Assembly (NCBI RefSeq): GCF_000091665.1
Contig: NC_000909.1
Span: forward strand, 1,404,118 to 1,436,117
Direction of reading: 5' to 3'
Length of the DNA stretch: 32,000 nt
DNA from: Methanocaldococcus jannaschii DSM 2661
GTDB lineage: Archaea > AGJL01 > Methanococci > Methanococcales > Methanocaldococcaceae
The notes under the pieces: generated by a model
What the model was told of the DNA's origin: nothing
Seen by the model: the letters and a program-made list of their open reading frames with translations, nothing else
Database searches by the model: none
Shown: positions 1 through 32,000 of the stretch, piece by piece
Position numbering within the stretch: position 1 is the first letter of the stretch
Layout: the number at the start of each line of letters is the position of its first letter
Made by a program: the position numbers and the translations under genes

Positions 1-194
1 TTAGTAGGTTGGGAGTAATTAACGAAAAAGCTAAATATGATGAGATTAAGGAAATATTTGAAAAAAATTTACCAAAAGATTTAGAAATATACAAAGAATA
101 TCACGCATTAATAGTAGAGCACTGTAAAAAGTTCTGTAGGAAAAAGGCATTATGTGATAACTGTCCAATTAAAGAATTCTGCCTCTCAAAGTAA
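1..194 (+). CDS. C-terminal fragment of an HhH-GPD / endonuclease III-family DNA glycosylase (5' part outside window)
   Basis: Frame of the listed 9..194 ORF is open to the window edge. The C-terminal Cys cluster FCRKKALCDNCPIKEFC (C-x5-C-x2-C-x5-C) resembles the [4Fe-4S] loop that ends EndoIII/MutY-type glycosylases. Confidence 0.55.
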   Translation, partial: SRLGVINEKAKYDEIKEIFEKNLPKDLEIYKEYHALIVEHCKKFCRKKALCDNCPIKEFCLSK

Positions 195-207
195 TTTTTT
201 GCTATCT

Positions 208-226
208 TTAAAAAAGTATATATATG
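208..226 (+). promoter_or_regulatory. Candidate archaeal BRE/TATA element for the hfq-like gene
   Basis: A-rich run followed by GTATATATAT about 55-65 nt upstream of the ATG at 280. Position and composition only. Confidence 0.3.
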
Positions 227-276
227 TGATTGAAAATTATAAGGGTTGATATTTATAAGATGTCAAAAGGTGGGAG

Positions 277-495
<219 letters not shown>

Positions 496-510
496 ATACT
501 AACTTCCCCA

Positions 511-530
511 TTCTTTTTTTCTCTTTTATT
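511..530 (+). terminator. Oligo-T archaeal terminator candidate after hfq
   Basis: TTCTTTTTTTCTCTTTTATT begins 16 nt after the stop codon. Archaeal termination typically uses T-runs. Confidence 0.4.
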
Positions 531-635
531 TATTATGTATAAATTTATAAAAATAAATATAAACTATTTTAGTTAAGTTTAAATTTTGGGAGGTTATTAT
601 ATTATTTTTTGCAAGTAGATTAAGGGGGATATTAT

Positions 636-929
636 ATGCCAAAGATGGTTTTATTACCAAGAATGACAATGGCTTTAGGAGGATATATTAGAGAAACTAC
701 CTTTCCTTATGAAGAGGATGATGAAGTAAAGCCCTTCCCATACAGAAATGTTATAGTTGGGAATCCAACAGATGAACCGATAAAGATAGAAGTTCCTGCT
801 TATAATGAAGGTTGGATAGAGAGGCATAAAAAGTTAGGATTAATTGTTGTTCCTGTTAATGAGGATGATGACTTTGTTGGATTGTTTCAAATGGTCAAAG
901 AGAAGGTAAAAAATGCTAAAAGGGAATAA
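636..929 (+). CDS. Conserved hypothetical protein (97 aa)
   Basis: ORF preceded by SD-like AAGGGGGAT; normal amino-acid composition. Its stop lies 3 nt before the next start, suggesting an operon with the HAD gene. No motif recognised. Confidence 0.7.
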   Translation: MPKMVLLPRMTMALGGYIRETTFPYEEDDEVKPFPYRNVIVGNPTDEPIKIEVPAYNEGWIERHKKLGLIVVPVNEDDDFVGLFQMVKEKVKNAKRE

Positions 930-932
930 AAT

Positions 933-1619
933 ATGATAAAGGGAATTTTGTTTGATTTAGACGATACCTTATATAATTCATCAGAATTTGTAGAGATTGC
1001 AAGAAGAGAAGCAGTTAAATCAATGATAGATGCTGGTTTAAATATAGATTTTGAAGAAGCAATGAACATATTAAACAAAATCATTAAGGACAAAGGTTCA
1101 AATTATGGAAAGCATTTTGATGATTTAGTTAAAGCTGTTTTAGGAAAATATGACCCAAAAATAATAACTACTGGAATAATAACCTACCATAACGTTAAAG
1201 TAGCATTATTAAGGCCTTATCCACACACAATAAAGACATTAATGGAACTTAAGGCAATGGGATTAAAGTTGGGGGTTATAACTGATGGATTAACTATAAA
1301 GCAATGGGAAAAGCTTATTAGATTAGGAATTCATCCATTCTTTGATGATGTTATAACCTCAGAGGAATTTGGTTTAGGAAAGCCTCACTTAGAGTTTTTT
1401 AAATATGGATTAAAGAGAATGGGTTTAAAAGCAGAAGAAACAGTATATGTTGGAGATAGGGTTGATAAGGATATAAAACCAGCTAAAGAGTTGGGGATGA
1501 TAACAGTTAGGATATTGAAGGGCAAATATAAAGACATGGAAGATGATGAATATAGCGATTACACAATAAACTCCCTTCAAGAGCTTGTAGATATTGTTAA
1601 AAATTTAAAAAAGGATTAA
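933..1619 (+). CDS. HAD-superfamily phosphatase (subfamily IA-like)
   Basis: Motif I FDLDDTL (DxDxT), motif II VITDG, motif III Lys (GLGKP), motif IV GDRVDKD. From memory the M. jannaschii homologue was assigned a sugar-phosphate phosphatase activity; substrate not inferable here. Confidence 0.85.
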   Translation: MIKGILFDLDDTLYNSSEFVEIARREAVKSMIDAGLNIDFEEAMNILNKIIKDKGSNYGKHFDDLVKAVLGKYDPKIITTGIITYHNVKVALLRPYPHTIKTLMELKAMGLKLGVITDGLTIKQWEKLIRLGIHPFFDDVITSEEFGLGKPHLEFFKYGLKRMGLKAEETVYVGDRVDKDIKPAKELGMITVRILKGKYKDMEDDEYSDYTINSLQELVDIVKNLKKD

Positions 1620-1644
1620 AATATAAAATTTTTTGGGGATAACA

Positions 1645-2409
1645 ATGTTTAAGGAATTTAAAGCACTGTTGTCATTTTTTACAAGGATTCCAATCTATGT
1701 AGAAGATTTTGATTTTGAAAACATTGCCAACTATTTTTATCTGATTATTTTAATTGGATATGTGTTTGGAATTTTTAGTTTGATATTAGGTTATATTTTT
1801 AGTTTTTTGCTCCCCAATTTTTTATCTGCTGTTTTAATTTTGTTTTTTATTGAATATTTAAACGGATTCCACCATATAGATGGTTTAATTGACTTTGGAG
1901 ATGGGTGGATGGCTGTTGGAGATAAGAGAAAGAAATTAATGGCTATGAAAGATAGATATATTGGCTGTGGAGGAGTAGTTTTTGCAATATTTTTTAATTT
2001 AATGGCAGTCATATCATTATCTTATATTTTAGACATTAATATCCTATATCTATTGGTTGGAGAGGTTTGTGCAAAGCTTGGAATGCTAAGCTGTTCAACC
2101 TTTGGAAATCCTTTAATTGAAGGAACTGGGAGATACTTTGTTAAAAAGGCAGATGAAAAATTTTTAACAATTGGTATTATTTTATCTCTCCCATTACTTT
2201 TAATATTCAGTGGGATTGAAAGGAAGATAGTTATTATTGCCATAATAACGACAATAATTACTGGCTTATGTATGGCTAAAATAGCCAAAAGACATTTTGG
2301 AGGAGTTAATGGAGATGTTTTAGGAGCTTCAAATGAAATAACAAGAGTTGTTGTTTTATTATCAATTATAGCAAGTATTAAAGTATTTAGTATATATTTA
2401 TTAGGTTAA
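1645..2409 (+). CDS. cobS: Adenosylcobinamide-GDP ribazoletransferase (cobalamin-5'-phosphate synthase, CobS)
   Basis: Polytopic membrane protein with the N-terminal FFTRIP motif and the [10 protein letters not shown] segment typical of CobS/CobV. The ATG at 1645 has GGGG 7 nt upstream, so it is preferred over the TTG at 1633. Confidence 0.85.
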
Positions 2410-2428
2410 AATGATTAGAGGGAGGATT

Positions 2429-3034
2429 ATGAGAAAATTCCTAATACTATCTATGTTAATCTTCACAACTCTATGTGGCTGTGTTGATTTCTCATCCTCT
2501 AATTCTAACGGTTATTATCATGATAGTTGGAGTTATAATAATTACACTTCTTTTGTAGATACTCATGAACACTACTACGGAAAGGTTGTTAAGGTTGTAG
2601 ATGGAGACACTGTTTATGTTGAAGTTAATGGGGAATTATGGAAGATTAGGCTTTTAGGGGTAGATACTCCAGAAATTCACAAGAGAAACAACCCGTATGA
2701 ATATTATTTATTAAATGGAACACCGATAACAGATACAAAATACTTAAAAGAATGGGGCTATAAAGCTAAGCATTTTGCAGAAAAAGAACTTAAAAATAAA
2801 ACAGTTATAATTGTCTTTGATAATGAAGCCCCAAAGAAAGATAAATATGGGAGATATTTAGCATACATCTTTATAAATAATAGTAATAATTTAATAAACT
2901 TCAATGAAGAGCTTTTAAAGTATGGATATGCAAGGGTTTATATAAGTAATTTTGAGTTAAAGGATGAATTCTTAAATGTTGAGAGGGAAGCTAAAGAAAA
3001 TAGAGTGGGTTTATGGAATTGGAGCAATAACTAA
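2429..3034 (+). CDS. Secreted/lipoprotein staphylococcal-nuclease (thermonuclease)-like nuclease
   Basis: Signal peptide ending in lipobox-like LCGC. SNase hallmarks VVDGDTV, RLLGVDTPE, GRYLAYI, EREAKENRVGLW. The ATG at 2429 follows GAGGGAGG; the listed ORF starts at 2411. Confidence 0.85.
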   Translation: MRKFLILSMLIFTTLCGCVDFSSSNSNGYYHDSWSYNNYTSFVDTHEHYYGKVVKVVDGDTVYVEVNGELWKIRLLGVDTPEIHKRNNPYEYYLLNGTPITDTKYLKEWGYKAKHFAEKELKNKTVIIVFDNEAPKKDKYGRYLAYIFINNSNNLINFNEELLKYGYARVYISNFELKDEFLNVEREAKENRVGLWNWSNN

Positions 3035-3040
3035 GGGGAG

Positions 3041-3193
3041 TTTTATGGAAGGGAGAACTTATGCATTATCATGAACCTTTAATAAAGGTTCATCAAAATG
3101 AGTGGGGCTTCACTTCGTTCAGCTCCACTTTATTTATAGCTACAAAAGTAATGGAGTGATTTTTTATGGAAGGAAAAGCCTATGCATTAGCAT
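3041..3193. repeat. Palindromic repeat element (MJRE-like) flanked by a 32-bp imperfect direct duplication of the aroK SD/start region
   Basis: 3041-3072 vs 3162-3193 are 27/32 identical without gaps. Perfect hairpin ATGAACCTTT-AAT-AAAGGTTCAT at 3071-3093; hairpin AGTGGGGCT-(11 nt)-AGCTCCACT at 3101-3129. Confidence 0.8.
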
Positions 3194-4014
3194 CTGGGAC
3201 AATAATAAACGCTATAGCAACAGGTAAGGGTTCAGCTTTTGGATTAGATTTAAAGGTTTATGCCAAAGTTAAACTTATAGATGATGGAAAAAACAAAATA
3301 GAGGGTAAAGTTTTAGATAATCCAAACATTAAGCCAAATTTAATAGTAAGATGTGTCAAAAATACTTTAGATTATTTTGGGCTGAATTACTCTGCCTATG
3401 TTGAAACAAAGACAGAAATTCCTATAAAATCTGGATTGAGTAGTAGTTCAGCCACTTCTAACGCAGTTGTTTTGGCAACATTTGATGCATTAGGGGAAAA
3501 AATAGATGATGAGCTAATATTAAATTTAGGGATAAAATCAAGTTTTGATGAAAAATTAACTGTTACTGGAGCTTATGATGATGCTACTGCATCATACTAT
3601 GGGGGAATAACAATAACTGACAATATAGAAAGAAAAATTTTAAAAAGAGATAAGATGAGAGATGATTTAAACGTCTTAATATTAATTCCAAATTTAGAAA
3701 AGAATGTTGATGTAAATAGAATGAAGCTAATAAAGGATTATGTTGAAATTGCCTTTAATGAGGCTATAAATGGAAACTATTTCAAAGCTTTATTTTTAAA
3801 TGGAATTCTTTATGCATCAGCTTTAAACTTTCCAACAAACATAGCAATAGACGCATTAGATGCTGGGGCAATAACAGCCGGTTTATCTGGAACAGGTCCA
3901 AGTTATATAGCCATGGTTGAAGATGAAAATGTTGAAAAGGTAAAAGAAAAATTAAATAGGTATGGAAAGGTTATTTTAACTAAACCAAACAATGATGGAG
4001 CTTCTATTTACTAA
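3166..4014 (+). CDS. aroK: Archaeal GHMP-family shikimate kinase
   Basis: GHMP kinase phosphate-binding motif [11 protein letters not shown]. Length and sequence match the non-orthologous archaeal shikimate kinase first identified in M. jannaschii. Confidence 0.9.
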
Positions 4015-4158
4015 TTTTAATTTTTTATTTTTTATGAAATTTATCATGATTTTTAATGACAAATTATAAATACTAAAATTGTAATAATGTAGTAATAAAA
4101 TCTACAAAAAATTAGCACTAAAGTAGTTATTATAAGTTATTAATATTACGGTGGTGTT

Positions 4159-7100
4159 ATGAAAATCACATTTTATATGTGGGCATCTTATTGCTCAATA
4201 TTAAAAAAGGCGTTGGATGAGCTTAAAAAAGAAGGAGTAGATGTTGAATATAAAATATATTCTAACAGAAATCCAATTGATGATGAGTTTTTAGAGGATG
4301 CAAAAGATTATGATTTAGTTTTTATTTATAGAACATCATCAGATGATATTGATTTAGAGAAGATAAAGAAGTTCAATGAAAACGTTATAGTTGTTGCCCA
4401 AGACCCAAACTTTTGGAATTCTGAAAAATCTGCTAAATGTTATTTATTTATAACTTATGGAGGTTTAGATAACTTCAAAAATATGGTTTTATATCTAATG
4501 GGTAAAGATAAAGATGTTGTAAAGCATCCATTCCAAGGTATCTATTATAGAGGCAAAATTTATGAAGAATTAGAAGAATTTTTAAAAGACGTTGAGTTTA
4601 ATAAAAAATATACGGTGGGGATTTTATTCTCAAGGCATTATTTAGTTAATGATGATATGGATGTTATTGAGAAGCTATTAAATAGATTGGACAAAGAATT
4701 CAATGTAATTCCAGTATTTTCCTATGGAGCTAAGTGTGAGGATTTAAATGCCTTAGGTAGTGGAGAGAGTGTTTTAAAATACTTCCTTAAAGATGATAAG
4801 CCAATAATAGACGCCTTAATCAATCTACTGTCATTTCCATTGGGAACTGTAAAAGATAAGGCTAATTTAAACAAAATCTCTGGAGTAGAGATACTTAAAA
4901 AGTTAGATGTGCCAGTATTTCATCCAATAATGAGTTATTATAAAAGCTATGAGGATTGGAAAAAAGATGAGCAAGGTTTATCTGCAGATATTGGTTGGAC
5001 TATAGCCTTGCCAGAGTTTGAAGGGGTTATAGAACCGATTATCATTGGAACTACTGAAAATGAGAACGGCTTAGAGAAGAAGTTTGGTATTGAGGAAAGG
5101 ATAGACAAAGTTGTTAGAAGAATAAAGAGATGGATTGAGCTAAAATACAAACCTAAGAAAGATAGAAAGGTTATATTTATATTGCATAACAATGCATGTG
5201 CATCTGTTGAGGCAACTGTGGGAAGTGCTGCCCATTTAGACAGCTTTCAAAGTGTTATAAACATAATGAAGAAGTTGAAGGAAGAGGGCTACTATGTAGA
5301 AAATATTCCAGAAAATGGAGAGGAGTTAGCTCAGCTAATTATGCAGAAGAAGGCAATTTCAGAGTTTAGATGGACTACCGTAAATGAGATTATAGCTAAA
5401 GGAGGATATCTATACTTAATGGATGAAGAAGAGTATTATGAATACTTCAACACACTGCCAGAGAATGTAAAAAATAAAATTTTAGAAACATGGGGAGATT
5501 TAAATGGTAAAGACATCCCAGCAGGAATGATTTATAAAGTTAATGGAAAAAATAAGATAGTTATAACTGGTTTAAAGTTTGGGAATGTCTATGTTTGTGT
5601 TCAACCAAAAAGAGGATGTGCTGGGGCAAGATGTGATGGAAGAGTTTGTAAGATATTACACGACCCTTATTGCCCACCAACTCATCAATATATAGCATCA
5701 TATAAATATTTTAATGACATTGCTGACATAATAATCCACGTTGGTACTCATGGAACTTTGGAATTTTTACCTGGAAAAAACGTTGGTTTATCTAACGAAT
5801 GCTATCCAGACATCTGTATTGGAGATATTCCTCATCTCTATATTTATAATTCAGATAATCCACCAGAGGGAACTATAGCAAAGAGAAGAAGCTATGCAAC
5901 TATTATTGATCACATGCAAACAGTTATGGTTGATGCATTTTATGAAGAGTTGGAGACATTAGATAGCTATATAGAGGAGTATTTAAAGGAGATGGATGCT
6001 TCAAGAAGGCATCAGTTAGAGCATTTGATAGTTGAGGAAGTTAAAAAAACCAATTTATTGAAAATTAAAGAAAAAATTGAGAAGATTGAAAAAGAAGGGA
6101 AAATCCATGAGAACTTTAAAGAGATATTTGATGAGCTAAGAGATATCTTAGAGATGATAAAGAACTCGAAGTGCAATGATGGAATGCATATCTTTGGAGA
6201 ACTTCCAAGTGGAGAGAAGAGAGTTGAGTTTATAAAGAGTATTTTAGAGGCGATATTCATCCAGAATAATACTATGAATAGTAAAAGGAGAGGCATTGCC
6301 GAGCGAAGCGAGGCAATGCATCCGGGGTATCCCAATAGGGGGCTTCCCCCTATGGAGTTTGAGTATAAAGATAAAAACCTAAAGAAGAAAGTTTCAGATG
6401 TATTAAATGGAAAGAGTATAGAAGATAAAAAATTAGAGGAGAAGATTAAGGATATCAATGAGAGAATTGAAAAATCAGATGAGATTGGCTCTTTGTTGAG
6501 AGGCATTGATGCCAAATATATAGAGCCAGGGCCTTCTGGGCTGATAACAAGAGGAAACTATGATATCTTACCAACAGGAAGGAACTTTTACTCATTAGAC
6601 CCATACCGAATTCCTACGAAATCTGCTTATAGAGTAGGGGTTTTATTAGCTGAAAAATTAATTAATAGATATTTAGAGGAGGAGGGAAGGTATCCTGAAA
6701 ACATAGCTCTATATTGGATGGCATCTGATATAATGTGGGCTGATGGGGAAGGAATGGGGATGATTTTATATCTATTGGGTGTTAAGCCAGTTTATAGAGG
6801 AGGGAGAGTTGTTGGCTTAGAAGTTATTCCATTGGAGGAGTTGGGAAGACCAAGGATTGATGTAACCATTAGAGTTAGTGGAATAACAAGGGATATGTTC
6901 CCAAACTGCATAGAGCTTGTTGATGAGGCAATAATGAAAGTTGCTAACTTAGATGAGCCATTGGAGATGAACTTTGTAAAGAAGCATGTTGTTGAGAACT
7001 TAAATAAAGGCCTATCATTTAGAGAATCAACATTTAGAATCTTCTGCTCTCCTCCTGGCACTTATGGAAATGGTGTTAAATATGCAGTGTATGCAAGTGC

Positions 7101-7839
7101 ATGGGAAAATGATGAAGATTTAAAAGATGCATTTATCTACTGGAACTCCTATGCCTATGGAAAGGATGTCTATGGAAAGAAGGCGATTAATGCATTTGAA
7201 AATATATTAAAGACAGTTGATTTAACATTTAATAAAGTTGTTACAGATGAGTATGATTTATTTGGATGTTGTTGCTACTTTGGAACGCATGGAGGTTTAA
7301 CAAATGCCGCAAGGGTTTTAAAAGGAGAAGAGGTTAAGGCATATTATGGAGATACAAGAAATCCAAACAATGTTGAAGTAAGAACTTTAAAAGAAGAAAT
7401 TGAGAGAGTTAGCTTAACAAAACTCTTAAATCCAAAGTGGATTGAGGGAATGAAGAGGCATGGCTACAAAGGAGCTGGAGATATAGCCAAGAGAATTGGC
7501 AGAGTTTATGGCTGGAGTGCTACAACAAAAGAGGTTGAGAATTGGATATTTGATGAGATATTTAATACGTTCGTGAAAAATGAAGAGAATAGAAAGTTCT
7601 TTAAGGAACACAACATCTATGCCTTAGAAGAGATTGCAAGGAGATTGTTGGAGGCTTATCAAAGAGGATTGTGGAAAACAACTGAAGGGAATATAGAGGA
7701 GCTAAAAAGGGCTTATTTAGAGATTGAGGGAGATATTGAAGAAACCTATAGTAGTATAGCAGATATTGGTGAATTCCAAGGAGGTAGTGTAGATATTGAC
7801 ATGATTTGGAAGGAAAAGCTTATGAGTAATGGGAGATAA
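4159..7839 (+). CDS. cobN: CobN / Mg-chelatase H-family large chelatase subunit
   Basis: 1226-aa ORF with the family signature HVGTHGTLEFLPGK and colinear CobN-like regions. Contains an in-frame GC-rich palindromic insert (separate feature). Confidence 0.9.
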   Translation: MKITFYMWASYCSILKKALDELKKEGVDVEYKIYSNRNPIDDEFLEDAKDYDLVFIYRTSSDDIDLEKIKKFNENVIVVAQDPNFWNSEKSAKCYLFITYGGLDNFKNMVLYLMGKDKDVVKHPFQGIYYRGKIYEELEEFLKDVEFNKKYTVGILFSRHYLVNDDMDVIEKLLNRLDKEFNVIPVFSYGAKCEDLNALGSGESVLKYFLKDDKPIIDALINLLSFPLGTVKDKANLNKISGVEILKKLDVPVFHPIMSYYKSYEDWKKDEQGLSADIGWTIALPEFEGVIEPIIIGTTENENGLEKKFGIEERIDKVVRRIKRWIELKYKPKKDRKVIFILHNNACASVEATVGSAAHLDSFQSVINIMKKLKEEGYYVENIPENGEELAQLIMQKKAISEFRWTTVNEIIAKGGYLYLMDEEEYYEYFNTLPENVKNKILETWGDLNGKDIPAGMIYKVNGKNKIVITGLKFGNVYVCVQPKRGCAGARCDGRVCKILHDPYCPPTHQYIASYKYFNDIADIIIHVGTHGTLEFLPGKNVGLSNECYPDICIGDIPHLYIYNSDNPPEGTIAKRRSYATIIDHMQTVMVDAFYEELETLDSYIEEYLKEMDASRRHQLEHLIVEEVKKTNLLKIKEKIEKIEKEGKIHENFKEIFDELRDILEMIKNSKCNDGMHIFGELPSGEKRVEFIKSILEAIFIQNNTMNSKRRGIAERSEAMHPGYPNRGLPPMEFEYKDKNLKKKVSDVLNGKSIEDKKLEEKIKDINERIEKSDEIGSLLRGIDAKYIEPGPSGLITRGNYDILPTGRNFYSLDPYRIPTKSAYRVGVLLAEKLINRYLEEEGRYPENIALYWMASDIMWADGEGMGMILYLLGVKPVYRGGRVVGLEVIPLEELGRPRIDVTIRVSGITRDMFPNCIELVDEAIMKVANLDEPLEMNFVKKHVVENLNKGLSFRESTFRIFCSPPGTYGNGVKYAVYASAWENDEDLKDAFIYWNSYAYGKDVYGKKAINAFENILKTVDLTFNKVVTDEYDLFGCCCYFGTHGGLTNAARVLKGEEVKAYYGDTRNPNNVEVRTLKEEIERVSLTKLLNPKWIEGMKRHGYKGAGDIAKRIGRVYGWSATTKEVENWIFDEIFNTFVKNEENRKFFKEHNIYALEEIARRLLEAYQRGLWKTTEGNIEELKRAYLEIEGDIEETYSSIADIGEFQGGSVDIDMIWKEKLMSNGR
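6283..6357 (+). repeat. GC-rich palindromic repeat element inserted in frame within cobN (MJRE-like)
   Basis: 38 of 60 nt are G/C in 6291-6350 versus 15 of 50 in 6241-6290. Hairpins GCATTGCC-GAGCGAAGCGA-GGCAATGC (6293-6319) and CC(A)ATAGGGGG-CTT-CCCCCTATGG (6332-6355). Reading frame stays open (..KRRGIAERSEAMHPGYPNRGLPPME..). Confidence 0.75.
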
Positions 7840-8049
7840 ATTGGACTATTTTTATTTTTGTAAAATTTTTACCTTTTATATAACTTTAAAAAATTAAATT
7901 ACTTATTTATAATATTTTAGCTGGATAATATTTTCACAATTTGTATTATTATCAATAATTTCCATAGCCAAAATTAAAAATTGTAAAGATAGAAAATTTA
8001 TATAAGCATGACAAGCATAAGAATTTTTATAAAGTTCTACGGTGGGACT

Positions 8050-8616
8050 ATGAGGAAATTTTTAATATTTTTAATATTTTTGAGTGTTTTAGGATGTGGC
8101 ATAACCATTAGCGGATGCATTGGAGGAAAGAATGTTGAAGAGATTCAAAATATGCAAGAACAGGTAGTGCAACAACAACAAAATGAAAACCAGGAAGAAT
8201 ATCAAAATGAAGATGAAGGGGTTGATTACAATTCAATAAGGGATGTCCAGCCAATAGGAACTGCAAAAGAAGCTGATGAGAAAATTAGACCAATATTAAA
8301 TGAAGTGTTTGGAGAAGTTAAATTAATGGAATATGTTTCAACAGGAAAGCAAAATGAAGGAGAGTCTATTGTATTGACTTATGTTCCAAAGAGAAAAATA
8401 ACCACTAATGATTTTGAAAAGCTGAATGAGGCAATAAAAAAATCTGGATATTTTGAAAGTAGTGGAGGAATAGCAGGAGGAGGGCAATCTGGAGAAGGAA
8501 TGGTGTTATGGTATGTTTCAAAAGACAATAAATCTGCAATACAAATAATTTTATATCCAGATACAAATGAAATCGTTGTTGGATACTACAAAGGTAAGAT
8601 ATACTCTTCACAATAA
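8050..8616 (+). CDS. Putative lipoprotein, Gln/Glu-rich N-terminal linker
   Basis: MRKFLIFLIFLSVLGCG signal with lipobox-like Cys. GGTGGG lies upstream of the ATG at 8050; the listed ORF starts at 8008. No catalytic motif recognised. Confidence 0.7.
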   Translation: MRKFLIFLIFLSVLGCGITISGCIGGKNVEEIQNMQEQVVQQQQNENQEEYQNEDEGVDYNSIRDVQPIGTAKEADEKIRPILNEVFGEVKLMEYVSTGKQNEGESIVLTYVPKRKITTNDFEKLNEAIKKSGYFESSGGIAGGGQSGEGMVLWYVSKDNKSAIQIILYPDTNEIVVGYYKGKIYSSQ

Positions 8617-8661
8617 AATTCATCCTTTTTATAAAAATTTACGTATATATAGGTGATATTT

Positions 8662-8985
8662 ATGGGAAAAACTTCACTCGGTTTAGATGAAAATATTGAA
8701 GGAGCGTTATGTTATCTATTTGGAGTAATAACTGGAATATTGTTCTATATATTAGAAAAGGAAAGTAAATTTGTTAAATTTCATGCAGTTCAATCCATAA
8801 TACTATTCGGAGGACTTTGGGTTTTATCAATAATATTGGCATTTATACCCTATGGATGGATGCTAAGTGGTCTGGTAAATTTGGCAGCTTTTATTTTGTG
8901 GATTGTGTGTATGTATAAGGCATACAAAGGAGAGAAGTTTAAGCTTCCAGTAATTGGAGATATAGCAGAGCAGTATTCACAATAA
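8662..8985 (+). CDS. Small integral membrane protein (three predicted TM helices)
   Basis: Hydrophobic segments in a 107-aa ORF. AGGTGA lies 5 nt upstream of the ATG at 8662; the listed ORF starts at GTG 8653. Confidence 0.65.
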   Translation: MGKTSLGLDENIEGALCYLFGVITGILFYILEKESKFVKFHAVQSIILFGGLWVLSIILAFIPYGWMLSGLVNLAAFILWIVCMYKAYKGEKFKLPVIGDIAEQYSQ

Positions 8986-9069
8986 TTTTTAACTTTTGTC
9001 TATTTTTATGGATTTCTATAGAAATTTAAAAAATTAAACCGTTTTTTATAAATATCTTTTATGCAGTTA

Positions 9070-9177
9070 TATAGTGTTTTTCAAACTTCTTAAATAACTA
9101 AGGTATTAATGAACTCCTTCTTTGGAAGGCGTTCAAATCTTTATCAATAAATTTTATTAATTTTGAAAAACACTATA
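9070..9177. mobile_element. 108-bp MITE-like element with perfect 16-bp terminal inverted repeats
   Basis: TATAGTGTTTTTCAAA (9070-9085) and TTTGAAAAACACTATA (9162-9177) are exact reverse complements. Central hairpin GAACTCCTTC-TTTG-GAAGGCGTTC at 9111-9134. A degenerate second copy lies near 29895-29988. Confidence 0.6.
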
Positions 9178-9209
9178 ATTTTTAGTTAAGATTAAATGTA
9201 GGGGATAAC

Positions 9210-10190
9210 ATGGGAGTGCAGTTTGGTGATTTTATTCCAAAAAATATTATCTCCTTTGAAGATTTAAAAGGGAAAAAAGTAGCTATTGATGGAATGAATG
9301 CATTATATCAGTTTTTAACATCTATACGTTTGAGAGATGGTTCTCCATTGAGAAATAGAAAAGGAGAGATAACCTCAGCATATAACGGAGTTTTTTATAA
9401 AACCATACATTTGTTAGAGAATGATATAACTCCAATCTGGGTTTTTGATGGTGAGCCACCAAAGTTAAAGGAGAAAACAAGGAAAGTTAGGAGAGAGATG
9501 AAAGAGAAAGCTGAACTTAAGATGAAAGAGGCAATTAAAAAGGAGGATTTTGAAGAAGCTGCTAAGTATGCAAAGAGGGTTAGCTATCTAACTCCGAAAA
9601 TGGTTGAAAACTGCAAATATTTGTTAAGTTTGATGGGCATTCCGTATGTTGAAGCTCCCTCTGAGGGAGAGGCACAAGCAAGCTATATGGCAAAGAAGGG
9701 AGATGTTTGGGCAGTTGTAAGTCAAGATTATGATGCCTTGTTATATGGAGCTCCGAGAGTTGTTAGAAATTTAACAACTACAAAGGAGATGCCAGAACTT
9801 ATTGAATTAAATGAGGTTTTAGAGGATTTAAGAATTTCTTTGGATGATTTGATAGATATAGCCATATTTATGGGAACTGACTATAATCCAGGAGGAGTTA
9901 AAGGAATAGGATTTAAAAGGGCTTATGAATTGGTTAGAAGTGGTGTAGCTAAGGATGTTTTGAAAAAAGAGGTTGAATACTACGATGAGATTAAGAGGAT
10001 ATTTAAAGAGCCAAAGGTTACCGATAACTATTCATTAAGCCTAAAATTGCCAGATAAAGAGGGAATTATAAAATTCTTAGTTGATGAAAATGACTTTAAT
10101 TATGATAGGGTTAAAAAGCATGTTGATAAACTCTATAACTTAATTGCAAACAAAACTAAGCAAAAAACATTAGATGCATGGTTTAAATAA
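9210..10190 (+). CDS. fen: Flap endonuclease 1 (FEN-1)
   Basis: N and I nuclease domains (VAIDGMNALYQFL, PSEGEAQASYMA, SQDYDALLYGAP), H3TH region (GTDYNPGGVKGIG) and C-terminal PIP-like TLDAWF. Matches M. jannaschii FEN-1 as I remember it. Confidence 0.95.
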   Translation: MGVQFGDFIPKNIISFEDLKGKKVAIDGMNALYQFLTSIRLRDGSPLRNRKGEITSAYNGVFYKTIHLLENDITPIWVFDGEPPKLKEKTRKVRREMKEKAELKMKEAIKKEDFEEAAKYAKRVSYLTPKMVENCKYLLSLMGIPYVEAPSEGEAQASYMAKKGDVWAVVSQDYDALLYGAPRVVRNLTTTKEMPELIELNEVLEDLRISLDDLIDIAIFMGTDYNPGGVKGIGFKRAYELVRSGVAKDVLKKEVEYYDEIKRIFKEPKVTDNYSLSLKLPDKEGIIKFLVDENDFNYDRVKKHVDKLYNLIANKTKQKTLDAWFK

Positions 10191-10208
10191 TTTATATAAT
10201 TTTGTGGG

Positions 10209-10739
10209 ATGTCTATGAGAAAAATTTACCTCATCTCTGATACGCATTTTAACCATGCAAATATTATAAAATACTGCAATAGACCTTTTTCAAATGTTGA
10301 GGAGATGAATAAAACTCTAATAAAAAATTGGAATAATGTGGTTAGGGATAAGGATATTGTTTATTTTTTAGGGGACTTGATTTTAAGCAAAAATAAGGCA
10401 AAGAAAGCAAGAGAACTTTTAGAGTTGTTAAATGGGGAGATTGTTTTTATAAGAGGAAATCATGACAAGTTTGGTGAGAAGTTTAGAGTTATTGAATATA
10501 ACGGCTATAAATTCATGCTAATTCATAATCCAGACAGCTCTTATACTTTAAACTTCGATGGTTGGATAATTCATGGGCATCATCACGCAAACCATTTAGA
10601 TGAATATCCATTTATTAATCCCAAAAGGAAGAGTATTAATGTTTCTGTAGAAGTTATTAATTATAAACCAGTTAGCTTAGATTTAATCGTAAAATTGATA
10701 GAAAAAGGAAAAGTCGTTAGAACAATAAATGATTTGTAA
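10209..10739 (+). CDS. Calcineurin-like metallophosphoesterase
   Basis: Motifs DTHFNH, GDL, GNHD, HGHHH in canonical order. The alternative ATG at 10215 is better spaced from GTGGG. Confidence 0.8.
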   Translation: MSMRKIYLISDTHFNHANIIKYCNRPFSNVEEMNKTLIKNWNNVVRDKDIVYFLGDLILSKNKAKKARELLELLNGEIVFIRGNHDKFGEKFRVIEYNGYKFMLIHNPDSSYTLNFDGWIIHGHHHANHLDEYPFINPKRKSINVSVEVINYKPVSLDLIVKLIEKGKVVRTINDL

Positions 10740-10822
10740 AAGTATTTAATAAATTTAAGTTTTTAGTTTTTATTATTTTATTTTTAGTTTTTAATAGAAA
10801 ATTTTATAATTCAGGTGATATT

Positions 10823-11596
10823 ATGGAAAAACCAGTTATATGTAGAATAAAAGAAATAATAGAAGAAAGCCCAACAGTAAAAACATTTGTAGTAGATAAA
10901 GATTTTGATTTTAAGCCGGGACAGTTTGCAATGCTTTGGCTTCCGGGAGTTGATGAAAAACCATTTGGATTTTCTTCTAAAAATAGTTTTAGTGTTGCAA
11001 GAGTTGGAGAATTTACCAAAAAAATGCATGAACTAAAAGAAGGAGATATAATAGGAGTTAGAGGGCCTTATGGAACATATTTTGAGCCAATAGGAGATAA
11101 GGTTTTGGCAGTTGCTGGAGGTATTGGAGCTGCACCAATTATAACAGCAGTTGAAGAATTTTCAAAGCAGGGAATTGAAATAACAACCATATTAGGGGCG
11201 AGAACTAAAGAAGAGTTATTATTTTTGGATAGATTTGAAAAAGTTAGCAGATTAGAGATTTGCACAGATGATGGTAGTTTTGGATTTAAAGGTTTTACAA
11301 CTGAAAAAATGAAAGAAGTCCTTAAAGAAGAGAAATTTGATTTAATTATAACTTGTGGGCCAGAAATAATGATGAAAAAGGTTGTAGAAATAGCAAATGA
11401 ATATAATATTCCAGTTCAGGTTTCAATGGAGAGGTATATGAAGTGTGGTATAGGTATTTGTGGGCAGTGTTGTGTAGATGATGAGGGACTTTGTGTTTGT
11501 AAGGATGGGCCAGTATTTTGGGGAGATAAGTTGAAATTTATTAGAGAATTTGGGAAGTATAAGAGAGATGCAAGCGGTAAGAAGATTTATTATTAA
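10823..11596 (+). CDS. pyrK: PyrK-type FAD/NAD-binding, [2Fe-2S] electron-transfer subunit (dihydroorotate dehydrogenase B partner-like)
   Basis: Ferredoxin-reductase-type FAD/NAD module (AGGIGAAPI) plus C-terminal cluster CGIGICGQCC..C..C. Size (257 aa) fits PyrK. Confidence 0.7.
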   Translation: MEKPVICRIKEIIEESPTVKTFVVDKDFDFKPGQFAMLWLPGVDEKPFGFSSKNSFSVARVGEFTKKMHELKEGDIIGVRGPYGTYFEPIGDKVLAVAGGIGAAPIITAVEEFSKQGIEITTILGARTKEELLFLDRFEKVSRLEICTDDGSFGFKGFTTEKMKEVLKEEKFDLIITCGPEIMMKKVVEIANEYNIPVQVSMERYMKCGIGICGQCCVDDEGLCVCKDGPVFWGDKLKFIREFGKYKRDASGKKIYY

Positions 11597-11682
11597 CATT
11601 ATAAGGTATTGATATTTAGTTTTGATCAACCTTTTCTAAAAAGGTTGTTCGGGGAGTATATAGAGATGCGAGTGGAAAATTG
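11549..11682. repeat. Palindromic element flanked by a ~34-bp direct duplication of the pyrK 3' end (right copy frameshifted relic)
   Basis: 11549-11583 vs 11648-11681 align with one 1-nt indel. Both encode ..RDASGK... Hairpin CAACCTTTT-CTA-AAAAGGTTG at 11627-11647. Confidence 0.7.
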
Positions 11683-11717
11683 TTAAATTTTAAATAAAAT
11701 AGCTACAAGGGATTAAT

Positions 11718-12863
11718 ATGATAAAATTTGGAGAAGCAGTTTTGGGAAATGAAATTAAGGCAATAGTTAATGTTGCATTAGGGAAAGGAGAGTTAATTGA
11801 GAATACCTTTACAAATGCTTTAACAAGAGGAAATTGTGTTTTTGCCAATTTAAGACCTAATTTAATAGTTAAACCATTAACCTTAGTTGTTCCAAGGCAT
11901 AATATAGAGAGTGAGATACAGGATGAGCTATTTCAGGGAGTTATTCAGTATGCAGTTGCCAAGGCAGTTGCTGATTTAGATTTAGATGAAGATTTAAAGG
12001 TTGTTGTCTCTGTTAATGTCCCAGAGGTTCCAATAACCAATTTAAATAAAAGAAAACTCTTCCAATACTTCTATGCCTCAGCAAAGTTAGCTATAAACAG
12101 AGCTTTAAATGAATATCCTTCAAAAGAGAAGGTAAAGAAAGAGAAATATAGAGCTTTGCATCCATTAGTTGGATTTAGGGATGTTAGATTGGAGTATCCT
12201 CCATATCTACAAATTGCTTTGGATGTCCCAACTATGGAGAATTTGGAATTTTTGTTACAAACAATTCCAAATAGCGACCACATCATCTTAGAGGCTGGAA
12301 CACCACTAATTAAAAAGTTTGGTTTAGAGGTTATTGAAATAATGAGAGAATATTTTGATGGCTTTATTGTTGCTGATTTAAAAACCTTAGACACTGGAAG
12401 GGTTGAGGTAAGATTGGCATTTGAAGCAACAGCTAATGCAGTGGCAATAAGTGGAGTAGCACCAAAATCAACAATAATTAAAGCTATCCACGAATGTCAA
12501 AAATGTGGTTTAATCAGCTATTTGGATATGATGAACGTCTCTGAACCTCAAAAATTATATGATTCATTAAAATTAAAGCCAGATGTTGTTATCTTGCATA
12601 GAGGGATTGATGAGGAGACATTTGGAATTAAAAAGGAATGGAAATTTAAGGAAAACTGCTTATTAGCAATTGCTGGAGGAGTTGGTGTGGAGAATGTTGA
12701 AGAGCTTTTAAAAGAATATCAAATATTAATCGTTGGTAGAGCAATTACAAAATCAAAAGACCCAGGAAGAGTAATTAGGATGTTTATAAACAAGATGGGT
12801 TATGATATAGACACTTATAGGCTTTATTTTGATGAGGATGAGGATATAGGGGAGGAATTATGA
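11718..12863 (+). CDS. fae-hps: Bifunctional formaldehyde-activating enzyme / 3-hexulose-6-phosphate synthase (Fae-Hps)
   Basis: N-terminal Fae-like domain fused to an OMP-decarboxylase-fold HPS domain (LQIALD, ADLKTLDTG, IAGGVG). 381 aa as in the characterised M. jannaschii fusion. Confidence 0.9.
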   Translation: MIKFGEAVLGNEIKAIVNVALGKGELIENTFTNALTRGNCVFANLRPNLIVKPLTLVVPRHNIESEIQDELFQGVIQYAVAKAVADLDLDEDLKVVVSVNVPEVPITNLNKRKLFQYFYASAKLAINRALNEYPSKEKVKKEKYRALHPLVGFRDVRLEYPPYLQIALDVPTMENLEFLLQTIPNSDHIILEAGTPLIKKFGLEVIEIMREYFDGFIVADLKTLDTGRVEVRLAFEATANAVAISGVAPKSTIIKAIHECQKCGLISYLDMMNVSEPQKLYDSLKLKPDVVILHRGIDEETFGIKKEWKFKENCLLAIAGGVGVENVEELLKEYQILIVGRAITKSKDPGRVIRMFINKMGYDIDTYRLYFDEDEDIGEEL

Positions 12864-14452
12864 ATCTGGATGCATGGTTAGATATACAGCCAGCAAAAAA
12901 ACTTTACACAATAAAAGAGGCATCAAGAATATTAACAAAAAAGTTTGGTAAGGAAATTAAAGAGCATAATATTTCATATTTAGTGCAGTATGGAAGAGTC
13001 AATAAGTATAAAATCAAAAATAGGGTTTATGTAGATATTGATGAGGTTGAAAACTATTATAAAAAATTATTTTTTGAAAAAAGAAAAGAATGGGAAGAAA
13101 AATTGGGATTTAAATTGGATTGGGATTTAGCATTTGATTTGTTATCTGAGAAGGAGAGAACTAAACATGTTCATGGAATTCACCCATACAAAGGAAAGTT
13201 TATTCCACAATTGGTAGAGTATTTTTTAAAGAGGCATTTTAACGTTGGAGATATTATAATAGACCCGTTTATGGGTTCTGGAACAACATTAGTGCAATGT
13301 ATGGAGATGGGCATTAATTCTATTGGCATTGATATATCACCATTTAACTGTTTAATTGCTGAAGTTAAATTGCAGAAATATGATATTCAAAAATTAAAGA
13401 AAATTTTATTAGATATGCTAAATAAAACAAAGGAATTTTCAAAAAATTTAGGAGATGATGAATTTGTTAAAGAAATGGATAAATTAATTGAGAAATACAA
13501 CAAAAAATACTTTACCTTAGAATATAAAAGAAAATTATCAAAAAAAGAAATTGATGAAGATAGCTATTCCGAAAAAATCATGGAAATGTTTTATTTAGAG
13601 TATAAAAAACTTAAGGAAAAATACTGCAAAAATGATGATGAGTTTGATGACATTTTTAAAGATAAGCCATTTTTATATAAGTGGTATTCTCCAAGAATTA
13701 GGGCAGAATTAAACTTTTATTTAAATTTAATTAAAGACTGCAGAGATGAAACAATAAAAAAAGTGGCAATGATAATTTTGAGTAGAACGGCAAGGTCTGT
13801 TAGAGGAACTACTCATTTTGATTTAGCCACACTAAAAGAGCCAGTTTTTGACCCATACTATTGCTATAAGCATAAAAAAATTTGCAGACCAGTTCAAACA
13901 ATTTTAAGACACTTAGAAGAATATACAAATGATGTAATTAGTAGAATAGAAGAATTTTCAAAGATTAGGAAAGATGCATATTATTTAATCATTAATGGAG
14001 ATTCAAGGACTGTTGATATTGAAGAAGAACTAAAAAAACACCCAAACTTTTATGAACTTTATAAAAACAAAAAAATTGATGGTATTTTTACATCTCCTCC
14101 TTATTTAGGGCAGATTGATTATCATGAGCAGCATGCCTATGCTTATGAGCTTTTTGACATTCCAAGATTGGATGAGTTGGAGATAGGACCTAAATTTAAA
14201 GGTAGTTCAAAAAAAGCACAAAAAGAGTATATTGAAGGCATATCCGATGTTTTAATCAACATGAAAAGATTTTTAAATGAAGACGCAAAGATTTTCATTG
14301 TAGTTAATGATAAAAAGAACCTATATAAAGAGATTTTTGAGAAAAGTGGGCTTATTTTAGTTAGAGAGTTTAAAAGACCGGTCTTAAATAGAACAGAAAG
14401 AGATAGAAACCCATACTATGAAAGCATCTTTGAATTAAAAATGGAGGAATAG
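12860..14452 (+). CDS. Type II DNA methyltransferase (N4-C/N6-A class, SPPY catalytic motif) with N-terminal HTH; probably the M subunit of the system I recall as MjaII
   Basis: AdoMet motif I IIIDPFMGSGTT (aa ~133-144), catalytic motif IV FTSPPY (aa ~409-414), and a ~260-aa Lys/Glu-rich segment between them. N-terminal excisionase/MerR-like HTH (LYTIKEASRIL...YVDIDEVENYY). ATGA overlap with the fae-hps stop. Confidence 0.85.
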   Translation: MNLDAWLDIQPAKKLYTIKEASRILTKKFGKEIKEHNISYLVQYGRVNKYKIKNRVYVDIDEVENYYKKLFFEKRKEWEEKLGFKLDWDLAFDLLSEKERTKHVHGIHPYKGKFIPQLVEYFLKRHFNVGDIIIDPFMGSGTTLVQCMEMGINSIGIDISPFNCLIAEVKLQKYDIQKLKKILLDMLNKTKEFSKNLGDDEFVKEMDKLIEKYNKKYFTLEYKRKLSKKEIDEDSYSEKIMEMFYLEYKKLKEKYCKNDDEFDDIFKDKPFLYKWYSPRIRAELNFYLNLIKDCRDETIKKVAMIILSRTARSVRGTTHFDLATLKEPVFDPYYCYKHKKICRPVQTILRHLEEYTNDVISRIEEFSKIRKDAYYLIINGDSRTVDIEEELKKHPNFYELYKNKKIDGIFTSPPYLGQIDYHEQHAYAYELFDIPRLDELEIGPKFKGSSKKAQKEYIEGISDVLINMKRFLNEDAKIFIVVNDKKNLYKEIFEKSGLILVREFKRPVLNRTERDRNPYYESIFELKMEE

Positions 14453-14454
14453 CT

Positions 14455-15567
14455 ATGCCACTAAGTAAAAATGTTATAGAAAAAATTAGCATTGAGACAA
14501 TAAGAGTATTAAAATCAAGATTTGATACAATATCAGATGAAGACATAAAAATAAGAAACATGCCATTCCATATGGCTTTTTTAAGGGCTTTTTATGGGAA
14601 GATTGGGATAAACGATGATACTGAAGCATTAAAGTTTTTAACTTTATCACAGTGGTTTCATGGATTAAGCACAACATTGGGGCAGAGCTACTTTGAAAAT
14701 ATTGCTCATATTTTATCTAACGGTGAAAAAAGGACATTTAAAAACTATAAAATTAAAAGAAGTGTTAGAGACAAAATATCGGAGATTATAAATGATTTAA
14801 AAAGTGGAGAAAGATTGCCAAATGTGGAAAAAGAAAATAAAGAATTAAGAGAAGCTACTTCAAAAAATTCTGAATATGTAAATGGGTTAGAATTTACTGC
14901 AGATGTTTATTTTGAAGATAAAGATAAAGTTGTAATGATTGAGTTAAAAACTGTTAGACCTAATGCTGGAGAAATGAGAGGAGAAAAACAAAAAATTCTT
15001 TATGGAAAAGCCTATATGATGGAAACAAAACCAAATAAAAAAGTTTATTATTTTATTGGCTTTCCCTATGACCCTACTGAAAATCCAGAAAATCCTTGTG
15101 GATATGATAAAGATAGATTCATGAGTAGTTTAATAGAATTTTCCAAGTATTTTGATAAAAGAGAGGTTTTAATTGCAGAAGAATTGTGGAGTTTTTTATC
15201 TGGAGAAGAAAATACTATGAAAAAAATATTGGATATTATTAATTCAATAGCAAAACCTGATTTTAAAGAAAAGTTTGATTTTATAAATACATTTCCATTC
15301 ATTAATCAAGATAGATTATACACCAAAGATGCTATTGATGAACAAAAATTCAAAAAATATATGGATATCCTTCAAGAATGGAGACTTTATTCTGAAATTG
15401 AATGTGCAAAAGCTGTAAAAGAGCTGAGTTTATTAAAATTATCTTCAAGAGATAGAAGAACTTTTGAAAGATTGATTAATAACTCAATGTTTAGTAATAA
15501 CAACAAGTATAATGAAAATAGGAAGATGAAAATATTAGAATTATACAATAAATATATGCAAAAATAG
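14455..15567 (+). CDS. Type II restriction endonuclease (PD-(D/E)XK), partner of the adjacent methyltransferase
   Basis: Starts 2 nt after the MTase stop with GGAGGA SD. Candidate catalytic motif D150 ... E163-L-K165 (FTADVYF...VVMIELKT). From memory this pair is annotated as a GGNCC-specific system; specificity cannot be read from the sequence. Confidence 0.7.
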   Translation: MPLSKNVIEKISIETIRVLKSRFDTISDEDIKIRNMPFHMAFLRAFYGKIGINDDTEALKFLTLSQWFHGLSTTLGQSYFENIAHILSNGEKRTFKNYKIKRSVRDKISEIINDLKSGERLPNVEKENKELREATSKNSEYVNGLEFTADVYFEDKDKVVMIELKTVRPNAGEMRGEKQKILYGKAYMMETKPNKKVYYFIGFPYDPTENPENPCGYDKDRFMSSLIEFSKYFDKREVLIAEELWSFLSGEENTMKKILDIINSIAKPDFKEKFDFINTFPFINQDRLYTKDAIDEQKFKKYMDILQEWRLYSEIECAKAVKELSLLKLSSRDRRTFERLINNSMFSNNNKYNENRKMKILELYNKYMQK

Positions 15568-15576
15568 GGATTAGCC

Positions 15577-16692
15577 ATGTATGATTTTGCCATTATCGGC
15601 TCTGGAGTGGCTGGAGCCACCTTAGCCAAGGAATTGAGATATAGGTATAAAGTGGCAGTAATAGAAAAGGGAAAAAAGCCAAGTTATGCTTCAGAAGGAA
15701 AGAATGTAGAAATAAATTATGTCTATGGCTTGGGAGGGAGTGGAGTTTATTCCTTGGGAAATGCCATAAAAACAGAAATTAAGGGCTACAAAATAGACAA
15801 AGATATCTATAAAGAAATTTGGGAAGAATTAAAAATTAAAGCTCCAAAAGATGATTTTTTAAATGATATTGATAAAGCCTTTATTGAACTTGGCTTTGAA
15901 AAGATGGAGAAGTTTATAGATTTTGATAGATGCAATAAATGTGGAGAGTGTGCAAGAAAGATATGCAAAGCTAAATGGACGCCTTTAAATTATCTAAAAG
16001 AATCAAATGCAAATATAATCACTGAATTTAACATAAAAGCAATAAATTATAGCAATTATTACGAAATCTTAGATGATAAAGGTAGAAAGATTAAAGCTAA
16101 AAATCTCATAATCTCTGCTGGAGGCATTAATTCTCCAAGAATTCTAAAAAAAATGATTGACGATGAGAATATTGGAAAAAACTTATTTATAGATACCTTT
16201 GTTACTGTTGGTGGGATTTTAGAAGATAGCTATCTAAATAAAGACATCTCCATGCTTGTTTATAAGAAATACAAAAATTTCATGCTGGCAACTCATTATT
16301 CAAAACTACTAATTAACGAAATAAAAAAAGATTATAAGGATGTGAAAGAGAAAGATATTGTGGGGATTATGATAAAGATTAAGGATGAAAACAATGGAGT
16401 GGTTTTAGATAACGACGTTAAAAAAGAGATAACTAAGGAAGATTTCAAAACTCTTGCAAGAGGTATATGTAAGGCAACAAAATATTTATACAAGTTGGGT
16501 GTTGATGATATATACACAACTATACCAAGGGGTTCTCATCCAGGGGGGAGTTTAAGCTTAGTTGTTGATGAGTTTGAGGTTAGAGAGGGGTTGTATGTTT
16601 GCGATGCCTCTTTATTTAAAGAAGCCTTGGGAGTTCCGCCAATAGTTTCAATTATTGCACTATCTAAAAAATTTGTAAGGGAGATTTTATAA
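15577..16692 (+). CDS. FAD-dependent oxidoreductase, short GMC-like, with an inserted 4-Cys motif
   Basis: N-terminal dinucleotide fold FAIIGSGVAGATLA...IEKG. C-terminal HPGGS...VCDASLF resembles the GMC oxidoreductase C-terminus. CNKCGECARKIC cluster at aa ~119-130. Confidence 0.7.
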   Translation: MYDFAIIGSGVAGATLAKELRYRYKVAVIEKGKKPSYASEGKNVEINYVYGLGGSGVYSLGNAIKTEIKGYKIDKDIYKEIWEELKIKAPKDDFLNDIDKAFIELGFEKMEKFIDFDRCNKCGECARKICKAKWTPLNYLKESNANIITEFNIKAINYSNYYEILDDKGRKIKAKNLIISAGGINSPRILKKMIDDENIGKNLFIDTFVTVGGILEDSYLNKDISMLVYKKYKNFMLATHYSKLLINEIKKDYKDVKEKDIVGIMIKIKDENNGVVLDNDVKKEITKEDFKTLARGICKATKYLYKLGVDDIYTTIPRGSHPGGSLSLVVDEFEVREGLYVCDASLFKEALGVPPIVSIIALSKKFVREIL

Positions 16693-16746
16693 ACCATAAG
16701 CCAGAGATAAATATTTTATTGCAATATTTTTGTAGAGAGGGGTAGC

Positions 16747-18201
16747 ATGGGAATCTTTGATGTCATCTCAGGACTGTTTAAAAAGAAGCCAAAAATTGCC
16801 TATGCAAAGTCACAAAGTGTAGATTTGATTGAGTTAAAAAGAAATCCTTACTATATAGTGGCATCAGTTGAGTTAGGAAATACAACAACAAAATCCATCA
16901 TAACAGCAACAAATATGGATACTGGTAAAACCTACATTGTTAGCAAGCACGTGAAGATGACAAGGGATGTCAGAAAGCCAAAGAAAGGAGAAGAAGTTTT
17001 TGGAGAGACACTATGGGGGGTTGAATTAACAAGAGAGGCAGTTGCAGATATGGTTAAAGAGGTTTTGTTGGAGAGTTTAAAAAAAGCTGGACTAACTGTT
17101 GATGACTTACACTTTGTTGTTAGAAGTACTGGAGTTACTGCAGGTTTTGCATCTCCAGAAGAAGTTGGAGAGATGATTATTGCCTTAGCTCAAGGATGTA
17201 TGAAAGCTGGAGTTCCTCCAGCAAAGATGACTCCAGCAATGACTAAGGAACAGATACCAAAGCCGTTTGATAAATATTCTTTTTTAGATAAGATTATATT
17301 TGATGGAGCGGTTACTGGAGTTCTGCCTCCTACAGGAAAGGAGGTTGTAGCTAACGAGATGGAAGGAGAGCTTGTAACTGCAGGAATAAAAGTTGGAAGT
17401 AAATGGACAGATGTAGATTTCAGAAATCCTTGTATGAGTATTGACTTTGGAACAACCTTGGCTGGTAGAATAACTAATGACACTTTACCTTATGCAAAGG
17501 TTATTGGTAATTTATGCGGTTTAGCTGGAGCTATAGCTGATGCAATTGCAAGGGGTTCTGGAAAAATAGATGAGAAGACTGGAGCGGCTTTAGATTTAGC
17601 AAATATAAAAGGAAAGCCAAATGAAGAATTAGCTAAGGAATATGCTGAAGAAATGCACAAATATATAATTATTAAAGAAGTCCCAAAAGATGTTGATAGA
17701 TTTGGAACTGTCCCAGTAGACCCAAAGTCCGCTGAAAAGGCTGGAACTACATTAATTGGATGTGATGTTGGTAAGAATGGTAGTGATTTGATAAAATTGG
17801 AAGAATTGGGGAGGGAATTAGTTGAAAAGAGTGATATTCCAACGTTGATGTGCTGTTTAGACTATGTTATGAGTGAAGTTGTTAGAAGGTTGGTAGAGTT
17901 AGCTTATAAAAAAGGATTAATTAGTGAAAAGTCAGCTGTAGGAATTACAGGAAGGGCTGGGATTACTGGCAGAAAGCCAGAATTAATTATTGAGAAGCTT
18001 AAAACTTTAGAAATTTGGGATAAAGTTGAGGAAAATGTTGTGTTTGTTGAGGATGGCTTAGCTTTAGGTGCTTCAGTTATGGCAAGATGTATGAACTGTT
18101 TGGGAACTCCTCAAGTGCCTATTGGAGGAGTTAGGGGAGGAGGGTGTATATTAGGTTTAAGGAGAAAATGGCAAAAAGAAAGGGGTATGATAAGAGATTA
18201 A
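16747..18201 (+). CDS. ASKHA (actin-like ATPase fold) family protein of unknown function; possibly one of the methanogen-specific marker proteins
   Basis: Phosphate-1-like ELGNTTTKS and phosphate-2-like DFGTTLAG motifs. 484 aa. My assignment to 'methanogenesis marker 14' is an unverified recollection. Confidence 0.6.
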   Translation: MGIFDVISGLFKKKPKIAYAKSQSVDLIELKRNPYYIVASVELGNTTTKSIITATNMDTGKTYIVSKHVKMTRDVRKPKKGEEVFGETLWGVELTREAVADMVKEVLLESLKKAGLTVDDLHFVVRSTGVTAGFASPEEVGEMIIALAQGCMKAGVPPAKMTPAMTKEQIPKPFDKYSFLDKIIFDGAVTGVLPPTGKEVVANEMEGELVTAGIKVGSKWTDVDFRNPCMSIDFGTTLAGRITNDTLPYAKVIGNLCGLAGAIADAIARGSGKIDEKTGAALDLANIKGKPNEELAKEYAEEMHKYIIIKEVPKDVDRFGTVPVDPKSAEKAGTTLIGCDVGKNGSDLIKLEELGRELVEKSDIPTLMCCLDYVMSEVVRRLVELAYKKGLISEKSAVGITGRAGITGRKPELIIEKLKTLEIWDKVEENVVFVEDGLALGASVMARCMNCLGTPQVPIGGVRGGGCILGLRRKWQKERGMIRD

Positions 18202-18493
18202 ATACCAAAAATTATATTTTTAAATTATGTCTGTAAAAATGTTATATAAATATGGTTTTAGGCGTAAAACCCCTCCCCTTATGTTTAACATTATCTAATT
18301 AAGCCATATCTCAAAGTTTATGATAAAATAGCAAAACATTTCGTATTATTCCCCCACAGGATAATATTATTAACTTATCCCCTATATATATTTTTTCATT
18401 TTTGAAAAATATGAAAAATTGATGCATATAGGTTACGCAATTTTCAATCTATAAATTTATTTGCGTTTATAAATATATGAATGACGGGATAAC

Positions 18494-19273
18494 ATGAAAT
18501 TAAGACTAAAGGTTCCACAATGGCATTACTCTTTATTAACTGACTATGAGAGATTGGCTATCTTTAAAAACGCCATAGAGAGAGTTGTAGATGAAGATGA
18601 CGTTGTCTTTGATTTGGGAACAGGTAGTGGAATTTTAGCAATGATTGCTGCAAAGAAAGCAAAAAAAGTTTATGCCATTGAGTTAGACCCTTTTACTTAT
18701 GATTATGCTAAAGAAAATATAAAAGTTAATGGATTTAATAACATTGAGATTATTGAAGGAGATGCCTCAACTTACAACTTTAAAGAGAAGGCTGATGTGG
18801 TTATAGCTGAGCTTTTAGACACTGCTTTAATTATTGAACCACAAGTTAAAGTTATGAATTCAATAATAGAAAGAGGTTTTTTAAAAGAAGATGTTAAAAT
18901 AATCCCAGCTAAGGCAATATCAACTATACAACTTGTAGAGGCAAAAATGAGCCATATCTATTATGATGAAGATATTAAATCAGAGGAAGTTTCTGAAGAG
19001 GTTATTTATGAGGAAGTTGATTTTCATAAGACAAATCCTATTGAAGTAAGCTATAATATAGAGTTAGAGCTTGAAAAAAGCTGTGAAAACTTAGGAATAA
19101 AGCTGAGAACCTATACAATATTGGATGATAAACATGTAGCTGGACAAACATCAATGCTGAATCCTCCATTGGTAATTCCATTAAATAAAAAGGTAGATAA
19201 GGGAAGAGTTAAGATAAATTTATCATACAGAAGAGGAGGAGATTTAGAGAGCATAAAAGTAAATTTGGGATAA
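18494..19273 (+). CDS. Class I SAM-dependent methyltransferase (PRMT-like core)
   Basis: Motif I VVFDLGTGSGILAM, acidic motif II YAIELD, IEGDA, VVIAELLD. Substrate unknown. Confidence 0.75.
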   Translation: MKLRLKVPQWHYSLLTDYERLAIFKNAIERVVDEDDVVFDLGTGSGILAMIAAKKAKKVYAIELDPFTYDYAKENIKVNGFNNIEIIEGDASTYNFKEKADVVIAELLDTALIIEPQVKVMNSIIERGFLKEDVKIIPAKAISTIQLVEAKMSHIYYDEDIKSEEVSEEVIYEEVDFHKTNPIEVSYNIELELEKSCENLGIKLRTYTILDDKHVAGQTSMLNPPLVIPLNKKVDKGRVKINLSYRRGGDLESIKVNLG

Positions 19274-19275
19274 CC

Positions 19276-19854
19276 ATGATAAGTGAAGTGGTTGTAACAA
19301 CAAGAAAAAATAATAGAGACAATAAAGCCCCAATTGGTGTTTATTTTAAAGATAAAAAAGTTATTATGCATCTTTTTTCTGGCTCTCATACTTATGAAAA
19401 TCTTTTAACTGAAGATTATTTTTCAGTTAATGTGGTTCCACCAATTGAGATAGCAAAGGCAGTTTTAGATGATGAGGATGATTATCTTTATTATAATGAC
19501 ATTCCTTATCTAAAAAGCTCTTATTATGCTATATTTTACAAAGTTATCGAAAGAAAGTTTGTTGATAGGGAAGATAAATTTGGAAAAAACAGATTGATGA
19601 TTTTAGAGGGAGAGGAAATAAAGAGGATATATTTAAACAACATCCCAAAGCCATACAATAGGGCAGACGGCTTATTGGTGGAGATAGCAGTTATCTACTC
19701 AAGATTAGCCAACAAAAATATAAAAATTAATGAAGATGACAAAAAAGAGATGATAAATGACATTAGAAAATATTTCTCAATAATTAAAAAAGTTGGAGGT
19801 AGAGAACATAAACAATTAGCTGAAATTATGCTAAGAAATTTAAATTTACTTTAA
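19276..19854 (+). CDS. Conserved protein, probably FMN-binding split-barrel-like (DUF447-like)
   Basis: Starts 2 nt after the upstream stop. N-terminal VVTTR...APIGVYF...GSHTYENL pattern resembles that family; family assignment from memory only. Confidence 0.5.
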
Positions 19855-20508
19855 ATCCATTAGTCTCCAGATTTCTTTTAATGTATCAATATCAACCTGC
19901 CCAGGGGCAGAACTTTTCCCTTTATATGAAGCAAACGTTAATATTGAGCCAAAATAAACCCCTAAGATTCTTGTTAGTTTCCCTTTCTCGCCCATTCCAA
20001 TACCAATAATCTTTCCAGGATATTTATTTATCACTTCTAAGATATTGAGGACATCTTCTTTACTATTTGCCATTGTTGCAAATTTTGCTATATCTCCAAT
20101 GCTAAGAGCTTTTTCAACAATCTCTACCAATTTTTCCTTAGAAGGAGTTTTTTCAAAATCATGATAAGAAATTATAATTTTTGTTTTTGAACCAATTTCA
20201 TCTCTAAATTTTACAAGTTCTTTATTTTTCTCCTCTCTCAATTCAATATCAACAAATTTGGCATTGCATTCAATTGCCTTTTTTATTAAGTTTAATCTTT
20301 CCTCATTATTTCCCTTCCAATAACCACCCTCCCAATCTGCTCTAACAGTTATTATGCAAGGATACTTAGCAAATTTCTCTATATCTTCTTCACTAACTTC
20401 TTTAAGCATATCTATCCTAAATTCAACAATATCTGCTATTTCTAAATACTTTTCAGCTGTTTTTATTGCTTTTTCTACACTATCTTCAACTACTGGCAAA
20501 CATATCAT
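19846..20508 (-). CDS. aroD: 3-dehydroquinate dehydratase, type I
   Basis: 220 aa. EFRID motif, [10 protein letters not shown] region and conserved Lys-containing segment typical of type I DHQase. 9-nt convergent overlap with the upstream + strand gene. Confidence 0.9.
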
Positions 20509-20603
20509 ATTCTCTCCCCTTAAAAGTTTTATTTAATTAAAAATTAAAAAGCAAAATATTTTAAATTTAATGCAATATAAAATTAAGCTAAAAAATAGAA
20601 AAT

Positions 20604-21521
20604 TTATTCTTCCTCTTCTGAACTCATAACTTTATAGAAATCGCCATATTCAACCTGGCTCTCTCTACTCATCAACTTGTCGATGGATTTCTTCATAATC
20701 ATTGCATACAAGTCAATTAAATCCCTATACTTAACCTCTGGCAATCCGGTATAGACAAATAGAACTTTCTTAAATCCCCCTCTTGTAGCGTTATCTACTA
20801 AGTATGTAGCTAAAGCTTCAGTTAATGGCTCAACTGGTGGATACCCTTTTCCTAAAGGAACTCTCTTCTTATAGAATCTCTTTCCATATTTAAGCCCAAT
20901 AACCTGTGAAAATCTGAAATGCATTATATAATCTGATATTTTATCCATTCTTCTGAAAATCTTTAGCCACCAATCAACATCTGCCTTTTCAGCTGCTTCA
21001 TCTAAATCATCCTTCTCATAAACTCCCAATTCATTTAAGAATATGTTTTCTAACTGTAATGATGGAATAATTTTTATATCTTCCTCTTTAGCCGCTTTTA
21101 TTAACTCTTCAAGCTCATCTAATGTTCCAAACTCTCCAATATTTGTTGCTGGCTCTGGAGAGTAAATCATCTCATTATTAACTTCACTGAATTTTTTTAA
21201 GACTTCTAAGTGGTAGTTTAAATCATCCCCCACTCTTTTTCCAAGATGGTAGTTGTATATCTCAGCTCCACATAGTGTAGCTTTTTCTATGGCTGAAAGA
21301 TGACCTTTCAATCCCTTCTCTGATGATAAGCTATAATAAGGCCCATGAGCTAAGATTGATGTGAAATACTCCCCACCTAACTTTTTATAACTCTCATAGT
21401 ATCCGGATGGCAATCTTCTTGATAACACTGCTGGTGGAATTTCTGTAATTCTTGTCCCCAATAATGCTGCCTGTTTTAATGTTGATAAAGCGTTATAAGT
21501 TCCCCACTCGAAGAGTATCAT
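20604..21521 (-). CDS. Xylose-isomerase-like TIM-barrel / endonuclease IV-related protein (putative)
   Basis: Spaced His/Glu/Asp-containing segments (AHGPYY, NYHLG, SPEPA, LQLEN, MHFRF) loosely follow the AP-endonuclease-2 metal-ligand order. Function uncertain. Confidence 0.45.
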   Translation of the reverse strand: MILFEWGTYNALSTLKQAALLGTRITEIPPAVLSRRLPSGYYESYKKLGGEYFTSILAHGPYYSLSSEKGLKGHLSAIEKATLCGAEIYNYHLGKRVGDDLNYHLEVLKKFSEVNNEMIYSPEPATNIGEFGTLDELEELIKAAKEEDIKIIPSLQLENIFLNELGVYEKDDLDEAAEKADVDWWLKIFRRMDKISDYIMHFRFSQVIGLKYGKRFYKKRVPLGKGYPPVEPLTEALATYLVDNATRGGFKKVLFVYTGLPEVKYRDLIDLYAMIMKKSIDKLMSRESQVEYGDFYKVMSSEEEE

Positions 21522-21569
21522 TTTCTCACCTTGATTTTTTCTTATACAGTAAATAATATAAGCACTGAC

Positions 21570-21580
21570 TATATATAAAC
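21570..21580 (+). promoter_or_regulatory. Candidate TATA box for hisD
   Basis: TATATATAAAC lies about 20-30 nt upstream of ATG 21599. This implies a very short leader, or use of ATG 21611, which has GGTGAC 5 nt upstream. Confidence 0.3.
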
Positions 21581-21598
21581 TTTGTCAATTAAAAATCT

Positions 21599-22888
21599 AT
21601 GGTGACTGGAATGATAATTAAAAAAATTAAAGAATTAACAAAGGAAGAAGAGGAGAAAATAATTAATAGGAATAAAGCAAACTTTGAGGAAATATTGCCA
21701 ACAGTAATGGAGATTTTGAAGGATGTTAAAGAAAAAGGGGATGAAGCATTAAAATATTATACAAAAAAGTTCGATGGTGTAGAAATAGAAGATTTTAAAG
21801 TTACAGATGAGGAGATAGAAGAAGCTTATAACTCAGTTGATTATAAAGTTGTTGAAGCTATTGAGAGAGCTAAGGAAAACATTTATTTCTTCCATAAAAA
21901 GCAGATGGAGCAAATAAAAGATTTAAATGTTGAAAATAATGGAATAATTTTAGGACAGGTTGTTAGAGCAATAGAAAAAGTTGGATGCTATGTTCCTGGA
22001 GGAAGGGCATTTTATCCTTCAACTGTTTTAATGACAACAATTCCTGCAAAGGTTGCTGGATGTGAAGAGATATATATAACCTCCCCACCTACAAAAGATG
22101 GGAAAGGAAATCCAGCTACCTTAATAGCAGGAGATATTGTTGGAGTTTCAGCTATTTATAAGGTTGGAGGAGTTCAAGCTATAGGGGCATTAGCCTATGG
22201 AACAGAGACTATCCCAAAGGTTGATATTATTGTAGGGCCTGGGAATATATATGTAACAACAGCTAAAAAGATGGTTTATGGAGAAGTTGCCATAGATTTC
22301 TTAGCAGGTCCTTCAGAGGTTTTAATTATTGCTGATGAAACAGCTAATGCAGAGTTTGTTGCCTTAGATTTTATTGCCCAAGCTGAACACGACCCTAACG
22401 CCTCTTGTGTAATAACAACAACATCTGAAAAGAAGGCAGAGGAGATTAAAAACAAGATATTTGAAGAGATAGAAAAAGCTGAAAGAAAGGAGATTATTTT
22501 AAAAGCCTTAGAAAACTCTGCCATATTAATTGGTGATTTAGAAGAGTGTATTGAATTCTCAAATAAATATGCCCCAGAACATCTTGAAATATTAACTAAA
22601 AATCCAGAGGAAGTTTTAAATAAAATTAAACATGCTGGAAGTGTATTTTTAGGAGAGTATAGCCCAGTTCCTGTTGGAGATTATGCTTCTGGAACTAATC
22701 ATGTTCTGCCAACTTCACAGTTTGCGAGAATGAGTTCTGGTTTGAATGTAGAGACATTTTTAAAGAAAATAACATATCAAAAATTGGATAAGGAAAGCTT
22801 AAAAAATATTGCTGATATTGTTATCACATTAGCTGAAGCTGAAGGTTTGTTTGGGCATGCTGAAGCTGTTAGAAGAAGATTAAAATAA
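21599..22888 (+). CDS. hisD: Histidinol dehydrogenase
   Basis: Family signatures AQAEHD, GPSEV, GDYASGTNHVLPT. 429 aa (425 if the start is 21611). Confidence 0.95.
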   Translation: MVTGMIIKKIKELTKEEEEKIINRNKANFEEILPTVMEILKDVKEKGDEALKYYTKKFDGVEIEDFKVTDEEIEEAYNSVDYKVVEAIERAKENIYFFHKKQMEQIKDLNVENNGIILGQVVRAIEKVGCYVPGGRAFYPSTVLMTTIPAKVAGCEEIYITSPPTKDGKGNPATLIAGDIVGVSAIYKVGGVQAIGALAYGTETIPKVDIIVGPGNIYVTTAKKMVYGEVAIDFLAGPSEVLIIADETANAEFVALDFIAQAEHDPNASCVITTTSEKKAEEIKNKIFEEIEKAERKEIILKALENSAILIGDLEECIEFSNKYAPEHLEILTKNPEEVLNKIKHAGSVFLGEYSPVPVGDYASGTNHVLPTSQFARMSSGLNVETFLKKITYQKLDKESLKNIADIVITLAEAEGLFGHAEAVRRRLK

Positions 22889-22898
22889 TTTTTATGTG

Positions 22899-23303
22899 AT
22901 GGTTATGACAGCACTAACCTTATTAATTTTATTTTTTGGATTAGCATTTATTTTAGTTGGTTTTGGATTGATACTGGGATATTTAATATTTAGTAGAAAG
23001 AATAAGACTGTAAATGGAACAGCCAATAGAACAGTTGTAGTTGAGAGAGATAGTAGCAATTTATTAGGAACTGCTGCAGCTGTTGCTGGTGGAGTTATAG
23101 CTGGAGAGTTGATAACTGATGCAATAGAAGATGTGATAAATAATAACGAAAATAACGAAGCTGATGGGTATAATTCTGAAGGAATAGAAACAACAATAGA
23201 AGACACAATAGAAGAAATTGACAAGGGAGTAGATAATGTAATTGAGGACATAACTGATGAAATAGATAACATTACCAATGATATAGGCGATAGCTTCTTT
23301 TAA
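22899..23303 (+). CDS. Small membrane-anchored protein with highly acidic C-terminal tail
   Basis: One N-terminal TM helix, a Gly/Ala-rich second hydrophobic segment, then a D/E/N/I-rich repeat tail. Preferred over the mirror minus-strand ORF, which is Ser/Ile low complexity. Confidence 0.6.
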   Translation: MVMTALTLLILFFGLAFILVGFGLILGYLIFSRKNKTVNGTANRTVVVERDSSNLLGTAAAVAGGVIAGELITDAIEDVINNNENNEADGYNSEGIETTIEDTIEEIDKGVDNVIEDITDEIDNITNDIGDSFF

Positions 23304-23364
23304 ATTTTAAATAATATTATTTTTGATGATTTTCATCAATATTAAATAAATTTAATGTGAGAAC

Positions 23365-24021
23365 ATGGAAATTGGAATCAGCATAGAGGCAGAAAATAAA
23401 GTAGGAGTTTTGCACAAACTTACGGGAATTCTTTCTGAATTGGGAGGGAATATAACCTATACTCAACAATTCATTAAAGATGATGGTAAAATTGGATTTA
23501 TTTATATGGAAGTTGAAGGGATTAAAGATATTGAGGAGCTAAAGAGAAGAATGGAGAGTTGTGAGTGTGTAAAGAGCTTTGAAATTCACAGCTCATTAAA
23601 AAAGATTTATGGTAAGAGAGTTATTATTATTGGTGGAGGGGCACAAGTTGCTGAAGTTGCGAGAGGGGCGATAAGTGAGGCAGACAGGCATAATATAAGA
23701 GGGGAGAGAATTAGCGTAGATACTCTTCCAATAGTTGGTGAAGAAAATTTATATGAGGCTGTTAAAGCTGTAGCAACTCTTCCACGAGTAGGAATTTTAG
23801 TTTTAGCTGGCTCTTTAATGGGAGGGAAGATAACTGAAGCAGTTAAAGAATTAAAGGAAAAGACTGGCATTCCCGTGATAAGCTTAAAGATGTTTGGCTC
23901 TGTTCCTAAGGTTGCTGATTTGGTTGTTGGAGACCCATTGCAGGCAGGGGTTTTAGCTGTTATGGCTATTGCTGAAACAGCAAAATTTGATATAAATAAG
24001 GTTAAAGGTAGGGTGCTATAA
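23365..24021 (+). CDS. ACT-domain protein with a C-terminal conserved domain of unknown function
   Basis: N-terminal ACT-like segment (ENKVGVLHKLTGILSELGGNI). The C-terminal 130 aa are Gly/Ala/Val-rich (IIIGGGAQVAE...). Confidence 0.7.
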   Translation: MEIGISIEAENKVGVLHKLTGILSELGGNITYTQQFIKDDGKIGFIYMEVEGIKDIEELKRRMESCECVKSFEIHSSLKKIYGKRVIIIGGGAQVAEVARGAISEADRHNIRGERISVDTLPIVGEENLYEAVKAVATLPRVGILVLAGSLMGGKITEAVKELKEKTGIPVISLKMFGSVPKVADLVVGDPLQAGVLAVMAIAETAKFDINKVKGRVL

Positions 24022-24162
24022 AGATAATTTAATAATTTTTGATGAAACCGAAGCGTTAGCTTTGGGTTATGAAACTCCATGATTTTCATTTAATTTTTTC
24101 CTATTAATTTTCTCCTAAAAAGTTTCTTTAACATAAATAAGGTTAAAGGGAGAGCTCTATGA
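23992..24162. repeat. Palindromic element (24022-24132) flanked by a 30-bp direct duplication of the ACT-gene end / ade start junction
   Basis: 23992-24021 vs 24133-24162 are 25/30 identical ungapped (first 17 identical). Both read INKVKGR(V/A)L-stop. Nested hairpins at 24046-24068 and 24069-24089. Confidence 0.85.
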
Positions 24163-25829
24163 TTGTCTTCAAAAATACAAAGATTATTGATGTATATACT
24201 GGAGAGGTTGTTAAAGGAAATGTTGCAGTTGAGAGGGATAAAATATCCTTTGTGGATTTAAATGATGAAATTGATAAGATAATTGAAAAAATAAAGGAGG
24301 ATGTTAAAGTTATTGACTTAAAAGGAAAATATTTATCTCCAACATTTATAGATGGGCATATACATATAGAATCTTCCCATCTCATCCCATCAGAGTTTGA
24401 GAAATTTGTATTAAAAAGCGGAGTTAGCAAAGTAGTTATAGACCCGCATGAAATAGCAAATATTGCTGGAAAAGAAGGAATTTTGTTTATGTTGAATGAT
24501 GCCAAAATTTTAGATGTCTATGTTATGCTTCCTTCCTGTGTTCCAGCTACAAACTTAGAAACAAGTGGAGCTGAGATTACAGCAGAGAATATTGAAGAAC
24601 TCATTCTTTTAGATAATGTCTTAGGTTTAGGAGAGGTTATGAACTATCCTGCAGTAATAAATGAAGATGAAGAGATGTTAAAAAAGATAGAAGTAGCTAA
24701 AAAATACAATAAATTGATAGATGGGCATTGTCCAAAATTAAAAGGTTGGGAGTTAAACAAATATATATCTCATGGAATAATGAGCGACCATGAGAGTGTT
24801 GATGAAGATGAGGCATTAGAAAAGCTTAGATTGGGATTAAAATTAATGATTAGAGAAGGAACAGCATCAAAAAACATCTATTTGCTTAATATATGCAAAA
24901 AGATAAAAGATTTTAGGAATATAATGTTGGTTAGTGATGACGTCTGTATTAAAGATTTAGACGGCTACATGTTAAATATTTTAAGAAAAGCCACAAACTA
25001 TGTTTCTCCAATTGAAGCTATTCAAATGGTTACAATAAATCCAGCAAATTATTTTGGGTTTGATGTAGGAATTAAAGCTGGAAATGAGGCAAGTTTTGTA
25101 ATCTTTGAAGATTTAGACAATTTTAAAGTTTATAACATTGTCATAAAAGGAAGATTCTTAGATGATGTTTTAAATGAACTAAATAAAAATAAAAAAAGAA
25201 AAATTCCCGAAAAGCTCATGAATACTTTAAAATACCAATACAAAAACGAAGGTGATTTTTTAATTAAAGGGATTGATTATAAGGAGAGAGATGGATTTAT
25301 TAGAGTAATAAAACCATTAAAAGATTCTCTAATAACTGAAGAGCTAATATTTAGCACTGAAGAAATAAAAATATTACTGAATGAAAATGCTATAAATAAA
25401 ATCTTCGTTATAGAGAGGCATAAAAATACTGGAAATATTGGAAAGGGTTTAATATACAACTTCTTGGAGGAGGGAGCTTTAGCCTCTTCCTATGCTCACG
25501 ATTCTCATAATGTAATAGCCATAGGAAATAATGAGAAAGATTTAGCCTTAGCTGTAAATAAATTAAAAGATATTGGTGGAGGATTTATAGCTGCTAAGGA
25601 TGGGGAAGTTGTTGAATATCTTCCTCTACCAGTTGGAGGGATAATGGGAGATGATGGAAAATACATAGCTGAGAAGATTAATGCTTTGTATAAAAAAATA
25701 GAAGGTTGGAGTTCTTTTGAGAACCCATTTTTAAGTATGAGCTTTTTCTCTCTCCCTGTGATTCCTGAGCTAAAAATAACTGATAAAGGTTTGGTTAAAG
25801 ATATGCAGTTGGTTGATTTATTTATTTAG
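24159..25829 (+). CDS. ade: Adenine deaminase
   Basis: Amidohydrolase metal site [20 protein letters not shown], and the two-domain 556-aa architecture of adenine deaminase. Confidence 0.9.
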
Positions 25830-26306
25830 CTCATCAACTTCCTTAACTTCAAACACACATTTATCTTTTCCTTGAGAAACACATTCAACCTCATTAACAA
25901 CAAATTTCTTTTTAAATATCTCTTCTAAACATCCAGCTAAGATTCCAGCTATAAAATCATGAATTGGTTCTTCTTTAGATACCCATTGGTATGGAGGATT
26001 AGATAGCTTTATTTTATATGGTGGATTTTTGAGAAGTATTTTATTTTCGTCAATCTCCAAATCTCCAAAATTCATTAATTTGAATATTTTTTTCAATTCT
26101 TCAATATTTTTAGGAGATAACATTTTTCCAAATTCTTCACCAATTTCATATAATGAGGTTTCTGAACCAAGTTCTTTAACTTTATCAAATATTACCAATG
26201 CAAACAACCCAAAATATGGCATAGGAATTTTTTTACTTTCTTTTATTATCTCTTCATTTCTTATTGCTTCTAAAATGTCTGGAAAGATTTTTTCCATAAA
26301 AGCCAC
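25818..26306 (-). CDS. V4R (4-vinyl reductase-like) domain protein
   Basis: 162 aa. C-terminal GILAGCLEE...[14 protein letters not shown] resembles the V4R small-molecule-binding domain signature. 12-nt convergent overlap with ade. Confidence 0.55.
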
Positions 26307-26434
26307 CTTTCTTTTTTAATATATTTTTTAATTATTTAGTGTTATGACCTAATCAATAACATCTATGTAAAACAAAATATATAAAACTTTGTAATAATAA
26401 ATATTAAAAAATAGGTATTATTTATTAATTTTTA

Positions 26435-27034
26435 TTAATTAATATTCATCTTTTTCAATCCCAACTTGATAATATTATATTTTAAGTTTTTGTTTATGCC
26501 CATTCTTTCAAAAACCCTATCTTCGAACTCCATATAAACAGCTGTGGCAACCAAAGACATTCTTTCAATTAAATCATCAAACTCTTCCATAACTTTTAAA
26601 TACTCTTCAGTTGGTAGTTCCTCTTTTAATTTTTCTTCTGCCGTCTCTCTTATTTCCTCCAATCCACATAAAATATACAACGGTTCAAAATCCAACTCAA
26701 CAAATTTCATTGCATCTTTTGCTATAATTTTAAAAAATTCATTTAATTTTTCTTCATCATCACTATATTCAAATAACTTCTCAACCCAGTTTTTCATGCG
26801 ATTTTCTATCTCCCCACATGCGTTTGTGGTGCAACTACTGTGATTATTCCTATTTTTGCAGATGCATGGATTATTTCTAAACCTCTCTATAAACACATTT
26901 ACAGCGTTTAATAAATCTTTTTTTAATATATCTTCATGCTTTTTAATCTCTTCGTATTTTTTAACTTTTTTAATGAAATATTTCATATTACCTACTGCAT
27001 TATTGAAGATGCTATCAAAATCAAATTGCTCCAT
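26435..27034 (-). CDS. Hypothetical protein (199 aa), Lys/Glu-rich, helical, with CxC...C...C patch
   Basis: Long ORF, visibly more AT-rich than its neighbours. Cys patch CICKNRNNHSSCTTNAC. No family recognised. Confidence 0.55.
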   Translation of the reverse strand: MEQFDFDSIFNNAVGNMKYFIKKVKKYEEIKKHEDILKKDLLNAVNVFIERFRNNPCICKNRNNHSSCTTNACGEIENRMKNWVEKLFEYSDDEEKLNEFFKIIAKDAMKFVELDFEPLYILCGLEEIRETAEEKLKEELPTEEYLKVMEEFDDLIERMSLVATAVYMEFEDRVFERMGINKNLKYNIIKLGLKKMNIN

Positions 27035-27132
27035 ATTCTCCCCTCTTACACGATAATGAAATACTTCACATATAAAAAATATAAATTATGGTATAAAAAT
27101 ATTAAGAATTTTTTTTCACAAATTATGAACTA

Positions 27133-27384
27133 TTAATCTCCTTTTCCTTCAATCTCTATAACCTTTACATGGATTGGATGCTCTTTAAGTTGCTGATAAA
27201 CTTTCTCAGCCGCTCTCCTTGACCTTGCAAGCATGACAAAAGCGACATCTCCTTTGTATCTTGCCTCTGTAAATGATAAGATATCTCCTCTTGCTATTCC
27301 TTCTCCAATTATTCTCCTAATTAAATCCTCATACTTTGTAGCATGTTTTTCTGGAATATTTAACAAAATCCCATAAATCATCAT
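27133..27384 (-). CDS. Small conserved hypothetical protein (83 aa)
   Basis: ORF with protein-like composition, 20 nt downstream of the 233-aa gene on the same strand. GAGGTGAG upstream of the ATG. Confidence 0.6.
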   Translation of the reverse strand: MMIYGILLNIPEKHATKYEDLIRRIIGEGIARGDILSFTEARYKGDVAFVMLARSRRAAEKVYQQLKEHPIHVKVIEIEGKGD

Positions 27385-27404
27385 CTCACCTCAAAAAATT
27401 TTAT

Positions 27405-28106
27405 TTATTCAGAAACCTTTAAGATTCCCAAGGTTTGTTCTACTTTTTTAGCTATATCTAAGTCAAATAAGGCAATTGTTGGCAACAGCCAGCTAAATCT
27501 ATATCTTGGTTCTCCATCTTTTGTTTCTCCATAGTATGCAAATGACAACCTTCCAAAACCAGTTTCTTTCTCAACCTTTCTTGCACTTCTTATAAACCTT
27601 CTTGCAACGTTTGGCAATTCTTCATAAGATAATGGCTTTCCTCCAACACCATTCTGCATGGAAAGTTCTAAACTAATTCCAACGTTCTTTATTGCTTTTA
27701 TTATGTTTGCTAATTTATTCTTTTTAAGGAAAGCTAACAATAAAGTAGCTGCTGGAACTCTTAAAACTTCTGTGTTTTTTCCATCTTCATCTCTTAATTG
27801 ACAGACAATATATGCTTTACCCATCTCCATTTCTATGTGTGCATAGAGCTCAGTGTTTTTTGGCAATTCTTGAAGAACTTCGATAACTTCATACTCCTTT
27901 CCATCCTTTGAAAACTTATCTCCAGCTTTTCTTTCATCTAATTCAACAGTGAAATATGTTTCTTTTCCATCTACTTTACCAAATATTAAGTCAAATCCCC
28001 ATCTCTTCAATGATTTTAACTTAAATTCTCTCTCCTTCTCTGGATTTCCTAATGTCTCAAAAACTAAGGTATTTATCATCTCTACTTCTTTTGCATCTAC
28101 AACCAC
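27405..28106 (-). CDS. Conserved hypothetical protein (233 aa)
   Basis: Long ORF with balanced composition; probably co-transcribed with the 83-aa gene. No motif recognised. Confidence 0.65.
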
Positions 28107-28193
28107 AATATCACCTTTTTATTCATATTTTTTATTGAAAATTTAACTATTTGTAAATGTGTTTGAAGTTCTATAAAAAATTTTCTATAATCG

Positions 28194-28211
28194 ATAAATT
28201 TATAAATTTAT
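28194..28211. promoter_or_regulatory. 18-bp perfect AT palindrome in a divergent promoter region
   Basis: ATAAATTTATAAATTTAT equals its own reverse complement. It lies between the divergent starts at 28106 (-) and 28266/28278 (+). Confidence 0.35.
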
Positions 28212-28265
28212 TTTGTCATATTCATTGATAAAAAATATAAATGAGAGGAATATAACATTTTTTTG

Positions 28266-29384
28266 ATGGTGAGAGTTATGAGATACAAGAAAGTACCAGT
28301 TAAAAAAATAGTTAATAAAATTATTGATGAATGTGATGTCATCTTATTGGTATTAGATGCAAGAGACCCAGAGATGACAAGAAACAGAGAGTTGGAGAAA
28401 AAAATCAAAGCAAAAGGTAAAAAGCTAATCTATGTATTAAATAAGGCTGATTTAGTTCCAAAAGATATTTTAGAAAAATGGAAAGAAGTTTTTGGGGAAA
28501 ATACAGTATTTGTATCTGCTAAGAGAAGATTGGGAACAAAAATTTTGAGAGAGATGATAAAACAATCCTTAAAAGAAATGGGTAAAAAAGAAGGAAAAGT
28601 TGGAATTGTTGGTTATCCAAACGTTGGAAAATCATCCATTATTAACGCATTAACTGGAAAAAGAAAAGCTTTAACTGGAAGTGTAGCTGGTTTAACCAAA
28701 GGAGAGCAGTGGGTTAGATTAACTAAAAATATTAAGCTTATGGACACTCCTGGAGTTTTGGAGATGAGAGATGAGGATGATTTGGTTATAAGTGGAGCTT
28801 TGAGATTGGAAAAAGTAGAAAACCCTATTCCTCCAGCTTTAAAGATTTTAAGTAGGATAAATAACTTTGATAACTCAATAATAAAAGAATACTTTGGAGT
28901 TGATTATGAAGAGGTTGATGAAGAGTTATTAAAAAAGATTGGAAATAAAAGGAGTTATTTAACCAAAGGTGGAGAAGTTGATTTAGTTAGAACAGCTAAG
29001 ACAATTATAAAAGAATATCAGGATGGAAAACTCAACTACTACAAAGTAGATTTAAAGAAGTATGGGCAAGATAGAGAAAGGGATATATCATTTATAACCA
29101 AGTATTTAAAGGACTTTCCATTTATTGAAGATGCTAAAATGATTGTGACACATTTAAAGGACTTTGATGGGTTATACAAAAAGATAAAAAAACCTGTCTT
29201 AGGTTCTGAGGAAATAGATGGAAATATAGTTGTTGTATCTTTTGGGGAGAAAACAAAAGATGCTTGTAGGAAGAAGGTAGAAAATCTGTGTAGAGAGAGA
29301 AATATAGAGGTTTTATCCAAATTTGGAGATAAAATTGGAGCTAACAACATATACGTAGCTGTTGGTAAAAGAGTTAAAGAATAA
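28266..29384 (+). CDS. Circularly permuted GTPase (YlqF/YawG-like) with C-terminal extension
   Basis: Motif order G4 NKADL, then G1 GYPNVGKSS, then G3 DTPG. GGTGAG lies 4 nt before ATG 28278, so the true start may be 28278; the listed ORF starts at TTG 28263. Confidence 0.85.
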   Translation: MVRVMRYKKVPVKKIVNKIIDECDVILLVLDARDPEMTRNRELEKKIKAKGKKLIYVLNKADLVPKDILEKWKEVFGENTVFVSAKRRLGTKILREMIKQSLKEMGKKEGKVGIVGYPNVGKSSIINALTGKRKALTGSVAGLTKGEQWVRLTKNIKLMDTPGVLEMRDEDDLVISGALRLEKVENPIPPALKILSRINNFDNSIIKEYFGVDYEEVDEELLKKIGNKRSYLTKGGEVDLVRTAKTIIKEYQDGKLNYYKVDLKKYGQDRERDISFITKYLKDFPFIEDAKMIVTHLKDFDGLYKKIKKPVLGSEEIDGNIVVVSFGEKTKDACRKKVENLCRERNIEVLSKFGDKIGANNIYVAVGKRVKE

Positions 29385-29385
29385 T

Positions 29386-29397
29386 CTTGCTTTTTTA
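29386..29397 (+). terminator. Oligo-T terminator candidate after the GTPase gene
   Basis: CTTGCTTTTTT immediately after the stop codon. Confidence 0.35.
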
Positions 29398-29592
29398 GAG
29401 TTTATCCTTGTTTTAATGGACTATCGATTTAAACCCTTACTTTTTGCTCTTATTTTATACCTAAACTCCTATATATAGCTTTCTATTTTTATCCAAATTT
29501 TCTTAATACATGATTAAAACCTTTAAAAGATTAAGAAGAAATCTCAATAATTAGATAATGTTTAATATAATCCAAGATCTATTTAACCGTTT

Positions 29593-29659
29593 CCCGTTTC
29601 CATAGCTTACCATAGCATTTAATAACTTACTATACGAATCGGTAAGCTATGGAAATGGG
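29593..29659. repeat. Long hairpin: 19-bp stem (one G-T pair) with 29-nt loop
   Basis: CCCGTTTCCATAGCTTACC (29593-29611) pairs with GGTAAGCTATGGAAATGGG (29641-29659); the central 15 bp are perfect. It lies in a GC-enriched intergenic block. Confidence 0.7.
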
Positions 29660-29894
29660 TTGTCCTCAGCCCATAGCTTCATCGGGAACACCATTCCCTT
29701 CACTATAAGTTCATCAGACTTAGGACTGAACAGATACAGCCCCAAAATCCAAACTTCGTTAATATTTAGTATCAACATTTCGTCTCGAAGGCAAAGCCTC
29801 CTCATTAACATTATGATATAACAATACATATTACTATTTTAATAAAAAAACAATATTTATATTGTGATATTGTTTATTATGATATGCTACTGTA

Positions 29895-29988
29895 AGTTAT
29901 AGAAAATTAAAAACTGTTTCGAACCCTCCTTTTGGAAGACGTTTAAATATTCCATATTGATTTTAATAACTTTTCTAAAGACCGTATA
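29895..29988. repeat. Degenerate second copy of the 9070-9177 MITE-like element
   Basis: Core 29921-29948 vs 9111-9138 is 21/28 identical ungapped (GAAC..C..TTTGGAAG.CGTT.AAAT). Left edge AGTTATAG vs AGTTATATAG. Terminal inverted repeats decayed. Confidence 0.45.
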
Positions 29989-30078
29989 TATAGATTTATA
30001 TATAGATTTATGATTTCTATGGAGTTATTTTGAAGTTATTTTAGAGACATAAAAAATATAATAATAAAATATTATTGT

Positions 30079-31296
30079 TTATAACTCTTTCAAAATTCTT
30101 TTTAAAACATTCATATCACATTCAATCTTTATCGGCTCTTCACTTGCCCTTATAGCTGCATCTGGGTCTTTCAACCCATGCCCTGTTGTTATACAAACAA
30201 TTCTTTCATCTCTATCAATAATTCCTTCTTCTAATAACTTTTTAAGCCCAGCTATTGATGAAGCTGAAGCTGGTTCAACAAAAATTCCCTCTTTTCTTGC
30301 CAATAGCTTTTGAGCTTCAACAATCTCTTCATCAGTAACTGCTTCAGCATAACCTCCAGAGGAGTATATGGCATCTAAAGCCTTTGGGGCATTTACTGGA
30401 TTTCCAATCCTTATAGCTGTTGCAATTGTCTCTGGATTTTTATATGGGATGATGTCTTTAGCTCTCTTTCTAAATGCTTCAACAATTGGCTTAGCTCCAT
30501 CTGCCTGAATTCCGGTCATTTTTGGGAGTTCATCTATAATGCCAGTAATTTCAAATTCTTTAAATCCTTTCCATATAGCTGAGATGTTTCCAGCATTTCC
30601 AACTGGAACAATAACTCTATCTGGGACTTGCCAGTTTAATTGGTCACATATTTCAAATGCTATGGTTTTCTGTCCCTCTAATCTAAATGGATTTATTGAA
30701 TTTAATAAATAAATCAACTTCTCTTTTGCTAATTGTTTAACCATATCTAATGCATCATCAAAGTTCCCTTTGACTTGAATAACCTTAGCTCCATAGAACA
30801 TTGCTTGAGCTAACTTTCCTAAGGCAACTTTTCCTTCTGGTAATAGAACAATACATTTCTTTCCACTTCTTGCTGAGTAAGCGGCTAAAGAAGCGGATGT
30901 ATTTCCTGTTGAAGCACAGCCAACAACCTCAACACCCAACTCATTTGCCCTTGTTACTCCAACAGTCATCCCCCTATCTTTAAAGCTTCCAGTTGGATTA
31001 GCCCCTTCATTTTTTACATAGAGTTCTTTAATTCCAAGCTCTTTTTCCAAGTTGTTACATCTATATAATGGAGTTCCTCCTTCACATAGACTTACAATTT
31101 TACTTTCGTCTTTTACTGGTAAGTATTCCAAATATCTCCAGACTCCAATTTCTCTCTTTCTTAGTTTTTCTTCTGAAACTTTATCTTTAATCTCTTCATA
31201 ATCATAAATAATCTCCAATAAGCCACCACATTCGCAGGTGTAGATTATCTCATCCACATCGTAAGTTTTTCCACATTTAATACATCTTTGTAACAT
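30079..31296 (-). CDS. thrC: Threonine synthase
   Basis: PLP-Lys motif NPTGSFKDRG, N-terminal Zn-ribbon (CIKCGK...CECGG), 405 aa. GAGGTGG SD upstream. Confidence 0.95.
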   Translation of the reverse strand: MLQRCIKCGKTYDVDEIIYTCECGGLLEIIYDYEEIKDKVSEEKLRKREIGVWRYLEYLPVKDESKIVSLCEGGTPLYRCNNLEKELGIKELYVKNEGANPTGSFKDRGMTVGVTRANELGVEVVGCASTGNTSASLAAYSARSGKKCIVLLPEGKVALGKLAQAMFYGAKVIQVKGNFDDALDMVKQLAKEKLIYLLNSINPFRLEGQKTIAFEICDQLNWQVPDRVIVPVGNAGNISAIWKGFKEFEITGIIDELPKMTGIQADGAKPIVEAFRKRAKDIIPYKNPETIATAIRIGNPVNAPKALDAIYSSGGYAEAVTDEEIVEAQKLLARKEGIFVEPASASSIAGLKKLLEEGIIDRDERIVCITTGHGLKDPDAAIRASEEPIKIECDMNVLKRILKEL

Positions 31297-31316
31297 TATG
31301 CCACCTCATAACATTG

Positions 31317-31425
31317 AATAGGACTTTTGCAGTTTATAGATTTGTTAAGGTTACTTGATATCTAACGGTGTTATCATTCAATTAGAATTGTATTCTTGCG
31401 AAAGTCCTATTAGGCACTTTTAGGC
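31317..31425 (-). promoter_or_regulatory. Inverted plus direct repeat structure in the thrC upstream/leader region (alternative hairpins or another palindromic element)
   Basis: AATAGGACTTTTGCA (31317-31331) pairs with TGCGAAAGTCCTATT (31397-31411; 14 Watson-Crick pairs plus one G-T). A third copy, ATTAGGCACTTTTAGGC (31409-25), can pair locally with 31400-31408. Confidence 0.45.
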
Positions 31426-31599
31426 TTATATTAATTCTTTAAAATTTTATTAAGTTTTTGAAAAATGCTACATATTATTAAACATGCCACTATGTAACCA
31501 TGTATTATTAAATCTTTATGCATTAAATATTTATAGCAATACCTAATATTTAGCATTAAAAATTTAGAATCTATAAATAGAGTAAACACGAGATGTTAT

Positions 31600-32000
31600 C
31601 TTAAAACCTTATTAGTTCCCATCGAGGTTGTCAAGTTAACGATTTCATCCAGTTGTAGAACATCATGAAGCTTTTTATCCAGCTAATAACCGTATCGAAT
31701 TTACTATTATTTGGAAATCTATTGTAGAATACTTTAGTTCTTCGTTTGAGCACTGAGAAGAAGCTTTCTACGCAATTTCTTAGTCCGAATTTGACTCTTT
31801 CGAATTCTAAGCCTAATTTTCGCAACGCCCACGGATACCACTTTCCACCGTCAACTAAAATCTTTGGCTTATTCGAGCAAAATTTTAATATACTCTTAAC
31901 GAATAATATAGTATCGAGGTAATTTCTTGTCTTCGATATATAAACTCCTAAGCATTCTTTCGTTTCTACATCGATGGCAGACCATGCATAAATATATTTG
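31600..32000 (-). mobile_element. End of an IS element with DDE transposase (IS6/IS240-like, as I recall for the ISAMJ1 family); truncated by the window
   Basis: Manual translation of the minus strand is open from the window edge to the stop at 31631: ..[88 protein letters not shown]... It has D ... E-x6-K/R features. The ORF track shows only the last 64 aa because of its start-codon rule. Exact IS terminus not determinable. Confidence 0.75.

Follow-up and report, generated by a model that had tools for sequence, protein, structure and literature searches.

The start of the shikimate kinase gene aroK occurs twice in the Methanocaldococcus jannaschii sequence analysed here, once close behind the stop codon of a nuclease gene and once more at the true beginning of aroK, with two hairpins in between (Table 1). 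How did a gene start come to be repeated across so short a spacer, and what is the sequence that separates the copies? Coordinates refer to the whole 32,000-nt stretch of DNA that was analysed, called the window.

Table 1. Features at the junction between the nuclease gene and aroK, in window coordinates.
Feature	Position	Strand	Basis or remark
SNase-like nuclease gene MJ1439, stop TAA 3032-3034	2411-3034	+	ORF; Pfam PF00565 on identical M. jannaschii contigs
SD-like GGGGAG and TTTT spacer of the left (relic) copy, at the ancestral aroK RBS position	3035-3044	+	relatives TAA-AGAGGATGATTTT-ATG; FS406-22 GGGGATAACTT
Left repeat copy	3041-3072	+	repeat search, local alignment, shuffle control
Relic mini-ORF MEGRTYALS and TGA, displaced ancestral aroK start	3045-3074	+	ATG 3045, TCA 3069-3071, TGA 3072-3074
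Hairpin 1, perfect 10-bp palindrome ATGAACCTTT/AAAGGTTCAT, loop AAT	3071-3093		3071-3080 pairs with 3084-3093
28-nt block, hairpin 1 and TCAAAAT, common to sp. 28A and FS406-22	3072-3099	+
Hairpin 2, GC-rich (17/29), 11-nt loop	3100-3129	+	stem 3101-3109 with 3121-3129
T-rich, TATA-like TTTATTTATAG, directly 3' of hairpin 2	3129-3139		TTTATTTATGG in FS406-22
Right copy, upstream part: degenerate nuclease end, stop and SD (CTACAAAAGTAA TGGAGTGATTTTTT)	3140-3165	+	p = 0.04 against the M. bathoardescens junction
Right repeat copy, holds the true aroK start	3162-3193	+	repeat search, homologue N-termini
Archaeal GHMP-type shikimate kinase gene aroK, MJ1440	3166-4014	+	exact match to AAB99451.1 / Q58835; PF00288
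Oligo-T terminator-like tract 3' of aroK (TTTTAATTTTTTATTTTTT)	4015-4033	+

The two copies of the aroK start

The copies form a 32-nt direct repeat in which 27/32 positions (84%) are identical, with a spacing of 121 nt. The repeat search thus returned the identity and period that the initial annotation had claimed, and all coordinates and sequences given there were reproduced. When the whole 32-kb window was shuffled 12 times (dinucleotide type), the best direct repeats at offsets of 20-300 scored 12-15 (+1/-2 scoring). The pair scores 17 and is therefore a better match than shuffled sequence provides. Local alignment gave no extension of the ungapped 32-nt match between the two copies. The similarity that had been proposed further upstream (TAAGGGGAG against TAATGGAGTGAT) finds weak support, in the resemblance of the region upstream of the right copy to the single-copy junction of M. 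bathoardescens (p = 0.04). Judging from the sequence, the duplication probably reaches into the last nuclease codons, which would make it ~51 nt long in total.

The right copy is the true start of aroK, as had been proposed, since every homologue begins MEG[KRNSE]AYALAS. MJ1440 has the GHMP kinase domain, and its N-terminus lines up with those of its orthologues (MEG.AYALAS); no mention of it was found in a literature search. The working SD, GGAGTGAT, lies at 3153-3160 and its core, GTGAT, is kept in FS406-22 and sp. 28A. The nuclease gene, spacer and aroK are unbroken in three short Logan contigs, and three M. jannaschii Logan contigs stop 16-46 nt past the aroK stop codon.

The left copy was likewise found with its GGGGAG, its ATG and the nine codons that run into TGA. 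It begins 10 nt past the nuclease stop, where the single aroK start of the relatives falls, and because this is the ancestral aroK position the left copy is the displaced original start. The TGA of the relic sits within the 5' arm of hairpin 1. FS406-22 has a counterpart at the equal position, MEGNAYALS followed by TGA. The relic ORF of sp. 28A has 24 codons, 23 of them derived from aroK and one other, and then TGA. The relic ORF probably does nothing except absorb ribosomes leaving the upstream gene.

The spacer interior and the hairpin-1 family

Both hairpins described initially are present, one with a perfect 10-bp stem and the other with a 9-bp stem that includes one G.T pair. They do not make up a single two-hairpin element, however, since sp. 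28A has only hairpin 1. Perfect stems of at least 9 bp number 5 in the AT-rich window against ~4 per shuffle, so that they are not unusual, and hairpin 1 is judged to be real because it is conserved in other species rather than because the stem exists. It is kept in FS406-22 with one added T:A pair and in sp. 28A with a C:G pair changed to A:T. In its canonical TTTTGAT-hairpin reading, the block shared with these two genomes lies on the minus strand here. Hairpin 2, which is found in FS406-22 and missing from sp. 28A, has a G+C content within the top 0.45% of 29-nt windows. At 85 °C hairpin 1 is predicted to be unfolded; hairpin 2 alone would be folded and only marginally stable.

The core of the spacer (3060-3137) is identical at 72/78 positions (92%) between M. 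jannaschii and FS406-22. Fourfold-degenerate sites are less alike in the same comparison, with an identity of 0.66 for aroK and of 0.50 for the nuclease gene (P = 6e-8). The conservation could reflect later recombinational transfer instead of selection. Among the three sequences hairpin 1 shows one compensatory pair and one paired insertion, which is equalled by 165/500 shuffles, and hairpin 2 has no covariation in the same three-species comparison. Palindromes can self-correct through templated mutation without selection.

The interior has no similarity to aroK or to the nuclease gene that local alignment could detect (p = 0.18-0.71). Since the flanking copies have kept 84% identity, the interior is not decayed coding sequence of a neighbour. 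Rfam 15 has no match in the window at gathering score, the best in 2950-3300 reaching at most 15 bits (E >= 0.37), and a tRNA/tmRNA scan of the window found none. The only ORF of at least 40 aa between the repeats is one of 41 aa that runs into aroK out of frame.

Several functional readings of the interior were rejected. On either strand, inspection finds UGAUGA-like boxes but no CUGA D or D' boxes of a C/D-box sRNA. A SECIS element would have a GAA/A internal loop and a selenoprotein context, neither of which is found. A supposed likeness of the minus strand of hairpin 2 to a segment of 5S rRNA was dropped, since the Rfam 5S model does not score it. A sigma-70 promoter and terminator scan is uninformative for an archaeal host. 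Two stretches, TATTTATA (3131-3138) and TTTATTTA (3129-3136), agree with the TATA consensus TWTATATA at 7/8 positions apiece. With the published spacing of 23 +/- 2 nt, they would place a transcript start at ~3158-3164, downstream of the conserved SD, with a leader of 2-8 nt; mapped M. jannaschii leaders are at least 9 nt long in 134/134 cases (PMC2699501). From its sequence, 3129-3138 is thus unlikely to be the aroK promoter.

Two more spacers of the window, at 11620-11647 and 24037-24075, contain hairpin 1 together with the TCAAAA flank. All three occurrences, including 3071-3099, are within intergenic spacers of 121-137 nt. Hairpin 1 and its flank align pairwise with another member at p = 0.007, and the pattern AACCTTT-N3-7-AAAGGTT matches the window at 2 places but none of 100 shuffles. 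TTTTGATSAAMC, a pattern derived post hoc, occurs three times in the window and is intergenic each time. At the three sites an imperfect palindrome of 20-40 nt with a conserved asymmetric flank thus lies outside genes, as is the case for REP-like sequences.

The member at 24037-24075 lies between the copies of a second junction duplication (23986-24019 and 24127-24160), which are 28/34 identical, have a period of 141 and score the same as the aroK repeat. The two bracketed loci differ in flank orientation and in the position of the hairpin within the insert, and taken as a whole their interiors show no significant similarity (p = 0.13-0.17). A more speculative and rather unlikely reading is that a Methanocaldococcus TTTTGAT-hairpin family inserts, or is templated, into tight or overlapping gene junctions, duplicating 35-100 bp, splitting coupled genes without damage and creating a regulatory spacer. 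Such a family would be an undescribed kind of archaeal DNA insertion with long target duplications, with two events in the window, at aroK and at 23986-24160.

Searches for further copies gave little. Neither the whole interior nor hairpin 2 has a second copy in the window or elsewhere in the ~65 kb of related loci, and plasmid and phage collections yielded only chance-level matches. A covariance model run over the 32 kb and the 65 kb detected no additional family copies; its weak match at 20111-20162 and a pattern match at 30272 were dismissed, both being within coding regions. The 23-mer of hairpin 2, GGGGCTTCACTTCGTTCAGCTCC, occurs exactly in only one unrelated metagenome contig, OCVQ010011580.1, and an exact scan of viral contigs found none. 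A degenerate hairpin-1 pattern matched only an AT-rich giant-virus repeat among viral contigs, which was judged to be chance.

Distribution among relatives

In most close relatives aroK begins 5-30 nt past the nuclease stop or overlaps the nuclease gene. Single-copy spacers measure 13 nt in M. bathoardescens, 12 nt in M. fervens, 13 nt in L001, ~5 nt in L017/L018 and 10 nt in L019-L023. The single junction without insert is found in these genomes (L017-L023 throughout, some of the set being MAGs) and also in 10A and 16A.

Where the duplication is found, so is the insert: both are present in M. jannaschii, FS406-22 and sp. 28A, and the other relatives examined have neither. No relative has the two copies without an intervening element, which bears out the initial view of an insertion-associated duplication, and no larger element was seen at the aroK junction of any relative examined. 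The layout of FS406-22 matches that of M. jannaschii, with a 9-codon relic and TGA, hairpin 1 and hairpin 2, and sp. 28A combines a 23-codon relic with hairpin 1 only. The periods in the three species are alike (121, 124 and 116 nt, the last in sp. 28A). The duplicated length is 32 nt, probably ~51 nt, in M. jannaschii and FS406-22, and at least 69 nt in sp. 28A. As the insert allele is common to at least two species, it is not the result of a recent private event.

FS406-22 and sp. 28A both have sisters that lack the insert: M. bathoardescens in the case of FS406-22 (aroK 94.7% identical, as against 91.3% with M. jannaschii), and 10A and 16A in the case of sp. 28A. The distribution of the allele is thus patchy. 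The 5' end of aroK is mosaic as well. Nucleotides 1-66 of the M. jannaschii gene are nearest to 16A (62/66), and the remainder is nearest to M. bathoardescens. Between sp. 28A and 10A, 57/66 of these nucleotides are identical, and the remainder of the gene is 95.5% identical. The M. jannaschii left copy matches the right copy of FS406-22 at 24/27 positions and its own right copy at 22/27; the reverse also holds.

Origin and possible role of the insert

The best explanation, to which as a whole we assign a probability of roughly 0.55, is a lineage-restricted insertion allele that has split the junction between the nuclease gene and aroK and uncoupled the two. The ancestral aroK began 5-13 nt past the nuclease stop, with its SD inside the short gap. 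In one event the junction received ~70 nt of unrelated DNA and ~45-50 nt of its own sequence was duplicated, an insert of ~120 bases. The duplicated stretch runs from the final codons of the nuclease gene through its stop and the SD to aroK codon 9, and because it spans the end of one gene and the start of the next, both stayed intact. The upstream copy has remained at the old site as a relic, and the downstream copy with its strong SD serves as the functional start. The joint may have been made by a template switch during repair or replication, or by a non-classical insertion, and the event may have brought in the palindromic TTTTGAT-hairpin motif of the kind seen in other intergenic spacers. 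The allele may then have moved among Methanocaldococcus lineages by homologous recombination, which would explain both its patchy distribution and the mosaic aroK 5' ends.

Template switching, as in FoSTeS/MMBIR and in the templated mutation of quasi-palindromes, likewise produces short segmental duplications with unrelated or inverted sequence at the new joint. The perfect palindrome at the junction and the microhomologies nearby (TTTATGGAA, ATGGAA) are further points of likeness. The mechanism can only be inferred for Methanocaldococcus, where to our knowledge it has never been demonstrated, and alone it leaves the conservation of the insert unexplained. We know of no transposition or integration mechanism that yields target duplications of 32-100 bp. 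The length of the duplication, 9 codons in one species and 23 in another, also argues against a recognised insertion mechanism. In 2900-3400 no terminal inverted repeats join the ends of the insert, each hairpin being a palindrome complete in itself, and neither a transposase nor an integrase is encoded in or near the insert.

A plain head-to-tail duplication of ~116-124 nt followed by neutral decay would account for the repeat in another way, which we regard as unlikely. The middle would then be decayed coding sequence from the 5' end of aroK or the 3' end of the nuclease gene, the hairpins would be due to chance or to quasi-palindrome correction, and nothing would be functional. The similar periods in the three species and the ordinary number of perfect stems agree with this. 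So does sp. 28A, where ~100/116 nt are readable as repeat, the two copies agree throughout codons 12-23, and the sequence upstream of the right copy aligns to the native spacer (p = 0.02-0.08). The ATGGAA of aroK codon 1 returns as a microhomology at codons 40-41, with spacings of 120 and 117 nt, although a tandem breakpoint there is unsupported for the tails of the unit. Derivations of hairpin 1 from aroK codons 28-34 or 12-16, and of the hairpin 2 region from codons 16-25, are not significant. Only 32 nt align, however, and the M. jannaschii interior shows no detectable likeness to its neighbours, although the relic codons, equally unconstrained, keep 84% identity. A neutral remnant would also hardly be far more conserved between species than fourfold sites, nor would hairpin 1 and its flank recur at unrelated loci.

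That recurrence, at three intergenic sites within a single 32-kb window, would be expected of a mobile palindromic element (REP-, PATE- or MITE-like, consisting of hairpin 1 with or without hairpin 2). Such an element might have transposed into the 5' end of aroK, maybe independently in the M. jannaschii/FS406-22 and 28A lineages, with unusually long target duplications. Two of the three family sites are bracketed by junction duplications, and the relic joins the element at the same position (TGAAMC) in three species even though the aroK breakpoint is at codon 9 or 23. The locus resembles IS, MITE and REP-like insertions with target-site duplication in the host direct repeats around a short hairpin-rich insert, in the presence or absence of the insert among close relatives, where empty sites are found, and in the hairpin motif shared with other intergenic regions. 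Those insertions have target duplications of 2-15 bp, whereas here they measure 32-100 bp and vary by species. The lack of terminal inverted repeats and transposase, the few detectable copies, the absence of further ones from the covariance-model search, and the differing orientation, hairpin position and interiors of the two bracketed loci make this origin distinctly unlikely. REP/RAYT systems are known to us only from bacteria. An attL/attR scar is highly improbable. Here a site-specific integrative element would have carried a replacement aroK start and have later been mostly deleted. Its repeats of ~45 bp, a typical att length, would overlap a gene end, with one functional copy and one displaced fragment retained. 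Only ~70 nt lie between the repeats, though, without an integrase remnant; the repeat length is not fixed between species, no relative carries a larger element at the site, and the plasmid, phage and viral searches described above yielded nothing beyond chance.

In the insertion allele favoured here, aroK translation would be uncoupled from that of the nuclease gene, with a conserved, structured 131-nt spacer between them. The likeliest role of this spacer may be that of an intercistronic module for RNA 3'-end formation or partial termination, formed by hairpin 2 and then UUUAUUUAU. Archaeal termination is driven by oligo-U and does not depend on hairpins, and UUUAUUUAU is a weak archaeal terminator. 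Against this role, the terminator scan left hairpin 2 unflagged, because its loop is too long for the scan, hairpin 1 is predicted to be unfolded at 85 °C, and the three short Logan contigs mentioned above run through the spacer unbroken.

Regulation of aroK in cis by its leader, in an attenuation-like or translational manner, is very unlikely. Translation of the 9-codon uORF, with its stop codon in hairpin 1, would decide either whether hairpin 2 forms next to the U-rich tract or whether the SD of aroK can be reached. The arrangement does recall bacterial leader-peptide attenuators such as the trp leader, in which an SD-bearing short ORF, hairpins and a U-rich tract precede an aromatic-pathway gene. 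Equipped with an SD and an ATG of its own, the uORF is equally long in two species, and the core is conserved. In the minimum free energy fold of the M. jannaschii sequence the relic pairs with the region of hairpin 2 in place of the two local hairpins (z = -2.9), and both SDs have their complement, CUCCA, in the 3' arm of hairpin 2. The long-range pairing is not kept in FS406-22, however, and the consensus fold consists of the two local hairpins only, so that conserved, mutually exclusive pairings are lacking. MEGRTYALS and MEGNAYALS contain one Tyr each, inherited from aroK, and have no enrichment or run of regulatory codons. The relic codons differ more between species than those of the working copy (6/24 against 4/24), and Rfam offers no match. 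The host, moreover, is a hyperthermophilic archaeon in which the hairpins would be barely stable and termination is independent of them. RBS-bearing uORFs are rare in M. jannaschii (1/232; PMC2699501), which speaks for the leader.

The junction duplication illustrates how a translationally coupled gene pair can be separated without loss of function, leaving a datable relic start and a conserved new spacer. If the event was a one-off, it is a marker of recombination between Methanocaldococcus species and a natural test case for the effects of a uORF and of RNA structure at 85 °C; a genetic system for M. jannaschii exists (PMC6616113). If the hairpin family and junction duplications are common genome-wide, they would constitute a mechanism by which room for regulation between genes arises in very compact archaeal genomes. 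They would then also account for some of the spurious small ORFs in the M. jannaschii annotation; at this locus some gene callers lengthen the relic to an ORF of 32 aa (2976-3074).

The duplicated aroK start

The initial annotation described a duplication of the aroK ribosome-binding site and first nine codons on either side of a two-hairpin element. The observation is real and its interpretation is essentially right. The 32-nt repeat with its 121-nt period was found again by a repeat search, and Smith-Waterman alignment gave no ungapped extension of it. Chance similarity had been named as the outcome that would overturn this reading. The pair scores 17 (+1/-2 scoring). When the whole window (32 kb) was shuffled 12 times, the top direct repeat of each shuffle at offsets of 20-300 scored 12-15, showing that the repeat is beyond chance even window-wide. 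The mini-ORF with its TGA stop in the left copy and the two hairpins between the copies are present as described. Perfect stems of at least 9 bp number five in the window and about four per shuffle, and their presence alone is not unusual.

The downstream gene encodes exactly the M. jannaschii shikimate kinase (AAB99451.1, Q58835), a member of the GHMP family (PF00288). Its orthologues all begin MEG[KRNSE]AYALAS; the right copy is therefore the true start, as had been proposed.

Coordinates of the features at the aroK junction and of the second junction duplication
Feature	Position	Strand	Details
cobS (PF02654)	upstream of nuclease gene	+	
SNase-like nuclease gene, MJ1439 (PF00565)	2411-3034	+	
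Direct repeat, 32 nt	3041-3072 and 3162-3193		84% identical; spacing 121 nt; repeat search
Relic ORF MEGRTYALS	ATG 3045 to TGA 3072-3074	+	sequence
Hairpin 1	3071-3093		perfect 10-bp stem
Hairpin 2	stem 3101-3109 with 3121-3129		9 bp including one G.T pair
aroK, MJ1440	3166-4014		282 aa
cobN (PF02514)	downstream of aroK	+	
Second direct repeat	23986-24019 and 24127-24160		28/34 identical; period 141

The spacer is identical in 10 independent M. jannaschii assemblies, except that three of them (L011, L031 and L032; ERR97657xx runs) lack one A of the run at 3096-3099 (AAA, not AAAA), which is either a sequencing artefact or a strain polymorphism. In L031 and L032 the variant is implied by the gene call P0133, a 345-aa "fusion" made by a gene caller treating TGA as Trp, with a reading frame that continues from the relic across the spacer into aroK. 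A 13-codon ORF, MSGASLRSAPLYL, extends from an ATG at 3097 across hairpin 2 to the TAG of TTTATAG (3097-3139) in M. jannaschii only, FS406-22 having no equivalent ATG.

The junction in related genomes

The nuclease/aroK junction was compared in 16 other Methanocaldococcus-group genomes and MAGs. The aroK ATG is situated 5-13 nt past the nuclease stop codon in M. bathoardescens and L001 (both TAA-AGAGGATGATTTT-ATG), M. fervens, L017/L018 and L019-L023, and 26-30 nt past it in sp. 10A and sp. 16A. The aroK start overlaps the nuclease gene in M. villosus and is preceded by an unrelated 60-68 nt spacer in M. vulcanius and L005; in L006 the upstream gene is not the nuclease. In M. jannaschii the left copy begins 10 nt past the nuclease stop, at the ancestral position of the aroK start.

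The architecture found in M. jannaschii is matched by FS406-22, in which the nuclease stop is followed by GGGGATAACTT, a nine-codon relic (MEGNAYALS) with TGA, hairpin 1, TCAAAAT, hairpin 2, TTTATTTAT, a Shine-Dalgarno sequence (SD) and the true start, with a repeat period of 124 nt. The junction of sp. 28A is related yet different: a 23-codon relic, ACC TGA, hairpin 1 with TCAAAAT, about 16 nt and the true start, with a period of 116 nt and without hairpin 2. None of the compared genomes has the insert without two copies, or two copies without the insert, the arrangement that the initial annotation had regarded as the sign of an ancient tandem feature. A separate, small tandem duplication, that of TAAACAATAAT, is present in the spacer of sp. 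28A (L003, 2960-2985) but not in its sisters 10A and 16A; small duplications thus recur at this junction.

Between M. jannaschii and FS406-22 the whole spacer is 80% identical. The core at 3060-3137 (relic end, hairpin 1, TCAAAAT, hairpin 2 and TTTATTTAT) matches at 72 of 78 aligned positions (92%), with three additional 1-nt indels, while identity is about 67% at both spacer ends and 66% and 50% at the fourfold-degenerate sites of aroK and the nuclease gene, respectively. The core is conserved in excess of the fourfold sites (P = 6e-8), and is either under purifying selection or was exchanged between the lineages at a later time than its flanks. Evidence for the hairpins at the level of structure is thin. 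In hairpin 1 both members of a C:G pair are changed, to A:U, in 28A, and FS406-22 has a T:A paired insertion, but the covariation over the three sequences is not significant, and DNA palindromes are able to self-correct without selection. There are no compensatory changes in hairpin 2, in which a G.U pair is improved by one substitution and a pair is lost through another.

Identity of the flanking genes places FS406-22 as sister to M. bathoardescens and sp. 28A as sister to 10A and 16A, all three of which are insert-free. The distribution of the insert is thus patchy, and either repeated loss or lateral spread is needed. Loss would be easy by recombination between the direct repeats; spread would be possible by homologous recombination. 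Nucleotides 1-66 of M. jannaschii aroK are nearest to 16A (62/66) and the remainder of the gene to M. bathoardescens (91.9%), and the same segment of sp. 28A is 86% identical to 10A (rest of the gene, 95.5%). The left copies of M. jannaschii and FS406-22 match the other species' right copy at 24/27 positions and their own at 22/27. These mosaic patterns appear to favour recombination, although in samples this short they are only suggestive.

Origin of the insert and related elements

Although presumably unconstrained, the relic codons keep 84% identity to the working copy. In local alignments on both strands the interior (3073-3149) does not significantly resemble aroK or the nuclease gene (p = 0.18-0.71). 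For the M. jannaschii form this speaks against a pure tandem duplication in which a 121-nt unit then decayed evenly. The sp. 28A interior likewise has no significant similarity to its flanking genes (p = 0.26). The similarity suspected in the initial annotation to reach upstream of the repeat is weakly supported: the right copy probably takes in degenerate versions of the final nuclease codons, stop and SD, ACAA-AAGTAATG-GAGTGATTTT of M. jannaschii aligning with ACAATAACTAAAGAGGATGATTTT of M. bathoardescens at p = 0.04, and the region upstream of the sp. 28A right copy with the 10A spacer at p = 0.02. With this extension the duplicated junction would be about 51 nt and the insert about 67 nt in M. 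jannaschii; the corresponding lengths in sp. 28A are about 100 nt and only about 20 nt.

The aroK feature behaves like an insertion with target duplication. However, it does not fit the definition of an IS or MITE, as it has no terminal inverted repeats and its duplication is long and variable, nor does it fit that of an att scar, of a simple tandem repeat or of a leader-peptide attenuator. In mechanism it comes closest to a template-switch duplication whose junction insert is templated or palindromic, and an event of this type may have produced the spacer.

Only one other direct repeat in the window scores equal to the aroK pair, and its arrangement mirrors that at aroK. Its left copy is the genuine 3' end of ORF 23365-24021 (last 11 codons, ...FDINKVKGRVL, and stop). 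The right copy still codes 11 residues, followed by a TGA overlapping the ATG of ORF 24159-25829, an ATGA overlap that is ancestral. Between the copies, the 105-nt interior does not significantly resemble either flanking gene and contains oligo-T tracts and a member of the same hairpin family as hairpin 1; its overall likeness to the aroK interior is not significant (p = 0.13-0.17).

A census of perfect hairpins in the window gave a second palindrome, CAACCTTTTCTAAAAAGGTTG (11627-11647), located in a spacer of 121 nt that separates ORFs 10823-11596 and 11718-12863. Its stem is that of FS406-22 hairpin 1 with a closing C:G instead of G:C pair. The flank is also shared (11620-11647; TTTTGAT on the plus strand, ATCAAAA on the minus), in inverted orientation relative to aroK, and no flanking duplication was detected around it. 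AACCTTT-N3-7-AAAGGTT has two matches in the window and none in 100 shuffles, and hairpin 1 aligns with 11620-11647, flank included, at p = 0.007. The third, more divergent member (24037-24075, TTTTGATGAAACC-GAAGC-GTTA-GCTTT-GGGTT) retains the outer AACC...GGTT pairing and the flank, with a different, GC-richer inner stem. All three are intergenic, in spacers of 121-137 nt; the two plus-strand members begin 15 and 23 nt past a stop codon, and the aroK member is inverted. TTTTGATSAAMC occurs three times against 0.07 expected, a post hoc statistic to be discounted. Searching the window and 65 kb of related loci with a four-member covariance model brought up no additional copies. The family resembles bacterial extragenic palindromes. 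To our knowledge neither this spacer nor such a hairpin family in Methanocaldococcus has been described, and no description was found by searching the literature. As it stands the finding is a modest evolutionary curiosity, and would gain in interest should the hairpin family and the junction-splitting duplications turn out to be general across the genome.

Hairpin 2 has an exact match of 23 nt (GGGGCTTCACTTCGTTCAGCTCC) in a metagenome contig (L024, OCVQ010011580.1, 1967-1989). The match is intergenic, directly after a bacterial-type terminator, in an unrelated AT-rich, mesophile-looking contig; by a rough estimate 0.01-0.03 such matches are expected by chance in that collection. Two matches to a degenerate hairpin 1 pattern in IMG/VR giant virus contigs (L025-L027, GAAACTTTAAAAAAGTTTCATCAAAA), inverted and 94 nt apart around AT-rich tandem repeats, were dismissed as chance low-complexity similarity.

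Folding, transcription and possible function

Searches for Rfam families and tRNAs found none. In the minimum-free-energy fold of M. jannaschii the relic and hairpin 2 regions pair with each other (z = -2.9). This long-range pairing is missing in the FS406-22 fold, and the consensus fold has the two local hairpins only, so that an attenuator-like switch is unsupported. With rough extrapolated parameters, hairpin 1 is predicted to be unfolded at 85 C and hairpin 2 to be marginal (-1.5 to -2.1 kcal/mol). High G+C is the usual mark of structured RNA in M. jannaschii (PMC2699501), and by this measure hairpin 2 ranks among the top 0.45% of 29-nt windows. The longest GC-rich island of the window (6284-6359; 76 nt of windows with at least 17/29 G+C) is situated within the cobN ORF and has no Rfam match. 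Our best guess is that the insert breaks the coupling of aroK translation to the nuclease gene, that hairpin 2 with UUUAUUUAU would be a weak intercistronic 3'-end or pause element, and that the relic ORF may do no more than terminate ribosomes.

Transcription from the TATA-like TTTATTTATAG would start at about 3158-3164, downstream of the conserved SD, leaving a leader of 2-8 nt. Mapped M. jannaschii leaders are at least 9 nt long in 134 of 134 cases, with the SD at +14 to +19 (PMC2699501), making an aroK promoter at this site unlikely. A perfect M. jannaschii TATA consensus, TTTATATA, is found at 2937-2944 within the nuclease coding sequence (RVYIS), and its coding role explains its conservation in relatives; it may be an internal promoter, some 200 nt ahead of aroK. 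After aroK comes a strong, terminator-like oligo-T tract (4015-4033). Three short Logan contigs (L014-L016) start inside cobS (about 1707-1755), cross the spacer and end 16-46 nt past the aroK stop, as if mirroring a transcript, and these extents would be compatible with co-transcription.

Follow-up and report, generated by a model that had tools for sequence, protein, structure and literature searches.

The palindromic repeats MJRE1-3 of Methanocaldococcus jannaschii are said to have been described by Suyama, Lathe and Bork in 2005 as repeats of ~100 nt that lie mostly between genes, with a few in frame in genes. To our knowledge, the abstract of that report and the papers that cite it describe neither long flanking duplications nor a spread beyond M. 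jannaschii. In bacteria, the intergenic, non-coding REP/BIME/REPIN elements, which are mobilized by RAYT (IS200/IS605-like) nucleases, place a conserved short tail, GTAG in REP, beside a hairpin of 20-35 nt, and no target duplication is known for REP elements. Rickettsia palindromic elements (RPE) are palindromic selfish repeats that may sit in frame within housekeeping genes (PMC2996958). Long target duplications of variable length are known from IS1634 and IS1549, elements of a type frequent in Euryarchaeota, and their mechanism is unexplained (PMC2266710); these insertion sequences are 1.5-2 kb long and have a DDE transposase and terminal inverted repeats. In Cas1-Cas2 spacer integration, the insert also comes to lie between two copies of a duplicated stretch.

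A window of 32,000 nt of the M. jannaschii genome was analyzed, in which two encoded proteins are identical to MJ1446 and MJ1440 of that species. Four element copies were found in it, three intergenic and one in cobN. By description, rather than by consensus, these window inserts are MJRE elements: the organism is the same, the inserts are multicopy palindromic repeats, and the in-frame copy in cobN fits. They resemble REP and BIME elements in being intergenic and non-coding, in the tail beside a hairpin, and in the use of modules in both direct and inverted orientation; however, the tail is TTTTGAT, the flanking repeats of 18-81 nt have no known counterpart in REP elements, and no RAYT gene was seen in the flanks. 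The length and variability of these repeats also depart from the short, fixed duplication of 2-10 bp that characterizes MITEs. RPE are bacterial and belong to another sequence family, and long target duplications have not been reported for them. The likeness to IS1634 and IS1549 lies in the long, variable duplications, whereas the present elements are 27-190 nt long, non-coding and often a single asymmetric hairpin. Cas1-Cas2 integration differs from what is seen here, where duplications vary in length, each insert is a hairpin particular to the family and ordinary gene junctions are the targets.

Results

Hairpin modules in the window

A hairpin scan of the window located stems at 3071-3093, 6293-6319, 6335-6353 and 11627-11647. 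All sequences quoted in an earlier, sequence-only reading of this DNA were present where it had placed them. They included the AACCTTT/AAAGGTT stem with ATCAAAA that is common to 3069-3098 and to the reverse complement of 11620-11649, with the base of the stem swapped from G:C to C:G; the loops GAACGAAGTGA (3110-3120, minus strand) and GAGCGAAGCGA (6301-6311), which are identical at 9/11 positions; and CCGAAGCG, found at 24048-24055. The proposal that the inserts form one family held: they are one superfamily built of hairpin modules, designated H, B1, B2 and C, that recur in related genomes. Module H consists of a TTTTGAT tail and a stem of 9-10 bp, B1 and B2 are GC-rich hairpins, and C is a tail with a hairpin. 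The same modules occurred in different orders in different species. After B2 came C in some elements, that of cobN among them, and H in others (contigs L151, L156, L074 and L055), and the order in M. fervens was inverted H, then B1, then C.

Target duplication at three gene junctions

Locus 1 is the junction of the SNase and shikimate kinase genes. Its left target copy (3025-3072, plus strand) holds the last codons and stop codon of SNase, a ribosome-binding site and the decayed first 9 codons of shikimate kinase; the right copy (3143-3193, plus strand) holds the working ribosome-binding site and the start of shikimate kinase (gene 3166-4014). Gapped alignment of the two copies, 48 and 51 nt long, gave a score of 45 (shuffle mean 18, maximum 35), and the ungapped repeat, 3041-3072 versus 3162-3193, was identical at 27/32 positions with a score of 39 (shuffle maximum 24). 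The foot of an inverted hairpin H (3069-3101), which reads TTTTGAT-G-AACCTTT-ATT-AAAGGTT-C on the minus strand, adjoins the left copy, and a covariance model of H matched 3071-3101 on that strand at 34.7 bits (E 1.5e-5). It is followed on the plus strand by hairpin B1 (3101-3129; AGTGGGGCT / TCACTTCGTTC / AGCTCCACT, with a G.T wobble on the plus strand), homologues of which were found in FS406-22, in M. fervens (L001, 22964-22992) and in a MAG (L055). A ragged, AT-rich insert end, TTATTTATAGCTA (3130-3142, plus strand), lies between B1 and the right target copy and is missing at empty sites. The locus is filled in M. jannaschii, where the gap between the two genes is 131 nt, and in FS406-22 (135 nt), which carries the same hairpins with compensatory differences. 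It is empty in M. bathoardescens, M. fervens and the Methanocaldococcus contig L002, in which the spacer is 10-13 nt and the single-copy junction aligns with 3025-3072. Within the target copies, 3060-3066 and 3181-3187 share the sequence GCATTA in M. jannaschii, and their FS406-22 counterparts (L165) share GCGTTA. This apparent homogenization within each genome suggests that gene conversion may have acted between the repeats.

At locus 2, the pyrK/fae-hps junction, the insert (11616-11647, plus strand) is only 32 nt long and consists of TTAG and hairpin H (TTTTGAT-C-AACCTTTT-CTA-AAAAGGTT-G), which the covariance model matched at 50.4 bits (11617-11649; E 3e-9). The left target copy (11549-11615, plus strand) carries the working 3' end and stop codon of pyrK and a copy of the spacer and ribosome-binding site, and the right copy (11648-11719, plus strand) carries a frameshifted relic of the ancestral pyrK end and the working fae-hps leader. 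In gapped alignment these copies span 67 and 72 nt and are unambiguous only over the first ~33 nt; the part beyond is backed by AAGGTATTGATAT versus AAGGGATTAATAT, and by AAGGGATTGACAT in Methanocaldococcus sp. 10A. The gene end of sp. 10A, AGTGGAAAAATTGTTAAATTTTAA, matches the right target copy of M. jannaschii. Thus, the right copy is the old gene end, now frameshifted, and the left copy now closes pyrK. The locus is empty in sp. 10A (spacer 22 nt) and in Methanotorris (spacer 13 nt). M. fervens carries another H variant at this site, ATTGAT-G-AAACTTTT...AAAAGTTT-C, which differs from that of M. jannaschii by two double changes that preserve pairing. The empty sites of relatives at loci 1 and 2 therefore show that the inserts there are insertions flanked by duplicated target.

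An exact 10-mer, ATAGCTACAA, was shared by locus 1 (3136-3145) and locus 2 (11699-11708), in each case with the start of the downstream gene 20-30 nt further on, and the observed number of near matches to it was never reached by shuffles. Its occurrence at locus 2 falls within what was the ancestral spacer, and the one at locus 1 may be left over from module C.

Locus 3 lies between an ACT/DUF5612 gene (23365-24021) and the adenine deaminase gene (24159-25829). The left target copy (23986-24019, plus strand) is the 3' end of the upstream gene and holds its stop codon, and the right copy (24127-24160, plus strand) supplies adenine deaminase with its ribosome-binding site and ATG, so that both copies are in use. 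They are 34 nt long with 28 identical positions and score 38-44 against a shuffle maximum of 24-36. The insert (24020-24126, plus strand) is a decayed composite with a TTTTTGATGAAAC tail, inner hairpins at 24046-24067 and about 24069-24090, and the remains of a closing hairpin. The covariance model of H matched it weakly (24034-24071; 12.9 bits, E about 2), and the insert was assigned to the family on its end-to-end resemblance to composites in the related metagenome contigs L155 and L160, in which two hairpins lie inside an H variant, instead of on this score. An empty counterpart of locus 3 was not obtained: there is no synteny at this place in M. fervens and M. vulcanius, and in Methanocaldococcus sp. 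16A the repeats are the same but enclose another sequence. The duplication at locus 3 is therefore not securely tied to the present hairpin. The pair CTATAA/CTATGA at this locus suggests, by its sequence, a trace of an ancestral ATGA stop/start overlap.

The flanking repeats of 30, 32 and ~34 bp proposed in the sequence-only reading were thus real and above chance, and the length of 34 nt at locus 3 was confirmed, but those at loci 1 and 2 proved longer (48-51 and 67-72 nt).

The copy in cobN

The fourth insert (6247-6357, plus strand) lies in frame in cobN and adds 108 nt (36 codons), comprising ~42 nt of unassigned sequence, module B2 (6290-6323), and the tail and hairpin of module C (6324-6355). 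It is missing from 12 orthologues and present in one metagenome cobN (L146), and its B2-C unit was found again at about 10 other loci. The reading frame is kept by the element, which makes it a coding-region copy as in MJRE. Gapped alignment revealed no flanking repeat above shuffles at this insert.

Two other regions of the window were recorded. Between cobN and the FEN1/XPG gene, 8008-8985 holds two ORFs, one with no Pfam match and the other a DUF4870 protein, and in a contig of a close relative (L004) XPG follows cobN after 140 nt; the region looks like a lineage-specific insertion of ~1.2 kb. In the intergenic region 29385-30078 (694 nt), a segment on the minus strand (29400-29434) resembles a CRISPR repeat family below threshold, at 26 bits where the cut-off is 37. 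The region also has a GC-rich inverted repeat of 19 nt (29593-29611/29641-29659), and may be a solitary CRISPR repeat with a leader-like segment.

Long duplications as a hallmark of the family

Metagenomes were scanned for B2, the cobN-type hairpin, which yielded about 13 independent Methanocaldococcus loci. Of these, 10 had flanking repeats of 25-70 nt, with identities such as 68/69, 54/57, 46/52 and 45/50, and the duplicated stretch was mostly the last 25-65 nt of a gene, including the stop codon, or the 3' end of a tRNA. Among 127 listed H copies from across Archaea, the similarity of left and right flanks exceeded every cross-locus control in 31 and the 95th percentile of the controls in 44. 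Clean cases had repeats of 18-81 nt, many of them perfect or nearly so (38/38, 55/56, 81/81 and 23/23 identical), around inserts of 27-145 nt. Together with 3/3 intergenic copies in the window and 10 of about 13 Methanocaldococcus loci, these 31-44 of 127 copies establish long flanking duplications as a hallmark of the family, as had been proposed. At least two thirds of the 127 pan-archaeal H copies listed had no detectable repeat; such copies may be old or may have been inserted without duplication. The expected clustering of lengths at 30-35 nt was not observed: duplications measured 18-81 nt overall, 25-72 nt in Methanocaldococcus and 22-41 nt within one Methanobacterium genome.

The two ends of the elements differed. 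The hairpin foot is exact, with the right repeat starting 0-6 nt past it in 27 of the 31 copies, and the opposite end is ragged, with the left repeat ending 0-112 nt upstream of TTTTGAT. Junction microhomology in independent events was 0-1 nt, and no target sequence motif was seen at the junctions. The duplicated segments comprised gene 3' ends, gene starts with ribosome-binding sites, and tRNA 3' ends.

At some loci (L084, L028, L116 and L089), the target and hairpin formed arrays in which target copies outnumbered hairpins by one. In L084 (680-960), the upstream gene (...KDKF*) uses the TGA within the TTTTGAT tail as its stop codon, and four tandem target-plus-hairpin units follow.

Hairpin H across Archaea

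The pattern TTTTGATSAACCTTTN{2,7}AAAGGTT was run over 185,579 species genomes, for which about one chance match was estimated. At least 120 stretches were recovered, with 112 archaeal and 8 gut Firmicutes stretches among the matches listed. The archaeal hosts were Methanobacteriales, Methanocellales, Methanosarcinales, Methanophagales, Altiarchaeota, several DPANN phyla, Thaumarchaeota, Bathyarchaeota, Methanomethylicia and Methanocaldococcus. The hairpin TTTTGAT-S-AACCTTT...AAAGGTT-S' is thus not species-specific and is near-unchanged across many archaeal phyla, where conservation of TTTTGAT and the stem bases is by construction, as the pattern required them. Neither gathering nor permissive thresholds gave a match of the hairpin to any Rfam family, no CRISPR-repeat family matched it, and no description of it or of its long duplications was found in the literature searched.

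Structure was maintained by compensatory change. At the position following GGTT, unconstrained by the pattern, the base paired with S in 115 of the 117 distinct copies (82 C:G, 33 G:C, 2 mismatched), a further pair in H changed from C:G to A:T, and 12 B2 variants folded alike. The covariance model, a check that the earlier reading had called for, supported two compensatory pairs in H. That reading had also described conserved loops on covarying stems. Its stem changes are compensatory, but what it took for a loop consists of two G.A mismatches and a GC-GAA-GC mini-hairpin; in other copies of this module, the whole inner stem so formed is swapped for fully Watson-Crick-paired stems with GTAA loops.

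H was also found in several other settings. Copies lay inside tRNA introns in either orientation (L030, L032 and L136) and, in three other genomes, 0-2 nt upstream of the mature 5' end of a tRNA (L096, L117 and L128). In MAGs of gut Clostridia (L027, L070, L076, L082, L087, L107 and L108), H was followed by a conserved GC-rich module (GCGGGGT...GGGGCAGAGCCCC...), an arrangement that suggests a related bacterial composite element. AT-rich viral contigs also carried H (L008, with 2-3 copies, L010, L014 and L017); six other viral matches were one coding sequence and are probably due to chance. Metagenome contigs often stopped at or within elements (the ends of L005 and L140 and the start of L157), L005 ending 9 nt past the pyrK stop codon, and the elements appear to break short-read assemblies.

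Genomic context

All-against-all BLAST of 1066 ORFs from 120 listed stretches returned only housekeeping clusters and no protein family that recurs beside copies. In 8-kb stretches around the 127 copies, no transposase, RAYT, HUH gene or reverse transcriptase was seen in the flanks. Class I aminoacyl-tRNA synthetases, ArgRS and FttA were among the neighbors. In two Methanocaldococcus contigs, a B2-C element occupied the spacer position between degenerate CRISPR repeats at the end of an array (L141, about 1985-2103; L158, about 2000-2230). Either the CRISPR repeat was the duplicated target or the element was acquired in the manner of a spacer.

Discussion

We consider it likely, with a probability of roughly three in four, that these copies are tiny non-autonomous palindromic mobile elements, MJRE and REP-like, that make long target duplications of variable length through an enzyme acting in trans. 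Each element is assembled from interchangeable modules (H, B1, B2 and C). In the proposed mechanism, the trans-supplied enzyme would recognize the folded hairpin and join it with its element to the target, the joining points on the two strands being 20-80 bp apart. Gap filling would then copy the intervening stretch of target and leave long direct repeats. The reaction is polar, with the foot of the terminal hairpin joined exactly and the other end carrying 0-110 nt of further modules or AT-rich filler. Because the duplicated stretch is long enough to span a stop codon, ribosome-binding site and start codon, both neighboring genes would remain intact, which would let copies persist in these compact genomes, where genes abut closely, and at the 3' ends of tRNAs. 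Units of target and hairpin may later grow into short arrays while the spare target copy decays. As a bolder and tentative extension, the TTTTGAT hairpin may mark a new DNA-insertion pathway shared across Archaea, in which DNA ends that lie tens of bases apart would be joined to a 30-nt hairpin by an enzyme that recognizes it, possibly one of host replication or repair instead of a classical transposase, to give the duplication of 20-80 bp with one exact and one ragged end.

A less probable reading is polar copying from the hairpin end. By this account, either an RNA would be reverse-transcribed into a nicked target, as with SINEs, or a single DNA strand, nicked at the hairpin foot by an HUH-type nuclease, would be linked to a free 3' end such as that of a stalled replication fork, after which synthesis would resume further back on the template and re-copy 20-80 nt. 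The elements do show the trait set of a SINE, with an exact 3' end, a truncated or otherwise variable 5' end and a target duplication of variable length, and their clean junctions without a target motif also fit. Copies are also enriched beside genes for tRNAs, aminoacyl-tRNA synthetases, ribosomal protein L3 and aIF5B, and the B2-led composites of Methanocaldococcus run in the direction of the upstream gene in 8/8 tandem gene pairs. Against this stand the lack of a reverse transcriptase or HUH gene near the copies, the random orientation of H relative to flanking genes across Archaea (24 versus 25), and the duplication of gene starts or ends on either strand rather than simply of transcript 3' ends. 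The narrower idea that the duplicated segment is a transcript 3' end copied by template switching was ruled out by the same random orientation and by the duplication of gene starts and antisense tRNA 5' ends.

Movement of MITE-like elements by a DDE transposase of the IS1634/IS1549 type is, in our judgment, unlikely. The sequence-only reading had contrasted the duplications with the 2-15 bp typical of DDE-transposase MITEs; a premise that such enzymes cannot make long ones fails, as the direct repeats of IS1634 and IS1549 vary from 8 to 514 bp and these elements are found preferentially in Euryarchaeota (PMC2266710). Some Methanobacteriaceae copies (L031, L079 and L094) are moreover bounded on both sides by inverted H-like hairpins that enclose another hairpin. 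This arrangement was confined to those copies, however. Inserts made of H only or of B2-C have no terminal inverted repeats: many are one asymmetric unit of 27-33 nt, a TTTTGAT tail and a single hairpin with no second inverted end, and the ends of the B2-C element, GAGGCATTGC... and ...CCCTATGG, are unrelated. The ragged end of the elements and the absence of a recurring DDE transposase near the copies argue in the same direction.

It is very unlikely that no mobile element is involved and that the copies reflect local hairpins subject to replication slippage or template switching, or a vertically conserved regulatory or terminator motif. The target-plus-hairpin arrays would suit slippage, the filler in L072 is an inverted copy of the hairpin tail, and the T runs of the hairpins could terminate archaeal transcription. 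Nevertheless, an identical 27-nt H hairpin occupies unrelated loci in one genome (L021, L072 and L084), and this, together with junctions of 0-1 nt microhomology, fits poorly with the hairpin-induced template switching that the earlier reading had offered. Modules are also reordered between species, presence and absence differ among close relatives, and position and orientation relative to genes are variable. Array growth by slippage after insertion, and secondary use of a copy as a terminator, are possible. A Cas1-like integrase with cuts staggered by one CRISPR-repeat length, the other mechanism floated in the earlier reading, is hardly credible, since duplication lengths that vary about two-fold within one genome fit such a ruler poorly, inserts of 27-190 nt are not spacer-sized and no CRISPR-repeat family matches the hairpin, even though the repeat-insert-repeat layout resembles spacer acquisition and one B2-C element lies between degenerate CRISPR repeats in two contigs.

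For the favored reading, that of small hairpin elements inserted by an enzyme acting in trans, the findings have practical as well as biological consequences. Elements of this kind appear to break metagenome assemblies, and the decayed gene-end copies that they create can mislead annotation. Palindromic repeats of M. jannaschii have been known since 2005; what is added here is that they come with target duplications that are variable and exceed those of ordinary transposons several-fold in length. Such long duplications would explain how an element can settle in a gene junction of 10 nt without harm to either gene. One module is common, nearly base for base, to methanogens, ANME archaea, Altiarchaeota, DPANN, Thaumarchaeota, Bathyarchaeota and a few gut Firmicutes. 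Collectively, these findings provide a concrete handle for finding the enzyme, and the unexplained long duplications of IS1634-type elements may be illuminated as well.

Follow-up and report, generated by a model that had tools for sequence, protein, structure and literature searches.

The gene for a CobN-type chelatase in Methanocaldococcus jannaschii (MJ1441) carries a 108-nt in-frame insertion that is found in this species alone, and whose right 68 nt belong, as alignment with other copies shows, to a double-hairpin repeat family of the genus. We consider it very probable that selfish repeat DNA entered CobN at a disordered linker that permits such additions, where it is tolerated and translated. 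The gene lies in a 32 kb stretch of M. jannaschii DNA, referred to below as the window, in which the host gene and the parts of the insertion are located as follows.

4159..7839, forward strand: host gene of the insertion, a cobN-type chelatase (MJ1441, 1226 aa), identified by its open reading frame, Pfam PF02514 and an exact sequence match.
6250..6357, forward strand: 108-nt (36-codon) in-frame insertion, delimited by protein and DNA alignments with orthologues.
6250..6287, forward strand: AT-rich left segment GCGATATTCATCCAGAATAATACTATGAATAGTAAAAG (11/38 GC), inside the insertion and outside the conserved repeat core.
6288..6355, forward strand: repeat core of "type A", consisting of hairpin 1, a GGG-TAT-CCC mini-hairpin and hairpin 2, identified by covariance model R1 (81 bits) and the alignment of copies.
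6293..6319, forward strand: hairpin 1, with an 8-bp stem, tandem G.A/A.G and a GC-GAA-GC tip, from folding and family covariation.
6332..6355, forward strand: hairpin 2, ATAGGGGG-CTT-CCCCCTAT with a CC/GG extension and one bulged A, from folding and the family alignment.

The open reading frame at 4159-7839 matches Pfam PF02514 with 1203 bits over profile positions 3-1088 of 1090, and its product is identical to M. jannaschii MJ1441 (AAB99452.1, Q58836), which identifies it by homology as a CobN/Mg-chelatase-family protein. Outside the insertion cobN is well conserved, as seen from a DNA identity of 0.889 between M. jannaschii and FS406-22 and from the 94% amino-acid identity of the protein to its closest relative, a metagenome sequence.

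Alignments of 18 and then 62 homologues revealed the inserted 36-aa segment, EAIFIQNNTMNSKRRGIAERSEAMHPGYPNRGLPPM, in M. jannaschii CobN only. It was not found in CobN of FS406-22, M. bathoardescens, M. fervens or the 94%-identical metagenome sequence, and the proteins of FS406-22 and M. bathoardescens, which fall in the same 90%-identity cluster, are 1190 aa long, exactly 1226 minus 36. Comparison at the DNA level with an ENA metagenome contig (L001), M. fervens (L002 and L005) and FS406-22 (L004) uncovered a clean empty site in the orthologues, where ATT TT(A/G) GAG runs directly into TTT GAG; in M. jannaschii cobN the site is filled and reads ATT TTA GAG, 108 nt, TTT GAG. T(A/G)GAG stands at both junctions and leaves the register uncertain, from 6245-6352 to 6250-6357, a shift of at most 5 nt. 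An independent M. jannaschii metagenome-assembled genome (MAG) carries an identical cobN, insertion included, so that a single sequence version of the insertion is known from these two sources. Since the conserved orthologues of FS406-22 and M. bathoardescens lack it, the insertion is dated by these alignments to the M. jannaschii lineage, later than the split from both. The preliminary description had proposed that a member of a repeat family inserted in frame in this lineage only, and the clean empty sites bear this out. Its prediction that a segment of about 25 residues would be unique to this lineage holds for the uniqueness, with none in 62 homologues, and fails for the size, which the orthologue alignment sets at 36 aa (108 nt); the left boundary, given there as 6283, lies further upstream at 6245-6250. 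A homologous peptide in distant CobN proteins, which would have contradicted that account, was looked for in the 18 and 62 aligned homologues and is absent.

The core at 6288-6355 has 42/68 GC, in a window whose mean GC is 31% and in which just three 40-nt stretches reach 60% GC, the cobN element among them. Recounting gave the same GC figures as before, 38/60 at 6291-6350 vs 15/50 at 6241-6290. Folding likewise recovered both stems described earlier, the 8-bp stem at 6293-6319 and the one-bulge stem at 6332-6355. The stem of hairpin 1 is formed by GCATTGCC at 6293-6300 and GGCAATGC at 6312-6319, enclosing the loop GAGCGAAGCGA; the inner part of hairpin 2, ATAGGGGG-CTT-CCCCCTAT, occupies 6335-6353 and is extended with the bulged A to 6332-6355. 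The predicted RNA fold of 6275-6365 (91 nt) has an energy of -36 kcal/mol (z = -3.3), with none of 200 shuffles as stable, and the element provides the most stable 80-nt fold in the window (mean -9.5, sd 4.5). At 85 °C, the growth temperature of M. jannaschii, both hairpins are still predicted to be folded at -5.3 kcal/mol, compared with a mean of -0.07 for the other 72-mers of cobN. The GCGAAGC tip is an unusually stable DNA mini-hairpin motif. The CobN frame runs uninterrupted through the element, as the preliminary description had stated, and the core is free of stops in four of the six frames. The cobN element gave no Rfam match and no tRNA.

A hairpin search around CGAAG motifs identified a sibling copy that lies between genes of FS406-22, on the minus strand (L004:2177-2246). 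The cobN copy and this sibling share an 18-base pattern, which was then scanned for with one genome per species; nine stretches matched, eight of them in Methanocaldococcus or Methanocaldococcaceae genomes or MAGs. The family alignment comprises ten copies, the cobN copy and nine from other Methanocaldococcus genomes and MAGs, which align over about 66 nt (consensus AAGAGGCAYTGCCGAGCGAAGCGAGGCARTGCATCCYGGGTATCCCAATAGGGCGAAGCCCTATGG) with 83% mean column identity; similarity ends sharply at either side of this core. The covariance model R1 matched copies at 81 to 98 bits and found further diverged ones as well. The cobN copy scored 81.1 bits (E = 1e-21) over model positions 1-70 of 70, covering both hairpins; as it is among the ten copies from which R1 was built, independent support for it comes from its pairwise alignment with L004. 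Together these alignments show the right 68 nt of the insertion to belong to the type-A double-hairpin family by sequence. Among 14 family copies examined, the cobN copy is the one that sits in frame inside a long open reading frame. No second type-A copy was detected in the window with a 3-mismatch pattern, blastn-short or the covariance model with filters off, and the last of these searches returned, beyond the cobN copy, a weak type-C match at 3074-3135 alone.

Hairpin 1 displays covariation across the family: 8 of its 12 pairs have changed on both sides, 92% of the cells are paired vs 35-41% with the partner slid, and the covariation score was reached by 0 of 500 shuffles. Where the search pattern fixed a position, the lack of variation follows from the way the copies were selected and is uninformative for covariation either way. 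Most copies extend the stem by tandem G.A/A.G to an RC-GAA-GY tip, and two have ordinary Watson-Crick pairs at the tandem positions. The compensatory changes that keep hairpin 1 are, on this comparative evidence, a property of the family, intergenic copies included, whichever strand they lie on.

The relatives of the cobN copy differ in the modules that they combine, and the one in the window lies upstream of cobN, between two copies of a duplicated target.

3074..3135, reverse strand: intergenic "type C" relative, a hairpin-1 module followed by a different second hairpin, identified by R1 (11.4 bits) and the bridging copy L019.
3041..3071, forward strand: left copy of a target duplication of about 31 nt, a decayed version of the GHMP-kinase ribosome-binding site and first 9 codons, from alignment with M. 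fervens and FS406-22.
3161..3192, forward strand: right-hand copy, at which the GHMP-kinase open reading frame (3166-4014) has its functional start, from the same alignment.

The type-C element has the loop GAACGAAGTGA and the second hairpin ATGAACCTTT-ATT-AAAGGTTCAT, and scored 11.4 bits against R1 (E = 0.067). Raw local alignment of the cobN element with the intergenic region is at chance level (22 vs 21.9 on average for shuffles). The loops GAGCGAAGCGA of cobN and GAACGAAGTGA of the intergenic element show three differences, two of which amount to a compensatory change of a G-C to an A-T pair. A metagenome copy, L019:355-421 (25.4 bits against R1, E = 9e-6), bridges the two, joining a type-A-like hairpin 1 to the second module of the intergenic element, ATTTTGATGAACCTTTT...AAAAGGTTC. 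The kinship is thus evident solely via the loop architecture and this bridging copy, through which the loop match that the preliminary description had noticed with the element at 3101-3129 proves real. A third arrangement, type B, emerged from a metagenome scan with the hairpin-2 variant that the cobN copy has, and shares with this copy just the 3' module GGGGTATACCAATAGGGGG-NNN-CCCCCTATGG; hairpin 2 is this 3' module common to type A and type B copies. Types A, B and C combine modules differently, so that the family, judged by the arrangement of its sequences, is modular and has three arrangements or more. The window together with 5.8 kb of the MAG, about 38 kb in all, contains three members of three different types, or 1 per 12.6 kb: cobN 6288-6355, intergenic 3074-3135 and a type-B-like copy at L023:2566-2640.

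The termini of the copies were inspected as well. The family ends, AAGAGGCA... and ...CCCTATGG, are not inverted repeats of each other, and inspection of the cobN junctions gave 6 of 10 bases as the best inverted-repeat match. A short target duplication of fixed length was not observed, the cobN copy having the ambiguous 3-5 nt T(A/G)GAG alone. Of the nine non-coding type-A copies, five are bordered by long direct repeats (28-59 nt) of the local sequence. Two cases in the family were confirmed as target duplications through empty sites. One is the intergenic element next to the GHMP-kinase gene, whose site is filled in FS406-22 too and empty in M. fervens. The other is the type-A copy of FS406-22, which has duplicated the beginning of hisI (PRA-CH), present once in M. 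jannaschii. A copy in sp. 16A is located some five codons short of the stop codon of an Fe-S open reading frame (150 aa), giving it a new C-terminal tail. Type-B copies occur at one end of CRISPR arrays, inside the terminal repeat after its 14th base, a position seen in at least four arrays with different spacers.

No long target duplication was found in the cobN sequence flanking the insertion. As other copies carry duplications of 28-59 bp and the cobN copy none, its mode of insertion may have differed. The left 38-43 nt of the insertion align to none of the family copies, and the segment 6250-6287 is similar to no comparison locus retrieved; neither it nor the insertion matched plasmid, phage or viral contig collections. 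Two origins for the left 38 nt were rejected, that of a decayed target duplication (p = 0.78 against upstream and 0.96 against downstream cobN) and that of another family module, to none of which it is similar.

To place the added residues in the protein, CobN residues 31-1226 were modelled with AlphaFold2 from 63 input sequences, giving a mean pLDDT of 74. The insertion falls within a stretch of pLDDT below 50 (model residues 668-707; ten-residue block means 23-29), which is flanked by helices at 656-668 and 711-719. The insertion site is the start of a linker that joins a DGxHIFG...P.GE block to a GPSG...LPTGRNFY block; both blocks are conserved, and between homologues the length of the linker differs by more than 70 residues. 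The linker could not be aligned between M. jannaschii CobN and the ChlH structures 4ZHJ and 6YT0 or the CobN structure 9UK9. The model suggests that the 36 added residues are probably disordered and lie on a variable surface linker, in agreement with the surface loop that the preliminary description had proposed to look for on a CobN/ChlH structure.

Exaptation, which the preliminary description had favoured, would mean that the 36 inserted residues gained a function in CobN, for example as an interaction surface or a regulatory loop. It is consistent with a frame that stayed open in a gene otherwise under purifying selection (94% amino-acid vs 89% DNA identity), and with an insertion that is identical in the reference genome and the independent MAG. 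However, the insertion occurs in one species only, no homologous peptide was present among 1.84 billion representative proteins or 5.8 billion clusters, AlphaFold confidence over the insertion is 23-29, and survivorship alone leads one to expect an open frame when the core is stop-free in four of six frames. The search of the 5.8 billion clusters used a word index and returned no relative of the 37-aa peptide; two HMMER matches among the 1.84 billion representatives were discarded as spurious, being eukaryote-like tandem-repeat proteins that score by repetition. For a peptide confined to M. jannaschii, lacking homologues and predicted to be disordered, we judge exaptation very unlikely. We rate as very unlikely, too, a role in cis, in which the folded element would pause ribosomes on the cobN mRNA or stabilise that mRNA, or would act in the DNA as a cruciform site of recombination or replication pausing. 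That it is the sole segment of the cobN mRNA predicted to be folded at 85 °C (-5.3 vs a mean of -0.07 kcal/mol), that hairpin 1 is upheld by compensatory changes across the family, and that the GCGAAGC tip is known as an unusually stable DNA mini-hairpin would all suit such a role; yet the covariation belongs to the family, intergenic copies on either strand included, at -5 kcal/mol the structure offers a translating ribosome little resistance, and a cis role is unnecessary, because every orthologue does without the hairpins.

The strongly structured RNA within a coding region, together with the existence of archaeal protein-gene introns, raises the question of whether the segment is removed, either as a bulge-helix-bulge intron or as an intein-like peptide. 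Against an intron, the junctions are unpaired in RNA and DNA folds, no helix joins 6245-6250 to 6352-6357, and neither a bulge-helix-bulge (3-nt bulges, 4-bp helix) nor any junction complementarity was seen on inspection; against an intein, 36 aa is well under intein size (at least about 130 aa), and the segment, which starts with Ala or Glu and ends with Pro-Met-Glu, lacks the junction Cys/Ser and the His-Asn. Exactly 36 stop-free codons are moreover not needed for splicing, and no Rfam family was matched, which leaves removal highly improbable. An ancestral segment lost by deletion from the other lineages is a formal possibility with nothing more to recommend it, and of negligible probability: the segment is absent from all aligned archaeal and bacterial homologues, and its right 68 nt are a dispersed repeat present in intergenic DNA elsewhere, so that homologue alignments and repeat membership effectively refute an ancestral origin.

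Insertion of selfish repeat DNA into the linker would have proceeded as follows. A copy of a non-autonomous, hairpin-forming repeat common in Methanocaldococcus would have inserted into cobN (MJ1441), bringing along 38-43 nt of AT-rich DNA. It could survive because its 108 nt are a multiple of three and stop-free in frame and because the site lies at the start of a length-variable linker. The gene would be read through to yield CobN with 36 extra, probably disordered surface residues, and the insertion would be neutral in CobN. The hairpins would be a property of the repeat family, upheld by selection or by the copying mechanism, with no adaptation to cobN. That an in-frame copy survived is unremarkable, since the core is stop-free in four of six frames.

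Palindromic repeats of M. jannaschii, MJRE1-3, are reportedly the subject of a 2005 FEBS Lett paper by Suyama, Lathe and Bork, which is said to have sorted them into three groups, mostly intergenic, with 141 elements of roughly 100 nt each per 1.66 Mb and with three MJRE2 copies in coding regions whose frame is unbroken. The cobN insertion resembles MJREs in its host organism, in forming hairpins and in size (108 nt, with two strong hairpins and a mini-hairpin, against about 100 nt), and resembles MJRE2 in lying in a coding region with the frame intact (36 codons); the density found here, 3 in about 38 kb, agrees with the reported 141 per 1.66 Mb. By what is reported of MJRE2, the cobN element is very probably a member of that published group. 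The long target duplications, the modularity, the genus-wide spread and the CRISPR-array association go beyond what the MJRE abstract is reported to contain. Repeats fused into protein genes of M. jannaschii are cited from Suyama et al. 2005 in later papers (PMC2229807, PMC2996958), in agreement with the statement in the preliminary description that a few MJRE-type repeats lie in coding regions; the occurrence of such repeats in coding regions of M. jannaschii has thus been known since 2005. In Rickettsia, palindromic elements (RPEs; Ogata et al., Science 2000) are selfish repeats found in frame in housekeeping genes, typically in non-structured surface segments, and are translated with the host protein (PMC2996958). 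The cobN element is like RPEs and the protein-coding palindromic repeats of Wolbachia in being a small palindromic repeat in frame within a housekeeping gene; unlike it, RPEs are bacterial, unrelated in sequence and have many coding copies, against 1 of 14 here. The likeness is one of analogy only, across domains of life, and the cobN element gave no Rfam or similarity match. Because the phenomenon was reported in 2000 for Rickettsia and in 2005 for M. jannaschii, the cobN case opens no new question. Its value is that of a clean, datable example of selfish palindromic DNA joining an archaeal protein, useful as a textbook illustration with empty sites in sister species and a disordered linker.

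Like REP/BIME, Correia/NEMIS, ERIC and MITE-like repeats, members of the family are short, GC-rich, hairpin-forming, non-autonomous, dispersed and mostly intergenic. They differ from these bacterial repeats in showing no terminal inverted repeats and in having target duplications of 28-59 bp, against 2-10 bp. Insertion sequences of the IS1634 group and IS1182 make long, variable target duplications, and Cas1-type integration duplicates a repeat of about 30 bp. The family resembles all three in that long target duplications flank the inserted DNA, a likeness that serves as a lead only; the length of the duplication varies from copy to copy.

The duplications of 28-59 bp and the subfamily in CRISPR terminal repeats may be new. 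A broader reading, possible though doubtful, is that modular hairpin cassettes insert with duplications of 28-59 bp, rebuilding the genes that they hit near their ends, with one subfamily in the terminal repeats of CRISPR arrays; genes struck near their ends would be rebuilt because the duplications are long and variable. If true, it would point to mobilisation by widely staggered cuts or by copy-in synthesis, a Cas1-type or other integrase being one possibility, and the left arm of the cobN insertion (38-43 nt) would be a by-product of the mechanism, either transduced donor flank or filler DNA. To our knowledge, no such integrase mechanism has been described for archaeal repeats that lack terminal inverted repeats. 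The repeat family is of more interest than the cobN insertion itself: the compensation in hairpin 1, the exchange of modules, the long duplications and the CRISPR site would, if undescribed, offer a handle on how archaeal elements move.

Direct repeats of local sequence were found to abut the cores of type A, the Methanocaldococcus double-hairpin repeat to which the cobN core belongs, at a distance of 0-10 nt in the following comparison loci:

L004:2084-2272, type-A core with direct repeats of 59 nt (FS406-22)
L009:2377-2565, type-A core with direct repeats of 41 nt
L011:4784-4972, type-A core with direct repeats of 50 nt
L012:2094-2282, type-A core with direct repeats of 53 nt
L013:375-563, type-A core with direct repeats of 28-30 nt (Methanocaldococcus sp. 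16A)

Target duplications of such length and variability are unusual for small hairpin repeats. The repeats in FS406-22 represent the duplicated start of the hisI gene, which was confirmed by its single-copy counterpart in the M. jannaschii MAG (L023:2640-2680). In Methanocaldococcus sp. 16A (L013:27-590), an Fe-S cluster ORF of 150 aa received the type-A copy about 5 codons ahead of its stop. The ORF now terminates within the element (...CIRVKEALPSEAR, then stop), and its original end (GTCFFNCIRVRGEA, then stop) is duplicated downstream.

A target duplication of about 31 nt was also observed on both sides of the intergenic element upstream of the GHMP-kinase gene (window 3041-3192):

Window 3072-3160, intergenic hairpin element between the repeats 3041-3071 and 3161-3192

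The duplicated segment spans the GHMP-kinase ribosome-binding site and codons 1-9 of the gene, and the left copy (3041-3071) is reduced to a 9-codon remnant, MEGRTYALS followed by a stop. M. fervens has an empty site here, with an intergenic gap of 12 nt, and FS406-22 a filled one.

The type-B subfamily, which has its 3′ hairpin module in common with the cobN element, is located at one end of CRISPR arrays (array repeat GTTAAAATCAGACCGTTTCGGTATGGAAAT), where it splits the terminal repeat behind position 14 and is flanked by TCAGACC on either side:

L015:5933-6138, type-B copy at array end
L016:2336-2541, type-B copy at array end
L018:1947-2152, type-B copy at array end
L020:2513-2760, type-B copy at array end
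L021:452-657, type-B copy at array end (same contig as L011)
L022:789-994, type-B copy at array end

Further modules were found elsewhere, including a type-B-like core in the M. jannaschii MAG directly behind the stop of a DUF87/HerA-like gene, in an intergenic region where FS406-22 has a type-A copy:

L023:2566-2640, minus strand, type-B-like core TATTAATTAGGACTGAAAGTCCTAACTTAATAGACGGGTGGTATACCAATAGGAGGTTTCCTCCTATGG, lying some 3.2 kb before the window begins

The metagenome locus L019 (1-520) contains a nest of at least 3 or 4 repeat modules in both orientations, adjoining a tRNA-like sequence whose 3′ end is apparently duplicated (...AATACGCCCCAGCCGAGATTCAAAC... and ...AATACGCCCCGGCCGGGATTCGAACCC...).

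The gene layout downstream of cobN differs between the window and FS406-22, in which the following gene lies 1.7 kb downstream of cobN:

L004:15234-16499, TnpB/Cas12f-like gene (Pfam MJ0013 and Cas12f1-like_TNB)

In the M. jannaschii MAG, cobN is separated from the XPG/FEN gene by a MamF_MmsF ORF and an ORF of 188 aa. Elsewhere in the window, a 690-nt gap at 29385-30078 has no convincing ORF and contains a very stable structure at 29575-29705 (-39.1 kcal/mol, z = -6.4), including a 14-bp stem TTCCATAGCTTACC/GGTAAGCTATGGAA. A tRNA search of the gap returned none and Rfam gave no family at the gathering threshold, the sole weak match being CRISPR-DR7 (29400-29434, E = 0.009). The structure may represent a non-coding RNA that has escaped annotation, or a different type of repeat.

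Hairpin 2 closes on C-GAA-G in most family copies, and the tip of hairpin 1 reads GA-GCGAAGC-GA both in cobN (window 6301-6311) and in the family consensus. The oligonucleotide d(GCGAAGC) forms a DNA mini-hairpin of exceptional heat stability. The GCGAAGC tip would suit an element whose single-stranded DNA has to fold at 85 °C.

Follow-up and report, generated by a model that had tools for sequence, protein, structure and literature searches.

REP and BIME sequences, which are mobilized by RAYT/TnpA-REP, are short extragenic palindromes of 20–35 nt with a conserved single-stranded head beside the stem; they are present in many copies, in either orientation and sometimes in tandem, beside highly expressed genes. 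MITEs, such as the Correia/NEMIS elements, the Sulfolobus MITEs and the PATEs, are small non-coding insertions flanked by direct repeats of their target; gene ends tolerate them, and they may provide signals for transcription. Integrative elements moved by tyrosine recombinases duplicate a gene end, leaving a joined copy that is functional and a displaced copy that decays, and they target the 3′ ends of tRNA or protein genes. The ends of IS200/IS605 elements and TnpB guide RNAs present a terminal hairpin that precisely abuts the flank, and retroposed small RNAs and SINEs have one precise and one variable end, with variable duplications of tens of nucleotides.

All of these features recur, in part, in a hairpin module at the junction of the pyrK and fae-hps genes of Methanocaldococcus jannaschii DSM 2661. 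The junction lies in a stretch of 32,000 nt, hereafter the window, for which an original prediction had proposed that an insertion separates a functional pyrK 3′ end from a decaying second copy. Here, we compare this site with its counterparts in related species and with other loci carrying the same module, which looks like an undescribed small insertion element.

Results

Two copies of the pyrK 3′ end

The pyrK gene (MJ1446, 10823–11596, plus strand) is intact, and its product, a dihydroorotate dehydrogenase electron-transfer subunit with the Pfam domains DHODB_Fe-S_bind and NAD_binding_1, is identical to AAB99455.1/Q58841. The downstream gene fae-hps (MJ1447, 11718–12863, plus strand) was recognized by an exact Fae/Hps match and by Pfam, which also confirmed FEN-1 (encoded at 9210–10190), a metallophosphoesterase and an N6/N4 DNA methylase among the neighbors in the window. 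A 25-nt inverted repeat (9070–9094/9153–9177, 88% complementary, 58 nt apart) was seen just upstream of the FEN-1 gene.

All features of the junction are given on the plus strand. Copy X, the functional 3′-terminal 15 codons of pyrK (FGKYKRDASGKKIYY) with the stop, occupies 11549–11596. It is followed by a spacer (CATTATAAGGTATTGATATTTAG, 11597–11619) with homologues in M. vulcanius, M. fervens and a metagenomic P0001-type strain, then by TTTTGAT (11620–11626), the conserved flank of the module, and by hairpin 1 of the module, CAACCTTTT-CTA-AAAAGGTTG (11627–11647), which folds stably in the fold computation. Copy X′, a relic of the ancestral pyrK 3′ end (11648–11693), begins 0 nt past the hairpin and runs into the ancestral pyrK/fae-hps intergenic spacer (11694–11717), of which 24/24 nt are identical to M. 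bathoardescens (locus L144, 1477–1500). The unique stretch between the two copies (11597–11647) is 51 nt long and holds no ORF, and the whole insertion measures 99 nt relative to an empty site; the intervening segment had been put at ~64 bp. The module stands at one end of the insert only.

At up to three mismatches, the hairpin at 11627–11647 is single in the window, where none is expected by chance. An 11-mer made of its right arm and the next T (AAAAAGGTTGT, 11638–11648) also occurs within pyrK at 11375–11385, probably by chance. Contigs of several independent Logan assemblies from M. jannaschii-like samples (loci L004, L005, L008, L009 and L014–L016) stop at 11650 or begin at 11624, at the hairpin. 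The breaks at 11624–11650 may reflect another genomic copy sharing ~27–30 nt, or a palindrome that disrupts the assembly graph.

Local alignment of 11549–11580 with 11648–11678 gave a score of 27, a value that 24 of 2000 shuffles and 2 of 518 real chunks of 120 nt also attained; a gapless repeat search overlooked the duplication because of an indel. Seen from the window alone, the DNA likeness of the two copies is of modest, even marginal, significance, and it becomes decisive only with the other species.

Filled and empty sites in related species

Strain FS406-22 and M. bathoardescens have empty sites, in which a single pyrK end lies 23–24 nt before the fae-hps ATG and no hairpin whatever is found at the junction; in Methanotorris formicicus, 13 nt separate the pyrK stop from the fae-hps ATG. 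M. vulcanius and M. fervens, in contrast, share the insertion, in the order functional end, spacer, (T)TTGAT, hairpin and a second copy abutting the hairpin. The second copy of M. vulcanius is a still-open reading frame (FGKYKRDASGKRVVF and stop), and the hairpin of M. fervens, GAAACTTTT-TCT-AAAAGTTTC, differs from that of M. jannaschii by two compensated pairs. This distribution bears out that the pyrK 3′ end is present twice with an insertion in between, and the duplication, on the sequence comparison, is real. A metagenomic strain with a 95% identical PyrK has a KKIYY tail followed by the start of an M. vulcanius-like spacer; M. lauensis has a different, 83-nt spacer without a relic, and pyrK is not adjacent to fae-hps in M. 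infernus, M. indicus and M. villosus. The spacer of M. vulcanius (L017, 3430–3510) contains ~120 extra nt and a second, degenerate module (TTTAGTTTGGAATGCCATAAAAAGGTTG) directly before fae-hps.

Against the functional gene end and spacer of M. bathoardescens, the window sequence 11648–11717 aligned with 65 of 73 columns identical, and against those of FS406-22 with 61 of 72. As relic and spacer together match the single pyrK ends of empty sites, the downstream copy represents the original end of the gene, still where it was in the ancestor. Two 1-nt deletions have occurred in it, TATAAGAG to TATATAGAG (~11660) and one in the A-run 11676–11679, and its ancestral reading is GKIVKF with the stop TAA at 11691–11693; the ‘KLLNFK’ reading is therefore an out-of-frame version of GKIVKF. 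Orthologous to a functional gene end and bearing disabling mutations, the relic has the marks of a pseudogene fragment. The original prediction had thus correctly recognized an old terminus in decay and foreseen a relic-type tail in insert-free orthologues at the same locus, as found in FS406-22 (GKIVKF and stop) and M. bathoardescens (GKIIKF and stop). Its details need correction: a single 1-nt deletion had been counted, the LLNFK terminus with a stop at 11695–11697 is a frameshift artefact, and the string quoted for the second copy is 32 nt long (11648–11679), not 34.

Two simpler origins were dismissed on these data. Chance similarity in AT-rich intergenic DNA, to which the marginal within-window alignment alone would lend itself, is refuted by the orthology of the relic to functional ends at empty sites and by an architecture kept in three species, leaving it a negligible probability. 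A simple tandem duplication of a 99-nt unit was ruled out, as the sequences past the two stops are unlike.

The six close species are about equidistant (85–92% DNA identity) with mildly mosaic identity profiles, so that the pattern of filled and empty sites is compatible with one gain followed by losses or with lateral spread. A clear recombination tract around the relic is unsupported by profiles that are just mildly mosaic.

Origin of the PyrK tails

KKIY(Y/F) is a native pyrK tail: the gene of M. indicus, without the insert, ends in GKKIYF and stop, and that of another relative in GKKIKF and stop. KIYY is therefore not encoded by the insert and the protein does not read into it, which overturns the proposal that the functional copy continues into the insert and derives KIYY from there. 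Copy X of M. jannaschii is identical to the functional copy of M. vulcanius at 43 of 48 nt. Each copy holds a full five-residue tail and a stop at equal distance, and therefore the whole 16-codon end (48 nt including the stop) was duplicated rather than the ~11 codons first suggested, as the intact second copy of M. vulcanius also indicates.

Considered as a whole, then, the original interpretation held for the insertion, the relic, the tail prediction and the hairpin homologues (see below), and failed for the read-through, the origin of KIYY and LLNFK. In its full form it describes a ~64-bp element within the gene, from which KIYY is read, with ~11 codons duplicated. The likeness of the two M. 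jannaschii copies does fall off after GGT AAG / GGA AAA, as this form would have it; it is contradicted by the native tail of M. indicus, by the tail and stop at equal distance in both M. vulcanius copies and by M. fervens, whose relic has a KKVYY-type tail beside the ancestral spacer, and we consider it very improbable.

This M. fervens relic tail is identical to the functional copy of M. vulcanius (12/12 nt), and the functional copy of M. fervens ends in RRVFF and is nearest in DNA to the M. vulcanius relic; that is, which copy of pyrK has which tail type is reversed from one species to the other. The swap points to later recombination between alleles, or to integration through homologous crossovers at differing points. 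It is best accounted for by the main rival to an insertion, in which recombination would have imported a foreign or looped-out allele (KKIYY tail, spacer and hairpin) into a KIVKF-type gene, either through one Campbell-type crossover with a small circle or through two joins, one of them homologous and the other illegitimate. In that case, the direct repeats would be homology arms and not a target duplication, and differing crossover points would fit the swap. Further in its favor, the two copies differ mostly where orthologues are polymorphic (5 of the 6 substitutions in the first 33 nt are at third-codon positions), KKIY(F/Y) is native in M. indicus and the identity profiles between species are mosaic. 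Yet a donor in which the module follows a lone pyrK end was not found, and a double-stranded circle of 99 bp would be physically awkward. Import accounts for a passage from one homologous locus to another, but leaves unexplained how the module arrived at targets as unlike as tRNA ends, ndk, a GHMP kinase and operons for ribosomal proteins, across many phyla and each time with the hairpin joined precisely. We see import as a possible but unlikely origin of the junction.

A widespread family of hairpin modules

Homologues of the hairpin elsewhere, as predicted, were found both in the window, as a variant at 3073–3099, and as numerous copies in other archaea. When one genome of each species was scanned with the pattern CAACCTTTTNNNAAAAGGTTG, at least 120 loci matched, a sample that is biased in that one exact stem was demanded. 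Among the matches listed, 79 loci are labeled archaeal and range over Methanocaldococcus, Methanobacteria, Methanocellales, Methanosarcinales/ANME, Methanophagales and Altiarchaeota, as well as the DPANN groups Woese-, Iain-, Micr-, Nano- and Aenigmarchaeota. The module reads TTTTGAT-CAACCTTTT-NNN-AAAAGGTTG; though the pattern did not require a flank, exact TTTTGAT was present on one side, as in the window, in 50 archaeal ones of the matches listed, and TTTTCGC, TTTTCGT or TTTTGGT in 21 further matches. The bacterial matches listed mostly lack the module flank. A separate repeat family in the Planctomycetaceae MAG Gx481_bin193, with at least 21 copies (L020, L025, L026, L041 and 17 other loci), has the same 21-mer palindrome nested between the palindrome CGTCGGCGATAGCCGACG and GGTGGG.

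Among the matches listed, 70 of 77 archaeal copies lie outside ORFs of at least 90 aa. The archaeal copies occur in either orientation, none being preferred relative to neighboring genes, and a single genome may hold several (at least 12 in one Methanobacteriaceae MAG, two in this 32-kb window). On the strand reading hairpin-ATCAAAA, the hairpin loop is purine-rich and a second hairpin usually comes next, with a variable stem and a conserved, often UUCG-type loop (YTTCGYT..GCTCA). The pyrK insert appears to be a truncated member of a two-hairpin module family.

A covariance model (R1), built on the 32-nt module core, retrieved further copies with the stems AAAAC, GAAAC, CAAAC, CGGCC, CCACC, GCAAC, CAGCC, TGACC and TAAAC, so that at least 10 stem variants are known, all fully compensated. 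Five of nine pairs covary on both sides and 99.9% of cells are paired, which no shuffle matched, in an alignment that was fitted to the model and hence favors pairing.

No description of the family was found in Rfam or in the openly searchable literature. The window gave no gathering-level Rfam match, with chance-level matches only at the locus, and Rfam recognized only tRNAs in eight loci with full units. A C/D-box or H/ACA small RNA was rejected, no box motifs being seen at the locus by eye. Among 2.9 million viral contigs of IMG/VR, no exact copy of a 25-base module pattern was found, and a viral or proviral origin was rejected on this search.

In DPANN tRNA genes, the two-hairpin unit makes up most of 83–88 nt anticodon-loop introns (L058, 874–1030; L063, 1016–1166), and the module was also seen by eye, in either orientation, in tRNA-Trp and tRNA-Gly introns of Methanocellales (L035, L029). 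The introns of L058 and L063 are real tRNA introns. The direct repeats at pyrK cannot pair into a bulge-helix-bulge, and splicing of the insert out of the mRNA was set aside for this reason.

Ribosomal proteins, tRNA synthetases, RNA polymerase subunits and PCNA are encoded beside the copies, and no transposase or integrase family was enriched among 125 neighboring ORFs. A partner transposase was not found beside the copies, where the neighbors are housekeeping genes, with one IS110 in L019. This locus belongs to a Methanophagales MAG, and its IS110-family transposase gene (L019, 229–1002) is ~400 nt away from the module; IS110 elements target palindromic repeats, and this one may have inserted into the module rather than be its mobilizer. 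A large element between two inverted modules (L074, 493–3790) was likewise ruled out, the interior being an exosome operon.

A second insertion in the window

The second member of the family in the window, with both hairpins present, is inserted at the 5′ end of a GHMP-kinase gene (3166–4014), between 3041 and 3193. On the plus strand, a relic X′ with the ribosome-binding region, ATG and 9 codons of the next gene (3041–3072) abuts a variant of hairpin 1, GAACCTTTAATAAAGGTTC (3073–3091) with ATCAAAAT (3092–3099), the module being in the opposite orientation. Hairpin 2 follows (GAGTGGGGCT-TCACTTCGTTCAG-CTCCACTT, 3100–3130, fold z-score −6.4), with a loop common to copies in other Methanocaldococcus and in DPANN archaea, then a TATA-like stretch (3131–3161) and the functional copy X at the start of the gene (3162–3193). 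R1 matched 3071–3100 on the minus strand with 30.6 bits (E = 0.0017), and the 3073–3099 copy was absent from its training set. In the repeat search, 3041–3072 and 3162–3193 were 84% identical; the duplication measures 32–40 nt and the 89 nt between the copies (3073–3161) are without an ORF. The frame of the relic ends in a TGA created at the hairpin junction.

The 10-mer ATAGCTACAA precedes the starts of both the GHMP-kinase gene (3136–3145) and fae-hps (11699–11708), just after TATA-like stretches; the two genes may share it as part of a promoter or initiator, or it may be left over from an older insertion.

Repeats flanking the module

The same geometry recurs at other loci: repeat, variable spacer, TTTTGAT, hairpin and a second repeat that begins right at the hairpin. 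When the 50 nt past the hairpin were aligned to the 250 nt upstream of the module, with within-locus controls, 19 of 76 archaeal copies (among the matches listed) outscored every control and 16 scored at least 27; at random positions of the same loci, 5.7% beat every control and 1.4% reached 27. About a quarter of the copies thus show a detectable duplication. In 11 of 12 inspected cases, the first base of the second repeat comes directly after the hairpin, while the first repeat ends 0–154 nt before TTTTGAT. The inspected repeats are 17–70 nt long, commonly 27–39 nt and ~190 nt in L145, and among their targets are a tRNA 3′ end (L093), a tRNA 5′ end (L145) and the beginning of ndk (L128). Wherever the gene could be recognized (five cases), TTTTGAT faces the functional copy and the hairpin adjoins the relic. 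The module might also be read as the scaffold of a guide RNA and the repeat as its guide, but this was set aside because the repeat is sense at 5′-end insertions and antisense at 3′-end ones.

Whole units also form tandem arrays (L103, 98-nt units; L145, 209-nt units; L036, L040, L074 and L138). In the metagenomic contig L145 (2600–3030), each 209-nt unit ends with an exact M. jannaschii-type module, has an older variant module inside and duplicates the promoter and first ~17 nt of a tRNA gene.

Such arrays would be expected if the hairpin were a resident intergenic signal (a terminator, processing site or protein-binding site) and the repeats arose by palindrome-provoked slippage or tandem duplication. 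The position of copies at operon borders, by highly expressed housekeeping genes and tRNAs, and the T-runs beside and within the hairpin point the same way. However, the absence of the hairpin from empty-site species indicates that it came together with the duplication, and a tandem block including the hairpin predicts a second hairpin past the second repeat, absent at pyrK. As for a terminator, an intrinsic-terminator scan of 11300–11900 returned no site, and the T-run comes before, not after, the hairpin. Slippage at a resident signal strikes us as improbable.

Discussion

What the comparison shows directly is that sites are filled or empty, that the relic is orthologous to functional gene ends, that the hairpin belongs to a widespread family under structural constraint and that many other loci repeat the pyrK geometry. 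From this, we consider it probable that the module is a non-autonomous insertion element of small size whose insertion duplicates long stretches of the target. A small non-coding insertion would have occurred at the pyrK/fae-hps junction in the ancestor of M. jannaschii, M. vulcanius and M. fervens. The insert, a 23-nt spacer with TTTTGAT and the 21-nt hairpin, would have been mobilized in trans, as elsewhere with target duplications of variable length (17–190 nt), and would have brought a direct duplication of 48 nt or more from the end of pyrK. Still joined to the gene, the upstream copy would keep PyrK intact, and the downstream copy, still joined to the old spacer before fae-hps but untranslated, would be left to decay.

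The relic may persist because, with the old spacer, it carries the fae-hps promoter region, and the T-runs of the insert may end the pyrK transcript. The idea of a terminator with a retained promoter comes from the T-runs (11616–11635) and from the TATA-like stretches TATATAG (11657–11663) and TTTAAATA (11689–11696), and the two roles are put forward as an inference only.

Several results weigh against an insertion element, namely the lack of an enriched transposase or integrase among the 125 ORFs and of viral copies, the detectable duplication in only about a quarter of the copies, and the M. fervens/M. vulcanius tail swap, which a single target duplication does not predict; moreover, we know of no transposase that makes duplications so long and variable. 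There is a small chance, slightly below that given to allele import, that the module is instead an undescribed pan-archaeal selfish or structural nucleic-acid element spreading without a dedicated transposase. One possibility would be that a small hairpin-headed nucleic acid is captured during lagging-strand synthesis: its 5′ hairpin would resist flap removal, and the upstream fragment would displace the annealed part and be ligated to the hairpin. The hairpin would then be joined precisely and the far end would vary, and duplications could be as long as an Okazaki fragment. Such an element would also colonize tRNA introns and might supply transcription boundaries near core genes.

The pyrK site is a clean natural example of a tolerated insertion where a gene end overlaps the upstream region of the next gene; by duplication of the overlap both functions are kept, and one copy then decays. 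The hairpin family, whose sequence hardly changes between hyperthermophilic methanogens, DPANN and Altiarchaeota, is constrained to a hairpin, lies beside core genes and in tRNA introns, and is often bracketed by long target repeats. A mobile family would point to a mechanism of insertion that known archaeal transposons do not cover; a host signal of this kind would be unrecognized and widely conserved. Either way, it bears on the annotation of gene ends, on assembly breaks and on the reading of short ‘pseudogene’ fragments in archaeal genomes.

Compared with the known systems, the module has the palindrome and head of REP sequences in TTTTGAT and its 9-bp stem. REPs, however, are species- or genus-specific and without long flanking target duplications, whereas the module is nearly identical across archaeal phyla, and no RAYT was among the top families of the 125 neighboring ORFs. 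Like MITEs, it is dispersed, multi-copy and non-coding, but no parent IS is known for it, most copies have a single defined end, copies inverted at both ends were seen in L082 only, and its repeats of 17–190 nt are variable where those of MITEs are fixed at 2–10 bp.

As with integrative elements, att-like direct repeats rebuild a gene end, at pyrK and at the tRNA 3′ end of L093. Neither window insertion (51 and 89 nt, no ORF) has a recombinase or cargo between the repeats, the ‘element’ is 28–170 bp long without an integrase and, unlike in integrative elements, the repeat is new at every locus while the adjoining module is constant. TTGAT, the target and TAM of ISDra2, stands beside the hairpin. 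IS200/IS605 elements and PATEs make no target duplication and use a fixed tetra- or pentanucleotide, whereas the module has a duplication and a variable flank (TTTTCGC, TTTTGGT), and TnpA/TnpB were not enriched among the 125 ORFs near its copies.

Unlike retroposed RNAs, the element has no A-tail, and we know of no reverse transcriptase in M. jannaschii. The common duplication length resembles that of a CRISPR repeat and recalls Cas1-Cas2 ‘neo-CRISPR’ integration, but the insert is a specific conserved sequence and not a random spacer, and many DPANN hosts, to our knowledge, probably lack CRISPR. With one precise end, one variable end and long variable repeats, the anatomy is unlike that of MITE, REP/RAYT, IS200/IS605 and integrase-borne elements, and the module works most like a small non-autonomous insertion element.

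Follow-up and report, generated by a model that had tools for sequence, protein, structure and literature searches.

A duplicated ACT/ade gene junction in Methanocaldococcus jannaschii and its relatives, with a palindromic hairpin element between the M. jannaschii copies

Introduction

The genomes of hyperthermophilic methanogens are tightly packed, and many of their gene pairs overlap. How two genes that share their ends could be moved apart without damage to either is the question raised by one locus of Methanocaldococcus jannaschii DSM 2661. The window analysed here, the whole 32-kb stretch of DNA from this organism, carries in order hisD, a small MJ1457-like gene, a gene encoding an ACT/DUF5612 protein and ade (Table 1). 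The end of the ACT gene is found a second time immediately in front of ade, with 111 nt between the two copies. An earlier note on this DNA had read the arrangement as an ancestral overlap of both genes that was opened when the segment 24022-24132 inserted and, in doing so, duplicated about 30 bp of its target. The 218-aa ACT/DUF5612 ORF is 100% identical to a protein of M. jannaschii DSM 2661 described as conserved hypothetical. Some sources label this protein EhbQ.

Table 1. Features of the window discussed in the text (positions counted from its first nucleotide)
Feature	Position	Strand	Sequence, content and source
SNase-like/GHMP-kinase junction duplication	3030-3194	+	3041-3072 vs 3162-3193, 27/32; insert ~75 nt
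PyrK-like/Fae-Hps duplication, probable	11548-11720	+	degenerate, ~70 nt, collinear; copies 11548/11647
hisD	21599-22888		upstream of the ACT/DUF5612 gene, as is the small MJ1457-like gene; ORF list, Pfam
ACT/DUF5612 gene, MJ1458-like, 218 aa	23365-24021	+	TAA stop 24019-24021; ORF list; Pfam ACT, ACT_AHAS_ss, DUF5612
Copy 1, extended	23986-24021	+	TTTGATATAAATAAGGTTAAAGGTAGGGTGCTAT plus AA; codes ..F-D-I-N-K-V-K-G-R-V-L-stop
Copy 1, core 30 nt	23992-24021	+	ATAAATAAGGTTAAAGGTAGGGTGCTATAA; terminates the ACT/DUF5612 ORF
Filler, 14 nt, AT-rich	24022-24035	+	AGATAATTTAATAA; outside the region aligning with the M. fervens element
Composite palindromic element, 97 nt	24036-24132	+	aligned to the M. 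fervens element; folds
Left arm of the 97-nt element	24036-24047	+	TTTTTGATGAAA
GC hairpin of the 97-nt element	24048-24065	+	CCGAAGC-GTTA-GCTTTGG
Second module of the 97-nt element	24066-24093	+	GTTATGAAACTCCATGATTTTCATTTAA
Right arm of the 97-nt element	24094-24132	+	TTTTTTCC...CTAAAAAGTTTCTTTAAC; includes the 15-nt extra, 24100-24114
Copy 2, extended	24127-24162	+	TTTAACATAAATAAGGTTAAAGGGAGAGCTCTATGA; now the ade leader
Copy 2, core 30 nt	24133-24162	+	ATAAATAAGGTTAAAGGGAGAGCTCTATGA; reads I-N-K-V-K-G-R-A-L-stop; TGA overlaps the ade ATG at 24159
ade, adenine deaminase, 556 aa	24159-25829	+	ORF list; Pfam Amidohydro_1, Adenine_deam_C; homologues named adenine deaminase

The two copies of the junction

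The two cores agree at 25 of 30 positions, the first 17 nt being identical, and ungapped extension in a repeat search lengthens the match to 34 nt (28/34, 82%; 23986-24019 versus 24127-24160). The coordinates, the degree of identity, the 17-nt exact core and the reading frames reported in the earlier note are all confirmed. In a scan of the whole 32-kb window for direct repeats identical at 25 or more of 30 ungapped positions and lying 30-400 nt apart, two loci were obtained, the ACT/ade junction and 3041/3162, against a mean of 0.017 per window expected from 60 first-order Markov simulated windows; the permutation check of the 30-nt match that had been proposed thus gives a clear answer. The 17-nt repeat is, furthermore, the longest exact short-range direct repeat of the window. 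The duplication of the junction is real, and chance is excluded.

Each copy retains a different part of the old junction, as had been suggested. Copy 1 holds the C-terminus of the ACT protein and is kept as coding sequence in all orthologues, and copy 2 holds the ribosome-binding site and start of ade, that is, a Shine-Dalgarno-like GGGAGAG and the ATG at 24159, together with a relic TGA.

Orthologous junctions and age of the duplication

The junctions of relatives were gathered through searches of genome and metagenome contigs with the ACT and ade proteins. The genome-contig search with the ade protein returned few loci, M. jannaschii itself not being among them, and the metagenome search with the ACT protein added only a contig already known (L016) and an ACT-cutA arrangement. 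That contig, from a metagenome-assembled genome (MAG L016, JAMOTQ010000061), carries a single copy of the junction, ...GATATAAATAAGGTTAAAGGGAGAGTTTTATGATTGTC, in which the ACT ORF (4305-4961) and the ade ORF (4958-6628) share a 4-nt ATGA stop/start overlap. It was recovered again in the metagenome collection as L028, which is the same contig and not an independent allele. The single copy can be aligned to both copies of M. jannaschii. The empty site that had been predicted is therefore found, in one metagenome assembly, together with the ATGA overlap postulated for the ancestor, and this allele shows that the overlapping arrangement is viable.

Both copies are present, on the other hand, in strain 16A, M. 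lauensis and the MAGs L007, L008 and L021, where the spacers between them range from about 34 to 333 nt and are mostly not alignable. In M. lauensis, L007 and L008 the spacer has 34-35 nt, is AT-rich (TAACCGTTAGTTAATAATAAATAAAAAAGGCATGC) and non-palindromic and contains no hairpin; in M. lauensis two copies of about 29 nt flank a spacer of 35 nt. No significant similarity was detected between the M. lauensis spacer and the M. jannaschii spacer, the 16A spacer or its own flanks, and its derivation from ACT or ade by duplication was rejected on the last of these comparisons. The spacer of strain 16A (~95 nt) has in common with that of M. jannaschii only its right end, TTTCA.TAA..TTTTTTCCTATT (P about 0.02), and its left half is occupied by a different hairpin in the same place. 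In L021 the spacer reaches about 333 nt and consists of a cluster of other hairpins with GC-rich modules; on the left it starts with TAACCGTT, just as the M. lauensis spacer does, and about 260 nt of extra hairpins lie beyond. In M. fervens ACT and ade are apart and ade follows thiC, and the ade leader still contains a degraded copy 2 that matches the junction (P about 0.007); the ade leaders of M. vulcanius and M. indicus, taken as negative controls, gave no match. ACT does not adjoin ade in M. vulcanius, M. infernus, M. villosus, M. indicus or Methanotorris igneus, and these genomes are unusable as empty sites.

The claim that the insertion of segment 24022-24132 in M. jannaschii made the duplication does not survive this comparison: M. 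lauensis, L007, L008, L021 and 16A lack the M. jannaschii insert and have both copies all the same, around spacers that are different or, in 16A, share only the right end. Orthologues of this sort, with neither the insert nor a single-copy overlap, are what the earlier note had named as a refutation. As these genomes indicate, the duplication is specific neither to M. jannaschii nor to its 111-bp insert.

The duplication is old, because the single-copy L016 is nested among duplication-bearing genomes in a neighbour-joining tree of ACT+ade DNA (200 bootstraps): (vulcanius, ((((Mj,16A)98, L016)75, fervens)97, ((L007,lauensis)100, L021)100)). Copy 1 ends in TAT|AA in every genome with both copies, the left boundaries of the duplication agree to about 3 nt between genomes (for copy 2 the clades are 2-3 nt apart), and copy 2 of M. 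jannaschii differs from copy 2 of L021 at one of 28 positions. For these reasons we favour one old duplication, which would have taken place in the common ancestor of the M. jannaschii/16A/M. fervens clade and the M. lauensis clade. The single copy of L016 is then probably secondary, the product of a precise repeat-mediated deletion, since one gain and one loss are enough where three independent gains would otherwise be needed. An overlapped ancestor is required whichever way L016 is read, because copy 2 reaches right up to the ade ATG.

The insert of M. jannaschii and its hairpin family

The 111 nt had been treated in the earlier note as a single unit with nested hairpins. They prove to be a composite of a filler, a basic hairpin, a nested module and a 15-nt extra. 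Of the nested hairpins, the CCGAAGC/GCTTTGG stem is the sole robust one in both DNA and RNA folds, whereas the ATGAAA/TTTCAT pair is present but weak; the whole-insert fold z-scores are -2.4 (DNA) and -1.5 (RNA). There is only weak similarity between the filler and the 16A and M. lauensis spacers at their left end. The reverse complement of the 97-nt element aligns along its length with an element of M. fervens (score 56, shuffle maximum 29) that exists there in two copies, at 3652-3775 and 6055-6179 of contig L006 (3658-3780 and 6061-6179 in the alignment with M. jannaschii). These are 97.6% identical over 125 nt and lie within 2.4 kb, and each begins where a gene has its stop codon. Compensatory changes distinguish the GC stems of the two species, CC..GG in M. 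jannaschii versus GG..CC in M. fervens, and the alignment identifies both elements as homologous.

The M. jannaschii insert belongs to a multi-copy, MITE-like family of TTTTGATSAA hairpins with the core TTTTGATSAAMC-loop-GKTT. The basic unit is a hairpin of the form TTTTGATGAAAC-TTTT-loop-AAAA-GTTTCAT, with outer arms TTTTGATGAAAC and GTTTCWTTTA and stems of 9-12 bp; in the composite this unit is split by the nested two-hairpin module, to which the 15-nt extra comes in M. jannaschii. Intact basic units are found in strain 16A (L014:5979 and L014:20357) and M. igneus (L012:5931), and the window itself has two more (minus strand 3074-3098, plus strand 11620-11646); their stem variants are compensatory (GAAAC/GTTTC, CAACC/GGTTG, GAACC/GGTTC). 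The earlier observation that other inserts of the window have the same frame, TTTTGATGAA..CC...GG..TT, is borne out by these last two, and the copies in M. fervens, 16A, M. igneus and the window agree with the proposal that the insert is part of a repeated palindromic family. The members number about 8-10 in ~260 kb of Methanocaldococcus and Methanotorris DNA. Presence and absence can be seen at two sites: M. jannaschii has an insert at the ACT/ade junction where L016 has none, and a 280-nt cluster of 16A (L014:5731-6011) corresponds to overlapping gene ends in M. jannaschii and L016. The termini of an IS-like region at the end of the window (ATAGGACTTTTGC) are unlike those of the palindromic element. 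Matches of the hairpin pattern in IMG/VR (34, mostly in unrelated AT-rich viruses) were taken as convergence of AT-rich palindromes and not as an origin.

Other junction duplications around family hairpins

Related elements had been expected to be bracketed by duplications of their insertion sites, and this is the case at 3041/3162, in M. igneus and probably at 11548/11647. At 3041/3162 the Shine-Dalgarno, the ATG and the first codons of the GHMP-kinase gene are duplicated, the match reaching back, with gaps, to the stop of the preceding SNase-like gene; a family hairpin on the minus strand (TTTTGATGAACC..GGTTCATGAT) and a GC hairpin lie between the copies. The duplication at 11.6 kb spans the last ~15 codons of the PyrK-like gene and the Fae-Hps leader, its second copy still reading YRDASGK in frame, and its insert is a 32-nt family hairpin, TTAGTTTTGATCAACCTTTTCTAAAAAGGTTG, and nothing else. 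In M. igneus a family hairpin is bracketed by two copies of the start of a radical-SAM gene (5898-5922 versus 5996-6020, 15/16 at the ATG). The match at 11.6 kb is weak (P about 0.04-0.18, not significant with gapped scoring at P about 0.18), as is that of M. igneus (P about 0.01-0.03, significance being lost with gapped scoring); gapped flank alignments are too permissive in DNA of 31% GC, and both cases are graded weak for this reason.

A family hairpin thus lies between the copies, in at least one genome, at all four long junction duplications, and no comparable flank similarity was observed at 15 control intergenic sites. The lengths of the flanking repeats vary: about 34, 32-45, 25 and 70 nt in the four cases, 8 nt or less at the 16A cluster 5731-6011, and undetectable at four others, no long flanking repeats having been detected at the two M. 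fervens copies or at 16A 20357.

Proposed history of the ACT/ade junction

A long target duplication coupled to an insertion at the ancient ACT/ade junction, followed by turnover of the spacer, is the full sequence of events towards which we lean, if modestly. ACT and ade would at first have overlapped by ATGA, with the ade ribosome-binding site within the last ACT codons. A short piece of DNA would then have inserted at the junction in the common ancestor of the clades, and the same event would have duplicated about 34 bp of the target, either through a widely staggered break with fill-in or through a replicative template switch that copied the junction again. Copy 1 would have kept the C-terminus of ACT, the first bases of the insert completing its TAA, and copy 2 the Shine-Dalgarno and ATG of ade, so that both genes would survive, uncoupled. 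Later the spacer would have turned over, giving in M. jannaschii a 14-nt filler plus a 97-nt composite palindrome, and the L016 lineage would have gone back to the single-copy overlap, most likely by precise deletion between the repeats. Of the earlier interpretation, three parts are upheld: that the genes once overlapped, that the duplication preserved both of them and that the insert belongs to a family. The present 111-bp segment as the cause is not.

Insertion and duplication may well have been one event, and a reading of this kind is favoured by the presence of a hairpin in four of four duplications when the family has only some 8-10 members in ~260 kb. The original insert would then have been of the hairpin family; since the spacer of the M. 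lauensis clade is hairpin-free, it may instead have been something else and the hairpin element perhaps a later arrival. Template switching or irregular staggered breaks are preferred over a transposase because the length of the duplication is variable. Several facts speak against a coupling of insertion and duplication: family copies without long flanking repeats exist, no known transposase fits duplication lengths of ~25, 32-45, 34 and 70 nt, and two of the four supporting cases (M. igneus and 11.6 kb) are statistically weak. As a general rule, which we put forward tentatively and would not yet count as the probable one, a palindromic hairpin family of Methanococcales would integrate with long, variable target duplications (~25-70 bp) by template switching or staggered breaks and not by a classical transposase. 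Since both gene ends would be rebuilt, its members could enter junctions whose genes overlap or abut, would open new intergenic regions there and uncouple the genes, and could be removed precisely by recombination between the repeats.

Less likely, but to be taken seriously, is a history in which the duplication came first. Slippage or unequal recombination would have duplicated the ~34-bp junction, with or without an AT-rich filler, and palindromes would have colonised the spacer later, the TTTTGATGAA composite landing in the M. jannaschii/16A lineage and GC-rich hairpin clusters in L021. The short, non-palindromic spacers of M. lauensis, L007 and L008, which are unrelated to the element, are what such a history predicts, and L021, in which the M. 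lauensis left end is followed by other hairpins, shows later colonisation; the filler that separates the M. jannaschii element from copy 1 and the element copies that elsewhere lack long flanking repeats point the same way. A simple tandem duplication, however, predicts abutting copies, which are seen in none of seven genomes, and family hairpins lie between the copies at the three other junction duplications, at 11.6 kb as the sole insert. With so few family members in the DNA surveyed, it is unlikely that each of these spacers was colonised by chance.

Recurrent insertion is improbable. Here the overlap of L016 would be ancestral, and the M. lauensis clade, M. fervens and the M. jannaschii/16A pair would each have acquired an insert of their own with a ~30-bp duplication. 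Spacers that cannot be aligned between the two clades, the single copy of L016 and the small shift of the left boundary of copy 2 would be accounted for in this way, at the cost of three gains on the tree instead of one gain and one loss; the coincidence of both boundaries to ~3 nt, the invariable TAT|AA and the near identity of copy 2 between M. jannaschii and L021 are opposed to it as well.

We give very little credence to the idea that the copies are attL/attR-like remnants of an integrative element, or the outcome of ectopic integration of the Cas1-Cas2 type, with an interior later deleted or replaced. Integrative elements do typically rebuild the end of the gene that they target, and the ~34-bp duplication and the 35-nt M. 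lauensis insert have the sizes generally known for CRISPR repeats and spacers. Nevertheless, the inserts of M. jannaschii (111 nt), 16A (~95 nt) and L021 (~333 nt) are not of spacer length, inserts and duplications range from 32 to 333 nt and from 25 to 70 nt across the cases, and the recurring content is a hairpin family and not spacer-like DNA. A search of the viral contig collection gave no exact match to the core of the M. lauensis spacer, and neither an integrase gene nor a CRISPR array adjoins the ACT/ade locus in the ORF list or among the called genes searched with Pfam.

Finally, convergence of A-rich and purine-rich sequences under codon usage and Shine-Dalgarno constraints is scarcely credible and effectively refuted, in spite of the GGGAGAG in copy 2, by the low expectation in simulated windows and by the L016 junction, whose single copy aligns with both; and the same low standing applies to the insert as a box C/D small-RNA gene, an identity rejected here, whose best weak Rfam match is the C/D-box snoRNA model snoMe28S-Gm3113 (18 bits versus gathering 70, E = 1.7), because neither strand of the insert has a CUGA D box and no hit in the whole window attains the gathering score of an Rfam family (a local E-value scan was at chance level). 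The UGAUGA at 24040-24045 follows a U and does not make the C box RUGAUGA.

Possible function of the separated junction

The palindrome has T-tracts on both strands, and T-tracts are a kind of signal used in archaeal termination. The element may now act as a T-rich palindromic terminator or insulator. A candidate ade promoter, TATTAATT, is located at 24106-24113, ~23 nt upstream of a putative start near 24137. With a start at this place, GGGAGAG would lie at the usual Shine-Dalgarno distance according to the spacing rules of PMC2699501, a promoter paper that contains no data on MJ1458 or MJ1459. The net effect, as predicted from these signals, would be that two genes once coupled in translation are now expressed separately.

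In compact archaeal genomes overlapping genes could accordingly be separated without breakage, by duplication of their junction, and the change is reversible in practice, because a single-copy allele exists. If insertion carries a long target duplication with it, selfish hairpins could colonise gene junctions without killing genes, new intergenic spacers with independent promoters and terminators could arise, and operons could be split and fused again. The series of alleles (overlap, then spacers of 35, ~95, 111 and ~333 nt) constitutes a natural set for the comparison of coupled and independent expression. If the duplications are products of template switching, they would offer a rare view of replication-based rearrangement in polyploid archaea.

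Comparison with known systems

Palindromic repeats of this kind are already known from archaea. Small palindromic repeats such as MITEs, SM1-4 of Sulfolobus, Correia/NEMIS of Neisseria, REP/BIME, ERIC and RPE of Rickettsia are reviewed in PMC2229807, where some of them are described as suppliers of terminators or promoters. The family described here resembles them in being short, non-coding, hairpin-forming and multi-copy, in its presence or absence between relatives and in its location at gene boundaries. Classical MITEs, however, make short target duplications of a fixed length set by the parent transposase. Flanking duplications in the present family are long (~25-70 bp), variable and sometimes absent.

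The closest relatives may be the palindromic repeats MJRE1-3 of M. jannaschii (Suyama, Lathe & Bork 2005, FEBS Lett), which are cited in passages of PMC2229807 and PMC2996958. The element studied here comes from the same organism, is 97 nt long, palindromic and multi-copy, and has destroyed neither gene. MJRE are reportedly ~100 bp long, palindromic and mostly extragenic, with low identity between copies, and are said to number 141 copies in three groups; some reportedly lie inside coding regions whose coding is not destroyed. Compared by description only, the family is probably that of the MJRE repeats; long flanking duplications that rebuild gene ends are not known to be part of their description.

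Integration by Cas1-Cas2 or casposons is, to our knowledge, the only well-known prokaryotic chemistry that duplicates ~30 bp of target, and the M. lauensis allele, with a ~30-bp duplication around 35 nt, matches a product of it in its dimensions (ectopic 'neo-CRISPR' formation included). The variable sizes of insert and duplication, the hairpin content and the lack of an array or leader context set the junctions apart from that chemistry.

The L016 junction, for its part, is a textbook case of an ATGA-overlapping coupled pair, with a 4-nt overlap and the second gene's ribosome-binding site within the first, and the ACT gene of M. villosus has a like overlap with a different downstream gene. 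Unlike such pairs, the genes of M. jannaschii are separated by a duplication of the segment that they had shared, and uncoupling of overlapping genes by this route is, as far as we know, not commonly described. As far as can be told, long and variable duplications that rebuild gene ends, and an allelic series that extends from an overlap to a spacer of ~333 nt, are new.

Junction duplications in the window

Besides the ACT/ade junction, a second junction of the window is duplicated (Table). The left copy of this repeat, 3041-3072, reads TTTTATGGAAGGGAGAACTTATGCATTATCAT and is identical to the right one at 27 of 32 positions; from the GHMP-kinase gene, whose start is now at 3166, it holds a dead Shine-Dalgarno sequence, an ATG and 9 codons. 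The insert that separates the two copies carries a TTTTGATGAACC hairpin on the minus strand and also a GC hairpin, GTGGGGCTTCACTTCGTTCAGCTCCAC. Another duplication, degenerate in sequence, flanks a 32-nt hairpin (TTAGTTTTGATCAACCTTTTCTAAAAAGGTTG) at the PyrK-like/Fae-Hps junction and its second copy can still be read in frame as ..YRDASGK..; this duplication is statistically weak (P 0.04-0.18, according to the scoring).

Table. Coordinates of the features described in the window, in related genomes and in metagenomic and viral contigs
Feature	Location	Remarks
Second junction duplication	Window 3030-3194	Copies 3041-3072 and 3162-3193; 27/32 match
Degenerate duplication, ~70 nt	Window 11548-11720	PyrK-like gene 3' end and Fae-Hps gene leader
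MJ1457-like small gene	Window 22896-23303	Weak DUF2076 match
V4R-domain gene and 199-aa gene	Window 25818-27034	Downstream of ade
Different, classical-looking MITE	L014 (strain 16A) 7727-7893; window 31318-31410	Inverted ends ATAGGACTTTTGC / GCAAAAGTCCTAT
Hairpin cluster, ~280 nt	L014 (strain 16A) 5731-6011	Between convergent DUF447 and dehydroquinase genes
Composite element, 125 nt, two copies	L006 (M. fervens) 3652-3775 and 6055-6179	97.6% identical
Radical-SAM gene start, two copies	L012 (Methanotorris igneus) 5898-6020	98 nt apart
M. jannaschii-identical contig with ~456-bp deletion	L002 (Logan SRR4245585) 3650-3720	Window about 24082-24537; 3 samples
Hairpin pattern, viral	L075 2900-3400; L072 9130-9260; L073	IMG/VR

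Hairpin elements in related genomes

Methanotorris igneus has two copies of a radical-SAM gene start (ATGAGRATAACAATAT...), and a hairpin of the same family as the M. jannaschii insert lies between them (5931-5955). The upstream copy has its own Shine-Dalgarno sequence, GGGAGGT, and opens a 13-codon ORF with its stop within the hairpin. Both copies of the M. fervens composite element start precisely where a gene ends in CTATAA, the ACT gene in one case and an ELP3-like radical-SAM gene in the other, and therefore the terminus TAAATGAAAC overlaps the stop codon.

The DUF447 and dehydroquinase genes overlap by 9 nt in M. jannaschii (window 19846-19854) and in L016 (723-731), the metagenome-assembled genome with the single-copy ATGA junction. 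At this place strain 16A has a cluster made up of GC-rich hairpin modules and two TTTTGATGAA units, an insertion that supplies the DUF447 gene with a new C-terminal end (..GP-stop) and whose flanking repeat is of 8 nt only, ATTTAGGA. The separate MITE is inserted upstream of hisD in strain 16A; the matching M. jannaschii site, about 21579, is empty, and the M. jannaschii copy adjoins an IS-like region located at the window's end.

Rearrangement downstream of the ACT gene and differences in gene content

In two metagenome contigs from close relatives (L029 and L030) the ACT gene, 96-97% identical to that of M. jannaschii, ends with GTGCTATAA as it does in this species, and 16 nt after it a cutA-like gene takes the place of ade. 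Therefore, the region 3' of the ACT gene is a recurrent rearrangement point. The deletion in L002 has one end in the middle of the insert (...GAAACTCCAT) and the other at ade codon ~127 (CCTGTGTTCC...), and both copy 2 and the start of ade are lost; this may reflect variation between strains or an artefact of assembly.

Close relatives also differ twice in gene content: the MJ1457-like gene is present in M. jannaschii, L016 and M. fervens and absent from strain 16A and M. lauensis, and the V4R-domain and 199-aa genes are present in M. jannaschii and L016 and absent from strain 16A and M. fervens.

Hairpin pattern in viral contigs

The hairpin pattern of the insert family is also found in viral contigs. 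L075 (31% GC) has a small ORF with the pattern on either side, and in L072 and L073 (21% GC; a 239-kb virus) the hairpin itself lies between direct repeats of 35-42 nt. These viral hairpins may represent convergence of an AT-rich palindromic terminator.
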